Source: Nitrospinota bacterium
GTDB lineage: Bacteria > JADFOP01 > DATKYB01
DNA length: 64,000 nucleotides
Assembly: GCA_035528715.1 (NCBI GenBank)
Contig: DATKYB010000051.1
Location: 50 to 64,049 of the forward strand
Reading direction: 5' to 3'
This document shows positions 1-64,000 of this stretch, in pieces. Both the position numbers and the translations under genes were made by a program. Numbering within the stretch: position 1 is the first letter of the stretch; each line of letters begins with the position of its first letter. The notes under the pieces are model-generated. The model searched no databases. It had not been told where the DNA came from and saw nothing but the letters and a program-made list of their open reading frames with translations.

Positions 1-101
1 TTTATAATGGTGGCGGATTCAACCTGCCCGAATTGTTCTAAAGCCAGCCGTAAGTCCTCTTCGGTGACCTCGTACGACAAATTTCCTACATAGATCTTCA
101 T
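1..101 (-). CDS. RRM (RNP-1/RNP-2) RNA-binding protein, N-terminal part (3' end off window)
   Basis: Minus-strand translation from ATG at 101 gives MKIYVGNLSYEVTEEDLRLALEQFGQVESATII, with a classic RNP-2 motif IYVGNL. RBS GGAGA is 6 nt upstream. Confidence 0.75.
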   Translation of the reverse strand, partial: MKIYVGNLSYEVTEEDLRLALEQFGQVESATII

Positions 102-140
102 TCTAATCTCCTTTTGTAATAAATTATAAATTTTCACATC

Positions 141-196
141 GCCTAACAATTAATAGACGAATTTCTGATTTGTATCGGATTTTTTTCTATATTAAA
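141..196 (-). repeat. Conserved cassette-associated hairpin repeat, copy R1 (class A)
   Basis: Plus strand gcCTAACAATTAATAGACGAAtttct. In gene orientation ATAGAAAAAAA...TTCGTCTATTAATTGTTAGGC ends 41 nt before ATG at 101. The 5' arm 181-196 pairs with the conserved 3' arm. Confidence 0.6.
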
Positions 197-197
197 T

Positions 198-227
198 ATT
201 CTACTAAAAAAGCTAAAATTTTGTCAA
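198..227 (-). promoter_or_regulatory. sigma70-type promoter (TTGACA-N18-TAGAAT) reading toward class-A repeat R1 and the RRM gene
   Basis: -35 TTGACA is the rc of 222-227 and -10 TAGAAT is the rc of 198-203. The predicted TSS falls at the start of the R1 hairpin. Confidence 0.5.
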
Positions 228-278
228 TAGGGTTTTACAGATTTTGCCATTTTCAAATTCGCCTTGGGGTTCTTTGCA

Positions 279-358
279 AGGAAAATTCGCTTTGTGAATC
301 TCCGAAGGAAAATCCTTCGAAAAATTCCTCAGGAAAATCCCTGAAAAATCTAAGGGGG
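279..358. repeat. Phased direct repeats GAAAATYC x5 (period 11-14 bp, one 28 bp gap)
   Basis: ggaaaattcgc (279), ggaaaatcc (307), gaaaaattcc (319), ggaaaatccc (332), gaaaaatct (343). They lie between attC-1 and the promoter at 198-227. Confidence 0.45.
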
Positions 359-371
359 ATTTAAATTTAAA

Positions 372-501
372 GCCTAACGGTCGAGTTCAGGGACAAGAGC
401 CATAGTACGATATTAACAAGCAAAAAGATGTTTAACAATAAAATAATAGCAAACGCTAAAAAGGCATCGCTGGCTCTTGTTCCCTCTGCAACGATTGGTT
501 A
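372..501 (-). other. attC-like recombination site 1 (~130 bp)
   Basis: In gene orientation it starts at the stop codon with TAACCAATCG (TAAC inverse core). A long imperfect inverted repeat GGGAACAAGAGCCA / TGGCTCTTGTCCC has a bulged base. It ends with core GTTAGGC (rc of 372-378). Confidence 0.55.
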
Positions 502-867
502 GACAGCTTCCCGTACCCATTTCTTTGCAGCATCCATATCTGCATAGTCAAACTGCTTCACTTCAGCAGACACAAAATGATTAGCTATCATTGGCGCAAT
601 TGACATAAGTTTTGAATCAGTTACTGCCGCTACTCTTTTGATTTTTTTATGATGATCTTTAATGAATTTCATATGATGTGTGAATGCTCCGAAACTCTTC
701 CATCCAGGAAAGTCTTTGGTATGTATTATGATTCCGTTAACATAGCCTTTTTCATTAATGTATGCATCTATTTCTTTGGTAAGTCGTTCAAAATCAGTTT
801 GTTCAAGTGCGCCTAATGGCTCAATAATAACTATCCCCTCTGCTCTCATAATTTCAAATGAAATCAT
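499..867 (-). CDS. STAS/SEC14-domain (DUF3478, SpoIIAA-like) protein
   Basis: 122 aa with the family pattern FPGW...FIKDHHKKIKRVAAV...EVKQFD...AKKWV. RBS AAAAGGA is 8 nt upstream of ATG 867. attC follows directly after the stop. Confidence 0.65.
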   Translation of the reverse strand: MISFEIMRAEGIVIIEPLGALEQTDFERLTKEIDAYINEKGYVNGIIIHTKDFPGWKSFGAFTHHMKFIKDHHKKIKRVAAVTDSKLMSIAPMIANHFVSAEVKQFDYADMDAAKKWVREAV

Positions 868-886
868 ATTTAATCCTTTTCTTGTG

Positions 887-1018
887 GTCTAACGTCTGGA
901 TCATCGATGCACACCATGAAGCACGCTCAAGGGCATTAAAGCTAATTTGCAGACTATAAATAATCACACTCAAAAAAGTCGCTGCTGGTGTGCATTCGAA
1001 TGCATCCGGTTGTTAGAT
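887..1018 (-). other. attC-like recombination site 2 (~132 bp)
   Basis: Inverse core ATCTAAC (rc of 1012-1018) contains the TAA stop of the upstream gene. Stems GGATGCAT..TGCACACCA / TGGTGTGCATCGATGATCC. Core GTTAGAC (rc of 887-893) lies 19 nt before the next ATG. Confidence 0.6.
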
Positions 1019-1828
1019 TTTATTTATTTTTCTTGCCCTTTCTAAAAATTCATCAACATGAGCGAACATGAATAAATACTCTCCATCAGGGTTTTTGAAT
1101 TCTGCAATCATTGTAAATCGATATATCATTTGATTGAATTCCTTAAAATAAGAAAATGCGCCAGCAAATCGCTCAAGCTCAAGAATATTACCCCATAGAA
1201 CTGGAGCCAATAGAAATGGAGGATATGTTCCAGTTAATCCATTAAGCTTTGAATTGAGTTTCTTTGTTAATCTGTGTTCCAGAAGTTTTTGAAATTTTTC
1301 TGTGCTTTCCATACGATCAAAATCAAAGTTGATATTGAAGACTTCAACAAGTGTTTTATTACCATCTTTTTCAACTTCAAAATCAAATCTTTTTCCATTT
1401 GGTAATTTTTTTTCAACTTGAATAAGCGTTAATCCGTCATCTTTTAGAAGCTTACTGATTACCGCTAACTCTGCAACAAAACTTTGAAATTGTGACTGAT
1501 TATCGTTAAAATTTATAATCATTTTATGGCATAGATTAATTATCTGCTTTCTCGGATCACCTTTAACTTTTTGAAGGATTTCAGTTGCCGTATTATTAAT
1601 AAATTTAAGAAATGCCAGAGAAGCTTGATCTCCCTCATTTGCGTTCCACCAAAAATCAAACATAGTCTTTTCTGAAATAAATTCGCCTTTTTCTTTAATG
1701 TCTGATTCTACTTTTTTGTAACGTTCATAATATTTACTGCTAATATCAGAAAGCAATTTATTTGATGAAGATAAAGCATCATATATTGAAGGCAAGTAAT
1801 GTTGTAGCAGATCTATGGGCTCATTCAT
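1013..1828 (-). CDS. Hypothetical protein (cassette ORF; start re-set to MNEPIDLL downstream of attC-3)
   Basis: The six-frame ORF extends to 1990 but would run through attC-3 and overlap the preceding gene. The in-frame ATG at 1828 lies 15 nt after GTTAGAT. No recognisable domain. Confidence 0.5.
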   Translation of the reverse strand: MNEPIDLLQHYLPSIYDALSSSNKLLSDISSKYYERYKKVESDIKEKGEFISEKTMFDFWWNANEGDQASLAFLKFINNTATEILQKVKGDPRKQIINLCHKMIINFNDNQSQFQSFVAELAVISKLLKDDGLTLIQVEKKLPNGKRFDFEVEKDGNKTLVEVFNINFDFDRMESTEKFQKLLEHRLTKKLNSKLNGLTGTYPPFLLAPVLWGNILELERFAGAFSYFKEFNQMIYRFTMIAEFKNPDGEYLFMFAHVDEFLERARKINKI

Positions 1829-1842
1829 TTTAATTTTTAAAA

Positions 1843-1914
1843 ATCTAACATCGCGGTTCACTGGCCGGAAGGGCCGCAGGCCCTTACGGTCCATGTGAAA
1901 CCGCCTGGTTAGAG
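1843..1914 (-). other. attC-like recombination site 3 (72 bp)
   Basis: In gene orientation: cTCTAAC - TTTCACATGGACCGTAAGGGCC tgc GGCCCTTCCGGCCAGTGAA - GTTAGAT. It has a perfect GTTRRRY core and bulged bases, and is GC-rich in AT-rich surroundings. Confidence 0.65.
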
Positions 1915-1925
1915 GGCACTCTTTT

Positions 1926-2858
1926 CTATGTATATATTTCATCTGTGATTTCTTTACACAGGCCATCAAGTCCAGGATATATTTTACCACTCGTTATTCC
2001 AATTTTTGCCAATTCTTTTCTCAGGTCATTTTTTCTCTTGCCATCTATAACCAATTTGCAAAATATTCGTCGTCCGCAGCAGGGGCAAACAATGAGCTTT
2101 CCATCCTTATTAAACCCATCAGGTTTGTTCCCAAATAACGTAAAACATGATCTCTGTGCTGTTATCCTCGGATTCAGATGTGGTGGTAATAATGCTATGG
2201 GTGAAGCGGGCAGTCCCCAAACAGAGTGATCGTTTGGTGTAGTGATGTTTTCTAACCATCTATCCGTTGATTTTTCTCCTGGATAGAGAACCGTACCGCT
2301 GGACCAATGGTCTTCACCTCCGAGTTCCTCTAACGCATATGTAAGCAAAGTTGTAGGAGCTAGACATGTAACTATTGGGTTTTTTGTATCTTCCATCTCT
2401 GTTCCTAGAGAGAAAAATAGTGCTATAGCTGCATCCTGAGACCAATCAAGAAGTCTAGTTGATCCACCATAATGTTGGATAAGGAAATACCATGACCATG
2501 TATCTGAAATGCTAATCTCAGGCACTAAGGATCGCGCTCGCCTTTGAAATTCAAAAAAGTATTTGCGCTCTTTTTTTTGCTGCTCTGATATTTTATCGTT
2601 ATCGATGTTTCTATATAGCTTTGGCACAAGGCTACCAAAATCCTTCTGTTCGCCACGGAACCAAGTGGACTCAGTCGTACATAATCTGATGTATTTGAAA
2701 TATTCTTCAAGGTTCTTAATAGGACTGAGATTCAAATATCCTTTAGGATGCCATTCTCTGCGCAATGCTATCTTGGATTCTAATGTCTTTGCCTTTTTAT
2801 ATAATTCCCTTACGTCTTCCCGGTCTTTCTCGGGTATATAATCTATCCAATTATGCAT
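1926..2858 (-). CDS. FRG-domain protein
   Basis: 310 aa. STWFRGEQKDFGSLVPKLYR, LIQHYGGSTRLLDWSQD and AQRSCFTLFG match the FRG domain signature. A C-terminal CPCCGRR Cys cluster is present. RBS AAAGGGAAA is upstream of ATG 2858. Confidence 0.65.
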   Translation of the reverse strand: MHNWIDYIPEKDREDVRELYKKAKTLESKIALRREWHPKGYLNLSPIKNLEEYFKYIRLCTTESTWFRGEQKDFGSLVPKLYRNIDNDKISEQQKKERKYFFEFQRRARSLVPEISISDTWSWYFLIQHYGGSTRLLDWSQDAAIALFFSLGTEMEDTKNPIVTCLAPTTLLTYALEELGGEDHWSSGTVLYPGEKSTDRWLENITTPNDHSVWGLPASPIALLPPHLNPRITAQRSCFTLFGNKPDGFNKDGKLIVCPCCGRRIFCKLVIDGKRKNDLRKELAKIGITSGKIYPGLDGLCKEITDEIYT

Positions 2859-2912
2859 AATAATGTTTCCCTTTGCCTTGATTTAATACGGTGTGTATCT
2901 TCTTTATTTGAC

Positions 2913-2947
2913 CTCTAACAATTAATAGACGAAGTTCTTGTTTATGC
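2913..2947 (-). repeat. Class-A conserved repeat, copy R2 (truncated; begins at stop codon of 2950..3675)
   Basis: In gene orientation TGA-GTGCATAAACAAGAACTTCGTCTATTAATTGTTAGAG, 57 nt upstream of ATG 2858. Confidence 0.55.
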
Positions 2948-2949
2948 AC

Positions 2950-3675
2950 TCATAGTACTAACTTTATTAAGTCGGTTTTCTTTTTTTCTTTCCAAACATT
3001 CAAAACCTCCTCCTTGAAATCGTCATATGTTCCATCAATTATGATCTTTTCAACAGATTTAGAAGCGGTCATATCTTCATACGAAAATTGAAACGTAATT
3101 TCATAAGACTTTAGCGAATTTAATTCTTTAGAAAAGTGCATAAGATCGTTGTTCGTTATTACCACATCGATTTCACACCTCATTAAAATCCGGGAGTGTT
3201 TTTCAAGTTTATATGGGAAAATACATGATTTTAAAGAATCTAGTAAGTGTTTAAAGTGGATAGCGGCTGGTTTATTGCTCAGGAGGTCACTATTTGTTTT
3301 AAGCCCAATAATTTCAGGTCGATTTAAAATTATCATTTCATCACGATTGTTTATAAGATCGAAATCAATCGTAAAGTGTGTTTTTGAGTCAACGCGCCCA
3401 TCTCCTAAAAAAGCATAGGGCCTAAATGATGATGTTTTTTTTATAATTTTGAATTCGTTACCAGGTGGCATTTTTATTAAAGCCTGTTTCCAGGCTTTAT
3501 AACCAGCGTAAAATACACATAGTATTGCAAATAGGCCAGTAATTTTGCTTTTTGAAGAAAGATCAATAGGAGAGACACTAGCCACAAGAATAATAATTAA
3601 GGAAACTGCACTAAAATAATTGGTAGCTGACCTTAACAGTACCTTTATATATTCATTGAATTGGCTTTGTTTCAT
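2950..3675 (-). CDS. Hypothetical membrane-anchored protein
   Basis: 241 aa. The N-terminal hydrophobic segments (LIIILVASVS, LFAILCVFYAGY) suggest 1-2 TM helices. No recognisable domain. Confidence 0.5.
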   Translation of the reverse strand: MKQSQFNEYIKVLLRSATNYFSAVSLIIILVASVSPIDLSSKSKITGLFAILCVFYAGYKAWKQALIKMPPGNEFKIIKKTSSFRPYAFLGDGRVDSKTHFTIDFDLINNRDEMIILNRPEIIGLKTNSDLLSNKPAAIHFKHLLDSLKSCIFPYKLEKHSRILMRCEIDVVITNNDLMHFSKELNSLKSYEITFQFSYEDMTASKSVEKIIIDGTYDDFKEEVLNVWKEKKKTDLIKLVL

Positions 3676-3698
3676 AGTAGTTCAATCAAGTTTAAGGC

Positions 3699-3763
3699 CC
3701 ATAACGGGCTGCTCAGGGGCGGTGCGTTTTTTAGCGCCGTCCCTTGCAGCAGCAAGGTTATAA
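3699..3763 (-). other. attC-like recombination site 4 (65 bp)
   Basis: In gene orientation: TTATAACC (stop TAA inside) - CTTGCTGCTGCAAGGGACGGCGC taaaaaa CGCACCGCCCCTGAGCAGC - CCGTTATGG. The cores ATAAC/GTTAT are inverted. It is not a Rho-independent terminator (no U-tract). Confidence 0.6.
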
Positions 3764-4222
3764 GTCCTTTTCAATTTTATTTATTTTATCTTGAAGGTTT
3801 TTTTCTACTTCTTTAACAAGCAATTCGATCTCGGAAATTCGTGAGTCAATTTTATCGAAGTCATAGGCTCGGCATGACATTGGGAACCATTTCTTTGCAG
3901 GTGTACTCCAGTTTGCAACTTTCGGTCTTCGGTATTGATAATCCGTGTGTGCGAATAATTGATTACGAAGGTCAACCAATTCATCATGGAGCGGGCGAAG
4001 TCGTGAGGGAACAACCTTTTTTGTCAATGTGTGTTTTGGAATATGTGTACCCTTATTTACTGAAAAAGGGCGAACATAAGAAACTACAATATCTCTAAGG
4101 AGGCAATATCGGATATCTTTACGCCGATAGCGTTTTAGAATCCGAAGAGCATGCTTTGTTGAATCGAAGTCGATCGAGTAAAGCCTATAGAAATAATATT
4201 CTTCCATGTCTATATTTTTCAT
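3758..4222 (-). CDS. Hypothetical protein (154 aa, basic)
   Basis: ORF starts 15 nt after class-A repeat R3. No recognisable domain. Confidence 0.5.
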   Translation of the reverse strand: MKNIDMEEYYFYRLYSIDFDSTKHALRILKRYRRKDIRYCLLRDIVVSYVRPFSVNKGTHIPKHTLTKKVVPSRLRPLHDELVDLRNQLFAHTDYQYRRPKVANWSTPAKKWFPMSCRAYDFDKIDSRISEIELLVKEVEKNLQDKINKIEKDL

Positions 4223-4231
4223 AATTCAACT

Positions 4232-4284
4232 TCCAACAATTAATAGACGGATTTCTTATTTATTCGTTTTTCTCTGTTGTGGAG
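4232..4284 (-). repeat. Class-A conserved hairpin repeat, copy R3
   Basis: In gene orientation CACAACAGAGAAAAACGAATAAATAAGAAATCCGTCTATTAATTGTTGGAAG. Arms ACAGAGAAAAA / TCCGTCTATT are complementary. Confidence 0.6.
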
Positions 4285-4395
4285 GCTTCAAAACAGATGG
4301 AAAAAATGCAGAATAACGATAAGTAACAACTTTCTAGACCAACATTAAAATCCAGTCCAGAAGTAGAGCAGAATCAACAACAAATTTAAATTCAG

Positions 4396-4423
4396 AATAT
4401 ATTTAAAAAGAGAAAAAAGTCAA
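4396..4423 (-). promoter_or_regulatory. sigma70-type promoter (TTGACT-N16-TATATT) upstream of R3 and gene 3758..4222
   Basis: -35 is the rc of 4418-4423 and -10 is the rc of 4396-4401. It is preceded by AAGAACTTTGAATTGAAAAA, a sequence also found at the 5397-5425 promoter. Confidence 0.45.
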
Positions 4424-4445
4424 GGATATTTTTCAATTCAAAGTT

Positions 4446-4524
4446 CTTGTTATTTCCTCCTTCCCCTTCTGCTTTTTAGGTTTATGCTGAGGGGAGCGAG
4501 GATAAAGTGGAATGAGTTGTTAGA
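4446..4524 (-). other. attC-like recombination site 5 (R' end degenerate)
   Basis: Inverse core ATCTAAC (rc of 4518-4524) lies 12 nt after the stop. Stems CCTCGCTCCCCTCAGC / GCAGAAGGGGAAGGAGG. The 3' end reads AATAACAAGAACTTTG instead of GTTRRRY, which resembles the class-A loop sequence. Confidence 0.45.
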
Positions 4525-4534
4525 TGTTATTATT

Positions 4535-4777
4535 TTATGTTACAATTCGTAAGGCAAAATACGGAATAATATTAAAAACAAATATAGCTATTTTTAAAAA
4601 AGCCATGCCTGCATAATGAATTGCATCGAACGTTTCTACTGGAATCTTGAACCACTTGCTATGCATGCGATAAATCCAATCATGAGCAAATGCAAACAAT
4701 AAAAACCACCACAGCAATAATCCCATATTAATTACAGCGCACCATCCTAATGCTCCACGCAATATATCAACTGTCAT
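4535..4777 (-). CDS. Small membrane protein (80 aa, 2 predicted TM helices)
   Basis: Strong RBS AAAGGAGAAG is 5 nt upstream of ATG 4777. Hydrophobic segments WCAVINMGLLLWWFLLFAF and FLKIAIFVFNIIPYF. Confidence 0.55.
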   Translation of the reverse strand: MTVDILRGALGWCAVINMGLLLWWFLLFAFAHDWIYRMHSKWFKIPVETFDAIHYAGMAFLKIAIFVFNIIPYFALRIVT

Positions 4778-4817
4778 TTGTCTTCTCCTTTTCTGTAAAT
4801 ATTTTATTATTTATTTC

Positions 4818-4889
4818 ATATAACGCTAAAGCTCACTGGCGGGGGTGGAGCGCAGCAAAATCCCCGTCCAGTGCAGCACTTTGTTAGCC
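4818..4889 (-). other. attC-like recombination site 6 (72 bp)
   Basis: In gene orientation: GGCTAAC (contains the TAA stop) - GCTGCACTGGACGGGGA ... TCCACCCCCGCCAGTGAGC - GTTATAT. Bulged G and A bases in the stem. Confidence 0.6.
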
Positions 4890-5276
4890 ACCTAATTTAT
4901 TTTCAATAACTTCATGGACCTCCCAATTTTTGTCAATCCATATTCCAATTATTTCTATGTTTTCATATTGTTGACGAAGAAATTGTATTGCCTTTTGTAT
5001 GTGTATAATTTGATCATTTTGTGGTGCTGGATTTCCGGCACAATCGTGATGGCCAACAATAGCAACTCCTACGGAATTATGATGCTCAATTGAAATTTTC
5101 AGTCTTTCAAGAATCGACTGAATAGAGGTAATGCTTTTCTCTTCTGATAGAATCAGATTTGGGCCAGCTTCAGTAATGGAGTCAACATATTCAACATTGA
5201 ATCGTTTTTGCAGATATCTAATTACAGGTAATTGAACTCGCCCATCCATGCAATTGATAACTGTATAGAATCGCAT
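4884..5276 (-). CDS. Small protein with a possible beta-carbonic-anhydrase-like metal-binding pattern (CxDxR ... HxxC)
   Basis: 130 aa. The motifs NCMDGRV and VGHHDCAGN resemble the Cys-Asp-x-Arg / His-x-x-Cys zinc ligands of beta-class carbonic anhydrases, but the protein is shorter than typical CAs. RBS GAAGGAAAC is upstream of ATG 5276. Confidence 0.45.
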   Translation of the reverse strand: MRFYTVINCMDGRVQLPVIRYLQKRFNVEYVDSITEAGPNLILSEEKSITSIQSILERLKISIEHHNSVGVAIVGHHDCAGNPAPQNDQIIHIQKAIQFLRQQYENIEIIGIWIDKNWEVHEVIENKLGG

Positions 5277-5292
5277 ACCGTTTCCTTCTGGT

Positions 5293-5342
5293 GGCTAACA
5301 ATTAATAGACGAAGTTCTTGTTTATGCTTTTTCTCTATTGTG
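5293..5342 (-). repeat. Class-A conserved hairpin repeat, copy R4 (most complete)
   Basis: In gene orientation CACAATAGAGAAAAAGCATAAACAAGAACTTCGTCTATTAATTGTTAGCC, 23 nt before ATG 5276. Arms ACAATAGAGAAAAAG / CTTCGTCTATT-TGT. Confidence 0.6.
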
Positions 5343-5396
5343 ATAAATCTATATGTATTTTTGAAAATTATGCAATAAAATATCAAAATTCATGTA

Positions 5397-5425
5397 ATTA
5401 TATAAAATCAAAGGGTTTTTTGCAA
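5397..5425 (-). promoter_or_regulatory. sigma70-type promoter (TTGCAA-N17-TATAAT) for first in-window cassette
   Basis: Perfect -10 TATAAT (rc of 5397-5402) and -35 TTGCAA (5420-5425). The transcript leader (~110 nt) contains R4. Confidence 0.55.
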
Positions 5426-5610
5426 TTGAAAGTTCTTTTTGTTCTTGTCCCCTTTTAGATTTTTCAGGGATGCGGCACCAAAGGTCAAATACCGTAAAGA
5501 AAAATTTTAGAGCATTTAAAATCGTTCTGGTGTTCCTGTTTTCAAAGAGGTTACTTCTTAAATTTCAATATTTTCAATAAGTTATCCATCCATTTTATGC
5601 CATCAGTATC

Positions 5611-5638
5611 CATTTTGCGCTTGCATATTGAGGTTTTA
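5611..5638 (+). promoter_or_regulatory. sigma70-type promoter (TTGCAT-N16-TATAAT) for DUF721 gene
   Basis: -35 at 5611-5616 and -10 at 5633-5638, 27 nt upstream of ATG 5666. Confidence 0.45.
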
Positions 5639-5665
5639 AATGTATAATTAATAATATCATATTTT

Positions 5666-5980
5666 ATGAAATTAAGAGTTATGAAGAATTTTGTTAAGAT
5701 AGGCACTGTTTTAAAAAAGTCACTTAAGAAATTTAGGCTGGAGAAGGGAATAAAGCAGTGCAGGATTTTGGATATATGGGACAAAGTTGTAGGCGAACAG
5801 ATAGCTGCTGTTACCCGTCCAGGATATATAAAGGGGAAGACCCTCTATATATTTGTAAGAGATTCGATTTGGCTGCAGGAATTGAAATTCTTAGAAAGGA
5901 TGATTATTGAAAAACTAAATAATAAAGTTGGTGGTAAGATAATAGAAAATATTTATTTCAAGATTGATACAGAAAGGTAA
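5666..5980 (+). CDS. DUF721 (DciA-like) protein
   Basis: 104 aa. The pattern ILDIWDKVVGEQIAAVTRPGYIKGKTLYIFVRDSIWLQEL is typical of DUF721. Confidence 0.6.
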   Translation: MKLRVMKNFVKIGTVLKKSLKKFRLEKGIKQCRILDIWDKVVGEQIAAVTRPGYIKGKTLYIFVRDSIWLQELKFLERMIIEKLNNKVGGKIIENIYFKIDTER

Positions 5981-5988
5981 ATGACAAA

Positions 5989-7761
5989 ATGAAAAAGACT
6001 CTTTTTAAAAAAGAACTTTTGGTTTTCGTTCTTTTTGCTTCGATTATTTTTGGCTGCGGAGATATAAATGAGATATTAAAAGGAAAAGAAAGTGAGGATA
6101 TTAAAGGTCATATAAAATTTGAGATTATACAACCAGAGGACGAAAGGGCATCTAGCAAGAAGGCACTGGCTTATTATCATTATATCTTAGCTGAAATTTA
6201 TAGCCTTAAGAATGACATAGAGAAATCCATAGAGTCTTATAAAGAGGCTATAAAGTATGACTCAAATTCTTCTTATCTCCATTTTAACCTCTCTTCAGAA
6301 TATCTAAAAAAAGGAGATGTTTCAAAAGCCATTTCAGAGATTCAGGAGGCATTGGCAATCAATCCTGAATATAAAGAAGCCAGGATACTATTAGGAAAAA
6401 TCTATTCTGGTCTCAAAAAAAGAGATTTAGCCATTACTCAGTTCAAAAAAGTTATGGACCAAAGTCCCGAAGAAATAGAACCCTATCTTTTTTTAGGGAC
6501 TCTCTATGCTGAAGAGAAAGATTACGACAATGCAATACTCACTTTTCAAAAATTATTAGAAAAAAGGCCGGATTCTGTTGAGGGCGTTTACTATATAGGA
6601 AGGATCTACCTCATAATGAATTTATATAATAGGGCAGAGGAATATTTTAAAAAAGCAATAGAAATATCTCCCGATTTTGAAGACGCTTTAAGGGGATTGG
6701 GAGATATTTATATGATTAGAGGAGATTATGAGGAAGCAGTCAAACATTATGAAAAAGTGCTGGAGATTAATCCTCATAGTAATCTTATTAGAGAAAGGCT
6801 GGGACAAATTTATCTAAAAAAGGAGTCCTTAGATGAAGCCTTAAAGGAATATAAAATTATTTTAGAGTCTGAACCGGAAAACCTATTGACTCACAAAAGA
6901 TTGGCTTTTATCTACTTTAAACAGGGGAATTATTCAGAGGCCCTCAAAGAGTTTCAAATAATTCTTGCTGCTCAACCAAAAGATACGAAAATAAGATATT
7001 ACAAGGCATTGCTATATGAAGAGATGAAGAAATATGACGATGCCTTACTGGAACTGAAAGAGATTATTAAAATAAATCCAAATTCTGTGGATAGTCGGTT
7101 ATTTATGGCTCGTATTTATAAAATCTTAAATAAAGTAGATGATGCTATTGATATCTTGGAGGAACTAGCAAAGGTTGATCCCAAACAATCAAAAGGTTAT
7201 TTTTATTTGGGCATCATCCTTTCTGAGGAAAAAAAATATAATGAATCAGTAAAAAACTTTAAAAAGGCAATAGAGTTAGAACCAAAAAATGATAAATATC
7301 ATTTTAATCTAGGGGCGACTTATGAGAAGATGGGTGAGTTTGAATTATCAATTCATGAGATGAAAAAAACGATTGAGTTGAATCCCAATTATGCGAATGC
7401 TCATAATTACTTAGGATATATGTATGTAGAAAGAGGGATTAATTTAGATGAATCTATTCTTATCATCAAGAAGGCTCTGGAGTTAGAACCAGAAAATGGA
7501 TATTTTGTCGATAGTTTGGGTTGGGCATATTTTAAAAAAGGTTGGTATGAAAAGGCTCTGAATGAATTAGAGAAGGCTGTTAGCTTGGTACCTGATGATC
7601 CAGTAATCAGAGATCATTTAGGTGATATATATTTTAAATTAGAGAGAAAACAAGAGGCATTAAATGAGTGGAGGAAGTCGTTAGAAATAAAACCTGATAA
7701 CAGAGAGGTGGAAAAGAAATTAAAAAATTTGGAGAAAGTATTTGAAAAGGCGAATCATTAA
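5989..7761 (+). CDS. TPR-repeat lipoprotein
   Basis: 590 aa. Lipobox FGCG after the signal peptide. About 14 tandem TPR units (AxxYxxxG/AxxxY patterns). Confidence 0.8.
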   Translation: MKKTLFKKELLVFVLFASIIFGCGDINEILKGKESEDIKGHIKFEIIQPEDERASSKKALAYYHYILAEIYSLKNDIEKSIESYKEAIKYDSNSSYLHFNLSSEYLKKGDVSKAISEIQEALAINPEYKEARILLGKIYSGLKKRDLAITQFKKVMDQSPEEIEPYLFLGTLYAEEKDYDNAILTFQKLLEKRPDSVEGVYYIGRIYLIMNLYNRAEEYFKKAIEISPDFEDALRGLGDIYMIRGDYEEAVKHYEKVLEINPHSNLIRERLGQIYLKKESLDEALKEYKIILESEPENLLTHKRLAFIYFKQGNYSEALKEFQIILAAQPKDTKIRYYKALLYEEMKKYDDALLELKEIIKINPNSVDSRLFMARIYKILNKVDDAIDILEELAKVDPKQSKGYFYLGIILSEEKKYNESVKNFKKAIELEPKNDKYHFNLGATYEKMGEFELSIHEMKKTIELNPNYANAHNYLGYMYVERGINLDESILIIKKALELEPENGYFVDSLGWAYFKKGWYEKALNELEKAVSLVPDDPVIRDHLGDIYFKLERKQEALNEWRKSLEIKPDNREVEKKLKNLEKVFEKANH

Positions 7762-8602
7762 TAGATGGTATATTCTTCCCCTCTTTATAATTTCTTTGTT
7801 TCTTTTATTCGGATGCGAGACCGTTATCCAAGGAGTCAGGCCTTATCAACCTTTTCCAGATGAGATACTAGAGTCACCAAGGACTTTAGTAAATGAATTG
7901 AGGAAAAGAGAGGGTTTATTAGAAAATCTTAAAGCGATTACACATCTCACTTTAAATACCCCCGATAAGAATCTCACTACAAAAGAAGTCTTTATCCTAA
8001 AAAAGAATTTGGCCTTGAGGGTGGAAACCATAAACTTTTTTGGACATCCAACGATGTATCTTGTTTCGAACAACAAAGAACTATTAGTCTATTTTCCTTT
8101 TGAGGGAAAATTCTTAAGAACAGAGGCAACGCGGAAAAATTTATATAAGTGGACGGGTGTCAACCTGAACCTTTCCCAGATTATGAAGATTCTTTCAGGA
8201 ACGGTTCCTTTAAGCATTGATACAAAACAAATGAGAGGTATTTATACATCTCGTGAGAAAAGATATATCTTACAGATATATAATAAGGAAGAAGATGTCC
8301 TAGAAGAGATATGGATAGAGGCTGACAGGTTCATTCCTGCAAGGTCTCTTCTTTTTAGCCCTGAAGGAGAGGTTCTGTTGGATGTAGAATATCATCATTT
8401 TAAAAAAGTTCAGGATTATCTGCTCCCTTTTTCTATCAAGGTAAGTTTTCCAAAAGAGAATACAGATATAAAGATCGTATACAAAAAAGTATACATTAAT
8501 CAAAAATTGTCAGACGATATTTTTCATTTATTTATTCCAAAAAAGGCAACAGAGATAATATTGAATGAGAGCTCTAAACTCTATGAAAGAGATAGAGATT
8601 AA
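7742..8602 (+). CDS. Outer-membrane lipoprotein (LolB-like position upstream of ispE)
   Basis: Signal peptide with LFGCE lipobox. The classic gene order lolB-ispE-prs suggests LolB-like function, but I did not verify sequence-level similarity. Confidence 0.55.
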   Translation: MKRRIINRWYILPLFIISLFLLFGCETVIQGVRPYQPFPDEILESPRTLVNELRKREGLLENLKAITHLTLNTPDKNLTTKEVFILKKNLALRVETINFFGHPTMYLVSNNKELLVYFPFEGKFLRTEATRKNLYKWTGVNLNLSQIMKILSGTVPLSIDTKQMRGIYTSREKRYILQIYNKEEDVLEEIWIEADRFIPARSLLFSPEGEVLLDVEYHHFKKVQDYLLPFSIKVSFPKENTDIKIVYKKVYINQKLSDDIFHLFIPKKATEIILNESSKLYERDRD

Positions 8603-9449
8603 ATCACCAGCAAAAATAAATCTCGGTTTAAGGGTCTTGAGAAAAAGGAAAGATGGATATCATGAAATTGAGACCATCTTGCAGATGATAAGCCTTTATG
8701 ATGATATTTTAATTAGGGAAAGTGATAAAGAAATAAAGGTTTTTTGTGATGACGAAACCCTCAAAGGGAGGAGGAATTTAGCGTACACTGCTGCTAAGGT
8801 TATAAAAGAGAAGAGCAAAAGAAAAAGCGGAGTGGACATATTTATAAAAAAGAATATTCCTGTTGGTTCTGGATTAGGGGGGGGGAGCAGTAATGCTGCC
8901 TCTGTTATTTTAGGTTTAAATAGGTTGTGGGAATTGGATTATAGTAAAGAAAGGCTTATGGAAATAGCCAAATTTTTGGGATCGGATGTTCCCTTTTTCA
9001 TCAATGGCCCTGTTGCTATTGCTAGGGGTAGGGGTGAGATTATCAATCCCATTAAAAAAGTAGAAAAGATGCATCTTATCCTTGTTATTCCTCCTCAGCC
9101 TATATCCACTGAATGGGCATATAAAAACCTAAATTTGAAGTTGACAAGTATCCCATCGGGTAGTACTCTTTACAGACTAAATCTTTCTAAAATTAATAAC
9201 ATACAGGATTATCTTCACAATGATTTAGAAGAAGTTGTGAAGGAGAGATTACCGGATATATCAGAAATTAAAAAGAAACTCATATCTTTAGGTTCAAAAG
9301 GCGTTGCTATGTCAGGAAGTGGTTCCTCAGTCTATGGTATCTTTGAAGAATATGATATGTGTTTGAAGGCCTATGAAATCATGAAAAAGGAGAGATGGAG
9401 AATCATCTTTACAGAGACCCTTACAGATGCAAGGGAATTTTATCATTAA
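8565..9449 (+). CDS. ispE: 4-diphosphocytidyl-2-C-methyl-D-erythritol kinase
   Basis: AKINLGLRV..R.DGYHEI and PVGSGLGGGSSNAA GHMP-kinase motifs. Confidence 0.85.
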   Translation: MRALNSMKEIEIKSPAKINLGLRVLRKRKDGYHEIETILQMISLYDDILIRESDKEIKVFCDDETLKGRRNLAYTAAKVIKEKSKRKSGVDIFIKKNIPVGSGLGGGSSNAASVILGLNRLWELDYSKERLMEIAKFLGSDVPFFINGPVAIARGRGEIINPIKKVEKMHLILVIPPQPISTEWAYKNLNLKLTSIPSGSTLYRLNLSKINNIQDYLHNDLEEVVKERLPDISEIKKKLISLGSKGVAMSGSGSSVYGIFEEYDMCLKAYEIMKKERWRIIFTETLTDAREFYH

Positions 9450-9504
9450 CATTTTTAAAGTTGATTTCATCTAAAAAAATTTTGGGAGACAGGGGTAGGG
9501 GATA

Positions 9505-9768
9505 ATGGAGGTTACCGAAGTAAGAGTCGTACCTATAGATGAGGAACGGTTGAAGGCTTATGTTGCTATAACTATTGATGACTGTTTTGTGATAAAGGAC
9601 TTGAAGATTATTAATGGTACAAATGGGCTGTTTGTCGCTATGCCGAGTAAAAAGAGAAAGGACGGTAACTTTATAGATATTGCCCATCCGTTGAACAAAG
9701 AGACGAGGAAAATGATAGAAGACAGAGTTTTGGAAGAATATAGAAAAGAAGTAGAAAAAAAAGGATAA
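9505..9768 (+). CDS. spoVG: Septation protein SpoVG
   Basis: MEVTEVRVVPI...NGLFVAMPSKKRKDGNFIDIAHPLN closely matches the SpoVG family. Confidence 0.85.
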   Translation: MEVTEVRVVPIDEERLKAYVAITIDDCFVIKDLKIINGTNGLFVAMPSKKRKDGNFIDIAHPLNKETRKMIEDRVLEEYRKEVEKKG

Positions 9769-9790
9769 TACAGATTCTCTTTAGTTCTTT

Positions 9791-9865
9791 TGGGGCGTCG
9801 TCAAGTGGTAAGACACAGGTCTTTGGAACCTGCATTCGGAGGTTCGAATCCTCCCGCCCCAGCCA
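9791..9865 (+). tRNA. tRNA-Gln (anticodon TTG)
   Basis: Acceptor stem TGGGGCG/CGCCCCA. Anticodon stem-loop CAGGT-CTTTGGA-ACCTG. T-arm GGTTCGAATCC. Encoded CCA. Confidence 0.85.
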
Positions 9866-9924
9866 TAAAAATAAATCCAAAAATTTTTTAAAACTAAAAA
9901 TTTGTTTAAAGAAGGTGGTCATAT

Positions 9925-10866
9925 ATGTTTAATGGATTAAAGATCTTTTCAGGCAGAGCAAGTGAGGAACTTTCCGAAGAGATAAGTAAATATCTGAAGA
10001 TTCCTCTGGGAGATATCTTGATAACTGACTTTAGTGATGGTGAGATATATGTCCAGATCCAAGAAAATATTAGAGGAGCTGATGTATTTGTTATCCAGTC
10101 GACCTGTAATCCTGGAAACTCTAATCTGATGGAGCTTTTGATTATGATTGATGCTATGAGAAGGGCCTCAGCAGAGAGAATAACTGCTGTCATTCCTTAC
10201 TATGGGTATGCCCGTCAAGATAGAAAGGTTCAGCCTAGAGTTCCTATAACAGCAAAATTAGTGGCCAATCTATTAACCGCTGTTGGGACAGATAGGGTTT
10301 TAGCAATTGATCTTCATGCAGGTCAGATACAGGGTTTTTTTGATATTCCTGTTGATCATTTATTTGCCTCGCCGGATATTATTGATTATATAAAAAAGAA
10401 AAAGATAAAAAATGCGGTTGTTGTCTCTCCTGATGCTGGTGGTGTAGAGAGGGCCAGGGCTTTTGCAAAAAGGGTTAATGCTTCTTTAAGCATCATAGAT
10501 AAAAGAAGAGAAGAAAAAAATGTTTCTAAGGTAATGAATATCATTGGGGATGTTAAAGACAAAAATGTTCTTTTAATTGACGATATGGTTGATACAGCTG
10601 GGACACTCGTAGAGTCTGTAAAGGCTTTGAGGGATAATGGTGCAAAGGATATATATGCTTGCTGTACGCATGCAGTCCTTTCCGGTTCTGCTATTGAGAG
10701 GATATCAAAATCTTTTCTCAAGGAGCTGATTGTTACAAATACAATTCCTTTGAGGAAAGAGGGCCGGAATAATAAAAAAATCAAGGTGTTATCTGTGGCT
10801 AAGCTTTTAGGAGAGGCGATCATTAGAATTCATAATGGGGCATCTGTAAGTTCACTATTTGTTTAA
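9925..10866 (+). CDS. prs: Ribose-phosphate pyrophosphokinase
   Basis: [10 protein letters not shown]...[16 protein letters not shown]...[14 protein letters not shown] synthetase signatures. Confidence 0.9.
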
Positions 10867-11608
10867 AAGGAGTGTTTCTATGGAAGATCTAATTTTAACA
10901 GCAAAAACAAGAACAAAAACAGGTAAGGGAGAAGCTCGAAGATTAAGAAAAAAAGGTCTCGTTCCAGCCATCCTCTATGGAGGGTCTGAGGTCGTTCCTA
11001 TCAGTTTTCTTCTAAAAGATCTGCAGCGAATTTTGAGTACAAGTGGTGGAGAAAATACGATTTTTCAGTTAAATATTGAAGATGCTAAAAAAAGGGATCG
11101 CAAAGTCATAGCGAGAGAATTCCAGAATGATCCTGTCAAGAGCGAGCTACTCCATGTTGATTTATATGAAATATCCATGGATAAAGAGATAACGGTATCA
11201 GTAGGAATAACTTTGACTGGAAAGGCTTTTGGGGTTGAACAAGAAGGAGGAATGTTAAACCATTTACTAAAAGAGATAGAGATAGAATGTCTTCCCACCA
11301 AGATCCCTGATGAGATTACAGTGGATGTATCAGAGTTGAAGATCGGTGATGTTCTTCATTTAAAGGATATTAACATTCCAGAGGGGATTAAGGTCTTGGA
11401 TGATTTAGAAGAGCCGGTTGCTTCCGTTGCAGCGATAGTTGAAGAAGTGGTTGAAGTTGCTGCTGAAGAAGAAGGTGAAGGTGTTGAAGGAGAAGCAAAA
11501 GAGGCTGAAGAAGGATCTGAAAAACCAGAAAAACCAGAAAAAACTGAAAAACAAGAAAAATCTGAACAATCTCAAAAACCTGAAAAAGACAGTGGCAAGA
11601 AAGATTAG
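10859..11608 (+). CDS. rplY: 50S ribosomal protein L25/general stress protein Ctc with acidic PEK-repeat C-terminal tail
   Basis: The N-terminal L25 domain and Ctc beta-barrel are followed by an E/K-rich low-complexity tail ([14 protein letters not shown]). Confidence 0.8.
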
Positions 11609-11629
11609 CGATAAAAGGGCAATATTTCT

Positions 11630-12184
11630 GTGGAAATCATTGTTGGTCTAGGGAATCCTGGAGCTCAGTATGAGATAACAAGACATAACATCGGTTTCTT
11701 AATTATAGATGAGTTAGCATTAAAGTATAAGATTGCTTTAGATAAAAAAGGATATTATTCAATATATGGAAGGGGTAAGATTGCTGAAAAAGATGTTATG
11801 CTGGTTAAGCCCGTGACCTATATGAATTTAAGTGGTGGAGCAGTTCATTCTCTAGTCAAAAATTGTAGCTCTTCCTTAAAAGATTTACTGATCATTCATG
11901 ATGATATAGATATTCCATTAGGGAATATCAGAAAGAAAACAAAAGGTGGTGATGCAGGACACAAAGGGATACGTTCTATTATTCAATATCTTGAGAGCGG
12001 GACATTTTCAAGGCTGAGGATAGGAGTGGGAAGACCCGAGAAAGGAGAAGATGCTTCAGATTATCTTCTTGAGCCCATCTTTGATAAATACCTCCCGATA
12101 TATACTGAGATAATAAAAAAATCTGCAGATGAGGTTACAGCTATCATAAAGACGAAAACAAGGGTGGAAAAGGAAACAGTCTAG
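11630..12184 (+). CDS. pth: Peptidyl-tRNA hydrolase
   Basis: IVGLGNPG...TRHNIGF...HDD signature. Confidence 0.9.
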   Translation: MEIIVGLGNPGAQYEITRHNIGFLIIDELALKYKIALDKKGYYSIYGRGKIAEKDVMLVKPVTYMNLSGGAVHSLVKNCSSSLKDLLIIHDDIDIPLGNIRKKTKGGDAGHKGIRSIIQYLESGTFSRLRIGVGRPEKGEDASDYLLEPIFDKYLPIYTEIIKKSADEVTAIIKTKTRVEKETV

Positions 12185-12208
12185 AATTATTCTTAGAGAG
12201 GGGGACTC

Positions 12209-14179
12209 ATGGAAGGATACGTAGTATATGCACCTGTTTTTGGAGTCATCGGTTTAATTACAGCAGCGCTTATTTATTTTTATATAAAAAGGCAACCTTC
12301 AGGCACAAAGGTAATGATAGAAATATCTGAGGCAATCCATGAAGGGGCCATGGTATTTCTTAAAAAGGAGTATAAGATAATTTCTATTTTTATCATATTT
12401 GTATTTATCATCTTATCTGCCACCATTAGTTTTTTCACAGCATTGGCATTTCTATCTGGGGCCTTGTGTTCTATGTTAGCAGGGTTTTTCGGTATGAAGG
12501 CAGCAACGAGGGCCAATGTCAGAACGTCACAAGCAGCTAATCAGGAAGGTCAGATGAAGGCATTGCAGATAGCCTTTTCTGGTGGATCTGTCATGGGGCT
12601 ATCCGTAGCTAGTCTCGGACTGATAGGAATAGGTATATTTTTCTATCTCTTTAGTCAGAAAGACCCTTCCATCATAAATGGATTTGCAATGGGTGCCAGT
12701 TCCATAGCTTTGTTTGCAAGAGTAGGAGGAGGGATATATACCAAGACAGCTGATGTGGGTGCTGATCTTGTAGGAAAAGTCGAAGCCGGGATTCCAGAAG
12801 ATGATCCTAGAAATCCTGGGGTTATCGCTGACAATGTAGGAGATTGTGTTGGTGATACCGCTGGTATGGGAGCTGATATCTTTGAGTCATATGTTGGTTC
12901 CATCATTGCTACAATAGCTATAGGCTCCACAATAAGCCCCCTCACCTTTAAATTTATGGCTCTGCCTCTATTAATCGTCATGTTGGGCCTGATTGCCTCA
13001 ATTTTGGGTGTCCTTACCATAAAGATTTTTAGCAAGCTCGATCCAGCATCAATCTTAAGATATTCAACAATCTTTAGTGCTCTTATTTTATTGATAGCAG
13101 CTTATTTATTAATGAAAAGAATGGGGTTTGCCTCTGGTATCTATTGGGCTCTATTTTCTGGAAGCCTTGCGGGTATCTTAATAGGAATTTTAACAGAGTA
13201 TTATACCGGCGGTAGCCCAATAATAAGAATTGCAAAGTCTTCTCAAACAGGGCCAGCAACCAACATAATAACTGGTCTTGCAGTAGCAATGGAAAGCACT
13301 GCCTTACCAATATTGGTAATCTGTGCGGCAATATATATTGCTGCAAAGTTTGCCGGGCTTTACGGTATAGGACTATCTGCTGTTGGTATGCTCTCCACTG
13401 TAGGAATAACTATGTCTGTTGATGCTTATGGTCCTATTGCGGATAATGCGGGGGGCATATCTGAGATGTCTGGTCTTGGTGAAGAGACAAGGAAGATAAC
13501 AGATGGATTAGATGCCTTAGGGAATACTACTGCAGCCATAGGTAAAGGTTTTGCTATTGGTTCAGCTGCTCTGACCGCCCTTGCTTTATTCTCTGCCTAT
13601 ACAAAGGCTGTAAATCTTGAGGTTATAGATATTACTAATGCCAAGGTTGTTATAGGGTTGTTTATCGGGGGTGCAATCCCATTTTTTATTGCATCCCTAA
13701 CAATGACCTCAGTTGGTAAGGCTGCCTTCAAGATGGTCAATGAGATAAGAAGACAGTTCAGAGAAATTCCGGGTATCATGGAAGGAAAGGCAAAACCTGA
13801 CTCAGCCAAGTGTGTAGATATTAGTACAACTGCGGCCCTAAAAGAGATGATCATTCCAGGTATAATAGCTATTATTTCTCCTGTTCTTATTGGATATTTT
13901 GCAGGTCCCCAAGCTTTAGGAGGGATGCTGGCTGGGGCAACATTGACAGGTGTGCTTCTGGCATTGATGATGGCAAATGGGGGGGGAGCTTGGGATAATG
14001 CGAAGAAATATATAGAAAAAGGAAACTTAGGGGGTAAGGGATCTGAAGCCCATAAGGCTTCTGTGGTTGGCGATACTGTTGGTGATCCTTTTAAGGATAC
14101 GTCAGGTCCATCAATGAATATATTAATCAAATTAATGTCTGTCGTTTCACTCGTATTAGCTCCGTTATTTATTCGTTAA
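12209..14179 (+). CDS. hppA: Membrane-bound proton/sodium-translocating pyrophosphatase
   Basis: 656 aa polytopic. [19 protein letters not shown] and DNVGDCVGD / [15 protein letters not shown] motifs. Confidence 0.9.
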
Positions 14180-14203
14180 GTTATTTAGGTAATCATTTGT
14201 TAG

Positions 14204-14248
14204 AGAGAGGGGGTTGATAATAGGAAGTTCAACCCTCTCTTTTTATTT
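14204..14248 (+). terminator. Rho-independent terminator after hppA
   Basis: GAGAGGGGGTTGA / TCAACCCTCTC stem followed by TTTTTATTT. Confidence 0.6.
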
Positions 14249-14281
14249 GAGTTAAAGAGATTTTTGAATAAAGGAGTTAGA

Positions 14282-15376
14282 ATGGGTTTTAGATGTGGGA
14301 TTATTGGTTTACCAAATGTTGGGAAAACTACTGTGTTTAATGCTCTAGCCAATGCTTCAGCTGATGTGGCCAATTATCCTTTTACCACTATAGATCCTAA
14401 TGTAGGAAAAGTAAGAGTTCCTGATAAACGCCTCGAATATCTTAAAAAAATATTCACTCCTCCTAAAACTACTTATACAACATTAGAATTTTTTGATATT
14501 GCTGGTCTTGTGAAAGGAGCGAGTAAAGGAGAAGGACTTGGCAATCAATTTTTAGGTCATATAAGAGATGTTGATGCGATTGCCCATGTAGTAAAGTGCT
14601 TTAAAGAGCCTAATGCGCCATCTGTCAGCAAGGATCTCTCTTCTGAGACAGATATCGAGATAGTAGAAACAGAGTTGATTCTTTCAGATTTATCAACCGT
14701 AGAAAAAAATATTGAGAAGAGTAAAGGTAAAATTTTAAGGGGAGATAAAGAGACTAAAGAGGAATATGAGGTCCTTTTATCTGTTAAGGAGGGTTTGGAA
14801 AAAGGTTTTAATGTTAGAGATATAGAGCTCTCAGAAGATTCGAAGAAACATCTTGAGAAACTCTGTTTTTTGACGAGTAAACCCTCGTTTTATATAGCAA
14901 ATTTAGATGACTCTGATATTGGCAAAGATAATATATTATTGAATAAAATCAAGCAATATGCCCAAAAAAGGTCTAAAGAAGTGGTAGAGATTTATGGCAA
15001 GCTGGAGTTAGAATTGGGTGAGTTAGAGAACGAGGAAGCTATGGAATACATGAGCACTCTGGGAATTAATCATTTAGGTATAGATGATATTATTAAAGTC
15101 GGATATCGGATTTTAAATCTCATAACTTTCTATACTACAGTAGGAAAAGAGTTAAGAGCTTGGACATTGTTAGAGGGTACAAAGGCCGAGAAAGCAGCAG
15201 GAAAGATCCATTCTGATATAGAAAAGGGTTTTGTCAAGGCAGAGGTGGTATCTTTTGATAACTTTTCCATGTATGGCTCGATGGCTAATGTAAAAGAAAG
15301 GGGTTTGCTTAGAATTGAGGGAAGAAATTATATTATTAGGGATGGAGATATAGTATTTTTTCGATTCAATGTTTAA
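14282..15376 (+). CDS. ychF: Ribosome-binding ATPase YchF
   Basis: MGFRCGIIGLPNVGKTT P-loop and C-terminal TGS domain. RBS AAGGAG is 5 nt upstream. The position after pth is conserved. Confidence 0.9.
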   Translation: MGFRCGIIGLPNVGKTTVFNALANASADVANYPFTTIDPNVGKVRVPDKRLEYLKKIFTPPKTTYTTLEFFDIAGLVKGASKGEGLGNQFLGHIRDVDAIAHVVKCFKEPNAPSVSKDLSSETDIEIVETELILSDLSTVEKNIEKSKGKILRGDKETKEEYEVLLSVKEGLEKGFNVRDIELSEDSKKHLEKLCFLTSKPSFYIANLDDSDIGKDNILLNKIKQYAQKRSKEVVEIYGKLELELGELENEEAMEYMSTLGINHLGIDDIIKVGYRILNLITFYTTVGKELRAWTLLEGTKAEKAAGKIHSDIEKGFVKAEVVSFDNFSMYGSMANVKERGLLRIEGRNYIIRDGDIVFFRFNV

Positions 15377-15481
15377 AAATCCTTGCTTTATGAAGGTGAT
15401 TGTGATAAAAATTTGAAACTTCTCCTTGCTCTATTTTTTATAATTAGGGCTATAACTCGAAAGGGGGTGATCGACTTGCCT

Positions 15482-15820
15482 ATGTACGAGAGCATCTTTA
15501 TTTTAAAACCTGATCTTATGGATGAGAATGTAGATGAAGTGGTAAAAAAGATACATAAGATTGTAAAAGATCATTCTGGAAAGATAATGGACAATGAAAT
15601 ATGGGGAAAGAGGCGGATGGCCTATGAGGTTGATAAGGAAAGATATGGGATTTATGCTCTCATCCACTTTGAAGGTGAAGGAAAACTTATTCGCGAATTA
15701 GAGAGAAATTACAGGTTAATGGGTGAGGTTATGAAATATATTATCATCCGTCTCAATAAAAGAGAATTAGCTAAATTGGAATCAGATAAAGAAAGAGAAA
15801 AAGAAAAAATAAAGAAGTAG
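15482..15820 (+). CDS. rpsF: 30S ribosomal protein S6
   Basis: MYESIFILKPDL...RRMAYE. The start is chosen at the internal Met matching the S6 N-terminus. Confidence 0.8.
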   Translation: MYESIFILKPDLMDENVDEVVKKIHKIVKDHSGKIMDNEIWGKRRMAYEVDKERYGIYALIHFEGEGKLIRELERNYRLMGEVMKYIIIRLNKRELAKLESDKEREKEKIKK

Positions 15821-15831
15821 GGGGATAATCC

Positions 15832-16227
15832 ATGGCTAATTTAAACAAGATTTTCTTATTAGGTAACTTAACAAGAGATCCTGAACTACGTTATACCCCG
15901 AGCGGAACAGCGGTTTCTACGTTTGGGTTAGCTGTTAATAGAAGATATAAGCAGAAAGATGAATGGAAAGATGATGTCTGTTTTATAGATATCGTCTGTT
16001 TTGGTAAACAGGCTGAGAATTGTACAGAGTATCTTAACAAAGGAAGTCTTGCCTTTATCGAAGGACGACTTCAGTGGCGGAGTTGGGAAGATGAAAGTGG
16101 ACAGAAAAGAAGTAAACATGAAGTTGTAGCAAACAATATTCAATTTCTTCCAAAAGGAAAAGAAGGGGGCTTTGAAGAGAATAAAGATGAAAGCGGTGAT
16201 TTAGTAGAAGACGATATCCCCTTTTAA
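15832..16227 (+). CDS. ssb: Single-stranded DNA-binding protein
   Basis: MANLNKIFLLGNLTRDPELRYTPSG OB-fold and acidic C-terminal DDIPF tail. Confidence 0.9.
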   Translation: MANLNKIFLLGNLTRDPELRYTPSGTAVSTFGLAVNRRYKQKDEWKDDVCFIDIVCFGKQAENCTEYLNKGSLAFIEGRLQWRSWEDESGQKRSKHEVVANNIQFLPKGKEGGFEENKDESGDLVEDDIPF

Positions 16228-16257
16228 TAAATAAAAAATTACATCTCAGGAGATGAC

Positions 16258-16506
16258 ATGAGAGTAAAGGTTCAGAGAAAAAAGAGGCGATTTATAAAAA
16301 GAAAGATCTGTAGGTTCTGTGCGGAACATACTGAATTGATTGATTATAAAGACATAAAACAGATAAGAAGTTTAATAACCGAAAGAGGTAAAATTATTCC
16401 TAGAAGAATTTCTGGAAATTGTGCTAAGCATCAAAGGCAACTGACCGTTGCGATAAAAAGGGCAAGAAATATAGCTCTGCTTCCTTTTACTGTTGAAAGA
16501 TCTTAG
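16258..16506 (+). CDS. rpsR: 30S ribosomal protein S18
   Basis: CRFC...IDYKD...[21 protein letters not shown]. Confidence 0.9.
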
Positions 16507-16536
16507 GATTCCCTTTCCTTATACGGAGATATAGAG

Positions 16537-17511
16537 GTGAATACAGTTGGAAAGGTTAACCCTGCTTTTGATATATTATTTCCAGCGATTCTTACACTTT
16601 TTTTATTTCTCTTTGTATTATATGTCCCAATCATAGGTGCATTAATAAGTCTTTTTTCACCTCTTCCTATTATTTATACCTCCCTACAGAATGGCCAGAA
16701 AATAGGTTTTTTTACTTTAGCAATCGTAATTTCTGTCTTGATTATATTAATTGGCATAAGGCATGGTTTGATTTTTTTTGTTGAGTATGGTATTATTGCG
16801 ATAGTTATTTCTGAGTCCATAAGAAGAGATTTTTCTATTGAAAAGACCATTCTTTTCTGTGTTCTCTTTACTTTAGTAAGTATTCCAATCATTTTATTAA
16901 TATATTTGTTTATTCAAGGTAAAAATCCCTTTACATTTTTAATAGAACAAATGGAAAACAATATAGATAGTTCCTTGGAAATTTATAAAAATTATAGTAT
17001 GGGAAAAAGTAAATCCTCAGAGGAATTGAAAGAATCCTTTGAACGTTTAAAAGGGATGTTTATCTATACTTTCCCTGCTCTTATTGTCGTTGGTTCTATA
17101 ATCTCCAGCCTTCTCAACTATATAATAGCAAGACATCTTTGGATAAAATATATATCTAAACATGCTTCCAATAATAGACCTGTCACCCTCTGGTATCTGC
17201 CAGATTATTATGTCTGGTTATTTATAATAGCTGGTTTCATGATTTTTTTACCATTGGATTTCTCTAAAAGAGTTGGTTTAAATCTTTTAATAATCATATC
17301 TCTAATATATTTTTTTCAAGGATTAGCTGTAACCATCTTCTTTTTTAGAAAATCGAAGATTCCTAAATTTTTTCAGGGGATTGGTTATCTTTTAATATTC
17401 ATACAGCCATTGATCGCTATTATCGTAACAGCTATTGGGCTGTTTGATATATGGATAGATTTTAGGAAAGTCAGAAAGGTTAGTCATCATAAAAGTCAAA
17501 CAAAATTATGA
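16537..17511 (+). CDS. DUF2232 (YybS-like) polytopic membrane protein
   Basis: Multi-TM protein between rpsR and rplI, as yybS is in Firmicutes. Confidence 0.6.
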   Translation: MNTVGKVNPAFDILFPAILTLFLFLFVLYVPIIGALISLFSPLPIIYTSLQNGQKIGFFTLAIVISVLIILIGIRHGLIFFVEYGIIAIVISESIRRDFSIEKTILFCVLFTLVSIPIILLIYLFIQGKNPFTFLIEQMENNIDSSLEIYKNYSMGKSKSSEELKESFERLKGMFIYTFPALIVVGSIISSLLNYIIARHLWIKYISKHASNNRPVTLWYLPDYYVWLFIIAGFMIFLPLDFSKRVGLNLLIIISLIYFFQGLAVTIFFFRKSKIPKFFQGIGYLLIFIQPLIAIIVTAIGLFDIWIDFRKVRKVSHHKSQTKL

Positions 17512-17522
17512 CGGAGGAGTAT

Positions 17523-17966
17523 ATGAAATTAATTTTAAAGGAAAATATTAAAGATCTTGGCAATGCAGGGGATGTTATTCAGGTATCTGATGGATATGCA
17601 AGAAATTATCTTATTCCTAAGGGGTTGGCAAAGCTGGCCACACCTCAAAACATAAAATTGTTGGATCAAGAGTCAAAAGAGAGAAAGAACAAATTAATGA
17701 AGGAAAAAAAAGAAGCGGAACTTTTTGCAAAAAGGCTTGAGGAAATTTCGTGTACCATTGTTAAAAAGTCAGGGGAGAAGGATAAGCTTTTTGGATCGGT
17801 TACCCCTCAAGATATCCAAGAGGGTTTAAGAAATGAGGGAATTGAAATAGATAAGAAAAAGATTGTCTTAGAAGAGCCAATAAAAACCTTAGGTGTTTAT
17901 AAAGCGTCAATCCAGGTTCATCCTGAAGTGAATGCTTCATTAAAAGTTTGGGTAGTGAAGGAATAA
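17523..17966 (+). CDS. rplI: 50S ribosomal protein L9
   Basis: MKLILKENIKDLGNAGDVIQVSDGYARNYLIPKGLA. RBS GGAGGAG is upstream of the second ATG. Confidence 0.85.
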   Translation: MKLILKENIKDLGNAGDVIQVSDGYARNYLIPKGLAKLATPQNIKLLDQESKERKNKLMKEKKEAELFAKRLEEISCTIVKKSGEKDKLFGSVTPQDIQEGLRNEGIEIDKKKIVLEEPIKTLGVYKASIQVHPEVNASLKVWVVKE

Positions 17967-17972
17967 TTTATT

Positions 17973-19331
17973 ATGGGTACTTTTTCTGATAAGGTCCCTC
18001 CTCAAAATATAGAGGCTGAACAAGCTGTTTTGGGAGCAATTCTTCAAGACAATGAGGCATTAACGAAATCCATAGAGATTTTGGAAGAGAAAAATTTTTA
18101 TAAAGAGGCACATAGAAAGATATATTCAGTGATGCTAGACCTCTTTGAGAAAAATGAACCTATAGATCTTTTGACAGTAACAGCAATGTTAAGAAAGAGA
18201 AACCAGCTTGAAGGGGTTGGAGGGGCTTCTTATCTTTCAAACCTATTAGAGTCTAGTCCAACATCTGCCAATATTGAATTCCACGCAAAGCTGATAAAAG
18301 AAGATGCAATTGTGAGGGATCTAATACGAGTCTCTACTGATATAATCAAACTGAGTTATGAAGATACTGATGATGTAGAGGAACTTTTAGATAAGGCTGA
18401 GAAGTCTATATTTGAGATATCAGAAAAAAAGATTCAGCCCAGTTTTTATCACATTAAAGAGATAATAAAAGAGGGCTTTAAAGGATTAGAAAAACTTTTT
18501 GATAAAGAGGGGATTATTACCGGTGTGCAAACAGGATTTACTGAGTTTGACCAAAAGACCTCCGGGCTTCAGCCATCTGAACTCATTATTCTTGCTGGAA
18601 GACCTAGTATGGGAAAGACAGCCCTTTCTCTAAACATAGCTGCAAATATTGGTGTTAGGGGGGGTAAACCTGTTGCTATCTTTAGTCTTGAGATGTCTAA
18701 GGAACAGCTAGCAATACGTATGCTCTGTTCCGAGGCCAGGGTAGACTCTCACAAAATAAGGACAGGATATCTTTCAAAGGAAAACTGGCCAGATCTAACA
18801 AGAGCAGCTGGAGACTTATCTGAAGCCCCGATATTGATTGATGATAGCCCTGCATTATCTGTAATGGAGATAAGGGCTAAGTCAAGAAGGCTGCTTTCTG
18901 AATACCCTGATCTAGGTATCATCGTCGTAGATTATCTTCAGCTTATAAGAGGAAGAGGAAGAGCTGAGAACAGACAAATGGAGGTTGCAGAGATAACACG
19001 TTCCTTGAAGTCCTTGGCAAAAGAATTAAGATTACCTGTGCTTGCCTTGTCTCAGCTCAGCAGGGCCGTTATACAGAGAGGGGGCAGACCCCAATTATCA
19101 GATTTAAGGGAATCAGGGTCTATTGAACAGGATAGTGATGTTGTTGTTTTTATTCACAGGGATCAAGAAGAAAAAGAAATGGATCATGAAGATGATCATT
19201 CTGGTTATAGTAATATAGCAGAGATTATCATTGGAAAACAACGCAATGGTCCAACAGGAATTATCAAACTTGCCTTTCTTGAGAAATGTACAAGATTTGA
19301 AAACTTAACCATGCGAAAAGAGATCGTTTGA
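17973..19331 (+). CDS. dnaB: Replicative DNA helicase DnaB
   Basis: PPQNIEAEQAVLGAIL, Walker A GRPSMGKT and RecA-like motifs. Confidence 0.9.
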   Translation: MGTFSDKVPPQNIEAEQAVLGAILQDNEALTKSIEILEEKNFYKEAHRKIYSVMLDLFEKNEPIDLLTVTAMLRKRNQLEGVGGASYLSNLLESSPTSANIEFHAKLIKEDAIVRDLIRVSTDIIKLSYEDTDDVEELLDKAEKSIFEISEKKIQPSFYHIKEIIKEGFKGLEKLFDKEGIITGVQTGFTEFDQKTSGLQPSELIILAGRPSMGKTALSLNIAANIGVRGGKPVAIFSLEMSKEQLAIRMLCSEARVDSHKIRTGYLSKENWPDLTRAAGDLSEAPILIDDSPALSVMEIRAKSRRLLSEYPDLGIIVVDYLQLIRGRGRAENRQMEVAEITRSLKSLAKELRLPVLALSQLSRAVIQRGGRPQLSDLRESGSIEQDSDVVVFIHRDQEEKEMDHEDDHSGYSNIAEIIIGKQRNGPTGIIKLAFLEKCTRFENLTMRKEIV

Positions 19332-19338
19332 GGTTTTC

Positions 19339-20481
19339 ATGCAAAATACCCGTTCCACATTTGTAGAGATTGATTTAGATGCCTTTAAAGAAAATTTATT
19401 GAAAGTTAGAGCAAAGGTTGGTTCTGGAATAAAGATTCTCGCGGTTGTCAAGGCTGATGCCTATGGTCACGGTGCCTTTCTGCTCTCAAAGAAGGCATTG
19501 GAGGTGGGAGCAGATATGCTCGGTGTTACTATTGTTGAGGAAGGAATAGAGCTAAGAGAAAAGGGGATTGATGCTCCTATACTTGTTATGGGAGGCGCAT
19601 TAGAGAATCAGGTTAAATATATTATCGATTACAATCTCTCCTTTGTTCTTTTTTCTAGAAGAATTGCAGATCTCTTATCTTCAAAGGCTAAGGAAAAAGG
19701 AAAGGTTGTTAAGGTTCATATTAAGATTGATACAGGCATGAGGCGCCTTGGGATTCCTTGTAATGAGGCTGTGGAGTTTATTAAAAGGATACGGGATTTG
19801 CAAGGAATAGACATAGAAGGGATTTTGACTCATCTATCATGTGCTGATGAAATAAAAAGCGGCTTTACAGATACTCAGCTATCAAGTTTTAATAAGGTCT
19901 TAAAGGAGATAGATTCGATAGGGCTTAAGGTGCCTTTAATTCATGCCGCTAACAGCGCAGCGATTATCAACTATCCAGAGTCATATTTTTCTATGGTTAG
20001 GCCTGGAATTATGCTTTATGGTTCCTGCCCAGGAGAGAAAAAAAGGGATATAGAACTAAAACCGGTTATGGCATGGAAAACAAGAATAATTGATATTTCA
20101 AAAGTCGGCAAGGGGGAAGGCATAGGTTACGGACAGAGATATTTCACCAAGAGGAAAAGCACGATTGCCACCCTTCCTGTAGGGTATACGGACGGATACA
20201 GCCGTCTCCTTTCTAATAAAGGAAAGGTTATTATACATGGGAAGAAAGTCCCTATTGTAGGAACGATCTGCATGGATATGTGTATGGTTGATGTATCGGA
20301 TATCCCCAATGCTAAGGTAGGGGATGAGGTTGTACTTATGGGAAGACAGGAGAATGAAAAAATAACCGCTGAAGAGATAGCAGATCTCATGAATACTATA
20401 TCATACGAAGTATTTTGTAAAGTGAGCAAGAGAGTTCCAAGGGTATATAAGGAGAGGAAGGTATATGCTAAGATGGCTTGA
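19339..20481 (+). CDS. alr: Alanine racemase
   Basis: AVVKADAYGHG PLP-binding motif. Confidence 0.9.
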   Translation: MQNTRSTFVEIDLDAFKENLLKVRAKVGSGIKILAVVKADAYGHGAFLLSKKALEVGADMLGVTIVEEGIELREKGIDAPILVMGGALENQVKYIIDYNLSFVLFSRRIADLLSSKAKEKGKVVKVHIKIDTGMRRLGIPCNEAVEFIKRIRDLQGIDIEGILTHLSCADEIKSGFTDTQLSSFNKVLKEIDSIGLKVPLIHAANSAAIINYPESYFSMVRPGIMLYGSCPGEKKRDIELKPVMAWKTRIIDISKVGKGEGIGYGQRYFTKRKSTIATLPVGYTDGYSRLLSNKGKVIIHGKKVPIVGTICMDMCMVDVSDIPNAKVGDEVVLMGRQENEKITAEEIADLMNTISYEVFCKVSKRVPRVYKERKVYAKMA

Positions 20482-21235
20482 TTTGTTGGGTGAATCAATC
20501 ATAAATTTTGTCAACGAGGTGGGAAGAGTTCTTCTTCTTTCATGGACAACACTCACATGGTTATTCAGGCCTCCTCTAAGAGCCAAGCTTACATTTAAAC
20601 AGATGGAACAGGTAGGAGTAAACTCATTACCTGTAATCTTAATAACAGCAACCTTTACAGGTATGGTCTTAGCACTTCAGAGCTTCGTAGGCTTTAAGAG
20701 ATTTAATGCAGAAAGTATGGTTGGAACGGTAGTGGCATTATCAATGACTAGGGAATTAGGCCCTGTTCTAACAGGTTTGATAGTGGCCGGAAGGGCTGGT
20801 TCTGCTATGGCTGCAGAGCTGGGCACGATGAAGGTAACAGAGCAGATTGATGCCCTTTATACCTTGGCCACAGACCCTGTTAAATATTTGATTGTTCCAA
20901 GGTTCATTGCAGGGCTCATCATGCTTCCTCTTCTGACTATTATATGTGATATTACAGGCATATTAGGAGGTTACTTTGTCTCTGTTAATATCCTAGGGGC
21001 GAATCCAATCTCGTATATTAGAAGAACCGAGCAGTATCTGGAGTTCAATGATATCTATTCAGGTCTCTTAAAGGCATGTGTCTTTGGAATGATTATTGCT
21101 TTAATAGCCTGTTATCAAGGCTTCTATACTAAGGGAGGAGCAGAGGGTGTTGGTAGGGCAACGACAAAGGCGGTGGTTATATCTTCTATGTTGATCCTGA
21201 TATTCGATTATATCCTAACGGCATTATTATTTTGA
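20465..21235 (+). CDS. mlaE: Phospholipid ABC transporter permease MlaE
   Basis: MlaE-family permease adjacent to mlaF and mlaD. Confidence 0.8.
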   Translation: MLRWLDLLGESIINFVNEVGRVLLLSWTTLTWLFRPPLRAKLTFKQMEQVGVNSLPVILITATFTGMVLALQSFVGFKRFNAESMVGTVVALSMTRELGPVLTGLIVAGRAGSAMAAELGTMKVTEQIDALYTLATDPVKYLIVPRFIAGLIMLPLLTIICDITGILGGYFVSVNILGANPISYIRRTEQYLEFNDIYSGLLKACVFGMIIALIACYQGFYTKGGAEGVGRATTKAVVISSMLILIFDYILTALLF

Positions 21236-22002
21236 TACTTAAGGATAACTTATCTATGATTAAGATAATAGACCTTCATAAGTCCTTTGATAGCAATCAT
21301 GTTTTACGGGGGATTGACCTCGAAATTCATAAAGGGGAAAGCATGGTAATTATCGGAATGAGCGGATCGGGGAAAAGTGTCCTTCTTAAGCATATTATTG
21401 GATTATTGAAACCTGATAAGGGAAAGATTATCGTGGACAATGTTGAAGTATCCTCGTTAAACGGGAAGGAGTTAAATGAATTCAGAAAAAAGTTTGGCAT
21501 GCTCTTTCAAGGGGCTGCCCTCTTTGATTCTTTAACCATAGGAGAAAATGTTGGTTTTCCCCTAAGAGAGCATACAGATTTCTCTGAAAGGGAAATAAGG
21601 ATTAAGGTAAAGGAAAAATTAGAGATGGTGGGGTTAGAGGATATTGAAGGTCTCTTTCCATCAGAGTTAAGCGGAGGAATGAAAAAGAGAGTAGGGCTTG
21701 CCAGGGCTATTGCCATGGAACCAGAGATTTTATTGTATGATGAGCCGACGGCTGAACTTGACCCTATTTTGACCGACTCGATTAATGTTTTGAACATTGA
21801 AATGAAGCAAAGGCTAAATATTACCTCTATCACAATCACCCATGATATAACAAGTGCCTATAAGATTGCTGATAGGATTGCCATGCTTCATGAAGGCAAA
21901 ATCATCACCACGGGAACACCAGATGAGATAAAAGCTTCTGATAATCCTGTGGTCAAACAATTTGTAACAGGGAGTTCTGAAGGACCCATATCTGTAAAGT
22001 AA
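21232..22002 (+). CDS. mlaF: ABC transporter ATP-binding protein MlaF
   Basis: Walker A GMSGSGKS, signature LSGGMKKR, Walker B LLYDEPT. Confidence 0.85.
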   Translation: MILKDNLSMIKIIDLHKSFDSNHVLRGIDLEIHKGESMVIIGMSGSGKSVLLKHIIGLLKPDKGKIIVDNVEVSSLNGKELNEFRKKFGMLFQGAALFDSLTIGENVGFPLREHTDFSEREIRIKVKEKLEMVGLEDIEGLFPSELSGGMKKRVGLARAIAMEPEILLYDEPTAELDPILTDSINVLNIEMKQRLNITSITITHDITSAYKIADRIAMLHEGKIITTGTPDEIKASDNPVVKQFVTGSSEGPISVK

Positions 22003-22037
22003 TAATGAGGGCGTATAATCTTAAATCATAGGGAGGA

Positions 22038-23123
22038 ATGAGAATGAGACTGTTAACCTCAGAGGCTAAAGTAGGACTGTTTGGACTTTTAGCCTTTTTG
22101 ATTCTCTTATATATGACAATAACGGTTGGAGAGCTCAGTCTTTTTAAGGAAAAAGGAGATGTCATCATTGCCTATTTTAATAATGTTGCAGGATTGGATA
22201 GAAAGTCGATTGTTAGGGTTTCAGGTGTGGAGGTGGGCAAGGTAGAAAGCATTACCCTGGACAAGGGCAAAGCAAGGGTAGCATTGCGGTTTGATAAGAA
22301 AGTCATTTTGAGAGAAGACGCTATTGCGTATATCAAGTCAGAGAGCTTTTTGGGTGAAAAGTATGTGGAGGTCAGTCCTGGTTCTCCTGATAAGCCTGTG
22401 CTGAAGCCTGGAAGTATAATAAAGGTTGGCGAAGGAGGTGCTGATTTAGATGGATTGATGGAAAAGTTTGATGGAATGGCTGAAGACATAAGGTCAGTTA
22501 TCAAACCTCTAAAGGAGATATTTGCCTCTGAAGAAGGAAAAGAGGATTTTAAAGGGCTTTTTAAAAATTTGAATTCCGCGGTTAAGAGTCTTAATGAAAC
22601 TGTTTTTTCTGATAAGGAGAAGTTAAATAGAATCGTAGATAATTTTGATAAGATGTCAGAGGACTTTAGGTTCTTAGGCGAAAATACGGTTCCACGTTTA
22701 GATCGTATTGCCAAGAAAATAGAGAGTGGAGAGGGAACCCTTGGGAAATTGGTTAATGACGATACGCTCTACAATGAGGCTAAAAAGACATTGGATAATT
22801 TAAGAGAGAGTGTTCCTAAATTAAAGGAGTCATTGGATAATTTTTATGAGATTTCCCAGAAGGTAGGCAAGGGAGAGGGGAGTTTGGCAAAGTTGATCAA
22901 TGATGAAACCCTTTATAATGAGACCAAAGATGCCATTGAAAATTTAAACACGATTACAAAGAAGATCATCAAAGGAGAAGGGACTATCGGGAAGCTCTAT
23001 ACGGATGATTCCCTGTATGTCGAAGCAAGAAATGCCCTAAAAAAGCTGAATAGAACCGCTGAGGGAATGGAAGAACAAGCACCTGTATCGGTTCTGGGTG
23101 TTATGCTCGGTTTTCTCTTTTAA
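22038..23123 (+). CDS. mlaD: MCE-domain protein MlaD with extended coiled-coil C-terminal
   Basis: N-terminal TM segment and MCE domain (VRVSGVEVGKV). The start may instead be at the second Met. Confidence 0.75.
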   Translation: MRMRLLTSEAKVGLFGLLAFLILLYMTITVGELSLFKEKGDVIIAYFNNVAGLDRKSIVRVSGVEVGKVESITLDKGKARVALRFDKKVILREDAIAYIKSESFLGEKYVEVSPGSPDKPVLKPGSIIKVGEGGADLDGLMEKFDGMAEDIRSVIKPLKEIFASEEGKEDFKGLFKNLNSAVKSLNETVFSDKEKLNRIVDNFDKMSEDFRFLGENTVPRLDRIAKKIESGEGTLGKLVNDDTLYNEAKKTLDNLRESVPKLKESLDNFYEISQKVGKGEGSLAKLINDETLYNETKDAIENLNTITKKIIKGEGTIGKLYTDDSLYVEARNALKKLNRTAEGMEEQAPVSVLGVMLGFLF

Positions 23124-23144
23124 TAAAAAAACCTAACAGGAGTC

Positions 23145-24653
23145 GTGATCATAAGAAATTTTACAACTTTTATATCAAGATATCGTTACTTATCCCTTAT
23201 TTTTATTCTCTCTTTTTTAACCTTACCCCCTAAGTTATATGGTAACCCCACCAGTGAAGAGCAGGATAATCCGCAAATATATTTAGAGGAAAAAGATGAA
23301 AGAAAAATCATTAACCTCTGGCCTTTTATATATTATGACAAGGATAAAAAAAAGAATGCTAAAGAAATAAATCTCTTGGGCCCTTTTTTTACCTATAAAG
23401 ATAACCCTGATAAGAGAGAGGTTGGTCTTAGCCCATTTTTCTATAAAATTAAAGATAAAGCTGCGGAAAAAGAAGATACAGAGTTCTTATATCCTCTTGG
23501 AAAAAATAAAGTAAGGGATGGGGAAAAAGACTTTAGGATTACTCCTTTAATTTCATCGAAAAAGAGAGAGGACGAAAGATTTAATTTTTTACTTCTTTAC
23601 GGGGGAAAGACAGAAAAAGGAGAGAATTATGGAGGGGTTTTCCCCCTTGCTGGTAACTTAAAGGATAGGTTCGGCAAGGATGACGCCCACTTTTTTTTAT
23701 GGCCGCTCTATTCGAGATCAACAAAGGGGGATGTAAAAAAGACCAATATCTTGTGGTTTATATTTGAGCATGAAAAGGGAGAAAACCAAAAAGGTCTGCA
23801 GTTATGGCCTTTTTTTGGGTATAGAGAAAAAGAGGGTATCTATAGAAAGAATTTTTATCTCTGGCCCTTCTTTTTTTCAGAGGATACAGGTTTAAATACT
23901 GAAAGTCCAACAAAGACAAGGATATTTTTTCCTTTTTACAGTTCTATGAAATCCAAAGATCGAACTTCAACAACCATACTCTGGCCGTTCTTTTCCCATA
24001 CTGTGGATAGAGAGAAAAGATATGAGAATCATAGCTTCTTTCCTATTTTTTCAAAGACAAAGGGGGATGATAGAAAGGGCTTCCGGATTTTTCCTATCTA
24101 TGGATATAAAGAGAGGAAGGATTACAAAAAATCATTTTTTCTTGCACCCCTATACTGGTCTCAGGAAGAGGATGGGGCAGATTATAAAAGGACAACAAAG
24201 AGATTTCTCTTTATTAATAAAGATCAACAGAAGGTCTGGCAGGAAAAGAATAAGAGCAAAAGAGAGGTTCATTTCTGGCCTTTATTCAATTATAAAAGAA
24301 AAGAAGATAGTTCAATCAAGTTTTCTCTTCCCTATCTCTTTCCTATTCGAGATGAAGGGATTGAGAGAAACTATCCTTTTTTGACTCTTTACAGATATGA
24401 GAAGGATGTTGATGGGTCTTCATCATGGGATCTTTTATGGAAGTTAATGAGCAGAGAAAAATCAAATCAAAATTCTCGTTTTGAGCTTGCTTATATCTTT
24501 GATTATTATAAAAATGGCTTAGATAATAATCTTGATCTATCTTTGTTAAAGGGATTGATCAAGTTTAGAAATAATGCCGATAGAAAATCTCTTCATCTCT
24601 TTTATCTTCCTTGGGGTTTTAAATGGGGAAGCTCTAGTTCTAACCAAGAATAA
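23145..24653 (+). CDS. Hypothetical secreted protein with >20 tandem ~20-aa WPFF/PFFxY repeats
   Basis: N-terminal signal-like segment. Recurrent LWPFF, GPFFTY, SPFFYK, LWPLYS, FFPIFS motifs at a regular period. Confidence 0.55.
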   Translation: MIIRNFTTFISRYRYLSLIFILSFLTLPPKLYGNPTSEEQDNPQIYLEEKDERKIINLWPFIYYDKDKKKNAKEINLLGPFFTYKDNPDKREVGLSPFFYKIKDKAAEKEDTEFLYPLGKNKVRDGEKDFRITPLISSKKREDERFNFLLLYGGKTEKGENYGGVFPLAGNLKDRFGKDDAHFFLWPLYSRSTKGDVKKTNILWFIFEHEKGENQKGLQLWPFFGYREKEGIYRKNFYLWPFFFSEDTGLNTESPTKTRIFFPFYSSMKSKDRTSTTILWPFFSHTVDREKRYENHSFFPIFSKTKGDDRKGFRIFPIYGYKERKDYKKSFFLAPLYWSQEEDGADYKRTTKRFLFINKDQQKVWQEKNKSKREVHFWPLFNYKRKEDSSIKFSLPYLFPIRDEGIERNYPFLTLYRYEKDVDGSSSWDLLWKLMSREKSNQNSRFELAYIFDYYKNGLDNNLDLSLLKGLIKFRNNADRKSLHLFYLPWGFKWGSSSSNQE

Positions 24654-24777
24654 CTTCTCCTTTCTGGTCAATTTTCATTACTCTTTAAAATCTTATGTTA
24701 ATAAAGCAAGATAAACTTATGCTTGACAAAGAGGGCTTTGATAATAATAATTGTGTAATTTTATAATGGCTTAAGCG

Positions 24778-25656
24778 GTGAAAAGAATGATGTTAAAGAG
24801 AATGATGATCATTATATTCGGATTCTTCCTTAGTATCTATGGATGTACTCCTCAAAGATTAGCAATAAATGCAGCGGCTTCCCTTATCGATTTTAATCTT
24901 ATCTCTTTTAATGAAGAAGAGGATCCAGAATTAGCTAAGATAGCAGGTGCCTCAAACCTAAAGCTTCTAGAAGGATTGATTAAGGCCGATCCTTCAAATG
25001 AAAGGCTTCTAATCTGGGCTGCACAAGCTTTTGGCGGTTATGCTTTTTTGTTCGTTGAAGACGATGATTCTAAAAGGGCAGAAATGCTTTATAAAAGAGG
25101 GGCGGATTACGGGTTGAGGGTATTAAAAAAGAAGGGAGGTTTCAAAAAGGCGCTTAAGGGAGACATTGAAGAATTTAAAAGCTCTTTGAAGGATTTTGAT
25201 AAGGAGGATATATCCTCCCTTTTTTGGACAACCTATTGCTGGGGGGGATGGATCAATCTGAACAGGGATTCTCCTCAGGCATTGGTAGGTATTCCAAAAG
25301 TAAAGCTCTTAATGGAGAGGATCTTAGTGTTAAATGAAGAGTATTATTATGGGAGTCCGCATCTTTTATTGGCAACCTACTACTCAAGCAGACCAAGGAT
25401 GCTTGGTGGAGACCCTGAAAAGGCAAAGCATCATTTTGAAAGGGCTGTTTCTTTGAGTAAAGGAAAATTTTTAATAAGCTATTTTCTATATGCCAGATTC
25501 TATGCGGTTCAGGTGCAAGACGAAGAACTATTTAAGAGATTAATCGATAAAGTATTGGAGACCTCACCCGATATATTACCTGAACAGAGATTATCTAATC
25601 AAGTAGCAAAGAGAAAGGCAAAGGGGTCTCTAAGGGATATGGCTCAATATTTTTAG
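24778..25656 (+). CDS. TRAP-transporter-associated TPR-like lipoprotein (TatT family)
   Basis: Lipobox IYGC and a helical TPR-like fold. It lies directly upstream of the dctPQM genes. Confidence 0.5.
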   Translation: MKRMMLKRMMIIIFGFFLSIYGCTPQRLAINAAASLIDFNLISFNEEEDPELAKIAGASNLKLLEGLIKADPSNERLLIWAAQAFGGYAFLFVEDDDSKRAEMLYKRGADYGLRVLKKKGGFKKALKGDIEEFKSSLKDFDKEDISSLFWTTYCWGGWINLNRDSPQALVGIPKVKLLMERILVLNEEYYYGSPHLLLATYYSSRPRMLGGDPEKAKHHFERAVSLSKGKFLISYFLYARFYAVQVQDEELFKRLIDKVLETSPDILPEQRLSNQVAKRKAKGSLRDMAQYF

Positions 25657-25670
25657 GAGATTGTATTCAA

Positions 25671-26672
25671 ATGAAACTCTTTATAAAGATTGTATTACTC
25701 GCTTTATTTCTTATGGCTAATGATACCCTCCATGCATCGCAGTATGAAATCAAATTCTCCACACTAGCCCCTGAGGGATCTACATGGATGAAGGTGATGA
25801 GAGAGTTAGATAAGAGTGTTCAGGAGGCCACAAAGGGAAATTTAAAATTTAAGATCTTTCCTGGGGGTGTTTCAGGTGATGAAAAGGATGTTCTACGCAA
25901 GATGAGACTGGGACAAGTCCATTCCGCTGCTTTTACCGGTGTGGGTTTGGGTGAGGTCCTCCCTTCAATTCGGGTTCTCGATCTTCCCTTTCTTGTTCGA
26001 AGTTATAAAGAGGTCGATTATCTCCGTCAAAAATTATATCCGTTTTTTTATGATTCCTTTGAGAAAAAGGGTTTTGTCCTGCTTGCCTGGGCAGAGGTCG
26101 GTTTTGTCTATTTCTATTCCAAGGAAAAGATAGCTTCGATCCAAGACATGAAAAGACTCAAGATGTGGGTGTGGGAAGGAGACCCATTAGCCAGTGAGTT
26201 CTTTAAGGCCATTAATGTCAACCCTATTCCTCTCTCTGTTCCTGATGTGCATACATCCTTGCAGACAGGACTCATAGAGGCAGCTTATACCTCTCCCCTC
26301 GGTGTGATTGTGCTTCAGTGGTTTACAAAGATAAGATTTATGCTCGATCTTCCTATGACCAATGCTACGGCTGCTATTCTTATAAAAAAGAACACCTTTG
26401 ATAAACTTCCCAAAGAGATGCAGGATATCCTTAAGCAAAAGACAGAAGAGCATATGAGAAGACTGGTTACTCTTACGAGAAAGGATAATAATCAATCCAT
26501 TGAGGTTTTAAAAAAGAATAGGATAGAATTGGTGTCCCCTTCAAAGGGTCAAATTGAAGAATACAATCAAGCGGGAAAGAGTGTGAGGGAGATGCTTATA
26601 GGTAAGCTTTATAACAGGGAGCTTCTCGAAAAGGTGATTCATAACTTAGAGGAATTTAGAAAGAAGCCCTGA
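25671..26672 (+). CDS. TRAP transporter substrate-binding protein (DctP family)
   Basis: Signal peptide and DctP-family periplasmic binding fold. Confidence 0.7.
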   Translation: MKLFIKIVLLALFLMANDTLHASQYEIKFSTLAPEGSTWMKVMRELDKSVQEATKGNLKFKIFPGGVSGDEKDVLRKMRLGQVHSAAFTGVGLGEVLPSIRVLDLPFLVRSYKEVDYLRQKLYPFFYDSFEKKGFVLLAWAEVGFVYFYSKEKIASIQDMKRLKMWVWEGDPLASEFFKAINVNPIPLSVPDVHTSLQTGLIEAAYTSPLGVIVLQWFTKIRFMLDLPMTNATAAILIKKNTFDKLPKEMQDILKQKTEEHMRRLVTLTRKDNNQSIEVLKKNRIELVSPSKGQIEEYNQAGKSVREMLIGKLYNRELLEKVIHNLEEFRKKP

Positions 26673-26820
26673 AAAAAATTTAGGGCAGAATTATTTTCCC
26701 CATTCAATTTGGCCTTTTTCTTTTTATTATCTAAGGCCCTTTTGGAAATTATCCTTAAATTGTTAAGAGATTATAAATTTATGTTTTTTCAACTTTTCTT
26801 GATAAAGAAATTATTTTTAT

Positions 26821-27315
26821 ATGCAAATTTTTAAAGATATTGATCAATTTTTGAAAAGGGTTGAGGAGACCATTTTAATATCTTTTGTGATACTTATGGT
26901 CTTCTTGGCATTTTTCCAAGTTGTTCTTAGAAATATCTTCTCAGCTGGCATTATCTGGGCAGATATATTTTTAAGGCACCTTGTACTCTGGATCGGTCTT
27001 TTGGGCGCGGTTTTGGTAACCAGTGAGCGAAGACATATCAAAATAGATATTTTTTCAAAATTCTTCTCCGAAAAAGCACAACCCAAGATTTATCTAGGCA
27101 TGGATACCCTTTCCCTCTTTGTTACGATCTTGCTTACAAAGGCCTCCTACACATTTGTAGTATCAGAGAAACTCGGAGGAAGCCTTCTCTTTTTAAATAT
27201 ACCTACATGGGTAATGGAATCAATCATACCGATTGCCTTTGCCCTTATATCTCTTCATTTCTTAATCAGGATATTTGAGGGGATTTATGAAATTGTAAGA
27301 AAGGAATCTCGATGA
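26821..27315 (+). CDS. TRAP transporter small permease (DctQ family)
   Basis: 164 aa with 4 TM helices. Translationally coupled to dctM. Confidence 0.65.
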   Translation: MQIFKDIDQFLKRVEETILISFVILMVFLAFFQVVLRNIFSAGIIWADIFLRHLVLWIGLLGAVLVTSERRHIKIDIFSKFFSEKAQPKIYLGMDTLSLFVTILLTKASYTFVVSEKLGGSLLFLNIPTWVMESIIPIAFALISLHFLIRIFEGIYEIVRKESR

Positions 27316-28589
27316 CATTTCTTGTTGGATTGATCCTTTTATTGGCTTTGCTTGGTGTCCCCCTTTTTGTTGTGATATCTTCGATTGCTCTCTTGGGATT
27401 CTACAGCATCGATATCAATTCAGCTGCTATCATTGTTGAGATGTACAGGATGACCAGTTCCTCCACCCTTATAGCCATTCCCCTCTTTACATTAGCGGGC
27501 TATATTATGGCTGAAAGCAATACGCCTCTTCGTCTTGTCAATCTCTCAAAAGCCTTTTTCGGTTGGCTACCTGGCGGGTTGGCTATAGTTACATTAGTAG
27601 CATGCGCCTTTTTTACGGCCTTTACTGGGGCTTCTGGTGTTACCATTATTGCTCTAGGCGGTATTCTTTATCCCATACTCCTAAAGGAGAAGTATCCCGA
27701 GGGATTTTCTCTTGGGCTTATCACATCATCTGGAGGTTTGGGCCTTCTCTTTCCTCCTAGCCTCCCGATTATCATGTACGGTCTTATCGCTCAAACCAGT
27801 ATAGATAAACTATTTGTGGCTGGTATCATCCCAGGCCTTATTTTGATAGCTGTTCTTTCTCTTTATAGTGTCAAAAAAGGTTACTCATCAAAGGTGCCGA
27901 AGGAACCCTTTTCTTTTGAAAATGCTATAAAATCTGTTAAAGAAGCTGTCTGGGAGATTCCCCTTCCCTTTATTATTCTTATTGGTATTTATGGAGGCTA
28001 CTTTACGGCAAGTGAGGCTGCTGCAATAACAGCCTTTTATATCCTGATTGTAGAGGTCTTTATATATAAAGACCTCAATCTCTTTAAAGATATCCCGCGC
28101 ATCACCAAAGAGAGCATGCTGCTTGTTGGTGGTATCCTGATTGTCTTAGGTACAGCCTTGGGTCTCACTAATTTCCTCATTGACCAGCAAATACCGATGA
28201 AATTACTAGGTTTTATGAAGACCTATGTAACACATAAGATCGTATTCTTAATCTTATTAAACATTTTTCTCCTTATGGTGGGGTGCCTCATGGATATATT
28301 TTCTGCTATCATCGTGGTGGTACCCCTCATCATCCCTATTGCAAAAGACTTTGGAATACATCCTATACATTTAGGCATCATTTTTCTCACCAATTTAGAG
28401 ATCGGATATTCTACACCTCCTGTGGGCATCAATCTCTTTATCTCCAGTTTTAGATTTAAAGAGCCTGTTTTAAAATTATACGGAGCGACCTTACCCTTTG
28501 TTGCCATACGCCTTCCTATCCTTATTCTCATAACATATCTACCTATTTTAAGCTTGAAGTTAGTAGAAATAATCTGGGGGAGTTATTAA
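27312..28589 (+). CDS. TRAP transporter large permease (DctM family)
   Basis: 425 aa polytopic permease. Confidence 0.8.
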   Translation: MTFLVGLILLLALLGVPLFVVISSIALLGFYSIDINSAAIIVEMYRMTSSSTLIAIPLFTLAGYIMAESNTPLRLVNLSKAFFGWLPGGLAIVTLVACAFFTAFTGASGVTIIALGGILYPILLKEKYPEGFSLGLITSSGGLGLLFPPSLPIIMYGLIAQTSIDKLFVAGIIPGLILIAVLSLYSVKKGYSSKVPKEPFSFENAIKSVKEAVWEIPLPFIILIGIYGGYFTASEAAAITAFYILIVEVFIYKDLNLFKDIPRITKESMLLVGGILIVLGTALGLTNFLIDQQIPMKLLGFMKTYVTHKIVFLILLNIFLLMVGCLMDIFSAIIVVVPLIIPIAKDFGIHPIHLGIIFLTNLEIGYSTPPVGINLFISSFRFKEPVLKLYGATLPFVAIRLPILILITYLPILSLKLVEIIWGSY

Positions 28590-29744
<1,155 letters not shown>

Positions 29745-29837
29745 TTTTTTGTTAAATAGTTGACAATCTCTTGAGAATTTGATATTTTTTCACTTTTAAA
29801 ATCTTGTTGATAACTAACGAGTTCAGCAAATAAGGGG

Positions 29838-30164
29838 GTGAGGATATTGTTCATTGATTCAGTTTATGCCATGGGTGGTTCACCACTTCAAGGAGGTGGA
29901 AGTACTTTCAGTGCTTTTGTACCTCTTATCTTAATCTTTGTCATATTCTATTTTCTTTTGATCAGGCCACAACAGAAAAAACAGAAAGATCATAGAAGGA
30001 TGATCGATAGCTTAAAAAAGGGTGATGAAGTCGTAACATCAGGAGGAATTCACGGGAGTATAGCAAAGGTTAAAGACGACATAGTACATCTTGAGGTGTC
30101 TGAACAGGTGAAGCTGAGAGTCAGTAGGTCAGCCATAGCCATGATCAAGAAGAAAAGTGAATAG
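29838..30164 (+). CDS. yajC: Preprotein translocase subunit YajC
   Basis: FLLIRPQQKKQKDHRRMIDSLKKGDEVVTSGGIHG. The position tgt-yajC-secDF is conserved. Confidence 0.8.
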   Translation: MRILFIDSVYAMGGSPLQGGGSTFSAFVPLILIFVIFYFLLIRPQQKKQKDHRRMIDSLKKGDEVVTSGGIHGSIAKVKDDIVHLEVSEQVKLRVSRSAIAMIKKKSE

Positions 30165-30292
30165 ATAAATATTTTATCTTTAAGTTGAGAATTATACCGG
30201 TTAACCGTTGTTTTTGATCATTAACTTTATATAATCGGTCGAGTTCTTTATAATTTCTATTACTTAAAAAACAATTTTTTTAGAAGTAGGGA

Positions 30293-31846
30293 ATGGGTAT
30301 GAAAAGGAATTTGATGTGGAGAATATTACTCATCATTTTTATTCTTGTAATCTCTCTTTGGTCTGCCACGCCTTTAAAAGAAAAGATAAAATTAGGTTTA
30401 GATCTCCAAGGTGGTATGCATCTTATTCTGGAGGTAGAGACGGAAAAGGCAGTGGAAAACGCTGTTGAGAGGATAGTGGATAATATAAGAAGTGATCTCA
30501 GAAAAGAAAGGATAAGACAGGTAAGTATAAAGAAAGATGAAAAAAACAATATTATTTTTGAACCGATATCTGATCGGGACTTAAAAAAGATTGAGAAGAT
30601 AATAAAGAGTTATTCTTTAGAGAGAGCATGGGAGGACAAGGAAGGTCATATAGCCTATTCCTTTATGGGTCGAAATGTAAAAAGAATTAAAGAAAATGCA
30701 GTTGACCAGGCATTAGAAACGATTCGCAACCGTATTGACCAGTTTGGAGTAGCAGAACCAACACTACAAAGACAGGGGAAGAAGAGGATTCTTATTCAAC
30801 TTCCTGGGGTGAAAGATCCTGATAGGGCTATAAACTTAATAGGAAAAACAGCATTGTTAGAGTTTAAACTGGTTGATGAAGATCATAGTATAGAGGAGGC
30901 TTTAAAAGGAAAAATCCCTCAAGGATATGAAATTTTATATGAAAAAAAGATTGATAAAGTGTCTGGAAAAGTAACACAAAGACCCCATCTCTTAAAAAAG
31001 AGGACACTCCTTACAGGAGAATATCTTACCAATGCCGAGGTAAGAATAGATTCACGACAGTTCAATGAACCTTATGTCCTTATAAACTTTGATAAAACAG
31101 GGGCTCGTATCTTTAAGAAGATAACAGGTGACAATGTAGGAAAAGGACTTGCTATTATTTTAGATAGAAATGTCTATTCAGCCCCTGTGATTAGAGAAAA
31201 AATTCCTGGCGGAAGTGCTCAGATATCTGGTTCTTTTACGATGGAGGAAGCTCATGATCTTGCTATTGTCTTAAGGGCAGGTGCCTTGCCTGCTCCAGTA
31301 AAGATTCTGGAAAACAGGACTGTTGGACCATCTCTTGGTAAGGATTCTGTTGAAAAAGGGATAAACTCCATGATATTGGGGGGTATTTTAGTAATAGTTT
31401 TTATGTTTATTTATTACAGGTTATCGGGTTTAGTAGCGGACGGAGCGCTCATATTGAATATTTTACTCCTTGTGGGTGCAATAGGATATTTTAGGGCTAC
31501 CTTGACCCTTCCAGGTATAGCAGGAATTATATTGACAATCGGAATGGCAGTTGATGCCAATGTATTGATATTTGAGAGGATTCGAGAGGAATTAAGGTTA
31601 GGAAAAACAGTGAGGGCAGCTGTGGATGGAGGTTTTTCAAAGGCATTTCGAACGATTCTTGATGCAAATGTGACGACACTGATAGCTGCCATTTTCCTCT
31701 TTCAATTTGGAACTGGGCCAGTTAAAGGTTTTGCGGTTACCCTTATAATAGGAATAATCGCCAGCATGTTTACAGCTATCTTTGTTTCTAGGGTTGTATT
31801 TGATCTTGTTCTCAGCAGAGTAAGGGTGAAAAAGTTAAGCATATAA
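30293..31846 (+). CDS. secD: Protein translocase subunit SecD
   Basis: LGLDLQGG motif and C-terminal 6-TM domain. Confidence 0.9.
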   Translation: MGMKRNLMWRILLIIFILVISLWSATPLKEKIKLGLDLQGGMHLILEVETEKAVENAVERIVDNIRSDLRKERIRQVSIKKDEKNNIIFEPISDRDLKKIEKIIKSYSLERAWEDKEGHIAYSFMGRNVKRIKENAVDQALETIRNRIDQFGVAEPTLQRQGKKRILIQLPGVKDPDRAINLIGKTALLEFKLVDEDHSIEEALKGKIPQGYEILYEKKIDKVSGKVTQRPHLLKKRTLLTGEYLTNAEVRIDSRQFNEPYVLINFDKTGARIFKKITGDNVGKGLAIILDRNVYSAPVIREKIPGGSAQISGSFTMEEAHDLAIVLRAGALPAPVKILENRTVGPSLGKDSVEKGINSMILGGILVIVFMFIYYRLSGLVADGALILNILLLVGAIGYFRATLTLPGIAGIILTIGMAVDANVLIFERIREELRLGKTVRAAVDGGFSKAFRTILDANVTTLIAAIFLFQFGTGPVKGFAVTLIIGIIASMFTAIFVSRVVFDLVLSRVRVKKLSI

Positions 31847-31875
31847 TGACTTTTAGGAGTGAGAAATAGAATAAT

Positions 31876-32781
31876 ATGGAAATTATAAAGCCAGGTATCA
31901 ATATTAATTTTATTAGCAAAAGGAAAACTTTTCTCATTTTATCATCTGCAATCATTATTGTCGGAATCAGCTCATTTTTAATAAAGGGGGGATTTAACTA
32001 CGGGATTGACTTTGTAGGGGGGACTTTAGTTCAGTTAAGATTTCAAAAAGATATTAAAATAGATGAAATTAGAGAGGGACTTAGAGGTGTAGATTTAGGA
32101 GACAGTGTTATCCAACATTTTGGTAATGAAAAGGAAATCTTAATCAGGGTAGAGAAATCAGAATCTGGCCTTGAGGGGATGCAAGGAGATATTAAGAGAG
32201 CTCTAGCGGAATCTCCTGATCTAGGAAAATTTGAGGTTGAGAGAACAGAAATGGTTGGTCCCCAGGTTGGAAAGGATTTGAGAAGAAAAGCATTATTAGC
32301 TATATCTTATGCCCTTTTAGGGATTGTTTTTTATGTTGCATGGAGATTTGAGTTTAAGTATGCAGTGGCTGCTATTATTGCATTGCTCCATGATGTTTTG
32401 TTTACCTTAACTGCCTTTTCATTGACAAATAGAGAGATTAATCTTCCTATTATTGCAGCCCTATTGGCTATCATCGGCTATTCTCTAAACGATACAATAG
32501 TTGTCTTTGATCGAATCAGAGAGAACCTAAAGGTTCGAAAGAAAGAGGCCTATGAGGTAACAATTAACAATAGTATTAATGAGACCCTCAGTCGGACATT
32601 GTTGACTTCCCTAACGACTCTCATTGTTCTCGTGGTCCTCTTTTTCTTGGGGGGCGAGGTAATCAATAATTTTTCCTTTGCCCTCATCGTAGGGGTAATC
32701 GTCGGAACATATTCTTCTATTTTTATTGCCAGCCCCATCTTAGTAATGTGGCGGTCTAAGTCAAAACGTAAAGCTTTATAA
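31876..32781 (+). CDS. secF: Protein translocase subunit SecF
   Basis: GIDFVGGT motif and 6 TM helices. Confidence 0.9.
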   Translation: MEIIKPGININFISKRKTFLILSSAIIIVGISSFLIKGGFNYGIDFVGGTLVQLRFQKDIKIDEIREGLRGVDLGDSVIQHFGNEKEILIRVEKSESGLEGMQGDIKRALAESPDLGKFEVERTEMVGPQVGKDLRRKALLAISYALLGIVFYVAWRFEFKYAVAAIIALLHDVLFTLTAFSLTNREINLPIIAALLAIIGYSLNDTIVVFDRIRENLKVRKKEAYEVTINNSINETLSRTLLTSLTTLIVLVVLFFLGGEVINNFSFALIVGVIVGTYSSIFIASPILVMWRSKSKRKAL

Positions 32782-32887
32782 AGATTATTTAAACATTTTC
32801 TGTATTTCAAGTTTCTCCTTGACAAGAAAAAAAAAAGATGTATATTAATACTTTTTTAAAAATAGAGAATAATTTATTCATCTATAA

Positions 32888-33769
32888 ATGTCTAAAAAAG
32901 ATTTCTTCATACCCAATAATTTTGGGGGGTTGCCTTTAAAATATTCAAATCATGAAGGTTCAAGAGTACTAATTATTCCCATTCCTTATGAACGAACCGT
33001 TTCTTATAGAAAAGGAACAAGAAAGGGTCCTCGAGCCATTATTGAGGCTTCAAAAAATCTTGAGCTTTATGATGAGGAACTCAAGGAGGAAATATATAAA
33101 ATAGGAATTCATACCTTAAATGAAATAAAACCTCTTTGTGATGATCCAAAGGAGATGATTGAAAAGGTATTTGAAATTATTTCACCAGAGGTAAAGGTGG
33201 GGAGATTAGTTATTACTCTGGGGGGTGAACATTCTATTACGATTGCTTCTGTTAAGGCTCATAGAGAAAAATTTAAAAATCTTTCAGTATTACAATTAGA
33301 TGCTCATGCCGATTTAAGAGATTCCTATTGTGGAACAAAATATAGTCATGCCTCCGTGATAAGAAGAATACTGGATTTTACCCCTGTTACTCAGGTGGGT
33401 ATAAGAAGCCTTTCTAAAGAGGAGGCAGACTTTGTCAAAAAGAGAAAAAGAGTAGTGTTTTTTGCTAAAGACATCTTTAAAAATAAGACCTTTTTTGAAG
33501 AGATTATGTCTTCTCTCTCTGAAGAGGTCTATCTAACTATAGACCTTGATGTCCTTGACCCCTCTATTATGCCTTCTGTGGGGACTCCTGAACCTGGTGG
33601 ATTCCAGTGGTATGACATATTGAATTTCCTTCACACTCTTTCTCAAAGAAAAAAAATTGTTGGATTCGATGTTGTTGAATTGGCTCCAATATCAGGCAAT
33701 GTCTCCCCTGATTTTTTAGCAGCAAGACTCATATATAAGTTAATAGGGTACATATTTAAAGGAAATTAG
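32888..33769 (+). CDS. speB: Agmatinase/arginase-family ureohydrolase
   Basis: GGEHS..., LQLDAHADLRD, DLDVLDP Mn-binding motifs. Confidence 0.8.
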   Translation: MSKKDFFIPNNFGGLPLKYSNHEGSRVLIIPIPYERTVSYRKGTRKGPRAIIEASKNLELYDEELKEEIYKIGIHTLNEIKPLCDDPKEMIEKVFEIISPEVKVGRLVITLGGEHSITIASVKAHREKFKNLSVLQLDAHADLRDSYCGTKYSHASVIRRILDFTPVTQVGIRSLSKEEADFVKKRKRVVFFAKDIFKNKTFFEEIMSSLSEEVYLTIDLDVLDPSIMPSVGTPEPGGFQWYDILNFLHTLSQRKKIVGFDVVELAPISGNVSPDFLAARLIYKLIGYIFKGN

Positions 33770-33796
33770 ATTTAATCTTTAATTTGGAGAACAAAA

Positions 33797-34165
33797 ATGG
33801 TTTCAAGCAAAGAATGGGAGGGACAAAAGAAGGTATTATTAGAAAAGAGGAAATATCTTTTAAAGAAAATATCTGAAAAAAAGTCTACTGAAGATAGTGC
33901 CTTAGAACTGGGTCATGGAGATGATTTAGATAAAGCATCGGCTTCAAGAGATTTAGAGATACATTATATGTTAAGCAGTAGAGAAAGAGAAGAGTTAAAG
34001 GCAATAGATGAGGCTTTAAGAAAGATAGAAGACAAAGATAAAACGTATGGCATTTGTGACATGTGTAGTAAGAAGATAAGCAAAAAGAGACTGTTGGCTT
34101 TACCTTTAACACCCTATTGCAGAGACTGTCAGTCAGAAATGGAAATGGAATCTAAAGAGATATGA
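33797..34165 (+). CDS. DksA/TraR-family C4 zinc-finger protein
   Basis: C-terminal CDMC...CRDC zinc finger and coiled-coil N-terminus. Confidence 0.75.
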   Translation: MVSSKEWEGQKKVLLEKRKYLLKKISEKKSTEDSALELGHGDDLDKASASRDLEIHYMLSSREREELKAIDEALRKIEDKDKTYGICDMCSKKISKKRLLALPLTPYCRDCQSEMEMESKEI

Positions 34166-34221
34166 GAATTTAACAATCATAAGAATTCGTGTATTACGAA
34201 TCTTTTTTAAAATCCGCTATT

Positions 34222-35418
34222 TTATCTTTGAAACAGAAAAGAATTCTTAAGCTTTCCAGGAACAATCTTTCCTAAGATTGTCTTTTTCTTTGCACCAGTT
34301 ACAAGGGGTAGATTATTTGGAATCCCAGAGATTGTTTCATTAGCAAGAATGCCAAATGCCATAGCCTCGAGTGCATCGGAAGAATAATGATAGTCCTCCA
34401 TTGTATGAATTGATAGAGGTGCCAACCCCTTTTTTAACCAGGATAGTAAAGTAAGATTTTTAGTTCCTCCACCCCCGAAGATAATTCTCGAGAGATTAAA
34501 TCTTGGGAGAACAAATAGTTTATAATTTAAAATAATAGAATCTGATGTAAAAGCAGTTACCGTACTTATCAGATCATTATCACTTATATTATACTTCTCT
34601 GCAATTTTTAAAATCCTATCAATAAAGTGATTTCCAAATTCTTCTCTACCAGTAGATTTTGGAGGAGGTTTTGTAATATAGGGATGATTCATAAGGATAT
34701 CAAAAAGCCTTTTGTCAACCTTCCCTTTTGAAGCCCACTCTCCCATTTCATCATATTTTTTATGATTTCTTGTAAGTTTTGAAATAATTCCATCAATAGC
34801 CATATTACCTGGTCCTGTATCAAAGGCAATGACTTTGTCAATATCATTATTGTCAGGAATTACAGTAACATTACTTATTCCTCCTATATTATGGACAGCC
34901 CTCGTCTCTTTTTTATTCCTAAAAAGGAGGTAGTGTACATAAGGCGTTAAGGGAGCCCCCATTCCTCCAGCAGCAATATCTCTTGGTCGGAAATCAGATA
35001 CAGTAGTTATTCCTGTCATTTCAGCTATTATAGATGGCTCACCTATCTGAAGAGTTGAGGGTGTTTTTGCATTTTTTTTAGATGATTGATGAGGCATATG
35101 ATAGATAGTTTGTCCATGAGAACCTATGAGGGCTATATCTCTTTTTTTCATTTTGCTTTTTTTAATAATTTTTAAAGCTGCTCCAGCAAATACCTTCCCT
35201 AAAAGGAAATTTAAAGAACAGATTTGGTCTACCCTTGAACTATCTGGAGATGATGCCTTCAGTATCTCCTTTTTTATTTTAGCTGGGTAGGGAAAGGTCT
35301 GAAAATCGACTAATTTAACCTTTGAATTTAATCCAAAGCCTTTTATATTTACGATAGCTGCATCGACTCCATCAGCAGAAGTTCCTGAAACAAGGCCAAT
35401 CACGTTTTTATCATCCAT
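34222..35418 (-). CDS. anmK: Anhydro-N-acetylmuramic acid kinase
   Basis: N-terminal VIGLVSGTSADGVDAAIV motif. Confidence 0.85.
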   Translation of the reverse strand: MDDKNVIGLVSGTSADGVDAAIVNIKGFGLNSKVKLVDFQTFPYPAKIKKEILKASSPDSSRVDQICSLNFLLGKVFAGAALKIIKKSKMKKRDIALIGSHGQTIYHMPHQSSKKNAKTPSTLQIGEPSIIAEMTGITTVSDFRPRDIAAGGMGAPLTPYVHYLLFRNKKETRAVHNIGGISNVTVIPDNNDIDKVIAFDTGPGNMAIDGIISKLTRNHKKYDEMGEWASKGKVDKRLFDILMNHPYITKPPPKSTGREEFGNHFIDRILKIAEKYNISDNDLISTVTAFTSDSIILNYKLFVLPRFNLSRIIFGGGGTKNLTLLSWLKKGLAPLSIHTMEDYHYSSDALEAMAFGILANETISGIPNNLPLVTGAKKKTILGKIVPGKLKNSFLFQR

Positions 35419-35517
35419 AGTTCTTGACTTTGTATAACGTTTTGTAATATAGTATATTACATAAATTTAGGAAAATATTAACACTAATCTTCTCTTATGT
35501 AAATAGAGAGTTTCGGC

Positions 35518-36402
35518 TTGAAAATAGGAGAACATGATATGAAGATACGGAAGGCGGTTTTCCCAGCAGCAGGATTAGGAATAAGATTTCTTCCAGCGAC
35601 TAAGGCATCGCCAAAAGAGATGATACCCTTGGTTGATAAACCTTTAATTCAATATGTGATTGAGGAGGCAGTGGCTGCTGGTATTGAGGATATAATACTC
35701 GTAACGGGTAAGGATAAGAGGGCGATCGAGGATCATTTTGATACCTCTTTTGAGTTAGAATATGTATTAAAGGCAAACCGTGACTACTCTCGTCTAAAAG
35801 AAGTCCAAAAAATTTCAAACATGGTTACACTCTGTTATGTTCGTCAAAAAGAGGCGCTTGGTCTTGGTCATGCGATCTTGTGTGCCAAAGATATTGTTGG
35901 AAATGAACCCTTTGCAGTCCTATTGGGTGATGACATTATTCATTCCAGGAAACCGTGTATAAAACAGATGATGGATATTTACGAAAAGATTCAATCATCT
36001 ATTATAGCTGTAGAGAAAGTAAATAAAAAGGAAGTTCATAAATATGGTATCATAAAACCTAAGAAATCAGGAGAAAGACTCTGGGAGATATTAGATCTCA
36101 TTGAGAAACCAAAGATCGGCAATGCCCCATCGAACATGGCAATCATTGGACGATATATATTAACACCAGAGATATTTGATTTACTTAAAAAAACAAAGCC
36201 GGACAGAAAAGGAGAGATACAGCTGACTGATGGATTGAAGCTATTACTCAAAACTCAAAAGATATATGGTTATCACTTTGAAGGCAAGAGATATGATGCA
36301 GGTGATAAGCTTGGCTTTTTAAAAGCAACAGTGGAATATGCTCTCATGCGTCCTGATCTGGGTAGTGAATTTCGAGCTTATCTTAAGGGTTTAAAATTAT
36401 AA
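35518..36402 (+). CDS. galU: UTP--glucose-1-phosphate uridylyltransferase
   Basis: KAVFPAAGLGIRFLPATKASPKEMIPLVDKPLIQY. Confidence 0.85.
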   Translation: MKIGEHDMKIRKAVFPAAGLGIRFLPATKASPKEMIPLVDKPLIQYVIEEAVAAGIEDIILVTGKDKRAIEDHFDTSFELEYVLKANRDYSRLKEVQKISNMVTLCYVRQKEALGLGHAILCAKDIVGNEPFAVLLGDDIIHSRKPCIKQMMDIYEKIQSSIIAVEKVNKKEVHKYGIIKPKKSGERLWEILDLIEKPKIGNAPSNMAIIGRYILTPEIFDLLKKTKPDRKGEIQLTDGLKLLLKTQKIYGYHFEGKRYDAGDKLGFLKATVEYALMRPDLGSEFRAYLKGLKL

Positions 36403-36449
36403 AGTATTAGCAGAATTTTTTAAAGGATCTTTTTAGAAGAGTTTCATTT

Positions 36450-38822
36450 ATGAAAGAAAAAAACTCCAGAAAGAAGACAGATCATAAGATTCCCAAAACA
36501 TTACCTCTTTTACCTGTAAGAGATATAGTTATATTTCCCTATATGGTTACTCCTTTATTTGTTGGGAGAGAACGTTCTATACAAGGGGTGAATTATGCGC
36601 TTGCTAATGATAGGATGATAATGTTGGTTAGTCAGAAAGAACCAGATATAGAAGATCCCCAACCAGAAGATATGTACAATATTGGAACCGTTGCTACGAT
36701 TGTAAGGATGCTAAAATTACCAGATGGAAGGATAAAGATTTTAGTACAGGGCTTAATAAAGGCGAGGATTTTGAAATACATTCAGCAGGATCCTTTTTCC
36801 ATTGTTGACATAGAATCCATAAAAGAACCACCAGAACCTAAAAAATCATTAAAACTAGAAGCAATGATGAGGAGTATAAAAGACCAATTAGATAAGATTA
36901 TTTCTTTGGGGAAGGTTATTTCTCCAGATACTTTAGTAGTGGCTGATAGCTTGGAATCACCAGGTAGACTCGCAGATCTCATAGCATCTAATATCGGACT
37001 GAAGGGTCAAGAAAGTCAGTCTATTCTTGAGATAACCGATCCAGAGAAAAGGCTAAAGAAGGTAGTTGAGTTGTTAAATAAAGAATTGGAACTTATGAAC
37101 ATGCAACACAAGATTCAAAACAAAGCAAAGGAAGAGATGTCAAAGACCCAAAGAGAATATTTTTTAAGAGAACAGTTAAGGGCTATTCAAAAAGAGTTAG
37201 GAGAAGTAGATGAAAAGACAGAAGAGATAAATGAGTTTAAAGATAAGATAGAGAAATCATTAATGCCTCCAGAGGTTGAGAAAGAGGCAAAAAGGCAATT
37301 AAAAAGGTTAGAGAGAATGCATCCTGACGCTTCTGAAGCTTCTGTTGTGAGAACATACTTAGAATGGTTGGTTGAAATGCCATGGAGTAAAGAAACGAAG
37401 GATAATTTAGAGATAAAAGAAGCCTCTGAAGTATTAGAGGAAGATCATTATAATTTGGAAAAGGTAAAAGAGCGAATCTTAGAATACTTAGCGGTTAGAA
37501 AATTAAAAGAGAAAATGAAAGGTCCTATCTTGTGCTTTGTTGGACCTCCTGGGGTAGGTAAAACCTCTCTCGGCAAGTCTATAGCTCGAGCTTTGGGTAG
37601 AGAATTTATAAGGATATCTTTAGGAGGGATAAGGGATGAAGCTGAAATTAGGGGACACAGAAGAACCTATGTTGGGGCCCTACCAGGAAAGATTATTCAG
37701 GGAATTCGTCAGGCAGATTCTAATAATCCAGTCTTTATGATGGATGAAATTGATAAAATTGGGACAGATTTTAGAGGTGATCCCGCTTCTGCATTATTGG
37801 AGGTCTTAGATCCAGAACAGAACAATACCTTCACTGATCATTATTTAGGGGTTCCCCTGGATCTCTCTAATGTGATGTTTATAACAACTGCTAATCTGAG
37901 CGATCCCATACCATCTGCTCTCAAGGATAGGATGGAGATTATTAATATTTCGGGATATACTGATGAAGAAAAGCTGAAGATTGCACAAAAGTATCTGATA
38001 CCAAGACAAACGAATGAAAATGGAATCGAAGGAGATTATCTAAAGATATCTAACAAGGCTTTACTAAAGATAATAAATCAGTATACAAGAGAGGCTGGTC
38101 TTAGGAATCTTGAAAGGGAGATAGCGTCTATATGCAGAAAAGTAGCAATGAAGATCGCTGAAGGAGAAAAGAAGATTTATAGAATTAATACTGAAAATCT
38201 CCAAAAATATCTTGGGGTCAGAAAATTTCCATCAGAAATAGATAAGAGCAAAGACCAAGTAGGAGTTGCTACTGGATTGGCATGGACCCTTGCAGGGGGA
38301 GAGATTATCTATATTGAGGCAACATCAATGAAGGGGAAAGGAGTATTAACCCTTACAGGACAGTTGGGAGAAGTTATGCAGGAGTCGGCTAAGGCAGCTT
38401 TGAGTTATACACGTTCGAGGTCAAAAGAACTGGGATTAAGAGACGATCTCTATTCAAAAACAGATATTCATATCCATGTTCCAGCAGGGGCTATACCAAA
38501 AGACGGCCCTTCAGCTGGAATTACCATGGCAGCAGCATTAATCTCTTCTTTGATAAAGATACCTATAAAGAATGGTGTGGCAATGACAGGAGAGATAACC
38601 TTAAGGGGCAGGATATTGCCTATTGGTGGGATAAAGGAGAAGATATTGGCTGCAAAGAGAGCAGGAATTAAAAAAGTAATTTTACCTAAGTTAAACGAAA
38701 AGGATTTAGAAGAAGTGCCTCATAATGTAAAGAGAGGATTAGAACTCATTTTTGCAGAGGAAATGGATGAGATTTTAGATAAGTTTTTGGCAAAAAGATT
38801 AAAAAGAAAAATAAGGGCTTAG
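36450..38822 (+). CDS. lon: ATP-dependent Lon protease
   Basis: LON N-domain, Walker A GPPGVGKTS, and catalytic serine region PKDGPSAG. Confidence 0.95.
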   Translation: MKEKNSRKKTDHKIPKTLPLLPVRDIVIFPYMVTPLFVGRERSIQGVNYALANDRMIMLVSQKEPDIEDPQPEDMYNIGTVATIVRMLKLPDGRIKILVQGLIKARILKYIQQDPFSIVDIESIKEPPEPKKSLKLEAMMRSIKDQLDKIISLGKVISPDTLVVADSLESPGRLADLIASNIGLKGQESQSILEITDPEKRLKKVVELLNKELELMNMQHKIQNKAKEEMSKTQREYFLREQLRAIQKELGEVDEKTEEINEFKDKIEKSLMPPEVEKEAKRQLKRLERMHPDASEASVVRTYLEWLVEMPWSKETKDNLEIKEASEVLEEDHYNLEKVKERILEYLAVRKLKEKMKGPILCFVGPPGVGKTSLGKSIARALGREFIRISLGGIRDEAEIRGHRRTYVGALPGKIIQGIRQADSNNPVFMMDEIDKIGTDFRGDPASALLEVLDPEQNNTFTDHYLGVPLDLSNVMFITTANLSDPIPSALKDRMEIINISGYTDEEKLKIAQKYLIPRQTNENGIEGDYLKISNKALLKIINQYTREAGLRNLEREIASICRKVAMKIAEGEKKIYRINTENLQKYLGVRKFPSEIDKSKDQVGVATGLAWTLAGGEIIYIEATSMKGKGVLTLTGQLGEVMQESAKAALSYTRSRSKELGLRDDLYSKTDIHIHVPAGAIPKDGPSAGITMAAALISSLIKIPIKNGVAMTGEITLRGRILPIGGIKEKILAAKRAGIKKVILPKLNEKDLEEVPHNVKRGLELIFAEEMDEILDKFLAKRLKRKIRA

Positions 38823-38931
38823 AGATGTTTCATATAAGTTCATTATTTAAAAACGGAAGATTAGCGATAAAATTGCCTAGCTCTAAAGAGATAAGAAAGT
38901 ATGTTTTAAGTCAATTGAGACGCATGGTTGG

Positions 38932-39960
38932 ATGCTTTTAATGGAAATAAAAGAGATAGGAGAGTTTAAGTTAATTGAAAAGATGAATAGACATATTGAA
39001 ACTGACGAGAGGGTCTTTCTGGGTATCGGAGATGATTGTGCTGTTACAAAGTTTGATTCTAATTCTTTACTAATAACAACCACAGATATATTGATTGAGG
39101 GAGTTCACTTTCAATTAGACCAAATCTCACCTCAACAACTGGCTTTAAAATCCCTCGCAGTCAATCTAAGCGATATTGCATCCATGGGAGCAGTGCCTCT
39201 TTATGCACTAGTTTCTCTGGGTATCCCTTCATATATAACGGTAGAGTTTATAGACGATTTTTATAAAGGGTTGAGTGAGTATAGCAGAAAATACAATGTA
39301 TCGATTATTGGAGGAGATACTGCTTTATCAAAATCAGGATTGATAATTAATATTGTATTATTAGGGAGGCAGTTTCAAGATCTTATCATTACCAGAGGGG
39401 GAGCTCAAGTCGGAGATAGTATCTTTGTGACAGGTACTTTAGGAGATTCTTTTGCAGGGTTAAAAGTTTTTGATATAAAGAAGAAAGATAAGATAAGCCC
39501 GAGACTTGAAAAATCTGCAGATTTTGTTATCAAAAGACACTCTTTTCCATCTCCAAGAATTGAGGAGGGAAAATTTTTAGCAGAGAATCAATTAGCCTCT
39601 TCTATGATAGACCTGAGTGATGGTATCGCTTCAGATATAAAGAGAATATCTGAGCAGAGTAAGGTTGGTGCAAGAATTCTTACAGAATCTATTCCAATCT
39701 CTAAAGAGATGAAAGAGTTGGTTAATTCTTTTGGAGAAGACCCTTTAGAATTTGCTCTTTACGGAGGAGAAGACTACGAGCTTTTATTTACGGTCAGGAA
39801 GCAAGACTTAGAAAGATTGACGACATTGAAAGAATCTCTCAATACTCCTATATCTCATATTGGAGAAATAGTGAAATTGGAAGAGGGGATAAATCTCGTA
39901 CAGAAGGATAATACTTTATTCCCTCTGAACAGGACAGGGTATGAACATTTCAAAAGTTAA
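38932..39960 (+). CDS. thiL: Thiamine-monophosphate kinase
   Basis: GDDCAV...LITTTDILIEGVHF PurM-like fold typical of ThiL. Confidence 0.8.
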   Translation: MLLMEIKEIGEFKLIEKMNRHIETDERVFLGIGDDCAVTKFDSNSLLITTTDILIEGVHFQLDQISPQQLALKSLAVNLSDIASMGAVPLYALVSLGIPSYITVEFIDDFYKGLSEYSRKYNVSIIGGDTALSKSGLIINIVLLGRQFQDLIITRGGAQVGDSIFVTGTLGDSFAGLKVFDIKKKDKISPRLEKSADFVIKRHSFPSPRIEEGKFLAENQLASSMIDLSDGIASDIKRISEQSKVGARILTESIPISKEMKELVNSFGEDPLEFALYGGEDYELLFTVRKQDLERLTTLKESLNTPISHIGEIVKLEEGINLVQKDNTLFPLNRTGYEHFKS

Positions 39961-39995
39961 GTAATTTCTCTATATAAGGAATAAGGAATAAGGAT

Positions 39996-41243
39996 TTGGA
40001 TCCATCCCTTTTATTACGTTTAATTCTCTTAATCTTTTTGCTTTTGTTATCTGCCTTTTTCTCTGGTTCTGAAACAGCCCTTTTTTCAATTAATAAACAT
40101 CAGATAAGAAAGTTTGAGGCAAGCAATAAGCTTTCCTGCCGGTGGGCATACTCTTTATTGAAAAATCCAAAAAATTTAATTATCACCCTATTGATAGGCA
40201 ATGAGTGTGTAAATGTAGCAGTCTCAGTTACAATCACATCAATCATTTTAAGTTTTTACGGAAATGTATATCTGGCTATTATAATCGGATTAACCCTTTT
40301 ATTAATATTTGGTGAAACAGTGCCAAAGACTCTTGGGATAATCTTTCCTGAAAAGTTTTCCCTATTAGTTGCAGGCCCCTTGAAACTTTTTTCTAAATTA
40401 ATCAGACCCTTGAGAAAAGCTCTTGCGAAATTTGTTGATTTGGTGGGGCGCCTATTTGGTTTTCAATCAAAGGATTTGGGTTATGCAATTACAGAGGATG
40501 AGTTTAGAACCCTTGTTGATGTAGGACATGATGAGGGTGTCTTAGAGGTAGAAGAAAAGGAATTGATACATAAGGTATTTGAGTTTGGAGACACAAAGGT
40601 TTCTGAGGTTATGACACCCAGAACAGATATCTTTAGTATTGATATCGAAGAAAAGCCAGAAGAGATATTCTTGAAGTGTAAAGATACCCTTTTTTCTAGG
40701 ATTCCTGTTTATGAGGAGAGCCTTGATAAAATAGTTGGCATACTCTACATAAAAGATCTCTTAACCTTCTATAGGAAAGATGTAAAGGAATTCAAATTGA
40801 AAGAATTTTTACATTCGCCATACTTTATTCCTGAAACAAAAAATGTAAATGAGCTGCTTAAGGAATTTCAGGCAAATAAGATCCACATGGCAATCGTAAT
40901 GGATGAGTATGGAGGGGTTTCTGGACTGGTTACAATGGAGGATTTATTAGAAGAGTTGGTTGGAGAGATAACCGATGAATTTGATAAAGAAGAGAGTCTG
41001 ATAAAGAAAATAGATGGAAATATATATAAGGTGTCTGCAATGATGCCGATTGATGAATTTAATGAAGTAATGAATTGTAAGATCGAAAGCAAAGATTTCG
41101 ATACAATTGGAGGCTATATCTTTCATCTCTTTGGTAAGTTGCCTAAAAAAGGGGATTTAATCAGCTATGATGATTTTGTTTTTAAAGTTGAAAGGATGAA
41201 AGGCACGAGAATATTAGAGCTGAGGGTTGAAAGGAGGAAATGA
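39996..41243 (+). CDS. CNNM/HlyC-family transporter (DUF21 + tandem CBS + CorC_HlyC)
   Basis: N-terminal DUF21 TM domain, CBS pair, and C-terminal transporter-associated domain. Confidence 0.8.
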   Translation: MDPSLLLRLILLIFLLLLSAFFSGSETALFSINKHQIRKFEASNKLSCRWAYSLLKNPKNLIITLLIGNECVNVAVSVTITSIILSFYGNVYLAIIIGLTLLLIFGETVPKTLGIIFPEKFSLLVAGPLKLFSKLIRPLRKALAKFVDLVGRLFGFQSKDLGYAITEDEFRTLVDVGHDEGVLEVEEKELIHKVFEFGDTKVSEVMTPRTDIFSIDIEEKPEEIFLKCKDTLFSRIPVYEESLDKIVGILYIKDLLTFYRKDVKEFKLKEFLHSPYFIPETKNVNELLKEFQANKIHMAIVMDEYGGVSGLVTMEDLLEELVGEITDEFDKEESLIKKIDGNIYKVSAMMPIDEFNEVMNCKIESKDFDTIGGYIFHLFGKLPKKGDLISYDDFVFKVERMKGTRILELRVERRK

Positions 41244-42495
41244 AGTTTTGGATTTTCTCTTAACAATAATCATTATTTTATTGTGCTTGGCAAGCGAGGC
41301 ATTTTTTTCTGGTTCAGAGATTGCAATTGTTTCTTCCGATAAAATCAGATTAAAAAATAAATCAGAAGAGGGATTACGATCTGCTAAGCTTGTAGAAAAA
41401 ATGTTAGAAAAACCGGAATATCTATTAGCTACTACTCTGGTAGGGACAAATTTATCGTTAGTAATCAATACGGTAGTGGCTACATCAACAATGATTTATC
41501 TATTTGGTGCAAAAGGCGAGTTATATTCTCTTATTCTAATGTCTCTTTTAGTTTTAAACTTTGGTGAAATTCTCCCAAAAACCATATTTCAACATTATGC
41601 TGATAAACTCTCTCTTCGAGTCATTTACCCTATAAGATTTATGTCTTATTTGTTCTATCCAGTTATATTTATCCTGACAAGAATAACAAATTTTATCATT
41701 ACATTCACACATGGAAAGATCAGTTCTAAAAATCCTTTTGTTACAAAGGAAGAGTTAGAGCATATTGTTAGAACGGGTGTCAAAAAAGGGAGTGATATAA
41801 AGGGTGAAGAAAAGAAAATGATAAAGAAGATATTTGGCTTTAGTGATACAACAGTAAAGGAGACTATGGTTCCTTTAGTAGATATTGTTGCACTAAGAGA
41901 AACATCTTTAGTGGAAGATGTGGTCAATATAGCTGAGAAATTTGGCTACTCGAGGATTCCTATATATAGCGAAAAAATATATAATATTATTGGTATAATA
42001 AATGTGTATGATGTTTTATTACTGCCAAAAGAGGAGAAAAAGATTTCTAATATTATTCGTCCAGTTTATTATGTTCCTGAATCTAAAAGAATAGACGATC
42101 TGTTAAAAGAATTTCAACGGGAAGGATTGCAGTTAGCTGTTGTCGTCGATGAATATGGGGGAACAATAGGAATTGTTACATTAGAAGACCTATTGGAAGA
42201 GATCGTCGGGGAGATACATGACGAATATGATTCAGAAAAGATTCTTTATGAAAGACTTGCTGATGGAAGTTGTTTAATCGATGCGAGGATGGAGATAGAT
42301 GCCATAAATGAAAGATTAGGTTTTAATCTACCAAAAGGGGATTATGAAACCCTTGGAGGATTTGTTATTGATTACCTCCAGAGGATTCCTAAGATAGGTC
42401 GCATTATTAAATATGAAGATTTATCGTTAAAGATTGAAGATGCAAGTGATAGGAGAGTAAAGAGTATCAAGATCAGCAGAAATAAAGAGGGATAA
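41227..42495 (+). CDS. CNNM/HlyC-family transporter, tandem paralog
   Basis: Same architecture as the preceding gene. Overlaps it by 17 nt. Confidence 0.8.
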
Positions 42496-42530
42496 CGAAA
42501 GTTTTTTACATTAAGATTTGGAGATTATTC

Positions 42531-43757
42531 GTGAATCTTAAAGAACAGTTAAGAATAATAGAAAAAGGCACGGTTGAGATTATTAATAAAGAGGAGCTGA
42601 TTAAAAAGGCAAAAGAATCGCAAGAATCAAAGAGGCCTTTAAATATCAAGGCGGGATTTGATCCAACTTCTCCGGATATTCATTTAGGTCATACACTCCT
42701 CTTAAGTAAGCTAAAGCAATTTCAACAATTAGGGCACAATGTAATTTTTTTAATTGGAGATTTTACAGCCATGATTGGAGACCCAAGTGGCAAGAATGAG
42801 ACAAGGCCGGTATTAACAAAAGATGAAATTATAAAAAACTCAAAAACATATCAAAATCAGATATTTAAGATCCTAGACCCCCAAGAGACAAAAATTGTCT
42901 ATAATAGTGATTGGATGGAGGAAATGAGTGCAGAGTTCCTCATAAAATTATGTGCTACTTATACGGTTGCAAGAATGTTAGAGAGGGATGATTTCTTGAA
43001 AAGATATAAAGAACAAAGGCCGATAACTATTCATGAGTTTCTCTACCCTCTAATCCAAGGATATGATTCAGTAAAATTAAAAGCAGATATAGAAATAGGT
43101 GGAACAGACCAAAAATTTAATCTGTTGGTTGCCAGAGAAATACAAAGAACATATGGATTAGAGCCTCAGGTCATCATTACGTTGCCTATTTTAGTAGGAA
43201 TTGATGGAAAACAAAAAATGAGTAAAAGTCTTGGAAATTATATAGGTATTGATGAATCTCCCAAAGAAATATTTGGGAAGATTATGTCCATAAATGATCA
43301 ATTGATGATGACATATTATGAGACAATAAGTGAATTAACCGATGATGAAATAGAAAAAATAAGAAAAGATATAGAAAAAAACAGATTAAATCCAAAACAA
43401 GCAAAGATAAAGTTAGCAAAAGAAATTGTAGAAAGGTTTTACAATAAAGAATTGGCTGAGAAAGCCGAGGAAGAATTTAATAAGATTTTTACTCAAAAGG
43501 ATTTTCCTGAAAATGCCCCAAAAACAACTTGGCCATATCAAGAGGAGGAAAAAAAGCTTACTATCATTTTGAAAGAAAATGACTATGTTGATGTAGGGAG
43601 CAGCTCTGAAGCCGTACGCCTTATAAAACAAGGGGCTATTACAGTAAATGAGCAAAAAATCAGTGATATAGATTATAAATTAAATAGTAATGAAGAATAT
43701 CGAATAAAGGTTGGTAAAAGGCAGTTTCTTAAGATATTTCCAAGGAAGTATAAATAA
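42531..43757 (+). CDS. tyrS: Tyrosine--tRNA ligase
   Basis: HIGH-type motif (DIHLGH), KMSKS, and C-terminal S4 domain. Confidence 0.9.
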
Positions 43758-43796
43758 CAGATAATTTAAGATAAGTTATTATAATACTTTGACATA

Positions 43797-43825
43797 TTGA
43801 CAAGGAGAGTAAAAGTTATTATATT
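43797..43825 (+). promoter_or_regulatory. rRNA operon promoter P1 (TTGACA-N17-TATATT)
   Basis: Consensus -35 at 43797-43802 and -10 at 43820-43825, ~170 nt upstream of the 16S. Confidence 0.55.
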
Positions 43826-43871
43826 TTAAAGACAGATTCTCATTCATTCTGCTGTATAATTGATATTTTTC

Positions 43872-43900
43872 TTGACAAACTTGAGAGGTAAAGTTAATAT
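43872..43900 (+). promoter_or_regulatory. rRNA operon promoter P2 (TTGACA-N17-TAATAT)
   Basis: Consensus -35 at 43872-43877 and -10 at 43895-43900. Confidence 0.55.
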
Positions 43901-43994
43901 AATTATCTTTCTTAAATTATTGTTCTTTGAAAGCTTAATAAGAGATGCATTGCCAATTTGTGGGTTCAAACAATTCCATTTAAATTTAATCTAA

Positions 43995-45557
<1,563 letters not shown>

Positions 45558-45720
45558 AGGAGAAAACGATGAGAAAGAAAGATTGAAATCTTTCTTATCT
45601 GATTGTTCTTCTAGATCGATAACTCATAATGAAGTAATGCATCTCTTATTGTTTAAAAAGTAATATATAGCAATTTTTTTTAGGGCATAGGCCTTAATTT
45701 AACAACCTATAGAATTAGTA

Positions 45721-45797
<77 letters not shown>

Positions 45798-45836
45798 TTA
45801 TTTTTGCTATTTAATATCAAGATTATTAGATATCTG

Positions 45837-45911
<75 letters not shown>

Positions 45912-46061
45912 ATTTTAGCCAGTAATCAGTATCCAGGAACCTAAAAAATGGTTACTGGATACTGAGTATTGACTAAAAGGAATTGTTATTGTTCTTTGAA
46001 AATTGAATAGATTTGGGTAATCAAAAGCATCTTAATGTAGCTTACATTTAAAAAAAATTAT

Positions 46062-49118
<3,057 letters not shown>

Positions 49119-49163
49119 AATATAAAATATTCTTTTAGATCCAAATTTTAGAAATTATATTTT

Positions 49164-49278
<115 letters not shown>

Positions 49279-49282
49279 ATAA

Positions 49283-49313
49283 AAAAACCTGCAATATCTT
49301 GCAGGTTTTTTTT
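49283..49313 (+). terminator. Rho-independent terminator of rRNA operon
   Basis: ACCTGCAA-tatc-TTGCAGGT stem followed by TTTTTTTT. Confidence 0.8.
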
Positions 49314-49427
49314 ATAATTTTGTTAAGAATCTTAAAAAAGCTTTTTTCTTTACTTTATTTTTTAAATTTGCTAAAAAGGTTTTATGAATAGTATTAATTT
49401 TCTTATTTTTTAAGAGGTGAAGTATTT

Positions 49428-50177
49428 ATGTCTGGCCATTCAAAATGGGCAAGTATTAAGCATAAAAAAGCTGCTATGGATGCTAAAAAAGGAAAGATAT
49501 TTACGAAATTGATTAAGGAGATTACTGCTGCTGCAAGAATAGGAGGAGGGCATCCTGATGGAAATCCTCGTTTGAGGACAGCAATCCAGGCTGCAAAGGA
49601 TGCAAATATGCCAAATGATAACATTAAAAAGGCGATACAAAAAGGAACAGGAGAATTGCCAGGAACTTATTATGAAGAGGTGAGTTATGAAGGATATGGA
49701 ATAGGAGGGGTAGCTGTTCTGGTTAATGTGCTTACTGATAATAAAAATAGGACTGTTTCAGAAATAAGATATATATTTTCTAAAAATGGAGGGAGTCTGG
49801 GTGAAACAGGTTGTGTATCATGGATGTTTTCGAAAAAAGGTCTGATAATGATTGAAGAAGATAAGGTAAATGAAGATGAATTAATAGATATTGTTTTGAA
49901 TGAGGGCGCAGAAGATGTAAAGAGATCAGAAGGCCAGTATGAAATAACCATGACTCCAGAGAGCTTCGAGAATATTGAGAATTGCTTAAAACAAAATAAT
50001 ATTGAAATATCTTTTGCAGAAATTACTATGGTGCCTCAAAGTACGGTAAGATTGGAGAGGAAAGAAGCCCAGCAAATGCTGAAATTGATGGAAGGCCTTG
50101 AAGATCACGATGATGTGCAACAAGTATATGCCAATTTTGATATACCAAAAGAGGTTATGGAGACAATAGAAGTATAG
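49428..50177 (+). CDS. yebC: YebC/PmpR-family transcriptional regulator
   Basis: [32 protein letters not shown]. Confidence 0.9.
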
Positions 50178-50198
50178 TTTATTTGAAAAGGATTTTAA

Positions 50199-50690
50199 AT
50201 GCTTGTTCTAGGAGTCGATCCTGGGATGAAGACAGGATATGGTGTCGTAGAAGAGAAGGATAAAAAATTAAGAGCCCTTAAATGGGGTGTTATTTCTCCA
50301 TCTTCTCATTTATCTTTTCCTAAACGTTTAAAGTCTATAAAAGATGAGTTAGAAGAAATAATATCAAGTTATAAGACTGATACTGTAGCTGTAGAGGATT
50401 TGTTTTATTCAAAGAATGTTAAAACAGCACTTAAATTAGGTCACATCCGTGGAGTAGCAATACTAGCAGCAGCATGTATGGATATCGATGTGGTAGAATA
50501 TACTCCTCTGGAGATAAAGAAATCAATTGTTGGATATGGAAGGGCGGATAAGGAGCAGGTTAAGAGTATGATATTGAGATTATTAAATTTAAAAAATGAT
50601 TCAGTTCTTGAAGATGCAGCTGATGCTCTAGCAATAGCAATATGTCATATTCATACCTCGACTTTTAATAGATATTTGAAGAATTCTTAA
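50199..50690 (+). CDS. ruvC: Holliday junction resolvase RuvC
   Basis: LGVDPG...GYG and catalytic DAADALAIA motif. Confidence 0.9.
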   Translation: MLVLGVDPGMKTGYGVVEEKDKKLRALKWGVISPSSHLSFPKRLKSIKDELEEIISSYKTDTVAVEDLFYSKNVKTALKLGHIRGVAILAAACMDIDVVEYTPLEIKKSIVGYGRADKEQVKSMILRLLNLKNDSVLEDAADALAIAICHIHTSTFNRYLKNS

Positions 50691-50729
50691 CTTTTTCTAA
50701 TATTGTCTTTATCATATTTGAAATAATAA

Positions 50730-51332
50730 ATGATAGCTAAAATCTCAGGAGTATTGTCATACAAATCCATCGAGTATATTATTATCGATGTCAATGGTAT
50801 CGGTTATAAGATTTTTGTTCCCTATTCAACTTACTATAATCTTCCAGACAAAAATTTACATCTAAGTCTCAATATATATACCCATGTTAAAGATGATGGA
50901 ATATCTCTTTATGGTTTCCTTACTACTCAAGAGAAAAGTTTGTTCGAATCTCTTATAGGAATATCAAAAATAGGTCCAAAACTGGCTACAAATATTTTAT
51001 CAGGATCATCTGTAGAAGAATTATATAGGGCTATATTAAGAAATGATATTGCACGGATAAGTTCTATACCAGGGGTTGGTCGAAAGACAGCGGAAAGAAT
51101 TACTTTAGAGCTTAAAGATAGAATCTCTCATGATTTTGGTAAGAAAGAAGACATAACACAAGAGGATAAAGATTTTGATCAAAAGCTTTTAGATTGTATT
51201 TCAGCACTTATTAATTTAGGTTATAATAAAAAAATAGCTCTGGAAGCTATAAAAAAAATCAGACAAAATTTACGAGAAGATGCAACATTTGAAGAAATTC
51301 TAAAAAGCTCTCTAAAATCCTTAGCGAGGTAG
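50730..51332 (+). CDS. ruvA: Holliday junction branch migration protein RuvA
   Basis: MIAKISG...GIGYKI and HhH motifs [12 protein letters not shown]. Confidence 0.9.
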
Positions 51333-51333
51333 G

Positions 51334-52389
51334 ATGAAAAAATCAGATAAAAAATTAGATACAGAAAAGGATAGTTTGGTTATCAGTAAAGAAGATAGAA
51401 GCCTTGATCTAAGGCTTCGACCAAGAACGTTTGATGAATATATTGGTCAAGAGAAGATTAAGGAAAGTTTAAAAATTTTTATTCAGGCTGCTAGGGAAAG
51501 GTCTGAATCTTTGGACCATGTTCTTTTGTATGGTCCCCCTGGATTAGGAAAAACAACCTTAGCCCATATTATTTCTTTTGAGATGAAAGTGAATATAAGA
51601 AGTACATCTGGACCATTGATTGATAGAACAGGTGATTTAGCAGCAATACTGACGAATTTGGCTGACCATGACATATTGTTTATTGATGAGATCCATAGAT
51701 TACCTCATATTATCGAAGAAATGCTCTATTCTGCCATGGAAGATTTTAAGTTAGATATAATAATCGGACAGGGGCCAAGTGCGAAAACAGTAAAATTAGA
51801 TTTACCAAGATTCACCCTTATTGGAGCCACAACAAGGGCTGGTCTTTTAACATCTCCCTTAAGAGATAGATTTGGGGTGATTCACAGGATAGAATATTAT
51901 AACAAGGAGGAATTACTCTTAGTTGTTAAGAGGTCTGCAGATATACTTGGTATTCAAATAGACCATGAAGGCGCAAGTGAAATAGCAAAACGCGCAAGAG
52001 GTACACCAAGGGTAGCAAATAGAATTTTAAAAAGGGTTAGAGATTTCGCACAGGTTAAGGAAGACGGCAAGATTTCTAAAGAGGTAGCGAAGAGAGCATT
52101 GCAAATGTTAGAGGTAGATGAGTCAGGGTTGGACAAGATGGATAGAAAATTGTTATTGACCATAATAGAAAAATTTAATGGGGGTCCGGTTGGTATAGAG
52201 ACTTTAGCAACAGCATTGAATGAAGAAAAGGATACTATTGAAGATATATATGAACCCTTTCTCATTCAATGTGGGTATATGTGTAGGACACAGAGGGGAA
52301 GAGTAACTACTCCACTGGCCTATAAGCATCTTGGAATCTGTTCTCAAGAGGATAATTCTATCAACAATTTACAGGAAAAATTGTTATAG
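51334..52389 (+). CDS. ruvB: Holliday junction branch migration helicase RuvB
   Basis: [12 protein letters not shown], Walker [18 protein letters not shown]. Confidence 0.95.
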
Positions 52390-52404
52390 ATATAATCTTA
52401 AAAA

Positions 52405-52623
52405 GTGAGTTATTTCGGTAAAATATTAATTTTATTAGGTTTTCTTTTCATCATCATTGGAATTATTTTAGCTTTTATTGGCAGAACTCCTTTTATTGGC
52501 AAACTTCCTGGTGATATATATCTCCAAAGAAAAAATTTTACTATTTATTTTCCTTTAACCACTTCAATCCTAATCAGTATTATTTTAACCCTCCTCTTTT
52601 CAATCTTTTTTAGAGGTAAATGA
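52405..52623 (+). CDS. Small membrane protein (DUF2905-like)
   Basis: 72 aa, two hydrophobic helices. Confidence 0.5.
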   Translation: MSYFGKILILLGFLFIIIGIILAFIGRTPFIGKLPGDIYLQRKNFTIYFPLTTSILISIILTLLFSIFFRGK

Positions 52624-52657
52624 CTAATTTAGTTTTTTCGTTAAATTATCTTTATCA

Positions 52658-53710
52658 ATGAAAGTATCTGAATTCGATTATATTCTTCCTAAAAGCCGTA
52701 TTGCCCAGTTCCCAATAAAAGAAAGGGAAAAATCACGGCTTATGGTATTAGATAGGAGAAAAAAAGCTATTGAACATACATTATTTTTCAGAATTATAGA
52801 TTATCTGAAAGAGACAGATATCATCGTTTTGAATAATACAAAGGTCATACCTGCCAGACTTCTTGGTAAAAAGGAAAATACAGGAGGGAGAATTGAAGTC
52901 TTATTGATTAATAAGAGATCAAAAGATATTTGGGAGGTTTTGATAAAACCCCTTGCGAGGGTTTCAGAGGGGACAAGAATCATATTTGGGAAGGGGGAAT
53001 TAGTAGGAAAGATCATTGAAAAGAAACCTGATAGAGGTGTAATACTGTTTGAATATGATAAAGATTTCTATAAAACTCTATCTAAATATGGTTTTGTTCC
53101 TCTTCCCCCTTATATCAAGAGAAATTATGGTGAATCAGGCTATACTCCTTTTTATGCTTTAGACAAAAGAGCTTATCAGACAGTTTTCGCAAATCAAAAA
53201 GGATCAGTGGCAGCGCCTACAGCAGGTTTACACTTTACCAAAAGACTTCTTAACAATATAAGAGAGAGGGGAATTGAAATCATAACCATTACATTACATA
53301 TCGGTTATGGGACATTTGAACCTATTAGAGTTATAAAGGTTGAGGATCATAGGATGGATAAAGAATTTTATAATATAGATGAGTTTGCAAAATCAAGGAT
53401 TAATAGGGCTAGTAGAAATGGTAAAAGAGTAATTGCAGTTGGCACGACTAGTTTGAGGGTTTTGGAAACATCGGTTAATTCGGAGGGGGGGGTAATTAAA
53501 CCATCAGGTTATACGGATCTCTTTATTTATCCAGGGTATAGGTTTAAACTCGTCAATGCCCTCCTGACGAATTTTCATCTACCTAGATCAACCCTTTTGA
53601 TGCTCGTTTGTGCCTTTGGTGGAAAAGATTTTATATTACGGGCTTATAAAGAGGCAATAAAAAAAGAATACAGATTCTACAGCTATGGAGATGCTATGTT
53701 ATTACTCTAA
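52658..53710 (+). CDS. queA: S-adenosylmethionine:tRNA ribosyltransferase-isomerase
   Basis: MKVSEFDY.LP...IAQ.P, VAAPTAGLHFT, GTTSLR.LE motifs. Confidence 0.9.
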   Translation: MKVSEFDYILPKSRIAQFPIKEREKSRLMVLDRRKKAIEHTLFFRIIDYLKETDIIVLNNTKVIPARLLGKKENTGGRIEVLLINKRSKDIWEVLIKPLARVSEGTRIIFGKGELVGKIIEKKPDRGVILFEYDKDFYKTLSKYGFVPLPPYIKRNYGESGYTPFYALDKRAYQTVFANQKGSVAAPTAGLHFTKRLLNNIRERGIEIITITLHIGYGTFEPIRVIKVEDHRMDKEFYNIDEFAKSRINRASRNGKRVIAVGTTSLRVLETSVNSEGGVIKPSGYTDLFIYPGYRFKLVNALLTNFHLPRSTLLMLVCAFGGKDFILRAYKEAIKKEYRFYSYGDAMLLL

Positions 53711-53724
53711 AATTAAAAGATTTT

Positions 53725-54006
53725 TTATGGATTGCTATTGACAGCTTCTTTAAAGTGTTTCCCGTATTTAAATCTTACTACCTTTCGTGCCGGAATTCCT
53801 GCCTCTTGACCTGTCTTTGGATTTCGTCCGACCCTTTCCCTTTTTTGTCTCACCTGAAAGGAACCGAATCTTCTTAGGATAATAGGTTCTCCATTCTTTA
53901 AAGTCTTTTTCATTAAATCGAGAACCAATTCTACAGCCTCTTCAGCCTTAACCTTTGATAATCTAGTCTGTTCCGCTACTTTGTTTATTACATCTATCTT
54001 TGTCAT
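53725..54006 (-). CDS. hup: DNA-binding protein HU
   Basis: 93 aa. MTK.D.I..VAE...LSK..A..AV, RRFGSF and GRNPKTG arm. Confidence 0.9.
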   Translation of the reverse strand: MTKIDVINKVAEQTRLSKVKAEEAVELVLDLMKKTLKNGEPIILRRFGSFQVRQKRERVGRNPKTGQEAGIPARKVVRFKYGKHFKEAVNSNP

Positions 54007-54333
54007 AGCAATCTCCCCTTTAATAATGAATAATAGATGTTTTTAAAAAAGATTACTAATGATCTTTTTTTTAAGATAAGAAATAAATAACATATTTGTC
54101 AAGTAAAATCAAATATTTTTTTAAATTTAATGATTTCTCTCAGTGGGTATTTTTAAGTGAAAAATTCTAAATTTTTTAAAATTTATGAAATTTTTCTCTA
54201 TCATTAAAATAAAAAGCTAACAACTAAATTGAGAAGATAAAAATAAGAGAAGCAAAAGGGGAAATTTAAAAAAGTTTTTTAAAAGGAGACGCTAAGAGTA
54301 AGAAAACTTAATAGAGAGATGGATTCTATATTC

Positions 54334-56139
54334 TTAGGGTTCTGAAAGCTTCTTTATCGAGTTTTTCAAGCTATCCAGCGATTCTCTTTTTATACTATAA
54401 ACAATATTCTTAGACTTAACTTTAGCAAGTGCAAAATGATCTTGAGAAATATCTTTATAAAAAAACATTGTGTCTAGTTCTTTTCCTTTTTTCTGTAACA
54501 ATGTGATCTTTAATTCAAAATTTCCCAGTTTAAGAAGAGAGGGGTCTTTAATATGTTGAATGTCAAGAAATTTAATGTCGTTTAAACCCCATAATATTTC
54601 TTTTACATTGATCTCATTAATCTTTTTTCTTTTCCTATCAGAAATTTTAAGCTCCCATTTCCCTTTTTTCTTTTTCAAAGATATATTCTTTGTTTCTAAG
54701 TTAATAGAAATTTCTTCTAATTCCTCGTCTTTAAATACTATAAGCCTTCTGTCTCTAAGATGAAACAGTGATTTAAAAATTTTATCCACAATATTTGATT
54801 CAAGCATGAATACAGAGTCTTTATTTTTAAGCTTTGAGTATATTTCCTTTTTAGGGGTGTTTGAGCCAAACAATAGCACCCCTGGTTTCTTTTCCCCTTT
54901 TTGCCATAATTTCAGTTCTCTTAGCGGTTCATCTAATCCAAAAGGGCTTAGAGTTTTTGGATGATCATCTATAAAATCTTTTATCATGCTGTTTTCCAAT
55001 GTCCACAAGATATTATTAATTTCTAATTCATCTGCTTTTGTTTCAATAGGTTGGATGATATTCCAGATATCATTCTCTTTTTTAAGGACAATAGGTTTTT
55101 CTTTATCTTGTTTAAATTCTACTTTTAAAACATCTTCTTTATTAAAGACCAGGATTGTCTTATCTCTCAAATCATTTGCTACTTTTGGGAGGTTTTTTAT
55201 CAAGTCTTTTTCAATCAGAAATACAGTTGGCATATCCTCTCTTTTGGCAAAGAATTGTTTTTTAACATTATCTTCATTACCAATGAGAAGTGATCGAGTT
55301 TTTTCTTTATCTCCAAGCCAAAAAACTATTTTAGAATTAGGTTTGTCCAGTCCATAAGAAGAGAGAGTTTTTGGTTCATCAATAAATTCTTTGACCGCGG
55401 CATTTTTAAATTTTACTAATAGATTTTCTATCTTATTTTTATCTCCTTTTGTTTCTAAAGGTTTTTTGATATTCCAATTATCCACAGACTCTTTTTCAAC
55501 AGTAAACTTTTTAGAATTTTTAGAGATAAAATCGATTTTATTTATCTCATTTATATCTATATCAACAAGGGACTTGTCTCTAAGATTATAACTTCCCTTA
55601 TCAATGATTTTTTCAATGGAGATATCGGTAAGAAAAACCTCGGGATTGTCCGTAGTCTTTACGTAGATAAATTCATTGGTGGGGTTATTATTTCCAAATA
55701 AGATACCTTTAAGGGTTGGGTTATCTTTTAACTTTATAAGGATTTCTATTTTTGGATCTTTAAGACCGAAGAGAGATAGATCTGATGGATTTTCTTCTAT
55801 TGTCCTCTCTTTCTCAGCATTCAGTAATGTTTCAATAATCGTATTGATTTCTTTTAAATCAGCCTTATATTGAACAGGGCTTTCTAATTCCCAGTCAGAC
55901 CCTTTTTTTTTAAGAATAATCTTTTCTTTTGCTCTTTTTAAATTAATTTTTTCTATGTTTTCTGTAGAGAAGAGAAAAACCTTTCTCGCCTGTTCCTCTT
56001 TTATTTGTTTTTCTTTTTCTCCTTTGAATTCATAAAGATAAAAATAACTTCCTATTATTATTAATAAAAGGCCTAAGAGCAAAGTCTTTTTGAAACTCAT
56101 TTCATTTCTTTCTCCTTTTTTGGAATACAACAGCTCCAA
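54334..56139 (-). CDS. DUF4340-family protein (distal gene of ABC-2 GldG-type operon)
   Basis: N-terminal TM anchor and repeated beta-rich modules. Overlaps the upstream GldG-like gene. Confidence 0.5.
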   Translation of the reverse strand: MELLYSKKGERNEMSFKKTLLLGLLLIIIGSYFYLYEFKGEKEKQIKEEQARKVFLFSTENIEKINLKRAKEKIILKKKGSDWELESPVQYKADLKEINTIIETLLNAEKERTIEENPSDLSLFGLKDPKIEILIKLKDNPTLKGILFGNNNPTNEFIYVKTTDNPEVFLTDISIEKIIDKGSYNLRDKSLVDIDINEINKIDFISKNSKKFTVEKESVDNWNIKKPLETKGDKNKIENLLVKFKNAAVKEFIDEPKTLSSYGLDKPNSKIVFWLGDKEKTRSLLIGNEDNVKKQFFAKREDMPTVFLIEKDLIKNLPKVANDLRDKTILVFNKEDVLKVEFKQDKEKPIVLKKENDIWNIIQPIETKADELEINNILWTLENSMIKDFIDDHPKTLSPFGLDEPLRELKLWQKGEKKPGVLLFGSNTPKKEIYSKLKNKDSVFMLESNIVDKIFKSLFHLRDRRLIVFKDEELEEISINLETKNISLKKKKGKWELKISDRKRKKINEINVKEILWGLNDIKFLDIQHIKDPSLLKLGNFELKITLLQKKGKELDTMFFYKDISQDHFALAKVKSKNIVYSIKRESLDSLKNSIKKLSEP

Positions 56140-57520
56140 TCAGAAGGACGGTCAAGGGGAGGAAAATTACCGAGGACCAAAATACTACTTTTCCTTGGAA
56201 TCTGGTTAAAACAACGGGGCTTATATTCTTTCTTTTTTTTCTGATTGCTATCAGTTCTCCCTCTTCAGCCAACCAGCCTATTGTATTAAGAAAAAGATCT
56301 CCATTCCCTGAGAGCCTAAAATAAGTATTGTTTGCAAAATTTGAGTCTCCAAAAACAACCAGGCTTGCCTTTCGAGTTTTTTTATCATCTTCCCCTTTCG
56401 ATTTGTTTTCAATCGTTACCACCGCAGCAACAGGTATAGGCCCCTTACGATCCTTTTTGTCATCAAAGGCAGGTTTTCCTTCTTCTATACTCTTTTTATC
56501 CGTTTCAGACCAGCTTCCATCACCTGTGGAGACCAGAATTTCTGCTGAGATCCCTTCTTTTATTTCTTTATCTACTTCTACAGAACGAGATACAGGGAAA
56601 AAGGATGCTATGTTAAAATCCTTGGTGATAGGATGATATCTATAGTTTGAAACAACAGGTGTCAGATAATCTGCCCCAAACAAACGACTCAGTACATCAA
56701 CAATAATATCATCCCCTAATATAACACTGTATTTTTTTAAAAACTCTTTAATACGAGAAGAGGTATAAGGATCTATCATGAATAAAACCCTTCCCCCTTT
56801 TTCTATGTAAGTCTCAATCTTCTCTATCTCTGGCTCGAAAAAGTCTTTTTTAGGACCGCTTATAACCAAAAGAGAAGCATCATGAGGCATCTCTTCTCTT
56901 AGAAGGAATAACTCTTTGACATAGTAGTTTTCATCCTCTAAAGCCATTTTTGCAGCACTATAACCATCTTTGCCAAAATCTAATATTTCATTTTCTCCGT
57001 GCCCTTTGACAAAATGGATCGTCTTTTTTTTATCGCTTGTGGCCTTTAAAATAGCATTGGTAATCTTTTCCTCATCTCCCATATAGACCTTTTCTTGTCT
57101 CCCGTTGCTTTCCACGACTATCGTTCCGTAAGAATCAATCTTATATTTATTGGCTTTAACAGGATTTCGATCAGGGTCAATGAATTCAAACTTGAATCGT
57201 TTAGAATGATACACAAACTGATCTAAAAGGTCCCTGATTGAATCTTTATCTCTCTGTCCCTCTTTATAAAAAGCGGTTGCTTTAACATCTTTTTGAAGAG
57301 ACGAGAGGACTTGGCGGGATTGTTGAGACAGTGAGTATCTACTATCTTCTGTTAAATCAATTCTTTTATGATGTCTTACCGAGATAGCCTCGATAAAGAT
57401 AATGATACCCAAAAAGATAAGTATCATCAATAACATATTCACACCGTATCTGGTAGAACGCTTTGTGAGAAAATTTGTCAGTAGGCCCTTTTTGGGATTC
57501 ATATTTTTTAACCCCTCCAT
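56102..57520 (-). CDS. GldG-like ABC-transport auxiliary component
   Basis: N- and C-terminal TM anchors and a large periplasmic domain. Follows the ABC-2 permease. Confidence 0.55.
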   Translation of the reverse strand: MEGLKNMNPKKGLLTNFLTKRSTRYGVNMLLMILIFLGIIIFIEAISVRHHKRIDLTEDSRYSLSQQSRQVLSSLQKDVKATAFYKEGQRDKDSIRDLLDQFVYHSKRFKFEFIDPDRNPVKANKYKIDSYGTIVVESNGRQEKVYMGDEEKITNAILKATSDKKKTIHFVKGHGENEILDFGKDGYSAAKMALEDENYYVKELFLLREEMPHDASLLVISGPKKDFFEPEIEKIETYIEKGGRVLFMIDPYTSSRIKEFLKKYSVILGDDIIVDVLSRLFGADYLTPVVSNYRYHPITKDFNIASFFPVSRSVEVDKEIKEGISAEILVSTGDGSWSETDKKSIEEGKPAFDDKKDRKGPIPVAAVVTIENKSKGEDDKKTRKASLVVFGDSNFANNTYFRLSGNGDLFLNTIGWLAEEGELIAIRKKRKNISPVVLTRFQGKVVFWSSVIFLPLTVLLIGAVVFQKRRKK

Positions 57521-58278
57521 TTTTTAGATTCAAGAGATCTCGAGGTGAGGAAGAGAGAGAAGATAGTGAAATTGATATAGAAAATAATATCCTTGGTATC
57601 GATTATTCCTTTAGAAAAATTCGTAAAATGGTTCATAATAGATAAATGCTCTAAAATTTTTCCAAATGAACTGCCAACAAAACTGGATGCCCAGCCGATT
57701 AGGAAAAGGAAAAAAAGAGTACCGAAAGTGATCGTTGCAGCTATGATTTGGTTCTCAGTCAAGGAGGAGGCCAAGATTCCTAATGAAATAAAGGCAGTCC
57801 CCATAAGAAAAAGACCAAGGTAAATAGAGAGGATTGGGCCAATTTCAGGTTTTGCAAAGAGGATTAATAAAAGAGGATAAAGAGCGGTTGATAATAGCAT
57901 AAAGAAGAAGAGTAAGAGACAAGCAAAGAATTTTCCCAGAATCGCTTCTAAATCTTTAATAGGATAGGTTAATAGCAGTTCAATCGTGCCGCTCTTTTTC
58001 TCTTCGGAAAAGAGCTTCATAGTTAATAGGGGCATCATCAATAAGAGAATGATGCTCATATTTCCATATAAGGGTTTTATCACTCCTTCATTGATATTCA
58101 ATTTTCCTAGTATTGCTGGATTACCCATAGACCGAAGACTTATCAGGCTAAAGAATGCAAAACCGCTATAGAAAAGATAACCTGATATCAAAAGGAATAT
58201 TGTGATTACGATATATGCAATAGGAGAAGAAAAATAAGAAGCTACTTCCTTCTTAAAAATAGGATAGATGTTTCTCAT
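57508..58278 (-). CDS. ABC-2 family transporter permease
   Basis: 256 aa with 6 TM helices. Overlaps the ATPase and GldG-like genes. Confidence 0.75.
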   Translation of the reverse strand: MRNIYPIFKKEVASYFSSPIAYIVITIFLLISGYLFYSGFAFFSLISLRSMGNPAILGKLNINEGVIKPLYGNMSIILLLMMPLLTMKLFSEEKKSGTIELLLTYPIKDLEAILGKFFACLLLFFFMLLSTALYPLLLILFAKPEIGPILSIYLGLFLMGTAFISLGILASSLTENQIIAATITFGTLFFLFLIGWASSFVGSSFGKILEHLSIMNHFTNFSKGIIDTKDIIFYINFTIFSLFLTSRSLESKKWRG

Positions 58279-59225
58279 TAATATTCTCCTTTTTCCTCGG
58301 TAACCAATTTAATGAATATATCTTCGAGACTCATGTCGATAGATTTCATTTCCAAAAGCCCAAAGTTATTCTGAACGATGATCTTAGAGAGGTCTTTTCT
58401 GATATCTAGGTTTTTATCCGATTCTATTAAGTAGCTACTAACATTTTCATGAGGATCTTCTTTTTTAGTGACGCTCAAAACCCCTTTAACATCTTTTAAA
58501 CATTTGATGATATTATCAGGTTGACCTTCAATCGATAGCTCTAATTCCATGGATTTACGGAGTTTCTTATTTAAATTTTCTGGGGTGTCAATTGTTACGA
58601 CCTTACCTTGATTAATAATGATTACTCTCTGGCAAGTCATGCTCACTTCTGGCAGGATATGAGTGCTTAAAATAATTGTCTTTTCACCTGCCATGTTTTT
58701 AATGAGGTTTCTGATCTCTATGATCTGTCTCGGGTCCAAACCAATGGTTGGTTCGTCTAAAATGAGTACTTCCGGATCATTTAATAGTGCCTGAGCCAAA
58801 CCAACCCTTTGGCGATATCCCTTAGATAACTTTCCTATAATTACACGAGAGAATTCTCCAATACCACAATGGTCTATTACTCTTGAGATACTTTTTTTCC
58901 TGTTTCTGAGAGGAACACCTTTTACCTGAGCGACAAAGTTAAGATAACTCGATACAGACATATCAGTATACAATGGTACATTTTCTGGGAGATAACCAAT
59001 CCTTTTTCGGACATTAATAGATTCTTTGAAAACGTCAAAACCAGCAACTTTAGCTGAACCGCTGGTAGCAGGGAAAAAACAGGTTAGTATCCTCATTGTC
59101 GTTGTTTTGCCGGCTGCGTTTGGGCCTAAAAGTCCAAGGATTTCCCCTTTTTCTACTTTAAAGGATATATCTTGTATGGCTGGTTTAGCCCCATAAAATT
59201 TGGTTAAATTTTCTACTTCTATCAT
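58278..59225 (-). CDS. ABC transporter ATP-binding protein
   Basis: Walker A GPNAAGKTT, signature LSKGYRQR, Walker B ILDEPT. Confidence 0.9.
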   Translation of the reverse strand: MIEVENLTKFYGAKPAIQDISFKVEKGEILGLLGPNAAGKTTTMRILTCFFPATSGSAKVAGFDVFKESINVRKRIGYLPENVPLYTDMSVSSYLNFVAQVKGVPLRNRKKSISRVIDHCGIGEFSRVIIGKLSKGYRQRVGLAQALLNDPEVLILDEPTIGLDPRQIIEIRNLIKNMAGEKTIILSTHILPEVSMTCQRVIIINQGKVVTIDTPENLNKKLRKSMELELSIEGQPDNIIKCLKDVKGVLSVTKKEDPHENVSSYLIESDKNLDIRKDLSKIIVQNNFGLLEMKSIDMSLEDIFIKLVTEEKGEY

Positions 59226-59443
59226 TTTTTTTCTTCTTGATTTTTTGTTTTATCTTTGAAACTGATTTCAAGTTTACCATCTATCAATTCTTCCAAAGCC
59301 CTATCTTCAAGGGAGATATCATCATTTTTAATGATATTATTATCTTTTTTTAATTGATGAATCCTTTTTACCACAACATTAATAAAAAGAAATCTATTAG
59401 GAATCTTTTTTATTGCATCAGATAATCTATCTTTTCTCATCAT
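59222..59443 (-). CDS. rpoZ: DNA-directed RNA polymerase subunit omega
   Basis: IPNRFLFINVVVKRIHQL matches the omega core motif GNRF.LV..A.RRARQL. Confidence 0.7.
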   Translation of the reverse strand: MMRKDRLSDAIKKIPNRFLFINVVVKRIHQLKKDNNIIKNDDISLEDRALEELIDGKLEISFKDKTKNQEEKK

Positions 59444-59482
59444 ATTAAACCTTCCTTTTATATCTTTTAATTTCTTCAGCCA

Positions 59483-59890
59483 TTATTGGCTACTCTCTTT
59501 GACGTATCTCATTCTCAGATCGTAAAGGAGACTCTCTATAAGTGATTCTTCCTCTTTATTAAGATTTCCTTTGGTCTTTTCCTGTAGCATTCCAATAATA
59601 TCTATGGTCTGTTTTGCCATGTTTAGATCCTTTTTCTTTTCCTTTGAAACCGGGTCAGGAATATCGCCAAAGTTCAAAAGAACAGAGGTGCTAAGTGACA
59701 AGATAAAGTTGGTAAAATTTACTTCAGGAAGGGGAGGCTTTTCTTTCTGTTCTTCCTCGAATGTTCCCTCTGATTTTTTCTGTTCTTTATCTATGGTTTC
59801 GTCTTTCTTTTTTCTCTCGTTTTCTGAGATTGATTCGAATCTCCGATCGGTTACTTTAAAACCTTTGTCACCATTTTTTTCTTGATTCAT
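59483..59890 (-). CDS. Conserved hypothetical protein (DUF1844-like)
   Basis: 135 aa with a K/E-rich N-terminus and a conserved C-terminal segment. Domain family assignment is tentative. Confidence 0.45.
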   Translation of the reverse strand: MNQEKNGDKGFKVTDRRFESISENERKKKDETIDKEQKKSEGTFEEEQKEKPPLPEVNFTNFILSLSTSVLLNFGDIPDPVSKEKKKDLNMAKQTIDIIGMLQEKTKGNLNKEEESLIESLLYDLRMRYVKESSQ

Positions 59891-59927
59891 AATTTATCCC
59901 TCGAAATAAATTAGACAAAAAAAACTG

Positions 59928-61034
59928 CTAATTGTTCTTAAATCTGGAAAAAAATCCCTTTTCTTCTGTTTTTTTATTCCTTTCCAAACCGTCAAATTCT
60001 CTCAAAAGGTCTTCTTCTTTCCTGGAGAGATTTGTTGGGGTTTTGATAAGAAATTGTATTATCTGATCACCTTTTCCAAAACCTTTCAAATTCTGGATAC
60101 CTCCTCTCTTTAATCTAATCGTTTCTCCGTGCTGGATTCCTTTAGGAATCTTGGCTTTTTTTGGACCATTAAGAGTGGGGACTTCGATTTCATCGCCTAG
60201 GGTTGCCTGAGGAAATGAGATGGTTGCCTGACACAAAATGTCATCTCCCTCCCTATGGAAGAATTCATGAGGCTCTACATTGATACGAATGTATAGATCT
60301 CCTCTCGGTCCTCCTTTCAAACCAGCTTCCCCTTCCCCTTCCAATCTGAGCCTCGCACCAGTATCTACACCTGCGGGAATCTTTACTGTTAAATTCTTTT
60401 TAACCTTTACAAGCCCTCTCCCTTTACATTGTGTACACGGATTCGGTATTGTTGTTCCTTCTCCTCTGCAATGTGGACATGTTCTGCTGATACTAAAGAA
60501 GCCTTGAGAGGTTGTTACATGTCCTCTTCCTCCACAGGTTGGACATCTTTTAGGGGATGTTCCCTTTTTAGCGCCGGAGCCATTACATGTCTTACATTCA
60601 TCATACTTCTCAAAGGCGATCTCGGTTTCCTTTCCAAAAGCAGCTTCTTCAAGAGATATGTTTAGATCATACCTCAGGTCAGCTCCCCTTTGCTCTACTG
60701 ACCTTCGCCTCGTTTCTGTAAAACCACCAAAACCAAAGAAATCTTCAAATATATCACTAAAGCTTGAAAAAATATCTTCAAAACCTTTGAATCCAGTAAA
60801 ACCAGTTCCCCTGAGCCCTTCATGACCATATCTATCATAAATCGTCCTTTTTTCAGGATCTCTAAGTACTTCGTAGGCCTCAGAAGCCTCTTTAAACTTT
60901 TCTTCCGAATTTTTATCCCCAGGGTTTCTATCAGGATGATACTTTAGAGCCATTTTTCTATAGCTCTTTTTAATTTCCTCTCCAGAAGCGTTTCGAGGTA
61001 CTCCTAATACTTCATAATAATCCTTCTTTATCAT
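59928..61034 (-). CDS. dnaJ: Chaperone DnaJ
   Basis: J-domain with HPD, G/F region, and four CxxCxGxG zinc-finger repeats. Confidence 0.9.
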
Positions 61035-61085
61035 CTTTATCTACCTATTCCTTGGTTTCGCAAATCATCATTTGAGACAAAGTTA

Positions 61086-61721
61086 TCATTGATCCTCTTT
61101 AGAAGTTTTTTGAATGAGCTTTCCAACCCTCACCTTAGCCGGTCTTATTAATAGATCGTTCATCTTATAACCTTTTTGGATTTCCTCTAATACAACATTA
61201 TCATCCTTTTTGTTAGATACCGACAAAACCTCTACTGCTTCTCCAACATTCGGGTCAAATTCTTTACCAATAGTTTCTATAGGTTCTACACCTTCCGTCT
61301 TTAAAAAATTTGAAAATTGGTTATGGATCATCTTAATACCTTCGATAAGGGAGTTAATGTCCCCTGTCTTTTTGGCAGAATCAACAGCTCTATCAAGATT
61401 GTCCATTATCTCAAGGAACTTAGCAATAAATTTAGATTTTTCCCTTTCAACGCTTTTTATAGAATCTTTTTCTAATCGATTCCTGAAATTATCATTTTCT
61501 TTTTGCATTTTCTTAAAGGAATCAATATATTCCCTTAACTTTTTATCTTTGTTTTCAAGCTCTGTTTTTAACTGTTCCACGAAGGTAGGGTGTTTTTCCA
61601 CTGGTTCTTTTGCTTCCTCCTCTCCTTCTCTCTTCTTTGCCCAAAAACGCTTATCACTAACCGAAAATTGAGATTTGTTGTTTTCTTCCTTGATATTTCT
61701 TCTCTCTTTTTTATCTTCCAT
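61086..61721 (-). CDS. grpE: Nucleotide exchange factor GrpE
   Basis: Coiled-coil N-terminus and the GrpE C-terminal beta domain (VGEAVEV...). Confidence 0.85.
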   Translation of the reverse strand: MEDKKERRNIKEENNKSQFSVSDKRFWAKKREGEEEAKEPVEKHPTFVEQLKTELENKDKKLREYIDSFKKMQKENDNFRNRLEKDSIKSVEREKSKFIAKFLEIMDNLDRAVDSAKKTGDINSLIEGIKMIHNQFSNFLKTEGVEPIETIGKEFDPNVGEAVEVLSVSNKKDDNVVLEEIQKGYKMNDLLIRPAKVRVGKLIQKTSKEDQ

Positions 61722-61873
61722 AATCTCTCTCCAGATGAAAAAGCGTATAGTAAAATAAAAAATGACCTTTTTGAATACTAGTTAATATCTTTGCTCCTCA
61801 GTAATATTTTAAGAAGTAAATTATCCAGAAAACATACCAATATCTCTTTAGATAGCCAATGATTCAATTCAAG

Positions 61874-62722
61874 TTAAGACATTCTCTTTAATTTTTCGAC
61901 TCTTTTCTCAATCGGAGGGTGGGTGCTAAAGAGATTCATTAATGATCTCGCAGATAAAGGATTCACGATAAACATATGGGCTGTTGATGGATTTGCTTCC
62001 ATAGGAATCCTTTTCGAGGCATAGCTTAATTTTTCCAATGCATTTGCCAGACCCGCGGGATTTCCAGCTATCCTGGCTCCTGTAGAGTCTGCGAGATACT
62101 CTCTGGACCTCGATATAGCTAATTGAATTAAAGTAGCGGCTAAAGGAGCTAAAATAGCAACAACCAAAAACCCAAAAATCCCTCCATTATTATCATCATC
62201 GCTCCCTCTTCCTATCCCGCCAAAGATCGCTGCCCATCTTGCCCAGGAGGCAATCATCATAATTACCCCTGCCAGAGTAGCTGCAATAGAGCTTATCAGG
62301 ATGTCTCTATTTTTAACATGGGATAATTCATGGGCCAAAACCCCTTCTAATTCTTCCCTGTTTAAAATTCTTTGTATTCCTTGAGTGACCGCTACTGCAG
62401 CATGATTAGGGTTCCTTCCAGTAGCAAAGGCATTCGGGGTTTCAGAGGGGATCGTATAGATTTTTGGTTTGGGTATATTGGCTTTCATAGCCAGCACTGA
62501 TACAATTGAGTGTAATTCTGGTTCTTCGTGAGGAGTGACCTCTTTGGCTCTATACATTTTAAGCACGATTTTATCTGAAAACCAGTAGCTTCCAAAATTC
62601 ATCATCATCGCGAATATAAAGGCAATAATCATTCCCTGTTGACCGCCAAAATACCTCCCTATAACCATTATCAGCGCTGTTAAGCAGATAAGGAGTATAC
62701 CCGTTTTAAAAGTATTGGTCAT
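61874..62722 (-). CDS. htpX: Zinc metalloprotease HtpX (M48)
   Basis: [10 protein letters not shown] HExxH motif and 4 TM helices. Confidence 0.9.
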
Positions 62723-62745
62723 CTAAAACACCTCCAATTTTAAAT

Positions 62746-63849
62746 CTAAACTTTAATATCTTTCCGTGGTTTATGAGGATTTAATCTTTCGAATTCTTTT
62801 AAAAGCTCTTTGGAATTCTCATCTAAATTTTTTGGTATCGAAATCTTCACAGTTATATATTGATCACCTCTTCCACCACCTTTGAGATGAGGGACCCCTT
62901 TACCATACAAGCGAAACTTTTGTCCATTTTGGGTTCCTGGAGGAATTTTCATAAGGCTTTGTCCATCTATTGTGGGAACCTCAATCTTTGCACCAAAAAC
63001 AGCTTCACCAATGGTAATGGGGAGTTCAGTATATATATTATCACCCCTTCTCTCAAAAAGTGGGTGAGGATGGACCTTAGTAATAATATAAAGGTCGCCT
63101 AAACTACCACCATTTATCCCAGGTTCTCCTTTTCCAGCCAGTCTGACCTTTGAACCCGTATCAACACCAGCCGGTATTTTTACCCTTAATCTTTCATTTT
63201 TTAATACAGTGCCTTTGCCATTACAATTTTTGCAGGGTTCCATGTTTAAATATCCCGTGCCAAAGCATCTATTGCACGTTTGACTAAATCTTAGATGGCC
63301 TTTTGAGACATTGATTTGTCCGGAACCCCTGCAATCCGGGCAGGTTGATTTGCTACCACCCTCTTTTAAACCTGAACCACTACATTCAGAACAGCTTGCC
63401 TCTTTGTTTATACTGATATTTGTTGAGATCCCTTTCACAGCATCTATAAAACCGATTTCCATAGAATACTGAAGGTCTTTTCCCTTGGAAGGAGCGCGGG
63501 TTTTCGTTTTGGTCGTGGTTCCGAAAATATCTTCAACTATCGATCCAAATCCTGCAGATGAAAATGGGTTTTTAAAGTCAAAGCCACTGAAATCAAAACC
63601 TCCAAACTCTTGAGCCCATCTTTCACTATGACCGAACTGGTCATACTTCTTCCTCAACTCTTTATTTGACAGTACATGATATGCCTCTGAGATTTTTTTA
63701 AACTTCTCTTCTGCCTCTTTATTGTTTGGGTTAACATCAGGATGGTATTTTCGAGCTAATTTTTTATAAGCCTTTTTGATTTCAGTTTCAGTGGCATTTC
63801 TTTTAACGCCAAGTACTTCATAATAGTCTCTTTTTGTTGTTGTAGCCAT
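62746..63849 (-). CDS. Second full-length DnaJ-family chaperone (J-domain + CxxCxGxG zinc finger)
   Basis: J-domain with HPD, four Cys repeats ([32 protein letters not shown]), and C-terminal substrate-binding domains. Confidence 0.85.
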
Positions 63850-64000
63850 AAGTTTAAATAAATTTTATTTAAAAGATCTTTTTTTGTTCCTCTGTTTTTA
63901 AAAGCCTTTTATTATTAAGAGGGAAGTCTTATTTTATCTCGACCTCTATTTTTTTCGTTTTTTTAATTTCAGTCTTAGGTAAAATTATTTCTAAAATACC

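Follow-up and report, generated by a model that had tools for sequence, protein, structure and literature searches.

Cassette array and features of the locus

The window, a 64-kb stretch of Nitrospinota DNA, carries an array of integron gene cassettes whose edge adjoins the chromosomal gene dciA. An exact 15-mer, AACAATTAATAGACG on the plus strand, occurs in it at positions 145, 2917, 4235, and 5297, i.e., four times against 0.18 expected by chance (a count of four was reached in 0/100 shuffles), which bears out the four copies of the original prediction; no fifth copy was found in the 64 kb, even allowing two mismatches. All four copies are on the gene-sense (minus) strand, inside the array, and within 5.2 kb. 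The features of the array are as follows, with a slash marking the crossover and with attI-type assignments and promoters being predictions.

141..173, minus strand: copy 1, putative attI-type site; crossover G/TT between 147 and 146, then the RRM cassette; exact core, nhmmer E=4e-9
174..377, minus strand: gene-less module upstream of copy 1, from crossover 378/377 of the attC of the 122-aa cassette; small hairpin repeats and a predicted promoter
-35 at 227-222 and -10 at 203-198, minus strand: predicted promoter of copy 1, sigma-70-like TTGACA-18-TAGAAT; 11/12, best in 6 kb; 51 nt from the crossover G
372..504, minus strand: attC of the 122-aa cassette, classical; hairpin -39 kcal/mol, z -3.4
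887..1018, minus strand: attC of the 271-aa cassette, classical; z -4.2
1843..1914, minus strand: attC of the 310-aa FRG cassette, classical; z -7.7
2913..2947, minus strand: copy 2, putative partial attI (ΔattI-type); crossover 2919/2918; directly after the stop codon of a 241-aa ORF
3696..3763, minus strand: attC of the 154-aa cassette, classical; z -2.9
4231..4284, minus strand: copy 3, putative attI-type site; variant TCCGTC...GTTGG; crossover 4237/4236; then the 154-aa cassette
4396..4423, minus strand: predicted promoter of copy 3, sigma-70-like TTGACT-16-TATATT; 10/12 consensus match; 159 nt from the crossover
4450..4530, minus strand: attC of the 80-aa cassette, truncated; R″ CATCTAAC...CTCATTCCAC, fused to an inverted lineage-specific "F" flank repeat
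4820..4888, minus strand: attC of the 130-aa cassette, classical; z -3.1
4824..5298, minus strand: 475-nt cassette (130-aa Pro_CA_2 protein plus attC), present in the window and absent from the related locus L141; between copy 4 and the next attC crossover
5293..5342, minus strand: copy 4, putative attI-type site; crossover 5299/5298; array edge, adjoining chromosomal dciA
5397..5425, minus strand: predicted promoter of copy 4, sigma-70-like TTGCAA-17-TATAAT; 10/12 consensus match, conserved in L141; 98 nt from the crossover

On the minus strand the copies end in GTTAGGC (copy 1, 147 to 141), GTTAGAG (copy 2, 2919 to 2913), GTTGGAA (copy 3, 4237 to 4231), and GTTAGCC (copy 4, 5299 to 5293), all counted as a GTTRRRY core; these are the end sequences first proposed, with the coordinate of copy 3 corrected by one base to 4231. 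An ATG follows the core by 8-54 nt, where 15-57 nt had been given, and the gene after copy 1 does encode an RRM protein, as stated. The 33-mer at 2915-2947 in copy 2 recurs unchanged in copy 4 (5295-5327), and a core of 33-37 nt is intact in 4/4 copies and in relatives, with diverged flanks. As read from the sequence, CTATTAATTGTTAG equals its own reverse complement at 10/14 positions.

Of all minus-strand promoter matches in 6 kb, the best three precede copies 1, 3, and 4, in agreement with the earlier observation that three of the four copies follow promoters, and since the element lies downstream of these predicted promoters it is probably transcribed within the leader. Across loci, matches of at least 10/12 were found upstream, in the sense direction, in 21% and downstream in 3%. 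The gap between promoter and crossover, 159 nt for copy 3 and 98 nt for copy 4 as compared with the typical ~50 nt, applies to promoters predicted by consensus only. The left boundary of the copy-3 module falls inside an attC and not at a canonical crossover, so IntI chemistry leaves some junctions unexplained. Past CTCATTCCAC the attC of L141 runs on normally, whereas the window switches to the inverted F repeat.

Folding of the element

The original prediction described a ~50-bp hairpin with a complementary 5′ arm, and both folding and pair counting speak against it. Folds of the four copies, on both strands and with RNA and DNA parameters, gave z values of -1.2 to +1.3 relative to dinucleotide shuffles, and the mean fold z of 99 dereplicated homologous sites was -0.14, while the GC-rich attCs of the window array gave -2.9 to -7.7. 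The supposed 5′ arm is missing from copy 2 and different in copy 1. Nor did relatives show the conserved hairpin arms that had been anticipated: among nine window-lineage sequences the proposed helix contained 0 pairs with compensatory change, and the percentage paired was that of shuffles. The hairpin was ruled out on these grounds (shuffle-like energies, a copy 2 lacking the 5′ arm, and relatives without compensatory change). Lack of a hairpin is what is expected of an attI, which is recombined as duplex DNA.

The first proposal, a family of species-specific attCs with conserved sequence that would fold as single strands of DNA, would account for the GTTRRRY end of the element (attCs carry this R′ core at their 3′ end), for the position of copy 2 where an ORF ends and an attC is expected, and for the weak complementarity that copies 3 and 4 show between ACAATAGAG and CTATTAATTGT. 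It is nevertheless extremely improbable. Whichever strand is folded, and with either DNA or RNA parameters, fold stability matches that of shuffled sequences; copy 2 lacks the 5′ arm, compensatory pairs are nil, the R′ core has no partner R″ inverse core, and none of the four copies has the inverted repeats (R″-L″/L′-R′) that fold with extrahelical bases in attCs. In complete integrons, moreover, the element adjoins intI and not the 3′ ends of cassettes, and a genuine attC lay within 800 nt upstream in only 2/123 sites, as scored by a crude heuristic detector, used for aggregate statistics only, which overlooked two of the five attCs in the window at first pass and also calls false attCs within coding sequence. 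As GTTRRRY is common to attI and attC, the core does not tell the two apart. What survives of the first proposal is an integron recombination site whose GTTRRRY core forms the 5′ cassette boundary; the folded attC-type hairpin does not.

The second proposal, a cis-regulatory RNA in 5′ leaders (a translational operator or thermosensor) prompted by the RRM gene after copy 1, is very unlikely as well. Three copies do lie between promoter-like sites and start codons, and one does precede the RRM gene. However, the structure is neither stable nor conserved, and Rfam gave no match in positions 1-6000, either at gathering thresholds or at E≤1. The genes downstream are unrelated cassettes, the distance to the ATG varies (8 to 54 nt), and other phyla have the same sequence beside intI genes. 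Conservation operates at the level of DNA and goes exactly as far as the recombination core.

The element in public integrons

The core, ...GAAnTYCGTCTATTAATTG/TTRG, is present at over 150 loci in public data, spread across many phyla. Its 19-mer occurs in 44 genome loci (~36 homologous) and at least 119 metagenome loci, with hosts that include Omnitrophota, Desulfobacterota, Nitrospirota, Atribacterota, Aminicenantes, and others. These matches were collected by exact pattern, and variants of the core exist in L003, L023, L029, and L096, so its apparent invariance is partly an artefact of the search. In L006, L022, L093, L107, and L137 the element is separated by 156-185 nt from the start of a divergent, full-length IntI gene (424-434 aa); the IntI proteins of L006 and L022 score 426-433 bits on TIGR02249 (cutoff 265), and in both loci the first cassette and classical attCs come after the element. 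Its position at this distance from intI and at the first-cassette junction, in at least five loci, identifies the element, by sequence comparison, as the attI of complete integrons of an environmental clade.

The attI simple site has the consensus ...CAAAT.CGAAnTTCGTCTATTAATTG/TTRRRY. In 126 dereplicated sites, conservation reaches upstream of the searched motif (G at -18 in 117/126) and falls to zero past +6, with +5 and +6 fitting the R and Y of the core. An intI-proximal "box 1" lies at a fixed 78-100 nt from the element in 52/127 sites. In many homologous loci, intI is present as pseudogene remnants only.

The attI1 site consists of a simple site with L and R boxes and of the direct repeats DR1/DR2, with the crossover in GTTRRRY. 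The element resembles sites of this type in lying between a divergent intI and the first cassette of complete integrons, in its GTTRRRY end with the cassette junction at G/TT, in having no hairpin, and putatively in two core-like half sites of inverse orientation (CTATT and GTTAG around AATT) and in a predicted Pc-like promoter upstream. Its sequence is unrelated to attI1, attI2, and attI3 except for the core common to all integron sites, and it has ACGAA-type accessory repeats (box 1) in place of GTTA-type direct repeats. The window itself differs in that the site is present four times, lacks its intI-proximal half, and is not accompanied by intI. The reading preferred here, at a probability of roughly 85%, is that each window copy is an attI-type site, namely the part of the attI that adjoins the crossover (the simple site) in an environmental integron clade of wide distribution.

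A literature search for the element sequence found no paper, and the earlier label of "undescribed" holds for the exact sequence; it does not extend to attI sites, partial attI sites in arrays, or gene-less cassettes with promoters. What is new is this attI sequence and its occurrence in an unusual multi-attI array without integrase, attI sites as such being of a known kind. To our knowledge, current tools annotate attI in clinical classes only, and the element would allow attI to be recognized by sequence in a large group of environmental integrons that spans phyla.

Cassette boundaries and cassette gain or loss

Every window copy lies exactly at a cassette boundary, where the bases past each G/TT complement the R″ of the downstream cassette's attC. 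At copy 1, the RRM cassette begins with GTTAGGCGATG, which complements R″ TTTCGCCTAAC of its attC; at copy 2, the start GTTAGAGGTC matches the complement of R″ GCCCTCTAAC at 9/10 positions; and at copy 4, the start GTTAGCCACC and R″ GGTGGCTAAC are complementary at 10/10. Over the five positions beyond the core, the four window cassettes gave 5/5, 4/5, 4/5, and 4/5 matches, and the same complementarity in 50 loci averaged 2.9/6 matches against 1.97±0.13 when permuted.

Comparison with L141, which is 95.9% identical to the window over 14 kb of flanking housekeeping genes, shows a cassette gained or lost precisely at the G/TT of copy 4. In L141 the copy-4 homologue is joined straight to the 80-aa cassette (AATTG/TTAGATGAAATAAA), and the 475-nt cassette by which the two differ begins exactly at this point. 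Homologues of the copy-4/2, copy-3, and copy-1 modules occur in L084, L127, and L140, respectively, each joined to a different cassette; the copy-3 homologue in L127 is 96% identical over 50 nt with another cassette attached. Cassettes in common with other loci were limited to the L141 orthologue and a 35%-identical FRG match. Six population contigs with the 122-aa cassette are 99.9-100% identical, and such near-identity makes them uninformative on variation, with no ongoing cassette turnover visible.

A one-sided pattern, with one side conserved and the other variable, could also be produced by the terminal repeat of a transposon, IS element, or MITE, or by a generic REP element, and the lineage-specific F repeats nearby, in both orientations, might be taken in the same sense. 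Such an origin is exceedingly unlikely, as the variable side follows the cassette R″/R′ rule, linkage is to IntI genes and not to transposases, and the 64 kb hold only four copies, in one orientation and all in the array within 5.2 kb.

An array without a resident integrase

The window copies do not adjoin a divergent intI, as the homologues in L006, L022, L093, L107, and L137 do. Neither tblastn nor an HMM built from five IntI sequences and run on six-frame ORFs detected an integrase gene or its remnant in the 64-kb window, the 52-kb contig L045, or the related contigs L141, L084, L127, and L140 (best E = 0.41); the window and L045 yielded no tyrosine recombinase. Box 1 is likewise absent at the window copies, and a palindrome search of the window matched the element only. 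The points counted against the attI reading were the missing integrase and box 1, the identical population contigs, the far promoters, the copy-3 boundary inside an attC, and the exact-pattern search.

It is possible, if on balance doubtful, that the copies are attI-derived fossils, inert for recombination, of which only a promoter and leader role persists in a decayed, integrase-less array. Consistent with this are the failure to find intI in the window or any lineage contig, the absence of box 1, the identity of the population contigs, and the many homologous loci with intI remnants. On the other hand, the 33-37-nt core has stayed intact in four copies and in relatives while the flanks diverged, copies 2 and 4 show no difference over 33 nt, a cassette difference separates lineages ~4% apart, and an integrase encoded at another place in the genome can act in trans.

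Under the preferred attI reading, an integron integrase would have acted in trans or been lost since. It is predicted to bind the imperfect palindrome CTATT-AATT-GTTAG as double-stranded DNA and would recombine the element with folded attC sites, so that cassettes enter immediately downstream. The promoters upstream of copies 1, 3, and 4 may act in a Pc-like manner, reading through the site into the cassettes, and the array would then be split into about three transcription units, each with a promoter-proximal insertion point. For the multi-copy layout, the most likely origin is that several integron platforms fused or were duplicated and that intI was lost afterwards; L096 may represent an intermediate stage.

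A CALIN is a cluster of attC sites that lacks an integron integrase and is defined by its attCs alone. The window array is like the CALINs of IntegronFinder (PMC4889954) in having attC-bounded cassettes without intI nearby. As it keeps attI-type sites and promoters, it is better described as a decapitated composite integron than as a bare attC cluster. An "integrase-less attC cluster" can still hold several intact-looking insertion sites and promoters, and if these sites work in trans, such arrays would be live cassette acceptors with several expressed entry points and not dead storage.

Copy 2 as a probable partial attI

The TGA of the 241-aa ORF is followed by the 33-mer of copy 2, and between 2950 and 2913 this ORF has no attC. 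Copy 2 thus appears to be a 33-nt partial attI in place of the attC of the 241-aa cassette, i.e., a ΔattI-type cassette. ΔattI-type "unusual" gene cassettes of class 1 and 2 mobile integrons were reportedly treated by Partridge in 2009. They are known from both classes (Gonzales Machuca et al. 2026, PMC12901181), and copy 2 resembles them in that a partial attI and core replace the attC after an ORF, inside an array. The fragment kept is 33 nt as compared with a typical 14-18 nt, although longer forms are known (ΔattI2-238 and a full attI1 duplicate). The known cases come from mobile integrons, whereas the present one is chromosomal, environmental, and integrase-less, and the window adds three copies with whole promoter modules whose activity is predicted only. 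Copy 2 would extend ΔattI-type cassettes from clinical mobile integrons to the chromosomal arrays of uncultured bacteria.

Promoter modules as possible mobile platforms

It is conceivable, though rather unlikely, that the promoter-plus-attI modules are themselves mobile "platform cassettes". Since the copy-1 module lies between two crossovers, an integrase in trans could seed promoter-proximal insertion points inside arrays, and modular, multi-platform integrons might then persist without a resident integrase. Gene-less cassettes that bear promoters are known in the superintegrons of Vibrio (Blanco et al. 2024, PMC11014356). The copy-1 module is similar in being gene-less (231 nt, between crossovers) and in having a sense promoter that faces downstream cassettes, predicted only in this case, but its 3′ recombination site is of the attI type and not an attC. 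The left edge of the 231-nt module is an attC crossover (G/TTAGGC...) and its right edge is its own G/TT. If circularised, it would remake the empty-platform junction AATTG/TTAGGCTTTAAATTT, and sequence of this type is what follows the last attC of arrays in the window lineage. In L045 the array's last attC is followed by the first 27 nt of the module (TTAGGCTTTAAATTTAAATCCCCCTT), and in L084 and L140 the last attC has a near-identical start after it.

Four copies of one site in a cassette array

The four-copy repeat claimed in the original prediction is real: AACAATTAATAGACG matches exactly at 145, 2917, 4235 and 5297 against a chance expectation of 0.18 in 64 kb, and no fifth copy occurs in the 64 kb at two mismatches or fewer. 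Read in gene sense, the copies share ...AAGAAmTyCGTCTATTAATTGTTrG, with a 33-mer identical between copies 2 and 4; they end in GTTAGGC, GTTAGAG, GTTGGAA and GTTAGCC, and an ATG follows 8–54 nt beyond the 3′ end of each. Window positions 1–5500 hold an array of minus-strand ORFs, between which lie GC-rich hairpins of attC layout (R″ ...TAAC, R′ GTTR...) at 372–504, 887–1018, 1843–1914, ~3696–3763 and ~4820–4888.

Order of the array in gene sense (minus strand), the window being extended by the 52-kb public locus L045
Chromosomal dciA, divergent
Putative promoter 5425–5397 and attI copy 4 (5293–5342)
Pro_CA_2 cassette (130 aa)
DUF6868 cassette (80 aa), its truncated attC fused to the inverted lineage-specific repeat "F"
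Putative promoter 4423–4396 and attI copy 3 (4231–4284)
154-aa cassette
241-aa ORF, then at once a 33-nt partial attI (copy 2, 2913–2947) in place of an attC
FRG (310 aa), 271-aa and SpoIIAA-like (122 aa) cassettes, in that order
231-nt gene-less module, running from the SpoIIAA-like attC crossover through putative promoter 227–198 to attI copy 1 (141–173)
RRM cassette
Cytochrome c cassette
"F" flank, then chromosomal OsmC and an NtrC-type regulator

Searches for a tyrosine recombinase came up empty in the window, L045 and the related contigs. In 6 kb, the three minus-strand promoter matches that score best lie upstream of copies 1, 3 and 4, and that of the gene-less module stands 51 nt from the crossover. 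Strong sense promoter matches lie upstream of the element at 21% of the loci listed versus 3% downstream, often about 50 nt off.

The same site in complete integrons

An exact scan for TYCGTCTATTAATTGTTRG, genomes first and metagenomes second, returned at least 119 metagenome loci and 44 genome loci. Of the latter, about 36 show clear homology, and the remainder look like chance occurrences in coding DNA. The genome matches come from Omnitrophota, Desulfobacterota, Thermodesulfovibrionia, Atribacterota, Aminicenantes, Planctomycetia, Nitrospinota and others. A match in Aenigmatarchaeota (L035) has the look of a chance one inside coding DNA. Another, in a Halobacteriota MAG (L015), belongs to a promoter-plus-attI module of Desulfobacterota type; its 2.7-kb contig was binned as archaeal, which could reflect mis-binning or transfer. 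Across 126 dereplicated sites among the matches listed, the conserved stretch reaches past the 5′ side of the searched motif (CAAAT.CGAA., 117 sites having G at −18) and stops at +6, positions +5 and +6 fitting R and Y of GTTRRRY.

Two of these loci, L006 and L022, are complete integrons, in which the gene pointing away from the element encodes an integron integrase scoring 426–433 bits on TIGR02249 (cutoff 265 bits). Read from the intI side, their intergenic region shows first the palindrome (T)ACGAAnTTCGTAT with TATTATAG (together "box 1"), next a sigma-70-like promoter, and on the cassette side ...ACGAAC TTCGTCTATTAATTG, the crossover and TTAGRY, after which come the first cassette and classical attCs. 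A full-length, stop-free intI gene (424–434 aa) starts 156–185 nt from the element in both and in L093, L107 and L137, and intI is contig-truncated, frameshifted or deleted in several other loci. In 52 of 127 sites among the matches listed, box 1 and the element are a fixed 78–100 nt apart. Judged by this position and by its junction, the element is the attI of a clade of environmental integrons.

The clade integrases (L006 1302–2603; L022 5606–6892; L093, L107, L137) are ~430 aa long, and their TIGR02249 match begins only at residue ~107; the ~105 aa before it form a conserved N-terminal extension (LPEFQ.FL...YYA.WV.KFL), which classical IntI proteins of ~320–340 aa lack. The box 1 palindrome ACGAAnTTCGTAT (L006 2630–2690; L022 6920–6975) repeats the ACGAAnTTCGT seen just before the crossover core. 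These repeats seem fused in L005, L100 and L152, where the intI start is only 37–55 nt from the core; the sequence between them may have been deleted, or this may be a short attI without room for an intergenic Pc promoter. A perfect core stands beside a decayed intI in L014, L018, L032, L058, L082, L096, L126, L144, L159, L164 and L165, the decay taking the form of N-terminal stubs of 25–70 codons, of internal deletions in L126 and L159, or of an insertion in L014. The attI and promoter seem to outlast the integrase.

Cassette junctions

Bases 3′ of the crossover, between G and TT, come from the incoming cassette and are complementary to R″ of its own attC (PMC12901181). This rule holds at all four window copies.

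Cassette starts at the window copies and their match to R″ of the same cassette
Copy 4: start GTTAGCCACC, own R″ GGTGGCTAAC, match 10/10
Copy 2: start GTTAGAGGTC, own R″ GCCCTCTAAC, match 9/10
Copy 1: start GTTAGGCGATG, own R″ TTTCGCCTAAC, match 9/11
Copy 3: start GTTGGAAGTTG, own R″ GGACTTATAAC, match 7/11

In 50 public loci, with a crude attC finder, the six positions past GTTR gave a mean of 2.9 matches to R″, against 1.97±0.13 (maximum 2.42) in 1000 permutations of the cassette/R″ pairs. The strongest single result for genuine cassette junctions is a cassette difference in L141, a metagenome contig whose flanking housekeeping genes, over 14 kb, share 95.9% identity with those of the window. 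There, the 80-aa DUF6868 cassette is joined straight to the copy-4 homologue (AATTG, then TTAGATGAAATAAA...), and in the window the 475-nt Pro_CA_2 cassette with its attC is inserted exactly between the G and TT of copy 4. Modules homologous to those of the window, with different cassettes, also occur in the relatives L084 (copy 4/2), L127 (copy 3) and L140 (copy 1).

The leader of copy 4 (window 5343–5380; L141 14100–14145) carries a ~33-nt insertion in the window, which places its TTGCAA-17-TATAAT promoter farther from the crossover. In L141 (14480–14532) the 80-aa cassette has an intact attC, which in the window (4507–4530) is broken after CTCATTCCAC, where inverted "F", the putative promoter and copy 3 set in; the break sits within L″, not at a canonical crossover.

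Repeat "F" begins TTAGGCTTTAAATTTAAATCCCCCTT and contains small AAATCCC...GGGATTT hairpins. It lies at window 335–379 and, inverted, at 4450–4527 and 5440–5475, as well as in L045 (12590–12830), L084 (1704–2080) and, inverted, L127 (781–964). It follows the last attC of the arrays at the L045 end and in L084 and L140, much like a 3′ conserved segment, and its inverted form precedes the L127 attI as well as copies 3 and 4. It was not found outside the window's lineage.

The hairpin reading

A hairpin had also been proposed for the copies, and it is not there. Folded as RNA and as DNA on both strands, the copies reach z of −1.2 to +1.3 against dinucleotide shuffles, and 99 dereplicated homologous sites among the matches listed average −0.14; the genuine attCs of the window array score −2.9 to −7.7. 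The proposed 5′ arm is absent from copy 2, nine window-lineage sequences show no compensatory pair in the helix and pairing at the level of shuffles, and Rfam returned nothing at E≤1.

Mechanism and known relatives

Beyond the attI identity, the junction behaviour and the cassette indel between G and TT, all of which are observed, an IntI would bind duplex DNA at the imperfect palindrome CTATT-AATT-GTTAG, recombining this site with folded attCs, and the putative promoters upstream of copies 1, 3 and 4 would serve as Pc promoters. The multiple copies probably arose through platform fusion or duplication, then intI loss. Copy 2 probably shares the origin of the ΔattI-type cassettes of clinical integrons, which are functional in assays (PMC12901181). 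Present-day use of the window sites would need an integrase acting in trans.

Most public sites among the loci listed are single and at the array start, and a genuine attC lies within 800 nt upstream at only 2 of 123 sites among the matches listed. Several copies occur in L023 and L003 (three each, those of L023 being promoter-plus-attI units), L029 (two) and L096, loci that also carry variants of the core. L096 has two same-orientation platforms 5 kb apart, the first with an intI pseudogene and the second with the whole attI region, including box 1, and no intI; it is a plausible intermediate. The window, where 5.2 kb hold four copies with the exact core and intI is absent, goes furthest among the loci listed.

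Within an integron class attI is conserved, between classes it diverges, and numerous environmental attI families are on record (PMC3146285). Class 1 and 2 integrons are known to have partial attI copies in the place of attCs (PMC12901181), much like copy 2 here, and Vibrio has gene-less cassettes bearing promoters (PMC11014356). Given these reports, the element belongs to a known kind of site; the earlier description of it as undescribed stands only for its exact sequence, which was not found in the literature searched. Four attI sites and three putative promoters without an integrase make an unusual variant worth specialist attention, though not a new category.

Additional observations

Other attI subfamilies with an identical core (L049, L071, L083 and L117, all with names beginning Ga0307380_) come from the same metagenome as the window's population, so that cassette acceptors with the same site coexist in one community; that population is represented in samples ERZ27256828 and JGI 3300031566/3300031539. 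In several Desulfobacterota and Omnitrophota loci (L013, L058 and L073; L029 at 3480–3545 and 5490–5561), a short GC-rich palindrome directly follows the attI core and has an inverse core at its own end (G then TTAGCGCCGCGCTGCGCGCGGCGCTAAC, for instance, or G then TTGGCGTG...CACGCCAAC), resembling a minimal attC or empty cassette. Imperfect GGRGGYGG repeats form a long tail at the C-terminus of the RRM cassette protein (L045 11020–11195, continuing the gene cut at window 1–110) and align mutually at 81% at the DNA level. Finally, window 43995–49279 holds an entire rRNA operon with 16S, two tRNA genes, 23S and 5S; it has a 23S of 3057 nt versus the 2925-nt model and extra segments near 46344–46360, 46390–46416 and 46691–46716.

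Follow-up and report, generated by a model that had tools for sequence, protein, structure and literature searches.

The window, by which we mean the whole stretch of 64,000 nucleotides that was analysed, contains at positions 1-5471 an integron cassette array that is read on the minus strand, has no integrase gene and is located between core genes. The strongest repeat of this region is a short element that had gone unnoticed in the initial annotation. The element very probably represents an attI site, with the promoters upstream of it being the Pc-type promoters of three attI platform copies in an integrase-less array. The assignment as attI is based on linkage of the element to intI in relatives, on matches between its junctions and R'' sites, and on a difference between strains located at the crossover. 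One platform copy would head the array (5293-5471) and two would be internal (4233-4506 and 147-377). The initial annotation had described promoter-carrying integron cassettes in which one regulatory module recurs ahead of unrelated genes. Reuse of a non-coding module held up, and outward promoters are plausible, but the modules appear to be copies of an integron platform, comprising an attI-type site and a Pc-type promoter, rather than cassettes.

Layout of the cassette array

The array holds six canonical attC hairpins, as called by a heuristic detector whose relaxed mode fails to separate upstream from downstream regions (Table 1). It runs 1.9 kb past the start of the window and ends before osmC; hairpin-like 'Y' repeats occur at its two ends, inverted relative to each other. 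The same gene order was obtained in four independent assemblies with 99.96% identity, indicating that the array is not a mis-assembly. Neither an integrase gene nor a remnant of one was found in the 64-kb window or in the extra 7.7 kb of contig L045, so activity in this genome would need an unseen IntI acting in trans.

The 5' end of cassette 1, TTAGCCACC, is complementary to its own R'' (GGTGGCTAAC), and the 5' ends of the FRG-domain cassette (TTAGAGG) and of the RRM_1 cassette (TTAGGCGA) match their own R'' sites (CCTCTAAC and TCGCCTAAC, the latter seen in L045). The attC of cassette 2 is cut off after R'' (ATCTAACAACTCATTCCAC, 4526->4508). The gene of the unknown protein with its ATG at 1831 is called as 293 aa in assemblies. 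Internal module 2 has a 93.6%-identical copy beside non-cassette genes in contig L101. Internal module 4 begins at an attC crossover with TTAGGCTTTAAATTTAAAT and a forward Y hairpin (377->337); in L045, this sequence recurs as the end of the entire array.

The 241-aa ORF follows the attC at about 3697-3765, and its stop codon is followed by 2 nt and then by 29 nt of attI left arm (2919-2947); the gene ends in a truncated attI that keeps the crossover (G2919|T2918). The segment 2915-2947 is identical to the head element at 33 of 33 positions, and no hairpin was detected 3' of the ORF in 2859-2949. This promoterless 29-nt remnant within 2915-2947 would replace the attC of the gene and give rise to a delta-attI-type cassette.

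Table 1. Features of the array and its platform modules, all on the minus strand
Feature	Position	Details
Head module	5293..5471	adjoins core gene dciA
Head module, inverted 'Y' hairpin	5448-5471	
Box AAGAACTTTSAATTGMAAAA	4429-4448 and 5418-5437	exact match
Promoter TTGCAA-N17-TATAAT	5425->5397	10/12 consensus matches
Head module, 33-nt stretch	5343-5375	absent in strain L078
Head module, attI-type element	5295-5342	crossover G5299|T5298
Cassette 1	4824..5298	putative carbonic anhydrase (Pro_CA_2), ORF 5276->4884
Cassette 1, canonical attC	4887->4819	
Cassette 2	4507..4823	DUF6868, ORF 4777->4535
Internal module 2	4233..4506	box 4429-4448, promoter 4423->4396 and element
Internal module 2, inverted Y-like piece	4465-4506	
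Promoter TTGACT-N16-TATATT	4423->4396	10/12 consensus matches
Internal module 2, attI-type element	4233-4281	crossover G4237|T4236
Cassette 3	3706..4236	154-aa ORF (4222->3758)
Cassette 3, canonical attC	about 3765->3697	
Delta-attI-type cassette	2919..3705	241-aa ORF (3675->2950), no attC, no promoter
FRG-domain protein cassette	1849..2918	ORF 2858->1926; attC 1915->1843
Two ordinary cassettes	378..1848	
Unknown-protein cassette	attC 1017->888	about 272 aa from ATG at 1831
SpoIIAA-like protein cassette	ORF 867->499	attC 502->372
Internal module 4, ORF-less	147..377	promoter 227->198, element at 143-175 and leftward
Internal module 4, GGAAAATYC repeats	342->240	
Promoter TTGACA-N18-TAGAAT	227->198	11/12 consensus matches
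Internal module 4, element crossover	G147|T146	
RRM_1 RNA-binding protein cassette, start	1..146	ATG at 101->99
All element copies	143-175, 2915-2947, 4233-4281, 5295-5342	four copies

A conserved element ending at the integron crossover

In its plus-strand reading, the element AACAATTAATAGACGAAGTTCTTG occurs in four copies, with 0 expected and 0 in 100 shuffles. The minus-strand consensus, ...AAGAAnTYCGTCTATTAATTG|TTRG, extends over 19-33 nt. Each copy is located just ahead of a different gene, and the similarity extends as far as the integron crossover G|TTRRRY, with the four copies ending in GTTAGGC, GTTAGAG, GTTGGAA, and GTTAGCC. The distance from the crossover to the start codon varies between 14 and 60 nt in the window, and conservation ends at G|TT regardless. 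On the left side, the four copies have different boundaries. One copy is located downstream of each promoter, and the fourth (2917-2940 in the plus-strand reading) has none.

A search with the 19-mer yielded 44 genome matches, about 37 of which display the extended consensus AAAnnACGAAnTTCGTCTATTAATTGTTRG. The contigs with the element, about 37 in number, thus belong to at least 12 phylum-level groups, an assignment that follows MAG taxonomy and is subject to possible binning errors. In the alignment of 37 copies the columns are invariant up to GTTRG, and no conservation occurs beyond. Two loci, both of Omnitrophota (L006 and L022), carry an intact divergent integrase ORF that starts 160-174 nt upstream of the TTCGTC core; the products scored 426 and 433 bits against the TIGR02249 'integron integrase' model (cutoff 265). 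A decayed intI is located upstream of the element in L014, and only the first 27-70 intI codons are left in L002, L005, L008, L018, and L032, so that intI or a remnant occurs in 8 of 38 upstream regions.

The junctions bear the signature of cassette insertion. For 16 of 35 copies, the 8 nt counted from the crossover G recur as reverse complement within 4 kb downstream (upstream controls: 1 of 35), typically one cassette length away, corresponding to the R'' of the downstream attC. The 16 copies include the one in L022 and three of the four in the window, where the pairs are TTAGCCAC/GTGGCTAA, TTAGAGG/CCTCTAA, and TTAGGCGA/TCGCCTAA; the copy at 4233 gave no exact match in this 8-nt test. A comparison of strains points in the same direction. 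Contig L078 represents the same dciA/TPR locus with 96.1% identity over 5.5 kb, and there the element is joined straight to the DUF6868 cassette as first cassette. The window carries an additional 475-bp carbonic-anhydrase cassette exactly between ...AATTG and TTA, and the flanks of this polymorphism are 96-97% identical. Gain or loss of a cassette at attI between 96%-identical strains suggests recent action of an integrase in trans.

The element would serve as a double-stranded landing site for cassettes. An integrase encoded elsewhere would cut it between G and TT and join it to the folded attC of circular cassettes, and each platform promoter is predicted to transcribe across the element into the one or more cassettes that follow. 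The internal copies might restart transcription deep in the array and provide extra insertion points.

Predicted promoters, the shared box and alternative readings

The initial annotation had placed promoter-like hexamer pairs at 198-227, 4396-4423, and 5397-5425. All three are present there on the minus strand and are the three best minus-strand matches of a hexamer scan within positions 1-6000. The region shows no enrichment of promoter-like pairs as a class (30 compared to 23.7 +/- 4.9 in shuffles), and the hexamers alone therefore prove little. Upstream of 38 element copies, the best -35/-10 score was 8.87, compared to 8.01 (sd 0.93) in shuffles, and scores of at least 10 occurred in 21% of the copies compared to 3.8% in shuffles. 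Good promoter-like sites in other loci end 26-41 nt ahead of TTCGTC. The promoters of the window end 36, 83, and 144 nt before this core (49 nt in L078): the pair at 227->198, at 36 nt, falls where such sites cluster in other phyla, and the two box-adjacent pairs, at 83 and 144 nt, are farther away than usual. At the level of sequence, sigma70-type -35/-10 pairs are located upstream of the attI crossover and oriented into the cassettes, the arrangement of a Pc promoter.

The box AAGAACTTTSAATTGMAAAA shared by two of the modules is real and occurs exactly twice in 64 kb (0.16 expected; two copies were reached by 1 of 100 shuffles), but a few bases away from 4424-4445 and 5426-5447, where it had been noted. 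In the head module, box and -35 overlap, as TTGCAA forms part of the box, and the second copy (4429-4448) ends 5 nt ahead of the -35. Pairwise alignment of the two modules revealed a common block of hairpin and box and, separately, about 48 nt adjoining the genes; the box sits in 40-nt aligned blocks. The -10 hexamers do not align with each other, indicating that these are not one duplicated promoter. The two box-adjacent promoters are not homologous in register.

The suggestion of a shared operator-like box did not hold for the array as a whole. The box is absent from the third module (147-377) within 3 mismatches; by eye, only a diverged similar sequence with an indel could be recognised there. 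Of 64 metagenome matches, 3 were relevant and located in platforms of the lineage of the window, and 61 were in unrelated coding sequence. Beside the box, TTGCAA-N16/17-TATAAT is kept in L078 (N17) and in L057 (N16, different spacer). The box is one mismatch away from the palindrome TTTCAATTGAAA, which is not enriched in the window, and its CAAGAAMTT...AATTG also occurs in the left arm of the element. The box was not detected by a profile built from canonical upstream repeats (ACGAAnTTCGT sites; all E>1), and a link to integrase-binding repeats is therefore no more than a resemblance. Judged from its sequence, the box is specific to this lineage, overlapping or flanking the -35 in two of the platform copies, and is not a general motif; its putative role is most likely that of a protein-binding site, either an integrase accessory site or a promoter operator.

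Cassettes with their own promoters are known, for example the toxin-antitoxin cassettes of sedentary chromosomal integrons, in which the promoter belongs to the cassette gene and moves with attC; they let transcription start within an array independently of the head Pc, as is predicted for the internal platforms. The array might likewise consist of ordinary mobile cassettes, each with its own sigma70 promoter and controlled via the box by a dedicated regulator. The hexamers at the stated places, the excess of a near-palindromic box, and the left edge of module 4, which coincides with an attC crossover and makes it structurally a promoter-bearing unit inside the array, would fit such cassettes. 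However, we consider this reading unlikely. An ordinary promoter-bearing cassette comprises an ORF and its own attC between two attC-type junctions, and the window promoters lie outside such units: they belong to a reiterated platform segment whose right end is an attI-type element, not an attC, and the internal ones are located in ORF-less segments. The head copy is part of no cassette and abuts core genes next to dciA, as it does in L078. Absence of the box from module 4, its restriction to platforms of this lineage, the lack of palindrome enrichment and the unaligned -10s likewise argue against this reading.

It is far less probable that the element is an RNA signal in the 5'-UTR, such as a riboswitch, thermosensor, or translational operator, rather than a site of DNA recombination. 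As it follows the promoter and precedes the RBS of each gene, it would be transcribed. However, no Rfam match was obtained even at E<=1, and the consensus of 37 copies folds with -3.3 kcal/mol and 5 pairs showing 0 compensatory changes. Variation in the left half of the ACGAAnTTCGT palindrome is not compensated for. Neither covariation nor a curated family thus marks the element as a structured cis-regulatory RNA, and conservation stops at G|TT whatever the start-codon distance; the junctions and the strain comparison provide evidence that is specific to recombination.

The multiple, always gene-oriented copies with promoter-like sequence inside, and the inverted Y repeats at the array ends, could also recall a small transposable element or MITE that had inserted repeatedly upstream of genes, the conserved element being its terminal repeat and the promoter pointing outward. 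This is most improbable: only one end is conserved, the left boundaries being different among the four copies, neither target-site duplications nor a transposase were found, the right end is the integron crossover with matching attC R'' sites in the DNA beyond, and the neighbouring gene in relatives is intI. Chance, by which A/T-rich intergenic DNA (33-37% G+C) would yield promoter-like hexamers and short shared words, is in keeping with the near-expected number of hexamer pairs and the 61 unrelated box matches, but is largely refuted for the repeats by the four element copies, the aligned blocks around the box, the conservation of box and TTGCAA/TATAAT in L078 and L057, and that of the element across phyla; as an account of the whole it is most improbable.

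Relation to known integrons and significance

The attI and Pc of known platforms, such as class 1 attI1 or attIA/Pc of the Vibrio cholerae superintegron, are the closest counterparts. They likewise comprise a double-stranded site ending at G|TTRRRY; in relatives, a divergent intI lies at a distance of about 160-175 bp from the element, a predicted promoter reads through the element into the first cassette, and the cassette behind it matches its own attC R''. The layout of the element core CTATTAATTG|TTAGGC resembles that of the attI1 simple site, CTAAAACAAAG|TTAGGC. In contrast, the sequence of the element is unrelated to attI1, attI2, and attI3, and while attI sites are usually class-specific, the 19-mer and more are conserved across at least 12 phyla. 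Instead of the direct repeats DR1/DR2, it has ACGAAnTTCGT palindromes as upstream repeats, of which one adjoins the core and the other covers the Pint start. An N-terminal extension of 106 aa distinguishes the associated IntI, and the window differs further from known platforms by four element copies and the lack of intI.

Delta-attI-type cassettes (attC-ORF-delta-attI, including delta-attI2-238) are known in class 1 and 2 mobile integrons, and the published sites stay recombinogenic (PMC12901181). In the window, 2915-2947 corresponds to this type in that an attC is replaced by a truncated attI, and modules 4233-4506 and 147-377 are longer internal attI segments within the array. Unlike the published cases, this array is chromosomal, integrase-less, equipped with a different attI and known from the sequence of an uncultured bacterium; a promoter is present in its two internal copies, one of them ORF-less. 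CALINs, in the terminology of IntegronFinder, are clusters of attC sites lacking an integron integrase and are defined without attI (PMC4889954). The array matches them in its canonical attC cassettes, the lack of intI nearby and the core-gene flanks, but keeps a recognisable attI/Pc head with cassette exchange at attI.

Probably, the array originated when separate arrays, each headed by a platform, fused, or when segments containing a platform moved. A bolder and rather doubtful possibility is that the promoter-attI modules are themselves mobile, as ORF-less 'promoter cassettes' with an attI end that an integrase in trans would move into arrays, waking silent cassettes and adding capture sites; the box, and in other lineages the ACGAAnTTCGT palindromes, would then be binding sites through which recombination and transcription are coupled. 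Internal units also occur elsewhere: a second promoter and element follow an attC at about 190 nt in L003, and in L029 the element is located shortly after an ORF, inside the array. If the modules were mobile, the unit in the unrelated contig L003 (attC, about 190-230 nt, promoter, element) and conservation in at least 12 phyla would mark a widespread, undescribed class of integrons with modular promoters.

Read as attI/Pc platforms, the modules are a variation on known integron biology and not a new regulatory system, and the integron paradigm is unchanged. Promoters that seemed to lie inside 'promoterless' cassettes become a readable map of one head and two internal attI/Pc platforms and one delta-attI cassette, which predicts the cassettes that are likely expressed. 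The signature TYCGTCTATTAATTG|TTRG shows where cassettes are inserted in an integron type that occurs in numerous anaerobic or uncultured phyla, among them Omnitrophota, Nitrospirota, Desulfobacterota, Atribacterota, and Patescibacteria, and in one archaeal MAG. It could help to annotate attI in arrays from the environment that are at present classified as integrase-less CALINs, and the strain difference at the crossover indicates that such 'orphan' arrays still exchange cassettes.

Array organization and a recurrent element

The genes from 1 to 5276 are all encoded on the minus strand with canonical attC hairpins between them, and the region is, therefore, an integron cassette array (see table). 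The array is not mis-assembled: four independent assemblies give the same order, and none of its repeats reaches the length of the assembly k-mer.

Features of the cassette array and promoter-like hexamer pairs in the window
Feature	Position	Strand	Remark
Head platform: inverted Y hairpin, box, TTGCAA-N17-TATAAT, attI	5471-5293	minus	
Carbonic-anhydrase cassette	5298-4824	minus	
DUF6868 cassette	4823-4507	minus	attC broken off after R''
Second platform: Y-like piece, box, TTGACT-N16-TATATT, attI	4506-4233	minus	
154-aa cassette	4236-3706	minus	
Delta-attI-type cassette: 241-aa ORF without attC, then 29 nt of attI left arm	3705-2919	minus	attI stretch 33/33 identical to head copy
FRG cassette	2918-1849	minus	
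Unknown-protein cassette	1848-893	minus	about 272 aa from ATG 1831 (293 aa as called in assemblies)
SpoIIAA-like cassette	892-378	minus	
Third platform (module 4): TTAGGCTTTAAATTTAAAT and forward Y hairpin, short repeats, TTGACA-N18-TAGAAT, attI	377-147	minus	opens at attC crossover
RRM cassette	146-1 and beyond	minus	
Promoter-like pair TTGCAA-N17-TATAAT	5425->5397	minus	head platform
Promoter-like pair TTGACT-N16-TATATT	4423->4396	minus	second platform
Promoter-like pair TTGACA-N18-TAGAAT	227->198	minus	third platform

Another assembly of the same genome (L045) contains one further cassette (cytochrome c) past the RRM cassette, and the array terminates there before osmC with TTAGGCTTTAAATTTAAAT and the hairpin-like Y repeat. 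The third platform starts with this array-terminal combination as well, and the region therefore reads as tandem arrays. Consistent with this reading, the second platform recurs at 93.6% identity on a different contig (L101), where it adjoins non-cassette genes. The attC of the DUF6868 cassette (4507-4526) ends after R'' (ATCTAACAACTCATTCCAC) and is fused to the Y-like piece of the second platform; it continues normally in the closely related strain L078, and 4507-4526 thus marks a rearrangement junction. The 142-aa product of the RRM cassette (window 1-101; L045 10767-11195) is an RRM_1 RNA-binding protein whose tail is a Gly/Arg-rich repeat. Elsewhere in the window, a complete bacterial rRNA operon (16S, two tRNAs, 23S, and 5S; 43995-49279) explains the high-GC stretch.

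Four copies of the element AAGAAnTYCGTCTATTAATTGTTRG, which the initial annotation had missed, occur on the minus strand of the window, with 0 expected. They are located 14-60 nt before the start codons of the unrelated genes for the putative carbonic anhydrase, the 154-aa protein, the FRG-domain protein, and the RRM RNA-binding protein. Similarity between the copies stops exactly at GTTAGCC, GTTGGAA, GTTAGAG, and GTTAGGC, corresponding to the integron crossover motif G/TTRRRY (the slash marks the crossover).

To survey relatives, one genome per species was scanned for TYCGTCTATTAATTGTTRG, yielding 44 loci. About 37 of these share the longer consensus AAAnnACGAAnTTCGTCTATTAATTGTTRG, preceded by promoter-like and followed by unrelated sequence; 7 matches fall within coding sequence and appear fortuitous. 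The hosts comprise Omnitrophota, Thermodesulfovibrionia/Nitrospirota, Thermodesulfobacteriota, Atribacterota, Patescibacteria, Dehalococcoidales, Planctomycetia, Aminicenantes, Nitrospinota, Clostridia, one cyanobacterium, and one Halobacteriota MAG. On the contig binned as Halobacteriota (L015), the same attI element is found at 34-52 with a matching R'' 728 nt later; this archaeal occurrence could reflect cross-domain spread or a binning error. No copy was found on viral contigs, and the string of the element is not printed in the relevant literature searched.

Recombination signatures at the element and its link to integron integrases

When a cassette has been inserted as a circle, its 5' end is complementary to its own attC R''. 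We therefore took 8 nt from the crossover G, reverse-complemented them, and sought them within 4 kb. A downstream match, usually one gene length away, was obtained for 16 of 35 copies, including three copies of the window and that of contig L022, and an upstream match for 1 of 35. This test supersedes a heuristic attC finder, which missed half of the true sites at strict settings and was non-specific at relaxed settings (77 sites upstream vs 105 downstream) and serves as illustration only.

Direct comparison of strains was provided by L078, a contig found through the box scan; its dciA-TPR locus is that of the window, with 96.1% identity across 5.5 kb. Here, the DUF6868 cassette is joined straight to the element (G/TTAGATGAAATAA...), and in the window the 475-bp carbonic-anhydrase cassette is located between ...AATTG and TTATATGAAATAA.... 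The presence and absence of this cassette therefore indicate gain or loss exactly at the element after the strains diverged. The reading of the element as a structured RNA signal instead of a recombination site fails, as the element has no Rfam match and its consensus fold comprises five pairs with zero covariation. Based on these sequence comparisons we concluded that the element is a putative attI site.

On two contigs, L006 and L022, a divergent ORF starting 160-174 nt from the element encodes an integron integrase (TIGR02249, 426 and 433 bits at a cutoff of 265) with the Pfam domains Phage_integrase and SAM_4. Both integrases (L006 1302-2603; L022 5606-6892) have an N-terminal extension of about 106 aa resembling a second SAM-like domain. 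The canonical platform is ordered as the intI start, the palindrome ACGAAnTTCGT together with a reverse TTGCTA-N16-TATAAT (the intI promoter Pint), a forward promoter, and the element. One copy of the palindrome adjoins the attI core and another covers the start of Pint on the reverse strand; the distal site resembles an inverted attI left arm. A decayed intI copy was identified on L014, and in five further contigs (L002, L005, L008, L018, and L032) no more than the first 27-70 intI codons are left, 100-250 nt upstream of the element. This pattern in many integrase-less platforms suggests that the gene body of intI has been deleted repeatedly and the promoter/attI region kept. No integrase-like sequence was detected in the window or L045, and no IntI-like tyrosine recombinase occurs anywhere in the window. 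A search for an intI remnant in 5440-5670 by permissive tblastn yielded none; a 'KSPLD' match at 348-362 was dismissed as it spans only 5 residues.

Putative promoters, the box, and the Y hairpin

The three -35/-10 pairs claimed by the initial annotation are present on the minus strand and are the best minus-strand matches within 1-6000. Across the whole region, promoter-like pairs are not in excess over shuffled sequence (30 vs 23.7 +/- 4.9). Within the 90 nt before the element, the best -35/-10 score over 38 copies was 8.87, compared to 8.01 (sd 0.93) in shuffles, and a score of 10 was attained in 21% of the copies vs 3.8% of shuffles. The strong sites end 26-41 nt ahead of TTCGTC, the core of the element. 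The pair of the third platform ends 36 nt ahead of it, which is the canonical position of the cassette promoter Pc. The head promoter and its spacing are kept in L078, and the promoter is also kept in L057 despite a differing spacer. It lies 83 nt from the attI core in the window and 49 nt in L078 because of a 33-nt insertion (5343-5375) that is missing in the latter. The pair of the second platform lies 144 nt from the element and is kept only in the near-identical L101, which is little informative. Taken together, comparative support for promoters in the window is moderate: the pairs of the third and head platforms are probable promoters, and that of the second platform is a possible one. 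A different 'canonical Pc' of the head platform (TTGCAT-N16-TATAGA, 5375->5348), derived from a MAFFT alignment with L006, was rejected since it lies in this insertion, which is absent from the closest strain, L078.

The box AAGAACTTTSAATTGMAAAA, described as a shared sequence preceding two of the promoters, indeed occurs twice in the 64-kb window (0.16 expected), although a few bases away from where it had been placed, at 4429-4448 and 5418-5437. It precedes the promoter of the second platform, with the -35 hexamer 5 nt beyond it; at the head, the -35 is inside the box. Alignment of both modules revealed two conserved blocks, one comprising the hairpin-like sequence and the box and the other about 48 nt adjoining the genes, and the -10 hexamers do not align. 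The box is one mismatch off the palindrome TTTCAATTGAAA and has CAAGAAMTT...AATTG in common with the left arm of the element. It is limited to head-type and second-type platforms of this lineage (window, L078, L057, and L101), in every case preceded by a Y-type hairpin or a Y-like remnant. A general motif it is not, as 61 of 64 matches in the metagenome scan were unrelated, mostly coding sequence; the window shows no excess of the box beyond its two copies, or of its palindrome. The box was not matched by an nhmmer profile of the upstream region in canonical platforms, and no kinship to the ACGAAnTTCGT repeats there was detectable. Homology to 'site A', proposed from position (-124 vs -104 to -143, mostly -123 to -138), is unsupported, the box being at about -90 in L078. 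Our guess, and the most natural reading, is that the box is a candidate protein-binding site, either an integrase accessory site or an operator at the -35.

The Y repeat, CCCCCTT(N4-6)TTTTTnAGGGAT, is specific to this lineage (window 337-377, 4465-4506, and 5448-5471; L045 12590-12650; L078 14050-14078; L057 262-325). After the final attC of every sub-array it is in forward orientation, with TTAGGCTTTAAATTTAAAT in front, and immediately upstream of the box it is inverted. The interval between the third platform's Y hairpin and its promoter (240-342) contains a small palindrome, TTCGAAGGATTTTCCTTCGGA, as well as short GGAAAATYC/AGGAAAATTCCTC repeats (TRF: period 13, 2.9 copies).

Relation to known integron platforms

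The proposal that a promoter-bearing module is reused was borne out in the form of repeated putative platform copies. Its assignment to promoter-carrying cassettes with an operator was mistaken; the modules correspond to copies of the integron platform and share the textbook anatomy of attI plus Pc. A unit of the same architecture as the third platform occurs in an unrelated uncultured bacterium (L003 6920-7178), 4.3 kb past its first platform: an attC is followed by about 190 nt, TTGCTT...TGATATAAT, and TTCGCATATTAATTG/TTAGAC. No convincing common left end was found among the internal modules compared (L011, L038, L003, L042, and the third platform). We consider it unlikely that the modules move as promoter cassettes whose end is an attI.

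Arrays without intI are known as CALINs (PMC4889954). Cassettes ending in a truncated attI without attC have been catalogued, one of which carries 244 nt of attI2 sequence, and their recombination has been demonstrated in class 1 and 2 integrons (PMC12901181). Ghaly et al. mention putative attIs that are 'semi-conserved' across archaeal phyla (PMC9668308). Novelty is, thus, confined to three points: this putative attI type and its conservation across phyla, the persistence of attI with a putative promoter at the head of and within integrase-less arrays, and the recurrence of an ORF-less promoter and attI unit after an attC, in the third platform and in L003.

Follow-up and report, generated by a model that had tools for sequence, protein, structure and literature searches.

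[quoted passage not shown] 2016, PMC4889954). According to the same authors, Pc cannot drive the cassettes of a CALIN, and attI is unknown for most integrons. Recombination with IntI1 has been shown for the deltaattI-type cassettes of mobile class 1/2 integrons (Gonzales Machuca et al. 2026, PMC12901181). Cassettes can also settle outside a complete integron at attG genomic sites, where a trans integrase leads to SALIN and CALIN formation (Loot et al., bioRxiv 10.1101/2022.09.11.507474). The DNA described here comes from a Nitrospinota MAG (NCBI label), and the window is the whole 64-kb stretch that was analysed. Its positions 1–5480 hold an integron-type gene-cassette array with no integrase nearby, i.e., a CALIN, a reading supported by the attC anatomy, by covariance model matches on the correct strand, and by the tblastn null result in the window. 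This assignment agrees with the first-pass annotation.

The locus falls under the operational definition of a CALIN: the attC sites number two or more and point the same way, the ORFs are small and promoterless, and intI is absent from the vicinity. It differs in its four attI copies, of which three have promoters. A CALIN is by definition without a recognised attI, and we regard these copies as the most interesting feature of the locus. With sedentary chromosomal integrons (intI–attI–Pc–cassette array), it shares the attI family, the attC geometry, the G|TT crossover, and a promoter upstream of attI, but here attI has no adjoining intI. Cassette D, ending in D1b, resembles the deltaattI-type cassettes (PMC12901181) in that a partial attI takes the place of attC at the 3′ end of the ORF. 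Those cassettes, however, are rare and lie inside complete clinical integrons, with neither the promoter modules nor the integrase-less dispersal seen here. As with attG (Loot et al.), the cassettes stand outside a complete integron and would depend on a trans-acting integrase; attG sites are diverse and unlike attI in sequence and structure, whereas the target here is a conserved bona fide attI with its own promoter. Most likely, the array is a CALIN built on integrase-less platforms of attI plus promoter that are served in trans, a variant of a known system. The features are collected in Table 1.

Table 1. Cassettes, recombination sites, and platforms of the array, in window coordinates (extra-helical bases in square brackets).
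Feature	Coordinates	Strand	Description
Platform 1 (X1)	5299..5471	(-)	Array head, adjoining divergent dciA
Motif M in platform 1	5449-5471		Sequence motif
D5 in platform 1	5404-5443		Degenerate D1-like repeat
Platform 1 promoter-like site	5425..5397	(-)	TTGCAA-17-TATAAT
D1d, attI-type site	5293-5332	(-)	...GCATAAACAAGAACTTCGTCTATTAATTG|TTAGCC; crossover between 5299 and 5298
Cassette A	4824..5298	(-)	475 nt; ORF A 5276..4884, 130 aa, Pro_CA_2; attC_A
attC_A	4889..4818	(-)	GGCTAAC aaagt GCT[G]CACTGG[A]CGGGG ... GTTATAT; covariance model 41.2 bits, E = 8e-8
Cassette B	4503..4823	(-)	ORF B 4777..4535, 80 aa, DUF6868; then 5′ half of attC only
Cassette B half-attC	4525..4503	(-)	ATCTAAC aactc ATT[C]CACTTT[A]
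Platform 2 (X2)	4237..4502	(-)	Truncated E element, promoter-like site, D1c
Platform 2 promoter-like site	4423..4396	(-)	TTGACT-16-TATATT
D1c, attI copy	4231-4270	(-)	Crossover 4237|4236, then TTGGAA
Cassette C	3705..4236	(-)	ORF C 4222..3758, 154 aa, no family; attC_C
attC_C	3763..3699	(-)	TTATAAC ... GTTATGG; two extra bases 6 bp apart; 16.9 bits, E = 0.15
Cassette D	2920..3704	(-)	ORF D 3675..2950, 241 aa, no family; 3′ end = D1b, without attC
D1b, short attI copy	2913-2952	(-)	Only ~33 nt of attI homology; crossover 2919|2918
Cassette E	1849..2918	(-)	ORF E 2858..1926, 310 aa, FRG domain; attC_E
attC_E	1914..1843	(-)	CTCTAAC caggc GGT[T]TCAC[A]TGG[A]CCG ... GTTAGAT; z = -6.9; 20.5 bits, E = 0.017
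Cassette F	893..1848	(-)	ORF F 1828..1013, 271 aa, no family; attC_F
attC_F	1018..887	(-)	ATCTAAC aaccg GAT[G]CAT[T]CGA[A]TGCACACCA ... GTTAGAC; 132 nt, long loop
Cassette G	378..892	(-)	ORF G 867..499, 122 aa, SpoIIAA-like/STAS; attC_G
attC_G	504..372	(-)	GTCTAAC caatc GTT[G]CAG[A]GGG[A]ACAAGAGCCA ... GTTAGGC; 133 nt, long loop; partial model match, E = 4.6
Array-end sequence and platform 3 (X3)	148..377	(-)	TTAGGCTTTAAATTTAAAT at 377..359; inverted motif M 337-358
Platform 3 promoter-like site	227..198	(-)	TTGACA-18-TAGAAT, 11/12, best of the region
D1a, attI copy	141-180	(-)	Crossover 147|146
Cassette H start	1..146	(-)	RRM-type RNA-binding protein gene, ATG at 103, runs off left edge

The array spans window positions 1–5471 and ~1.8 kb beyond the left edge, with ~9 cassettes on the minus strand, at least two of them further cassettes past that edge. 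Every cassette ORF is encoded by the minus strand, so the head of the array is its right end (5299, adjoining dciA), not the left. An intI gene had been suspected beyond position 1, but the 8 kb of contig to the left contain two more cassettes followed by osmC and two-component genes. No IntI homologue was found in the 64-kb window (tblastn), in contig L001, or in the 8 kb further left (72 kb in total). In L001, cassette H ends in a canonical attC, GCCTAAC aagcc GCT[C]AAG[A]CCG[A]CC ... GTTGGAT (21.7 bits, E = 0.027); behind it come a cytochrome c cassette, whose attC is decayed, and then a full inverted E element closing the array. The earlier suggestion of a thermophile lineage found no support. 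Distant relatives keep dciA–TPR–DUF4292–ispE and have none of the cassettes.

Most cassettes terminate in a canonical attC hairpin, the bottom strand of which (window plus strand) bears extra-helical bases. The six palindromes reported earlier were recovered within a few bases of their positions, and five of the six are attC sites (372–504, 887–1018, 1843–1914, 3699–3763, and 4818–4889). They are imperfect hairpins shut by TAAC/GTTA boxes at the 3′ ends of minus-strand ORFs, with DNA-fold z-scores of -2.3 to -6.9. As had been described, they are G+C-rich in A+T-rich surroundings (56–60% vs ~35%). The arms of all five follow the scheme box(7) + 5 nt + 3 bp + extra base, with further extras every 3 or 6 bp; in every case it is the 5′ arm of the coding strand that carries the extra-helical bases, and a 6-nt spacer precedes GTTRRRY. 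The boxes are of the RYYYAAC/GTTRRRY type, some of them degenerate (TTATAAC, GTTATGG, GTTATAT). For ORFs A, C, F, and G, the stop codon TAA is part of the left box; for ORFs B and E, the stop codon comes 9–11 nt ahead of that box. The next ATG follows the right box after 14–40 nt on the minus strand, a wider range than the 15–25 nt given before.

Covariance model R1, trained on seven sites from unrelated contigs only, was run over both window strands. Its top three window matches were 4889..4818, 1914..1843, and 3763..3699, all full length and on the minus strand. The two attC sites with 60–70-nt loops scored poorly owing to loop length; they have the same arm geometry by hand, so that support for these two of the five comes from hand anatomy and folding and not from a significant model score. 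A homologue of 887–1018 in L106 reached 18.7 bits. Model R1 also matched two to five sites each in the complete intI-bearing integrons L115, L121–123, and L125, and attC matches in unrelated contigs lay downstream of D1 and co-oriented with it. In a set of 29 distinct sites, the share of paired cells is 89% vs 74% in shuffles, with compensatory changes in 14 of 19 pairs.

The sixth palindrome (4446–4524) was rejected as an attC. It has the left box alone (ATCTAAC, 4519–4525) with a canonical 5′ arm; a right box is missing, the fold is weak (z = -2.0), and R1 gave no match. Half an attC is joined here to a truncated copy of the repeat element E, and the hairpin (4455–4502) is the inner end of that copy. 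Element E, with its inner motif M, borders platforms and arrays, in forward orientation at their left ends and inverted at the right. It folds into a co-varying structure and had no match in Rfam. Integrons flanked by MITEs or inverted repeats are known, as integron mobilisation units and with the IRi/IRt of Tn402. The platforms and arrays here are similarly bordered, but no locus was seen with a full E at both ends, and no linked transposase was seen. The first 27 nt of the array-end sequence, including the preceding G, are identical to the sequence closing the arrays in L001 and L085. The flanking M motifs are interleaved (M1>, M2>, <M1, <M2), an order that simple nested or tandem insertion would not predict.

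The repeat D1 (...AAGAAnTTCGTCTATTAATTG|TT) occurs in four copies in the window, with 0 expected by chance; the first-pass annotation had overlooked them. One platform heads the array beside dciA, and two full platforms and one short attI copy are internal. A sigma-70-like promoter, judged by consensus matches only, precedes three of the four copies and is aimed into the cassettes. The three best promoter-like matches in 5.7 kb are distributed one per platform, all of them cassette-facing.

Judged by its sequence contexts, D1 is the attI of an IntI clade, because it is found in intI-linked sites, its conservation ends at G|TT, and an exact difference of one cassette occurs at it. In contig L109, the exact D1 core lies ~80–140 nt from the start of a divergent integron-integrase gene, which scores 408.5 bits on the integron-integrase model TIGR02249 (cutoff 265). 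L109, the sole pair of exact D1 and intI, probably belongs to another organism because of its G+C content (46% vs 36% here). D1-like sites (A..AAGTT[C/G]GTATATTAATTGTT|) were found 127–152 nt from the intI ATG in seven further intI lineages. Examples of complete integrons of this clade are L109, L115, L121–123, L125, L128, and L129. In 37 metagenome contigs with D1, the upstream sequence is conserved and this conservation ends exactly at G|TT, beyond which sequence and genes differ; the contigs were picked by a 22-nt pattern, so conservation is informative only outside it. The first bases after the G of D1 follow the TTRRRY pattern of attC right boxes.

A comparison with relatives for cassette presence/absence, as suggested earlier, showed such a difference in L099. 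Its flanking core genes are 95.4% identical to those of the window, and the G of D1 is joined straight to cassette B (97.2% identical). The window thus has exactly cassette A (5298..4824) in addition, with breakpoints at the G|TT of D1 and of attC_A, which is compatible with insertion or excision. One and the same cassette stands behind D1 in one genome and behind an attC right box in the other, with the junction at the same nucleotide. Three further pairs, of solo platforms (L104/L106, L108/L113, and L110/L112), and the intI-linked pair L122/L123 each have a common upstream sequence that gives way to different sequence immediately behind G|TT.

We propose that an IntI of the L109-type clade, either encoded at another locus of the genome or brought in transiently, would act in trans in this organism. 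It would recombine the folded bottom strands of attC sites with the double-stranded D1 at G|TT, and recombination at these landing pads would insert or remove cassettes. The platform promoters may express the nearest cassettes, and multiplication of platform copies may have given the four attI in one array. If this is true, the locus suggests that integrase-less attI "landing pads" can gather gene cassettes via an integrase encoded elsewhere.

The array might instead be a former classical integron from which intI was deleted, leaving inert D1 copies and cassettes in which recombination has ceased. Integrase loss is one standard account of CALINs, no IntI was found within 72 kb, and decay can be seen in the half attC of cassette B, the 33-nt attI stub of cassette D, and the degenerate last attC. 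We consider this unlikely. Despite a divergence of only ~5%, the window and L099 differ by exactly one cassette at G|TT. In the three other pairs of solo platforms, the first cassettes differ in orthologous contexts. The gap between dciA and the platform is only ~180 nt and has no intI remnant. Furthermore, 27 D1 contigs extend 600 nt or more upstream of D1, and in 26 of them this stretch holds housekeeping or other genes but lacks an integrase; so many solo copies, at many loci beside housekeeping genes, would need many independent clean deletions.

D1 with its upstream region could also be a mobile or widely conserved promoter/5′-leader module, conservation stopping at GTT as the end of the leader. 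The promoter-like hexamers 50–110 nt upstream of D1, its constant location 12–58 nt upstream of an ATG, and its lack of a stable fold would fit. Such a module leaves unaccounted for the fixed position of D1 beside intI in eight lineages, the TTRRRY after the G, the joining of the same cassette to D1 or an attC right box at the same nucleotide, and the downstream co-oriented attC sites; it is largely refuted and very improbable. The hairpins themselves, being G+C-rich and at gene 3′ ends, recall elements that have nothing to do with integrons, namely REP-like repeats or intrinsic terminators, and one partial terminator-like match lies at 3708–3723. Terminator-like matches are at chance level, however (3 found vs 3.4 expected); the sites form no shared-sequence family and are not scattered through the window, simple long intergenic stems in a TAAC...GTTA hairpin scan of all 64 kb being confined to the array, and the locus varies between relatives. 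The strand-specific bulge geometry and RYYYAAC/GTTRRRY boxes fit attC. Together with the covariance model matches, the cassette difference in L099, and the matches in complete integrons, this geometry refutes the repeat or terminator reading, to which we give practically no credence.

The gene of cassette B, with its leader and half-site, is also present as a cassette in L130, there behind a different attC. The L130 protein P0185 bears an Omnitrophica MAG label.

The region at 1–5480 is an integron cassette array with at least two attC sites on one strand and no integron integrase gene (intI) nearby, which is the definition of a CALIN, yet it keeps attI and promoter modules. Its ORFs, seven complete and an eighth of which only the start is present, all lie on the minus strand (see the table). 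To its right, the plus strand holds the divergent dciA, a TPR gene, DUF4292, and ispE; the remainder of the window is housekeeping (rRNA operon, ruvCAB, queA, and others). As in integron cassettes, which are about 0.5–1 kb long and usually have promoterless ORFs, the attC sites stand at the 3' ends of co-oriented ORFs, and the units measure 475, 532, 785, 1070, 956, and 515 nt. The ORF stop lies within the left box (R'') or 9–11 nt ahead of it. A co-oriented ORF follows each site, as the first-pass annotation had described, but its ATG is 14–40 nt past the right box (R') rather than 15–25 nt.

Features of the array and of the contigs compared with it (window positions unless a contig, L, is named)
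Feature	Position	Strand	Remarks
ORF A	5276..4884	minus	Pro_CA_2
ORF B	4777..4535	minus	DUF6868
ORF C	4222..3758	minus	
ORF D	3675..2950	minus	
ORF E	2858..1926	minus	FRG
ORF F	1828..1013	minus	no family given
ORF G	867..499	minus	SpoIIAA-like
ORF H	start at 103	minus	RRM protein gene
D1 repeat, four copies	141-180, 2913-2952, 4231-4270, 5293-5332		direct repeat
Promoter-like site	227..198	minus	11/12 match
Promoter-like site	5425..5397	minus	
Promoter-like site	4423..4396	minus	
R1 match 1	4889..4818	minus	full length; 41.2 bits, E = 8e-8
R1 match 2	1914..1843	minus	full length; E = 0.017
R1 match 3	3763..3699	minus	full length; E = 0.15
attC_A boxes			GGCTAAC/GTTATAT
attC_C boxes			TTATAAC/GTTATGG
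attC_E boxes			CTCTAAC/GTTAGAT
attC_F boxes			ATCTAAC/GTTAGAC
attC_G boxes			GTCTAAC/GTTAGGC
L001 past left edge, first			RRM gene, then very canonical attC (21.7 bits)
L001 left of window, second			cytochrome c gene with decayed attC
L001 left of window, third			G↓TTAGGCTTTAAATTTAAAT, then inverted full-length E
L001 beyond E			osmC, sigma-54 regulator, histidine kinase
E, full copy	L001 12612-12800		just left of window
E, truncated copy	4455-4502		
E, forward	left ends of attI platforms in L082, L096, L102, L107		
E, inverted	right ends of attI platforms in L001, L085, L088, L105		after G↓TTAGGCTTTAAATTTAAAT
D1-like sites by intI	L115, L117/118, L119/120, L121-123, L125-127, L128, L129		127-152 nt from ATG

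Six canonical attC sites had been proposed in the first pass; five have both boxes and a hairpin, whereas the palindrome at 4446–4524 has the left box only. The five are single imperfect hairpins closed by TAAC/GTTA, with RYYYAAC (R'') and GTTRRRY (R') at their ends; AAC and GTT are invariant among the box pairs, and the outer positions are partly degenerate. On the coding strand, a 7-nt left box (the ORF TAA inside or ahead of it) is followed by a 5-nt spacer, 3 bp, and an extra base. More extra bases follow inward after 3 or 6 bp (3–6 bp apart). Past the variable loop, the returning arm pairs with the first but lacks the extra bases, and a 6-nt spacer leads to GTTRRRY. The site of cassette A is an example: GGCTAAC aaagt GCT[G]CACTGG[A]CGGGG...CCCCCG-CCAGTG-AGC tttagc GTTATAT. 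In attC_C, the first extra base is 9 nt from the left box, versus 8 in the other sites. The bulged stem bases noted earlier were confirmed. In five of five sites they always sit in one arm, the 5' one when the coding strand is read and the 3' one when the window plus strand is read. Being the complement of the coding strand, the plus strand is the attC 'bottom' strand. The stems are asymmetric: the extra-helical bases occupy one bottom-strand arm, and their distance from the R box is fixed. The same extra-base geometry is found in classical sites, attC-aadA7 among them.

A plain minimum-free-energy threshold for TAAC...GTTA hairpins proved unspecific, scoring rRNA and coding regions too. The scan was hardened by a single-stem criterion and then by a covariance model of attC. 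The model, R1, is a seven-site substitute built from unrelated metagenome contigs, with two sites resembling those of the window left out. In an unfiltered search of the 64-kb window, both strands included, its three best matches were all attC sites (see the table), and the matches after these had E > 1. The two sites with 60–70-nt loops failed (E = 4.6 or no match), being penalised for loop length. One of the weak matches, at 51845–51931 (13 bits, E = 1.5), falls within the coding part of ruvB and counts as a false positive. R1 is validated by complete integrons, where it found two to five sites each, always on the cassette strand. Over 29 distinct sites, 89% of the cells pair, compared with 74% in shuffles and 22–49% with slid partners, and compensatory changes occur in 14 of 19 pairs, in an alignment that was fitted to the model and so leans to structure. 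Rfam at gathering thresholds returned only the rRNA operon and tRNAs in the window, and no attC-type family. The marks of REP elements or intrinsic terminators (a scattered family, or a stem with a T-tract) were sought in the window and not found, in line with the earlier view that the hairpins are not terminators.

The window was correctly described as free of an integrase: tblastn with a TIGR02249-positive IntI query gave zero matches in 64 kb. The suggestion that intI lies past position 1 did not hold. Contig L001 (18.5 kb), which is 100% identical to the window across a 9-kb overlap, extends the locus leftward with cassettes, osmC, and regulators, and the same search found no IntI in it. 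The locus therefore lacks the intI adjoining attI and array of a complete integron. The RRM RNA-binding protein gene at the left edge (L001 10767–11195; its start is window position 103) is a cassette with a predicted strong promoter of its own, and the protein has a glycine/arginine-rich, repetitive tail (GGYGG/RGG repeats). A scan of GTDB genomes with the TPR protein yielded distant relatives only (38–44% identity). These keep the core synteny and have no cassettes; they are too distant for dating the insertion.

The four-copy repeat D1, for which zero copies are expected by chance, reads ...AAGAAnTTCGTCTATTAATTG↓TT on the coding strand (arrow, junction) and lies 12–58 nt upstream of the ATG of ORFs H, E, C, and A. 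A JGI metagenome scan with a 22-nt D1 pattern yielded 37 further contigs; the pattern was not found in viral contigs. In the oriented stack of copies, conservation runs well upstream of the pattern into a promoter-like region and ends directly after GTT. About 90% of the copies continue with A or G (about three quarters with A), and beyond this base sequence and gene differ from contig to contig. The genes upstream are mostly housekeeping (rimM-trmD-rnhB, typA, dxr, cinA, dciA). Every R1 match in these contigs has the orientation of D1, and only one is not downstream of it; short canonical hairpins number eight downstream and zero upstream.

The idea that D1 is a mini-attC was rejected, since D1 does not fold stably (z about 0 to +0.9). 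We read D1 as attI. D1-like sequences sit close to intI in contig L109 and seven further lineages. In L109, a divergent gene starts about 80–140 nt from the exact D1 core; it scores 408.5 bits against TIGR02249 (cutoff 265) and carries the IntI-specific insertion. The other seven intI lineages have a D1-like A..AAGTT[C/G]GTATATTAATTGTT↓ that heads the divergent array. Contigs L122 and L123 encode identical IntI proteins and are shared up to ...CGTT↓AGGC, followed by different cassettes. The D1 family thus occupies the attI position, at the array head between intI and the first cassette, and has the G↓TT crossover of attI, with a conserved 5' side and a variable cassette starting TTRRRY on the 3' side. 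In the window, D1 copies head or interrupt the array with no adjoining intI. Upstream of the D1 copies in two platforms (X1 and X2; a platform is a promoter-like site plus an attI copy), a degenerate repeat, D5 (AAGAACTTTCAATTG, versus AAGAACTTCGTCTATTAATTG in D1), is the one hint that D1 may be bound and cleaved by its IntI as double-stranded DNA, in the manner of an attI with a simple site and accessory direct repeats.

The relatives of the L109 integrase form a large clade of 430–450 aa proteins (>7,900 matches at E <= 1e-40 among 8,000 candidates scored). IntI of this clade (L109 126–1466; proteins P0001–P0120) has an N-terminal extension of about 110 aa, the integron-integrase model region being residues 113–430. 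A G+C-rich palindrome, GTTCCGGCGCGCTGCGCACGCCGGAAC or GTTGCCGCCGCGCTGCGCGCGACGGCAAC, comes first after the attI G↓TT in L109 (1621–1650), L128, L115, L125, and the solo platform L094. In several complete integrons (L115 6340–7917, L125 4945–6469, L126 1698–3302, and L127 1612–3198), the gene after intI, overlapping it by a few bases, encodes a PIF1/AAA_30 helicase with a WYL domain, and rimP-nusA comes next. These integrons may have an intI–helicase operon. Y1-type transposase genes (PF01797) lie inside arrays beside intI in L119 (1836–2501), L120 (1022–1687), and L124 (1260–1925).

Contig L099, from a different metagenome, is 95.4% identical to the window over dciA–TPR–DUF4292–ispE and the outer part of platform X1. 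Its D1 is joined at G↓TT straight to cassette B (97.2% identical), and the window has exactly 475 nt extra: TTAGCC...ORF A...attC_A...G. Both breakpoints of cassette A fall at canonical crossover points, which fits the insertion or excision expected from attI x attC recombination. The first-pass annotation had proposed looking for cassette presence/absence in relatives, and cassette A, present in the window and absent from L099, provides it. This natural polymorphism shows that the cassette was mobilised as a unit, the crossover falling at G↓TT. Solo platforms give three more such pairs (L104/L106, L108/L113, L110/L112), each 80–98% identical upstream and divergent right after G↓TT; altogether, five independent junction polymorphisms fall at D1-type G↓TT. 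In L099 (14143–14186, versus window 5376–5299), the flanks are 95–97% identical, whereas the last ~45 nt before the D1 core differ strongly between the two and look like other D1 copies. Platform copies may thus have undergone exchange or conversion with one another.

Each platform has one of the three best sigma-70-like matches in 5.7 kb; all three lie on the minus strand and face the cassettes. The platforms are bordered by a conserved motif, M, which is the inner end of an element of ~170–190 nt, E. This element has an outer terminator-like hairpin and a long-range pairing of M with CCCC.TTGCTTTT, and its inner stem co-varies (compensatory GAGGGAGG/CCTCCCTC, GAGGCAAA/TTTGCCTC, and GAAGCAGC/GCTGCTTC). 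Rfam at E <= 1 gave only two sub-threshold matches, unrelated to E, in six E-bearing contigs. E may serve as an insulator or terminator, or may mark where a non-autonomous mobile element ends. The M variants are interleaved at this locus, an order at odds with a simple model of nested or tandem platform insertion.

CALINs are more numerous than complete integrons. Integrase loss, rearrangement, and non-classical attG insertion are the debated origins (PMC4889954; bioRxiv 10.1101/2022.09.11.507474), and the question is not settled (bioRxiv 10.1101/2022.09.11.507474). Integrons typically have one attI, adjoining the integrase (PMC9024848), and the only partial attI copies described from within arrays are those of clinical mobile integrons (PMC12901181). 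Most integrons have no identified attI, and the cassettes of a CALIN cannot be driven by Pc (PMC4889954). Because attI is essentially unknown outside the clinical classes (PMC4889954; PMC9024848), whether CALINs keep attI could not be asked. Integrase-less attI platforms did not turn up in a non-exhaustive literature search. The present data link an attI family, defined by sequence, to its integrase clade. They also show the same attI without integrase, with a predicted promoter, both heading cassette arrays and within them, at many loci, and the cassettes turn over exactly at the attI crossover point.

The most economical mechanism would be ordinary IntI chemistry acting in trans on the D1 sites. 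We infer promoter activity, IntI binding to D1, and the way in which platforms spread; L109 probably comes from a different organism than the window (G+C of 46% versus 36% here). It is quite conceivable, although we stop short of calling it probable, that the locus is part of a distributed integron, in which integrase-less attI and promoter modules bordered by E/M, possibly mobile, are seeded at many chromosomal sites beside housekeeping genes, even in tandem in one array, and a single IntI encoded elsewhere loads and unloads the cassettes at all of them. If so, at least some CALINs would have a concrete origin, and their cassettes could be expressed, each CALIN having Pc-like promoters of its own. 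If the pattern seen here is general, an integron would not have to be a single locus, and one integrase could serve many expression-ready landing pads, for which D1 offers a searchable motif in sediment bacteria. The trans-service claim is directly testable by standard attI x attC conjugation assays.

The palindrome at 4446–4524 has a left box, ATCTAAC (4519–4525), and a canonical 5' arm (aactc ATT[C]CACTTT[A]), with no right box, a weak fold, and no R1 match. Joining it to the D1 copy D1c as one giant 290-nt attC was considered and dropped, as its hairpin is in fact where the truncated E copy has its inner end. The same left box and arm follow the DUF6868 genes of contigs L130 and L132, so the half-site belongs to the attC of cassette B itself, cut short in the window. 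No intact copy of the cassette-B attC was recovered; L130 and L132 have the same 5' half and stop at an array or contig edge. The DUF6868 homologues (window 4535–4777; L130 4001–4243; proteins P0181–P0299) are 70–93% identical, in MAGs labelled Omnitrophica, Aureabacteria, Thermodesulfobacteriota, Bacteroidia, and Deltaproteobacteria. In L133–135, the gene is in a non-cassette context beside DUF3175, NTPase, and RRM genes. In L130, the gene forms a cassette whose leader is the same but which stands behind a different attC, and the array of this contig contains a group II intron reverse transcriptase (RVT_1 and GIIM) at 764–2080.
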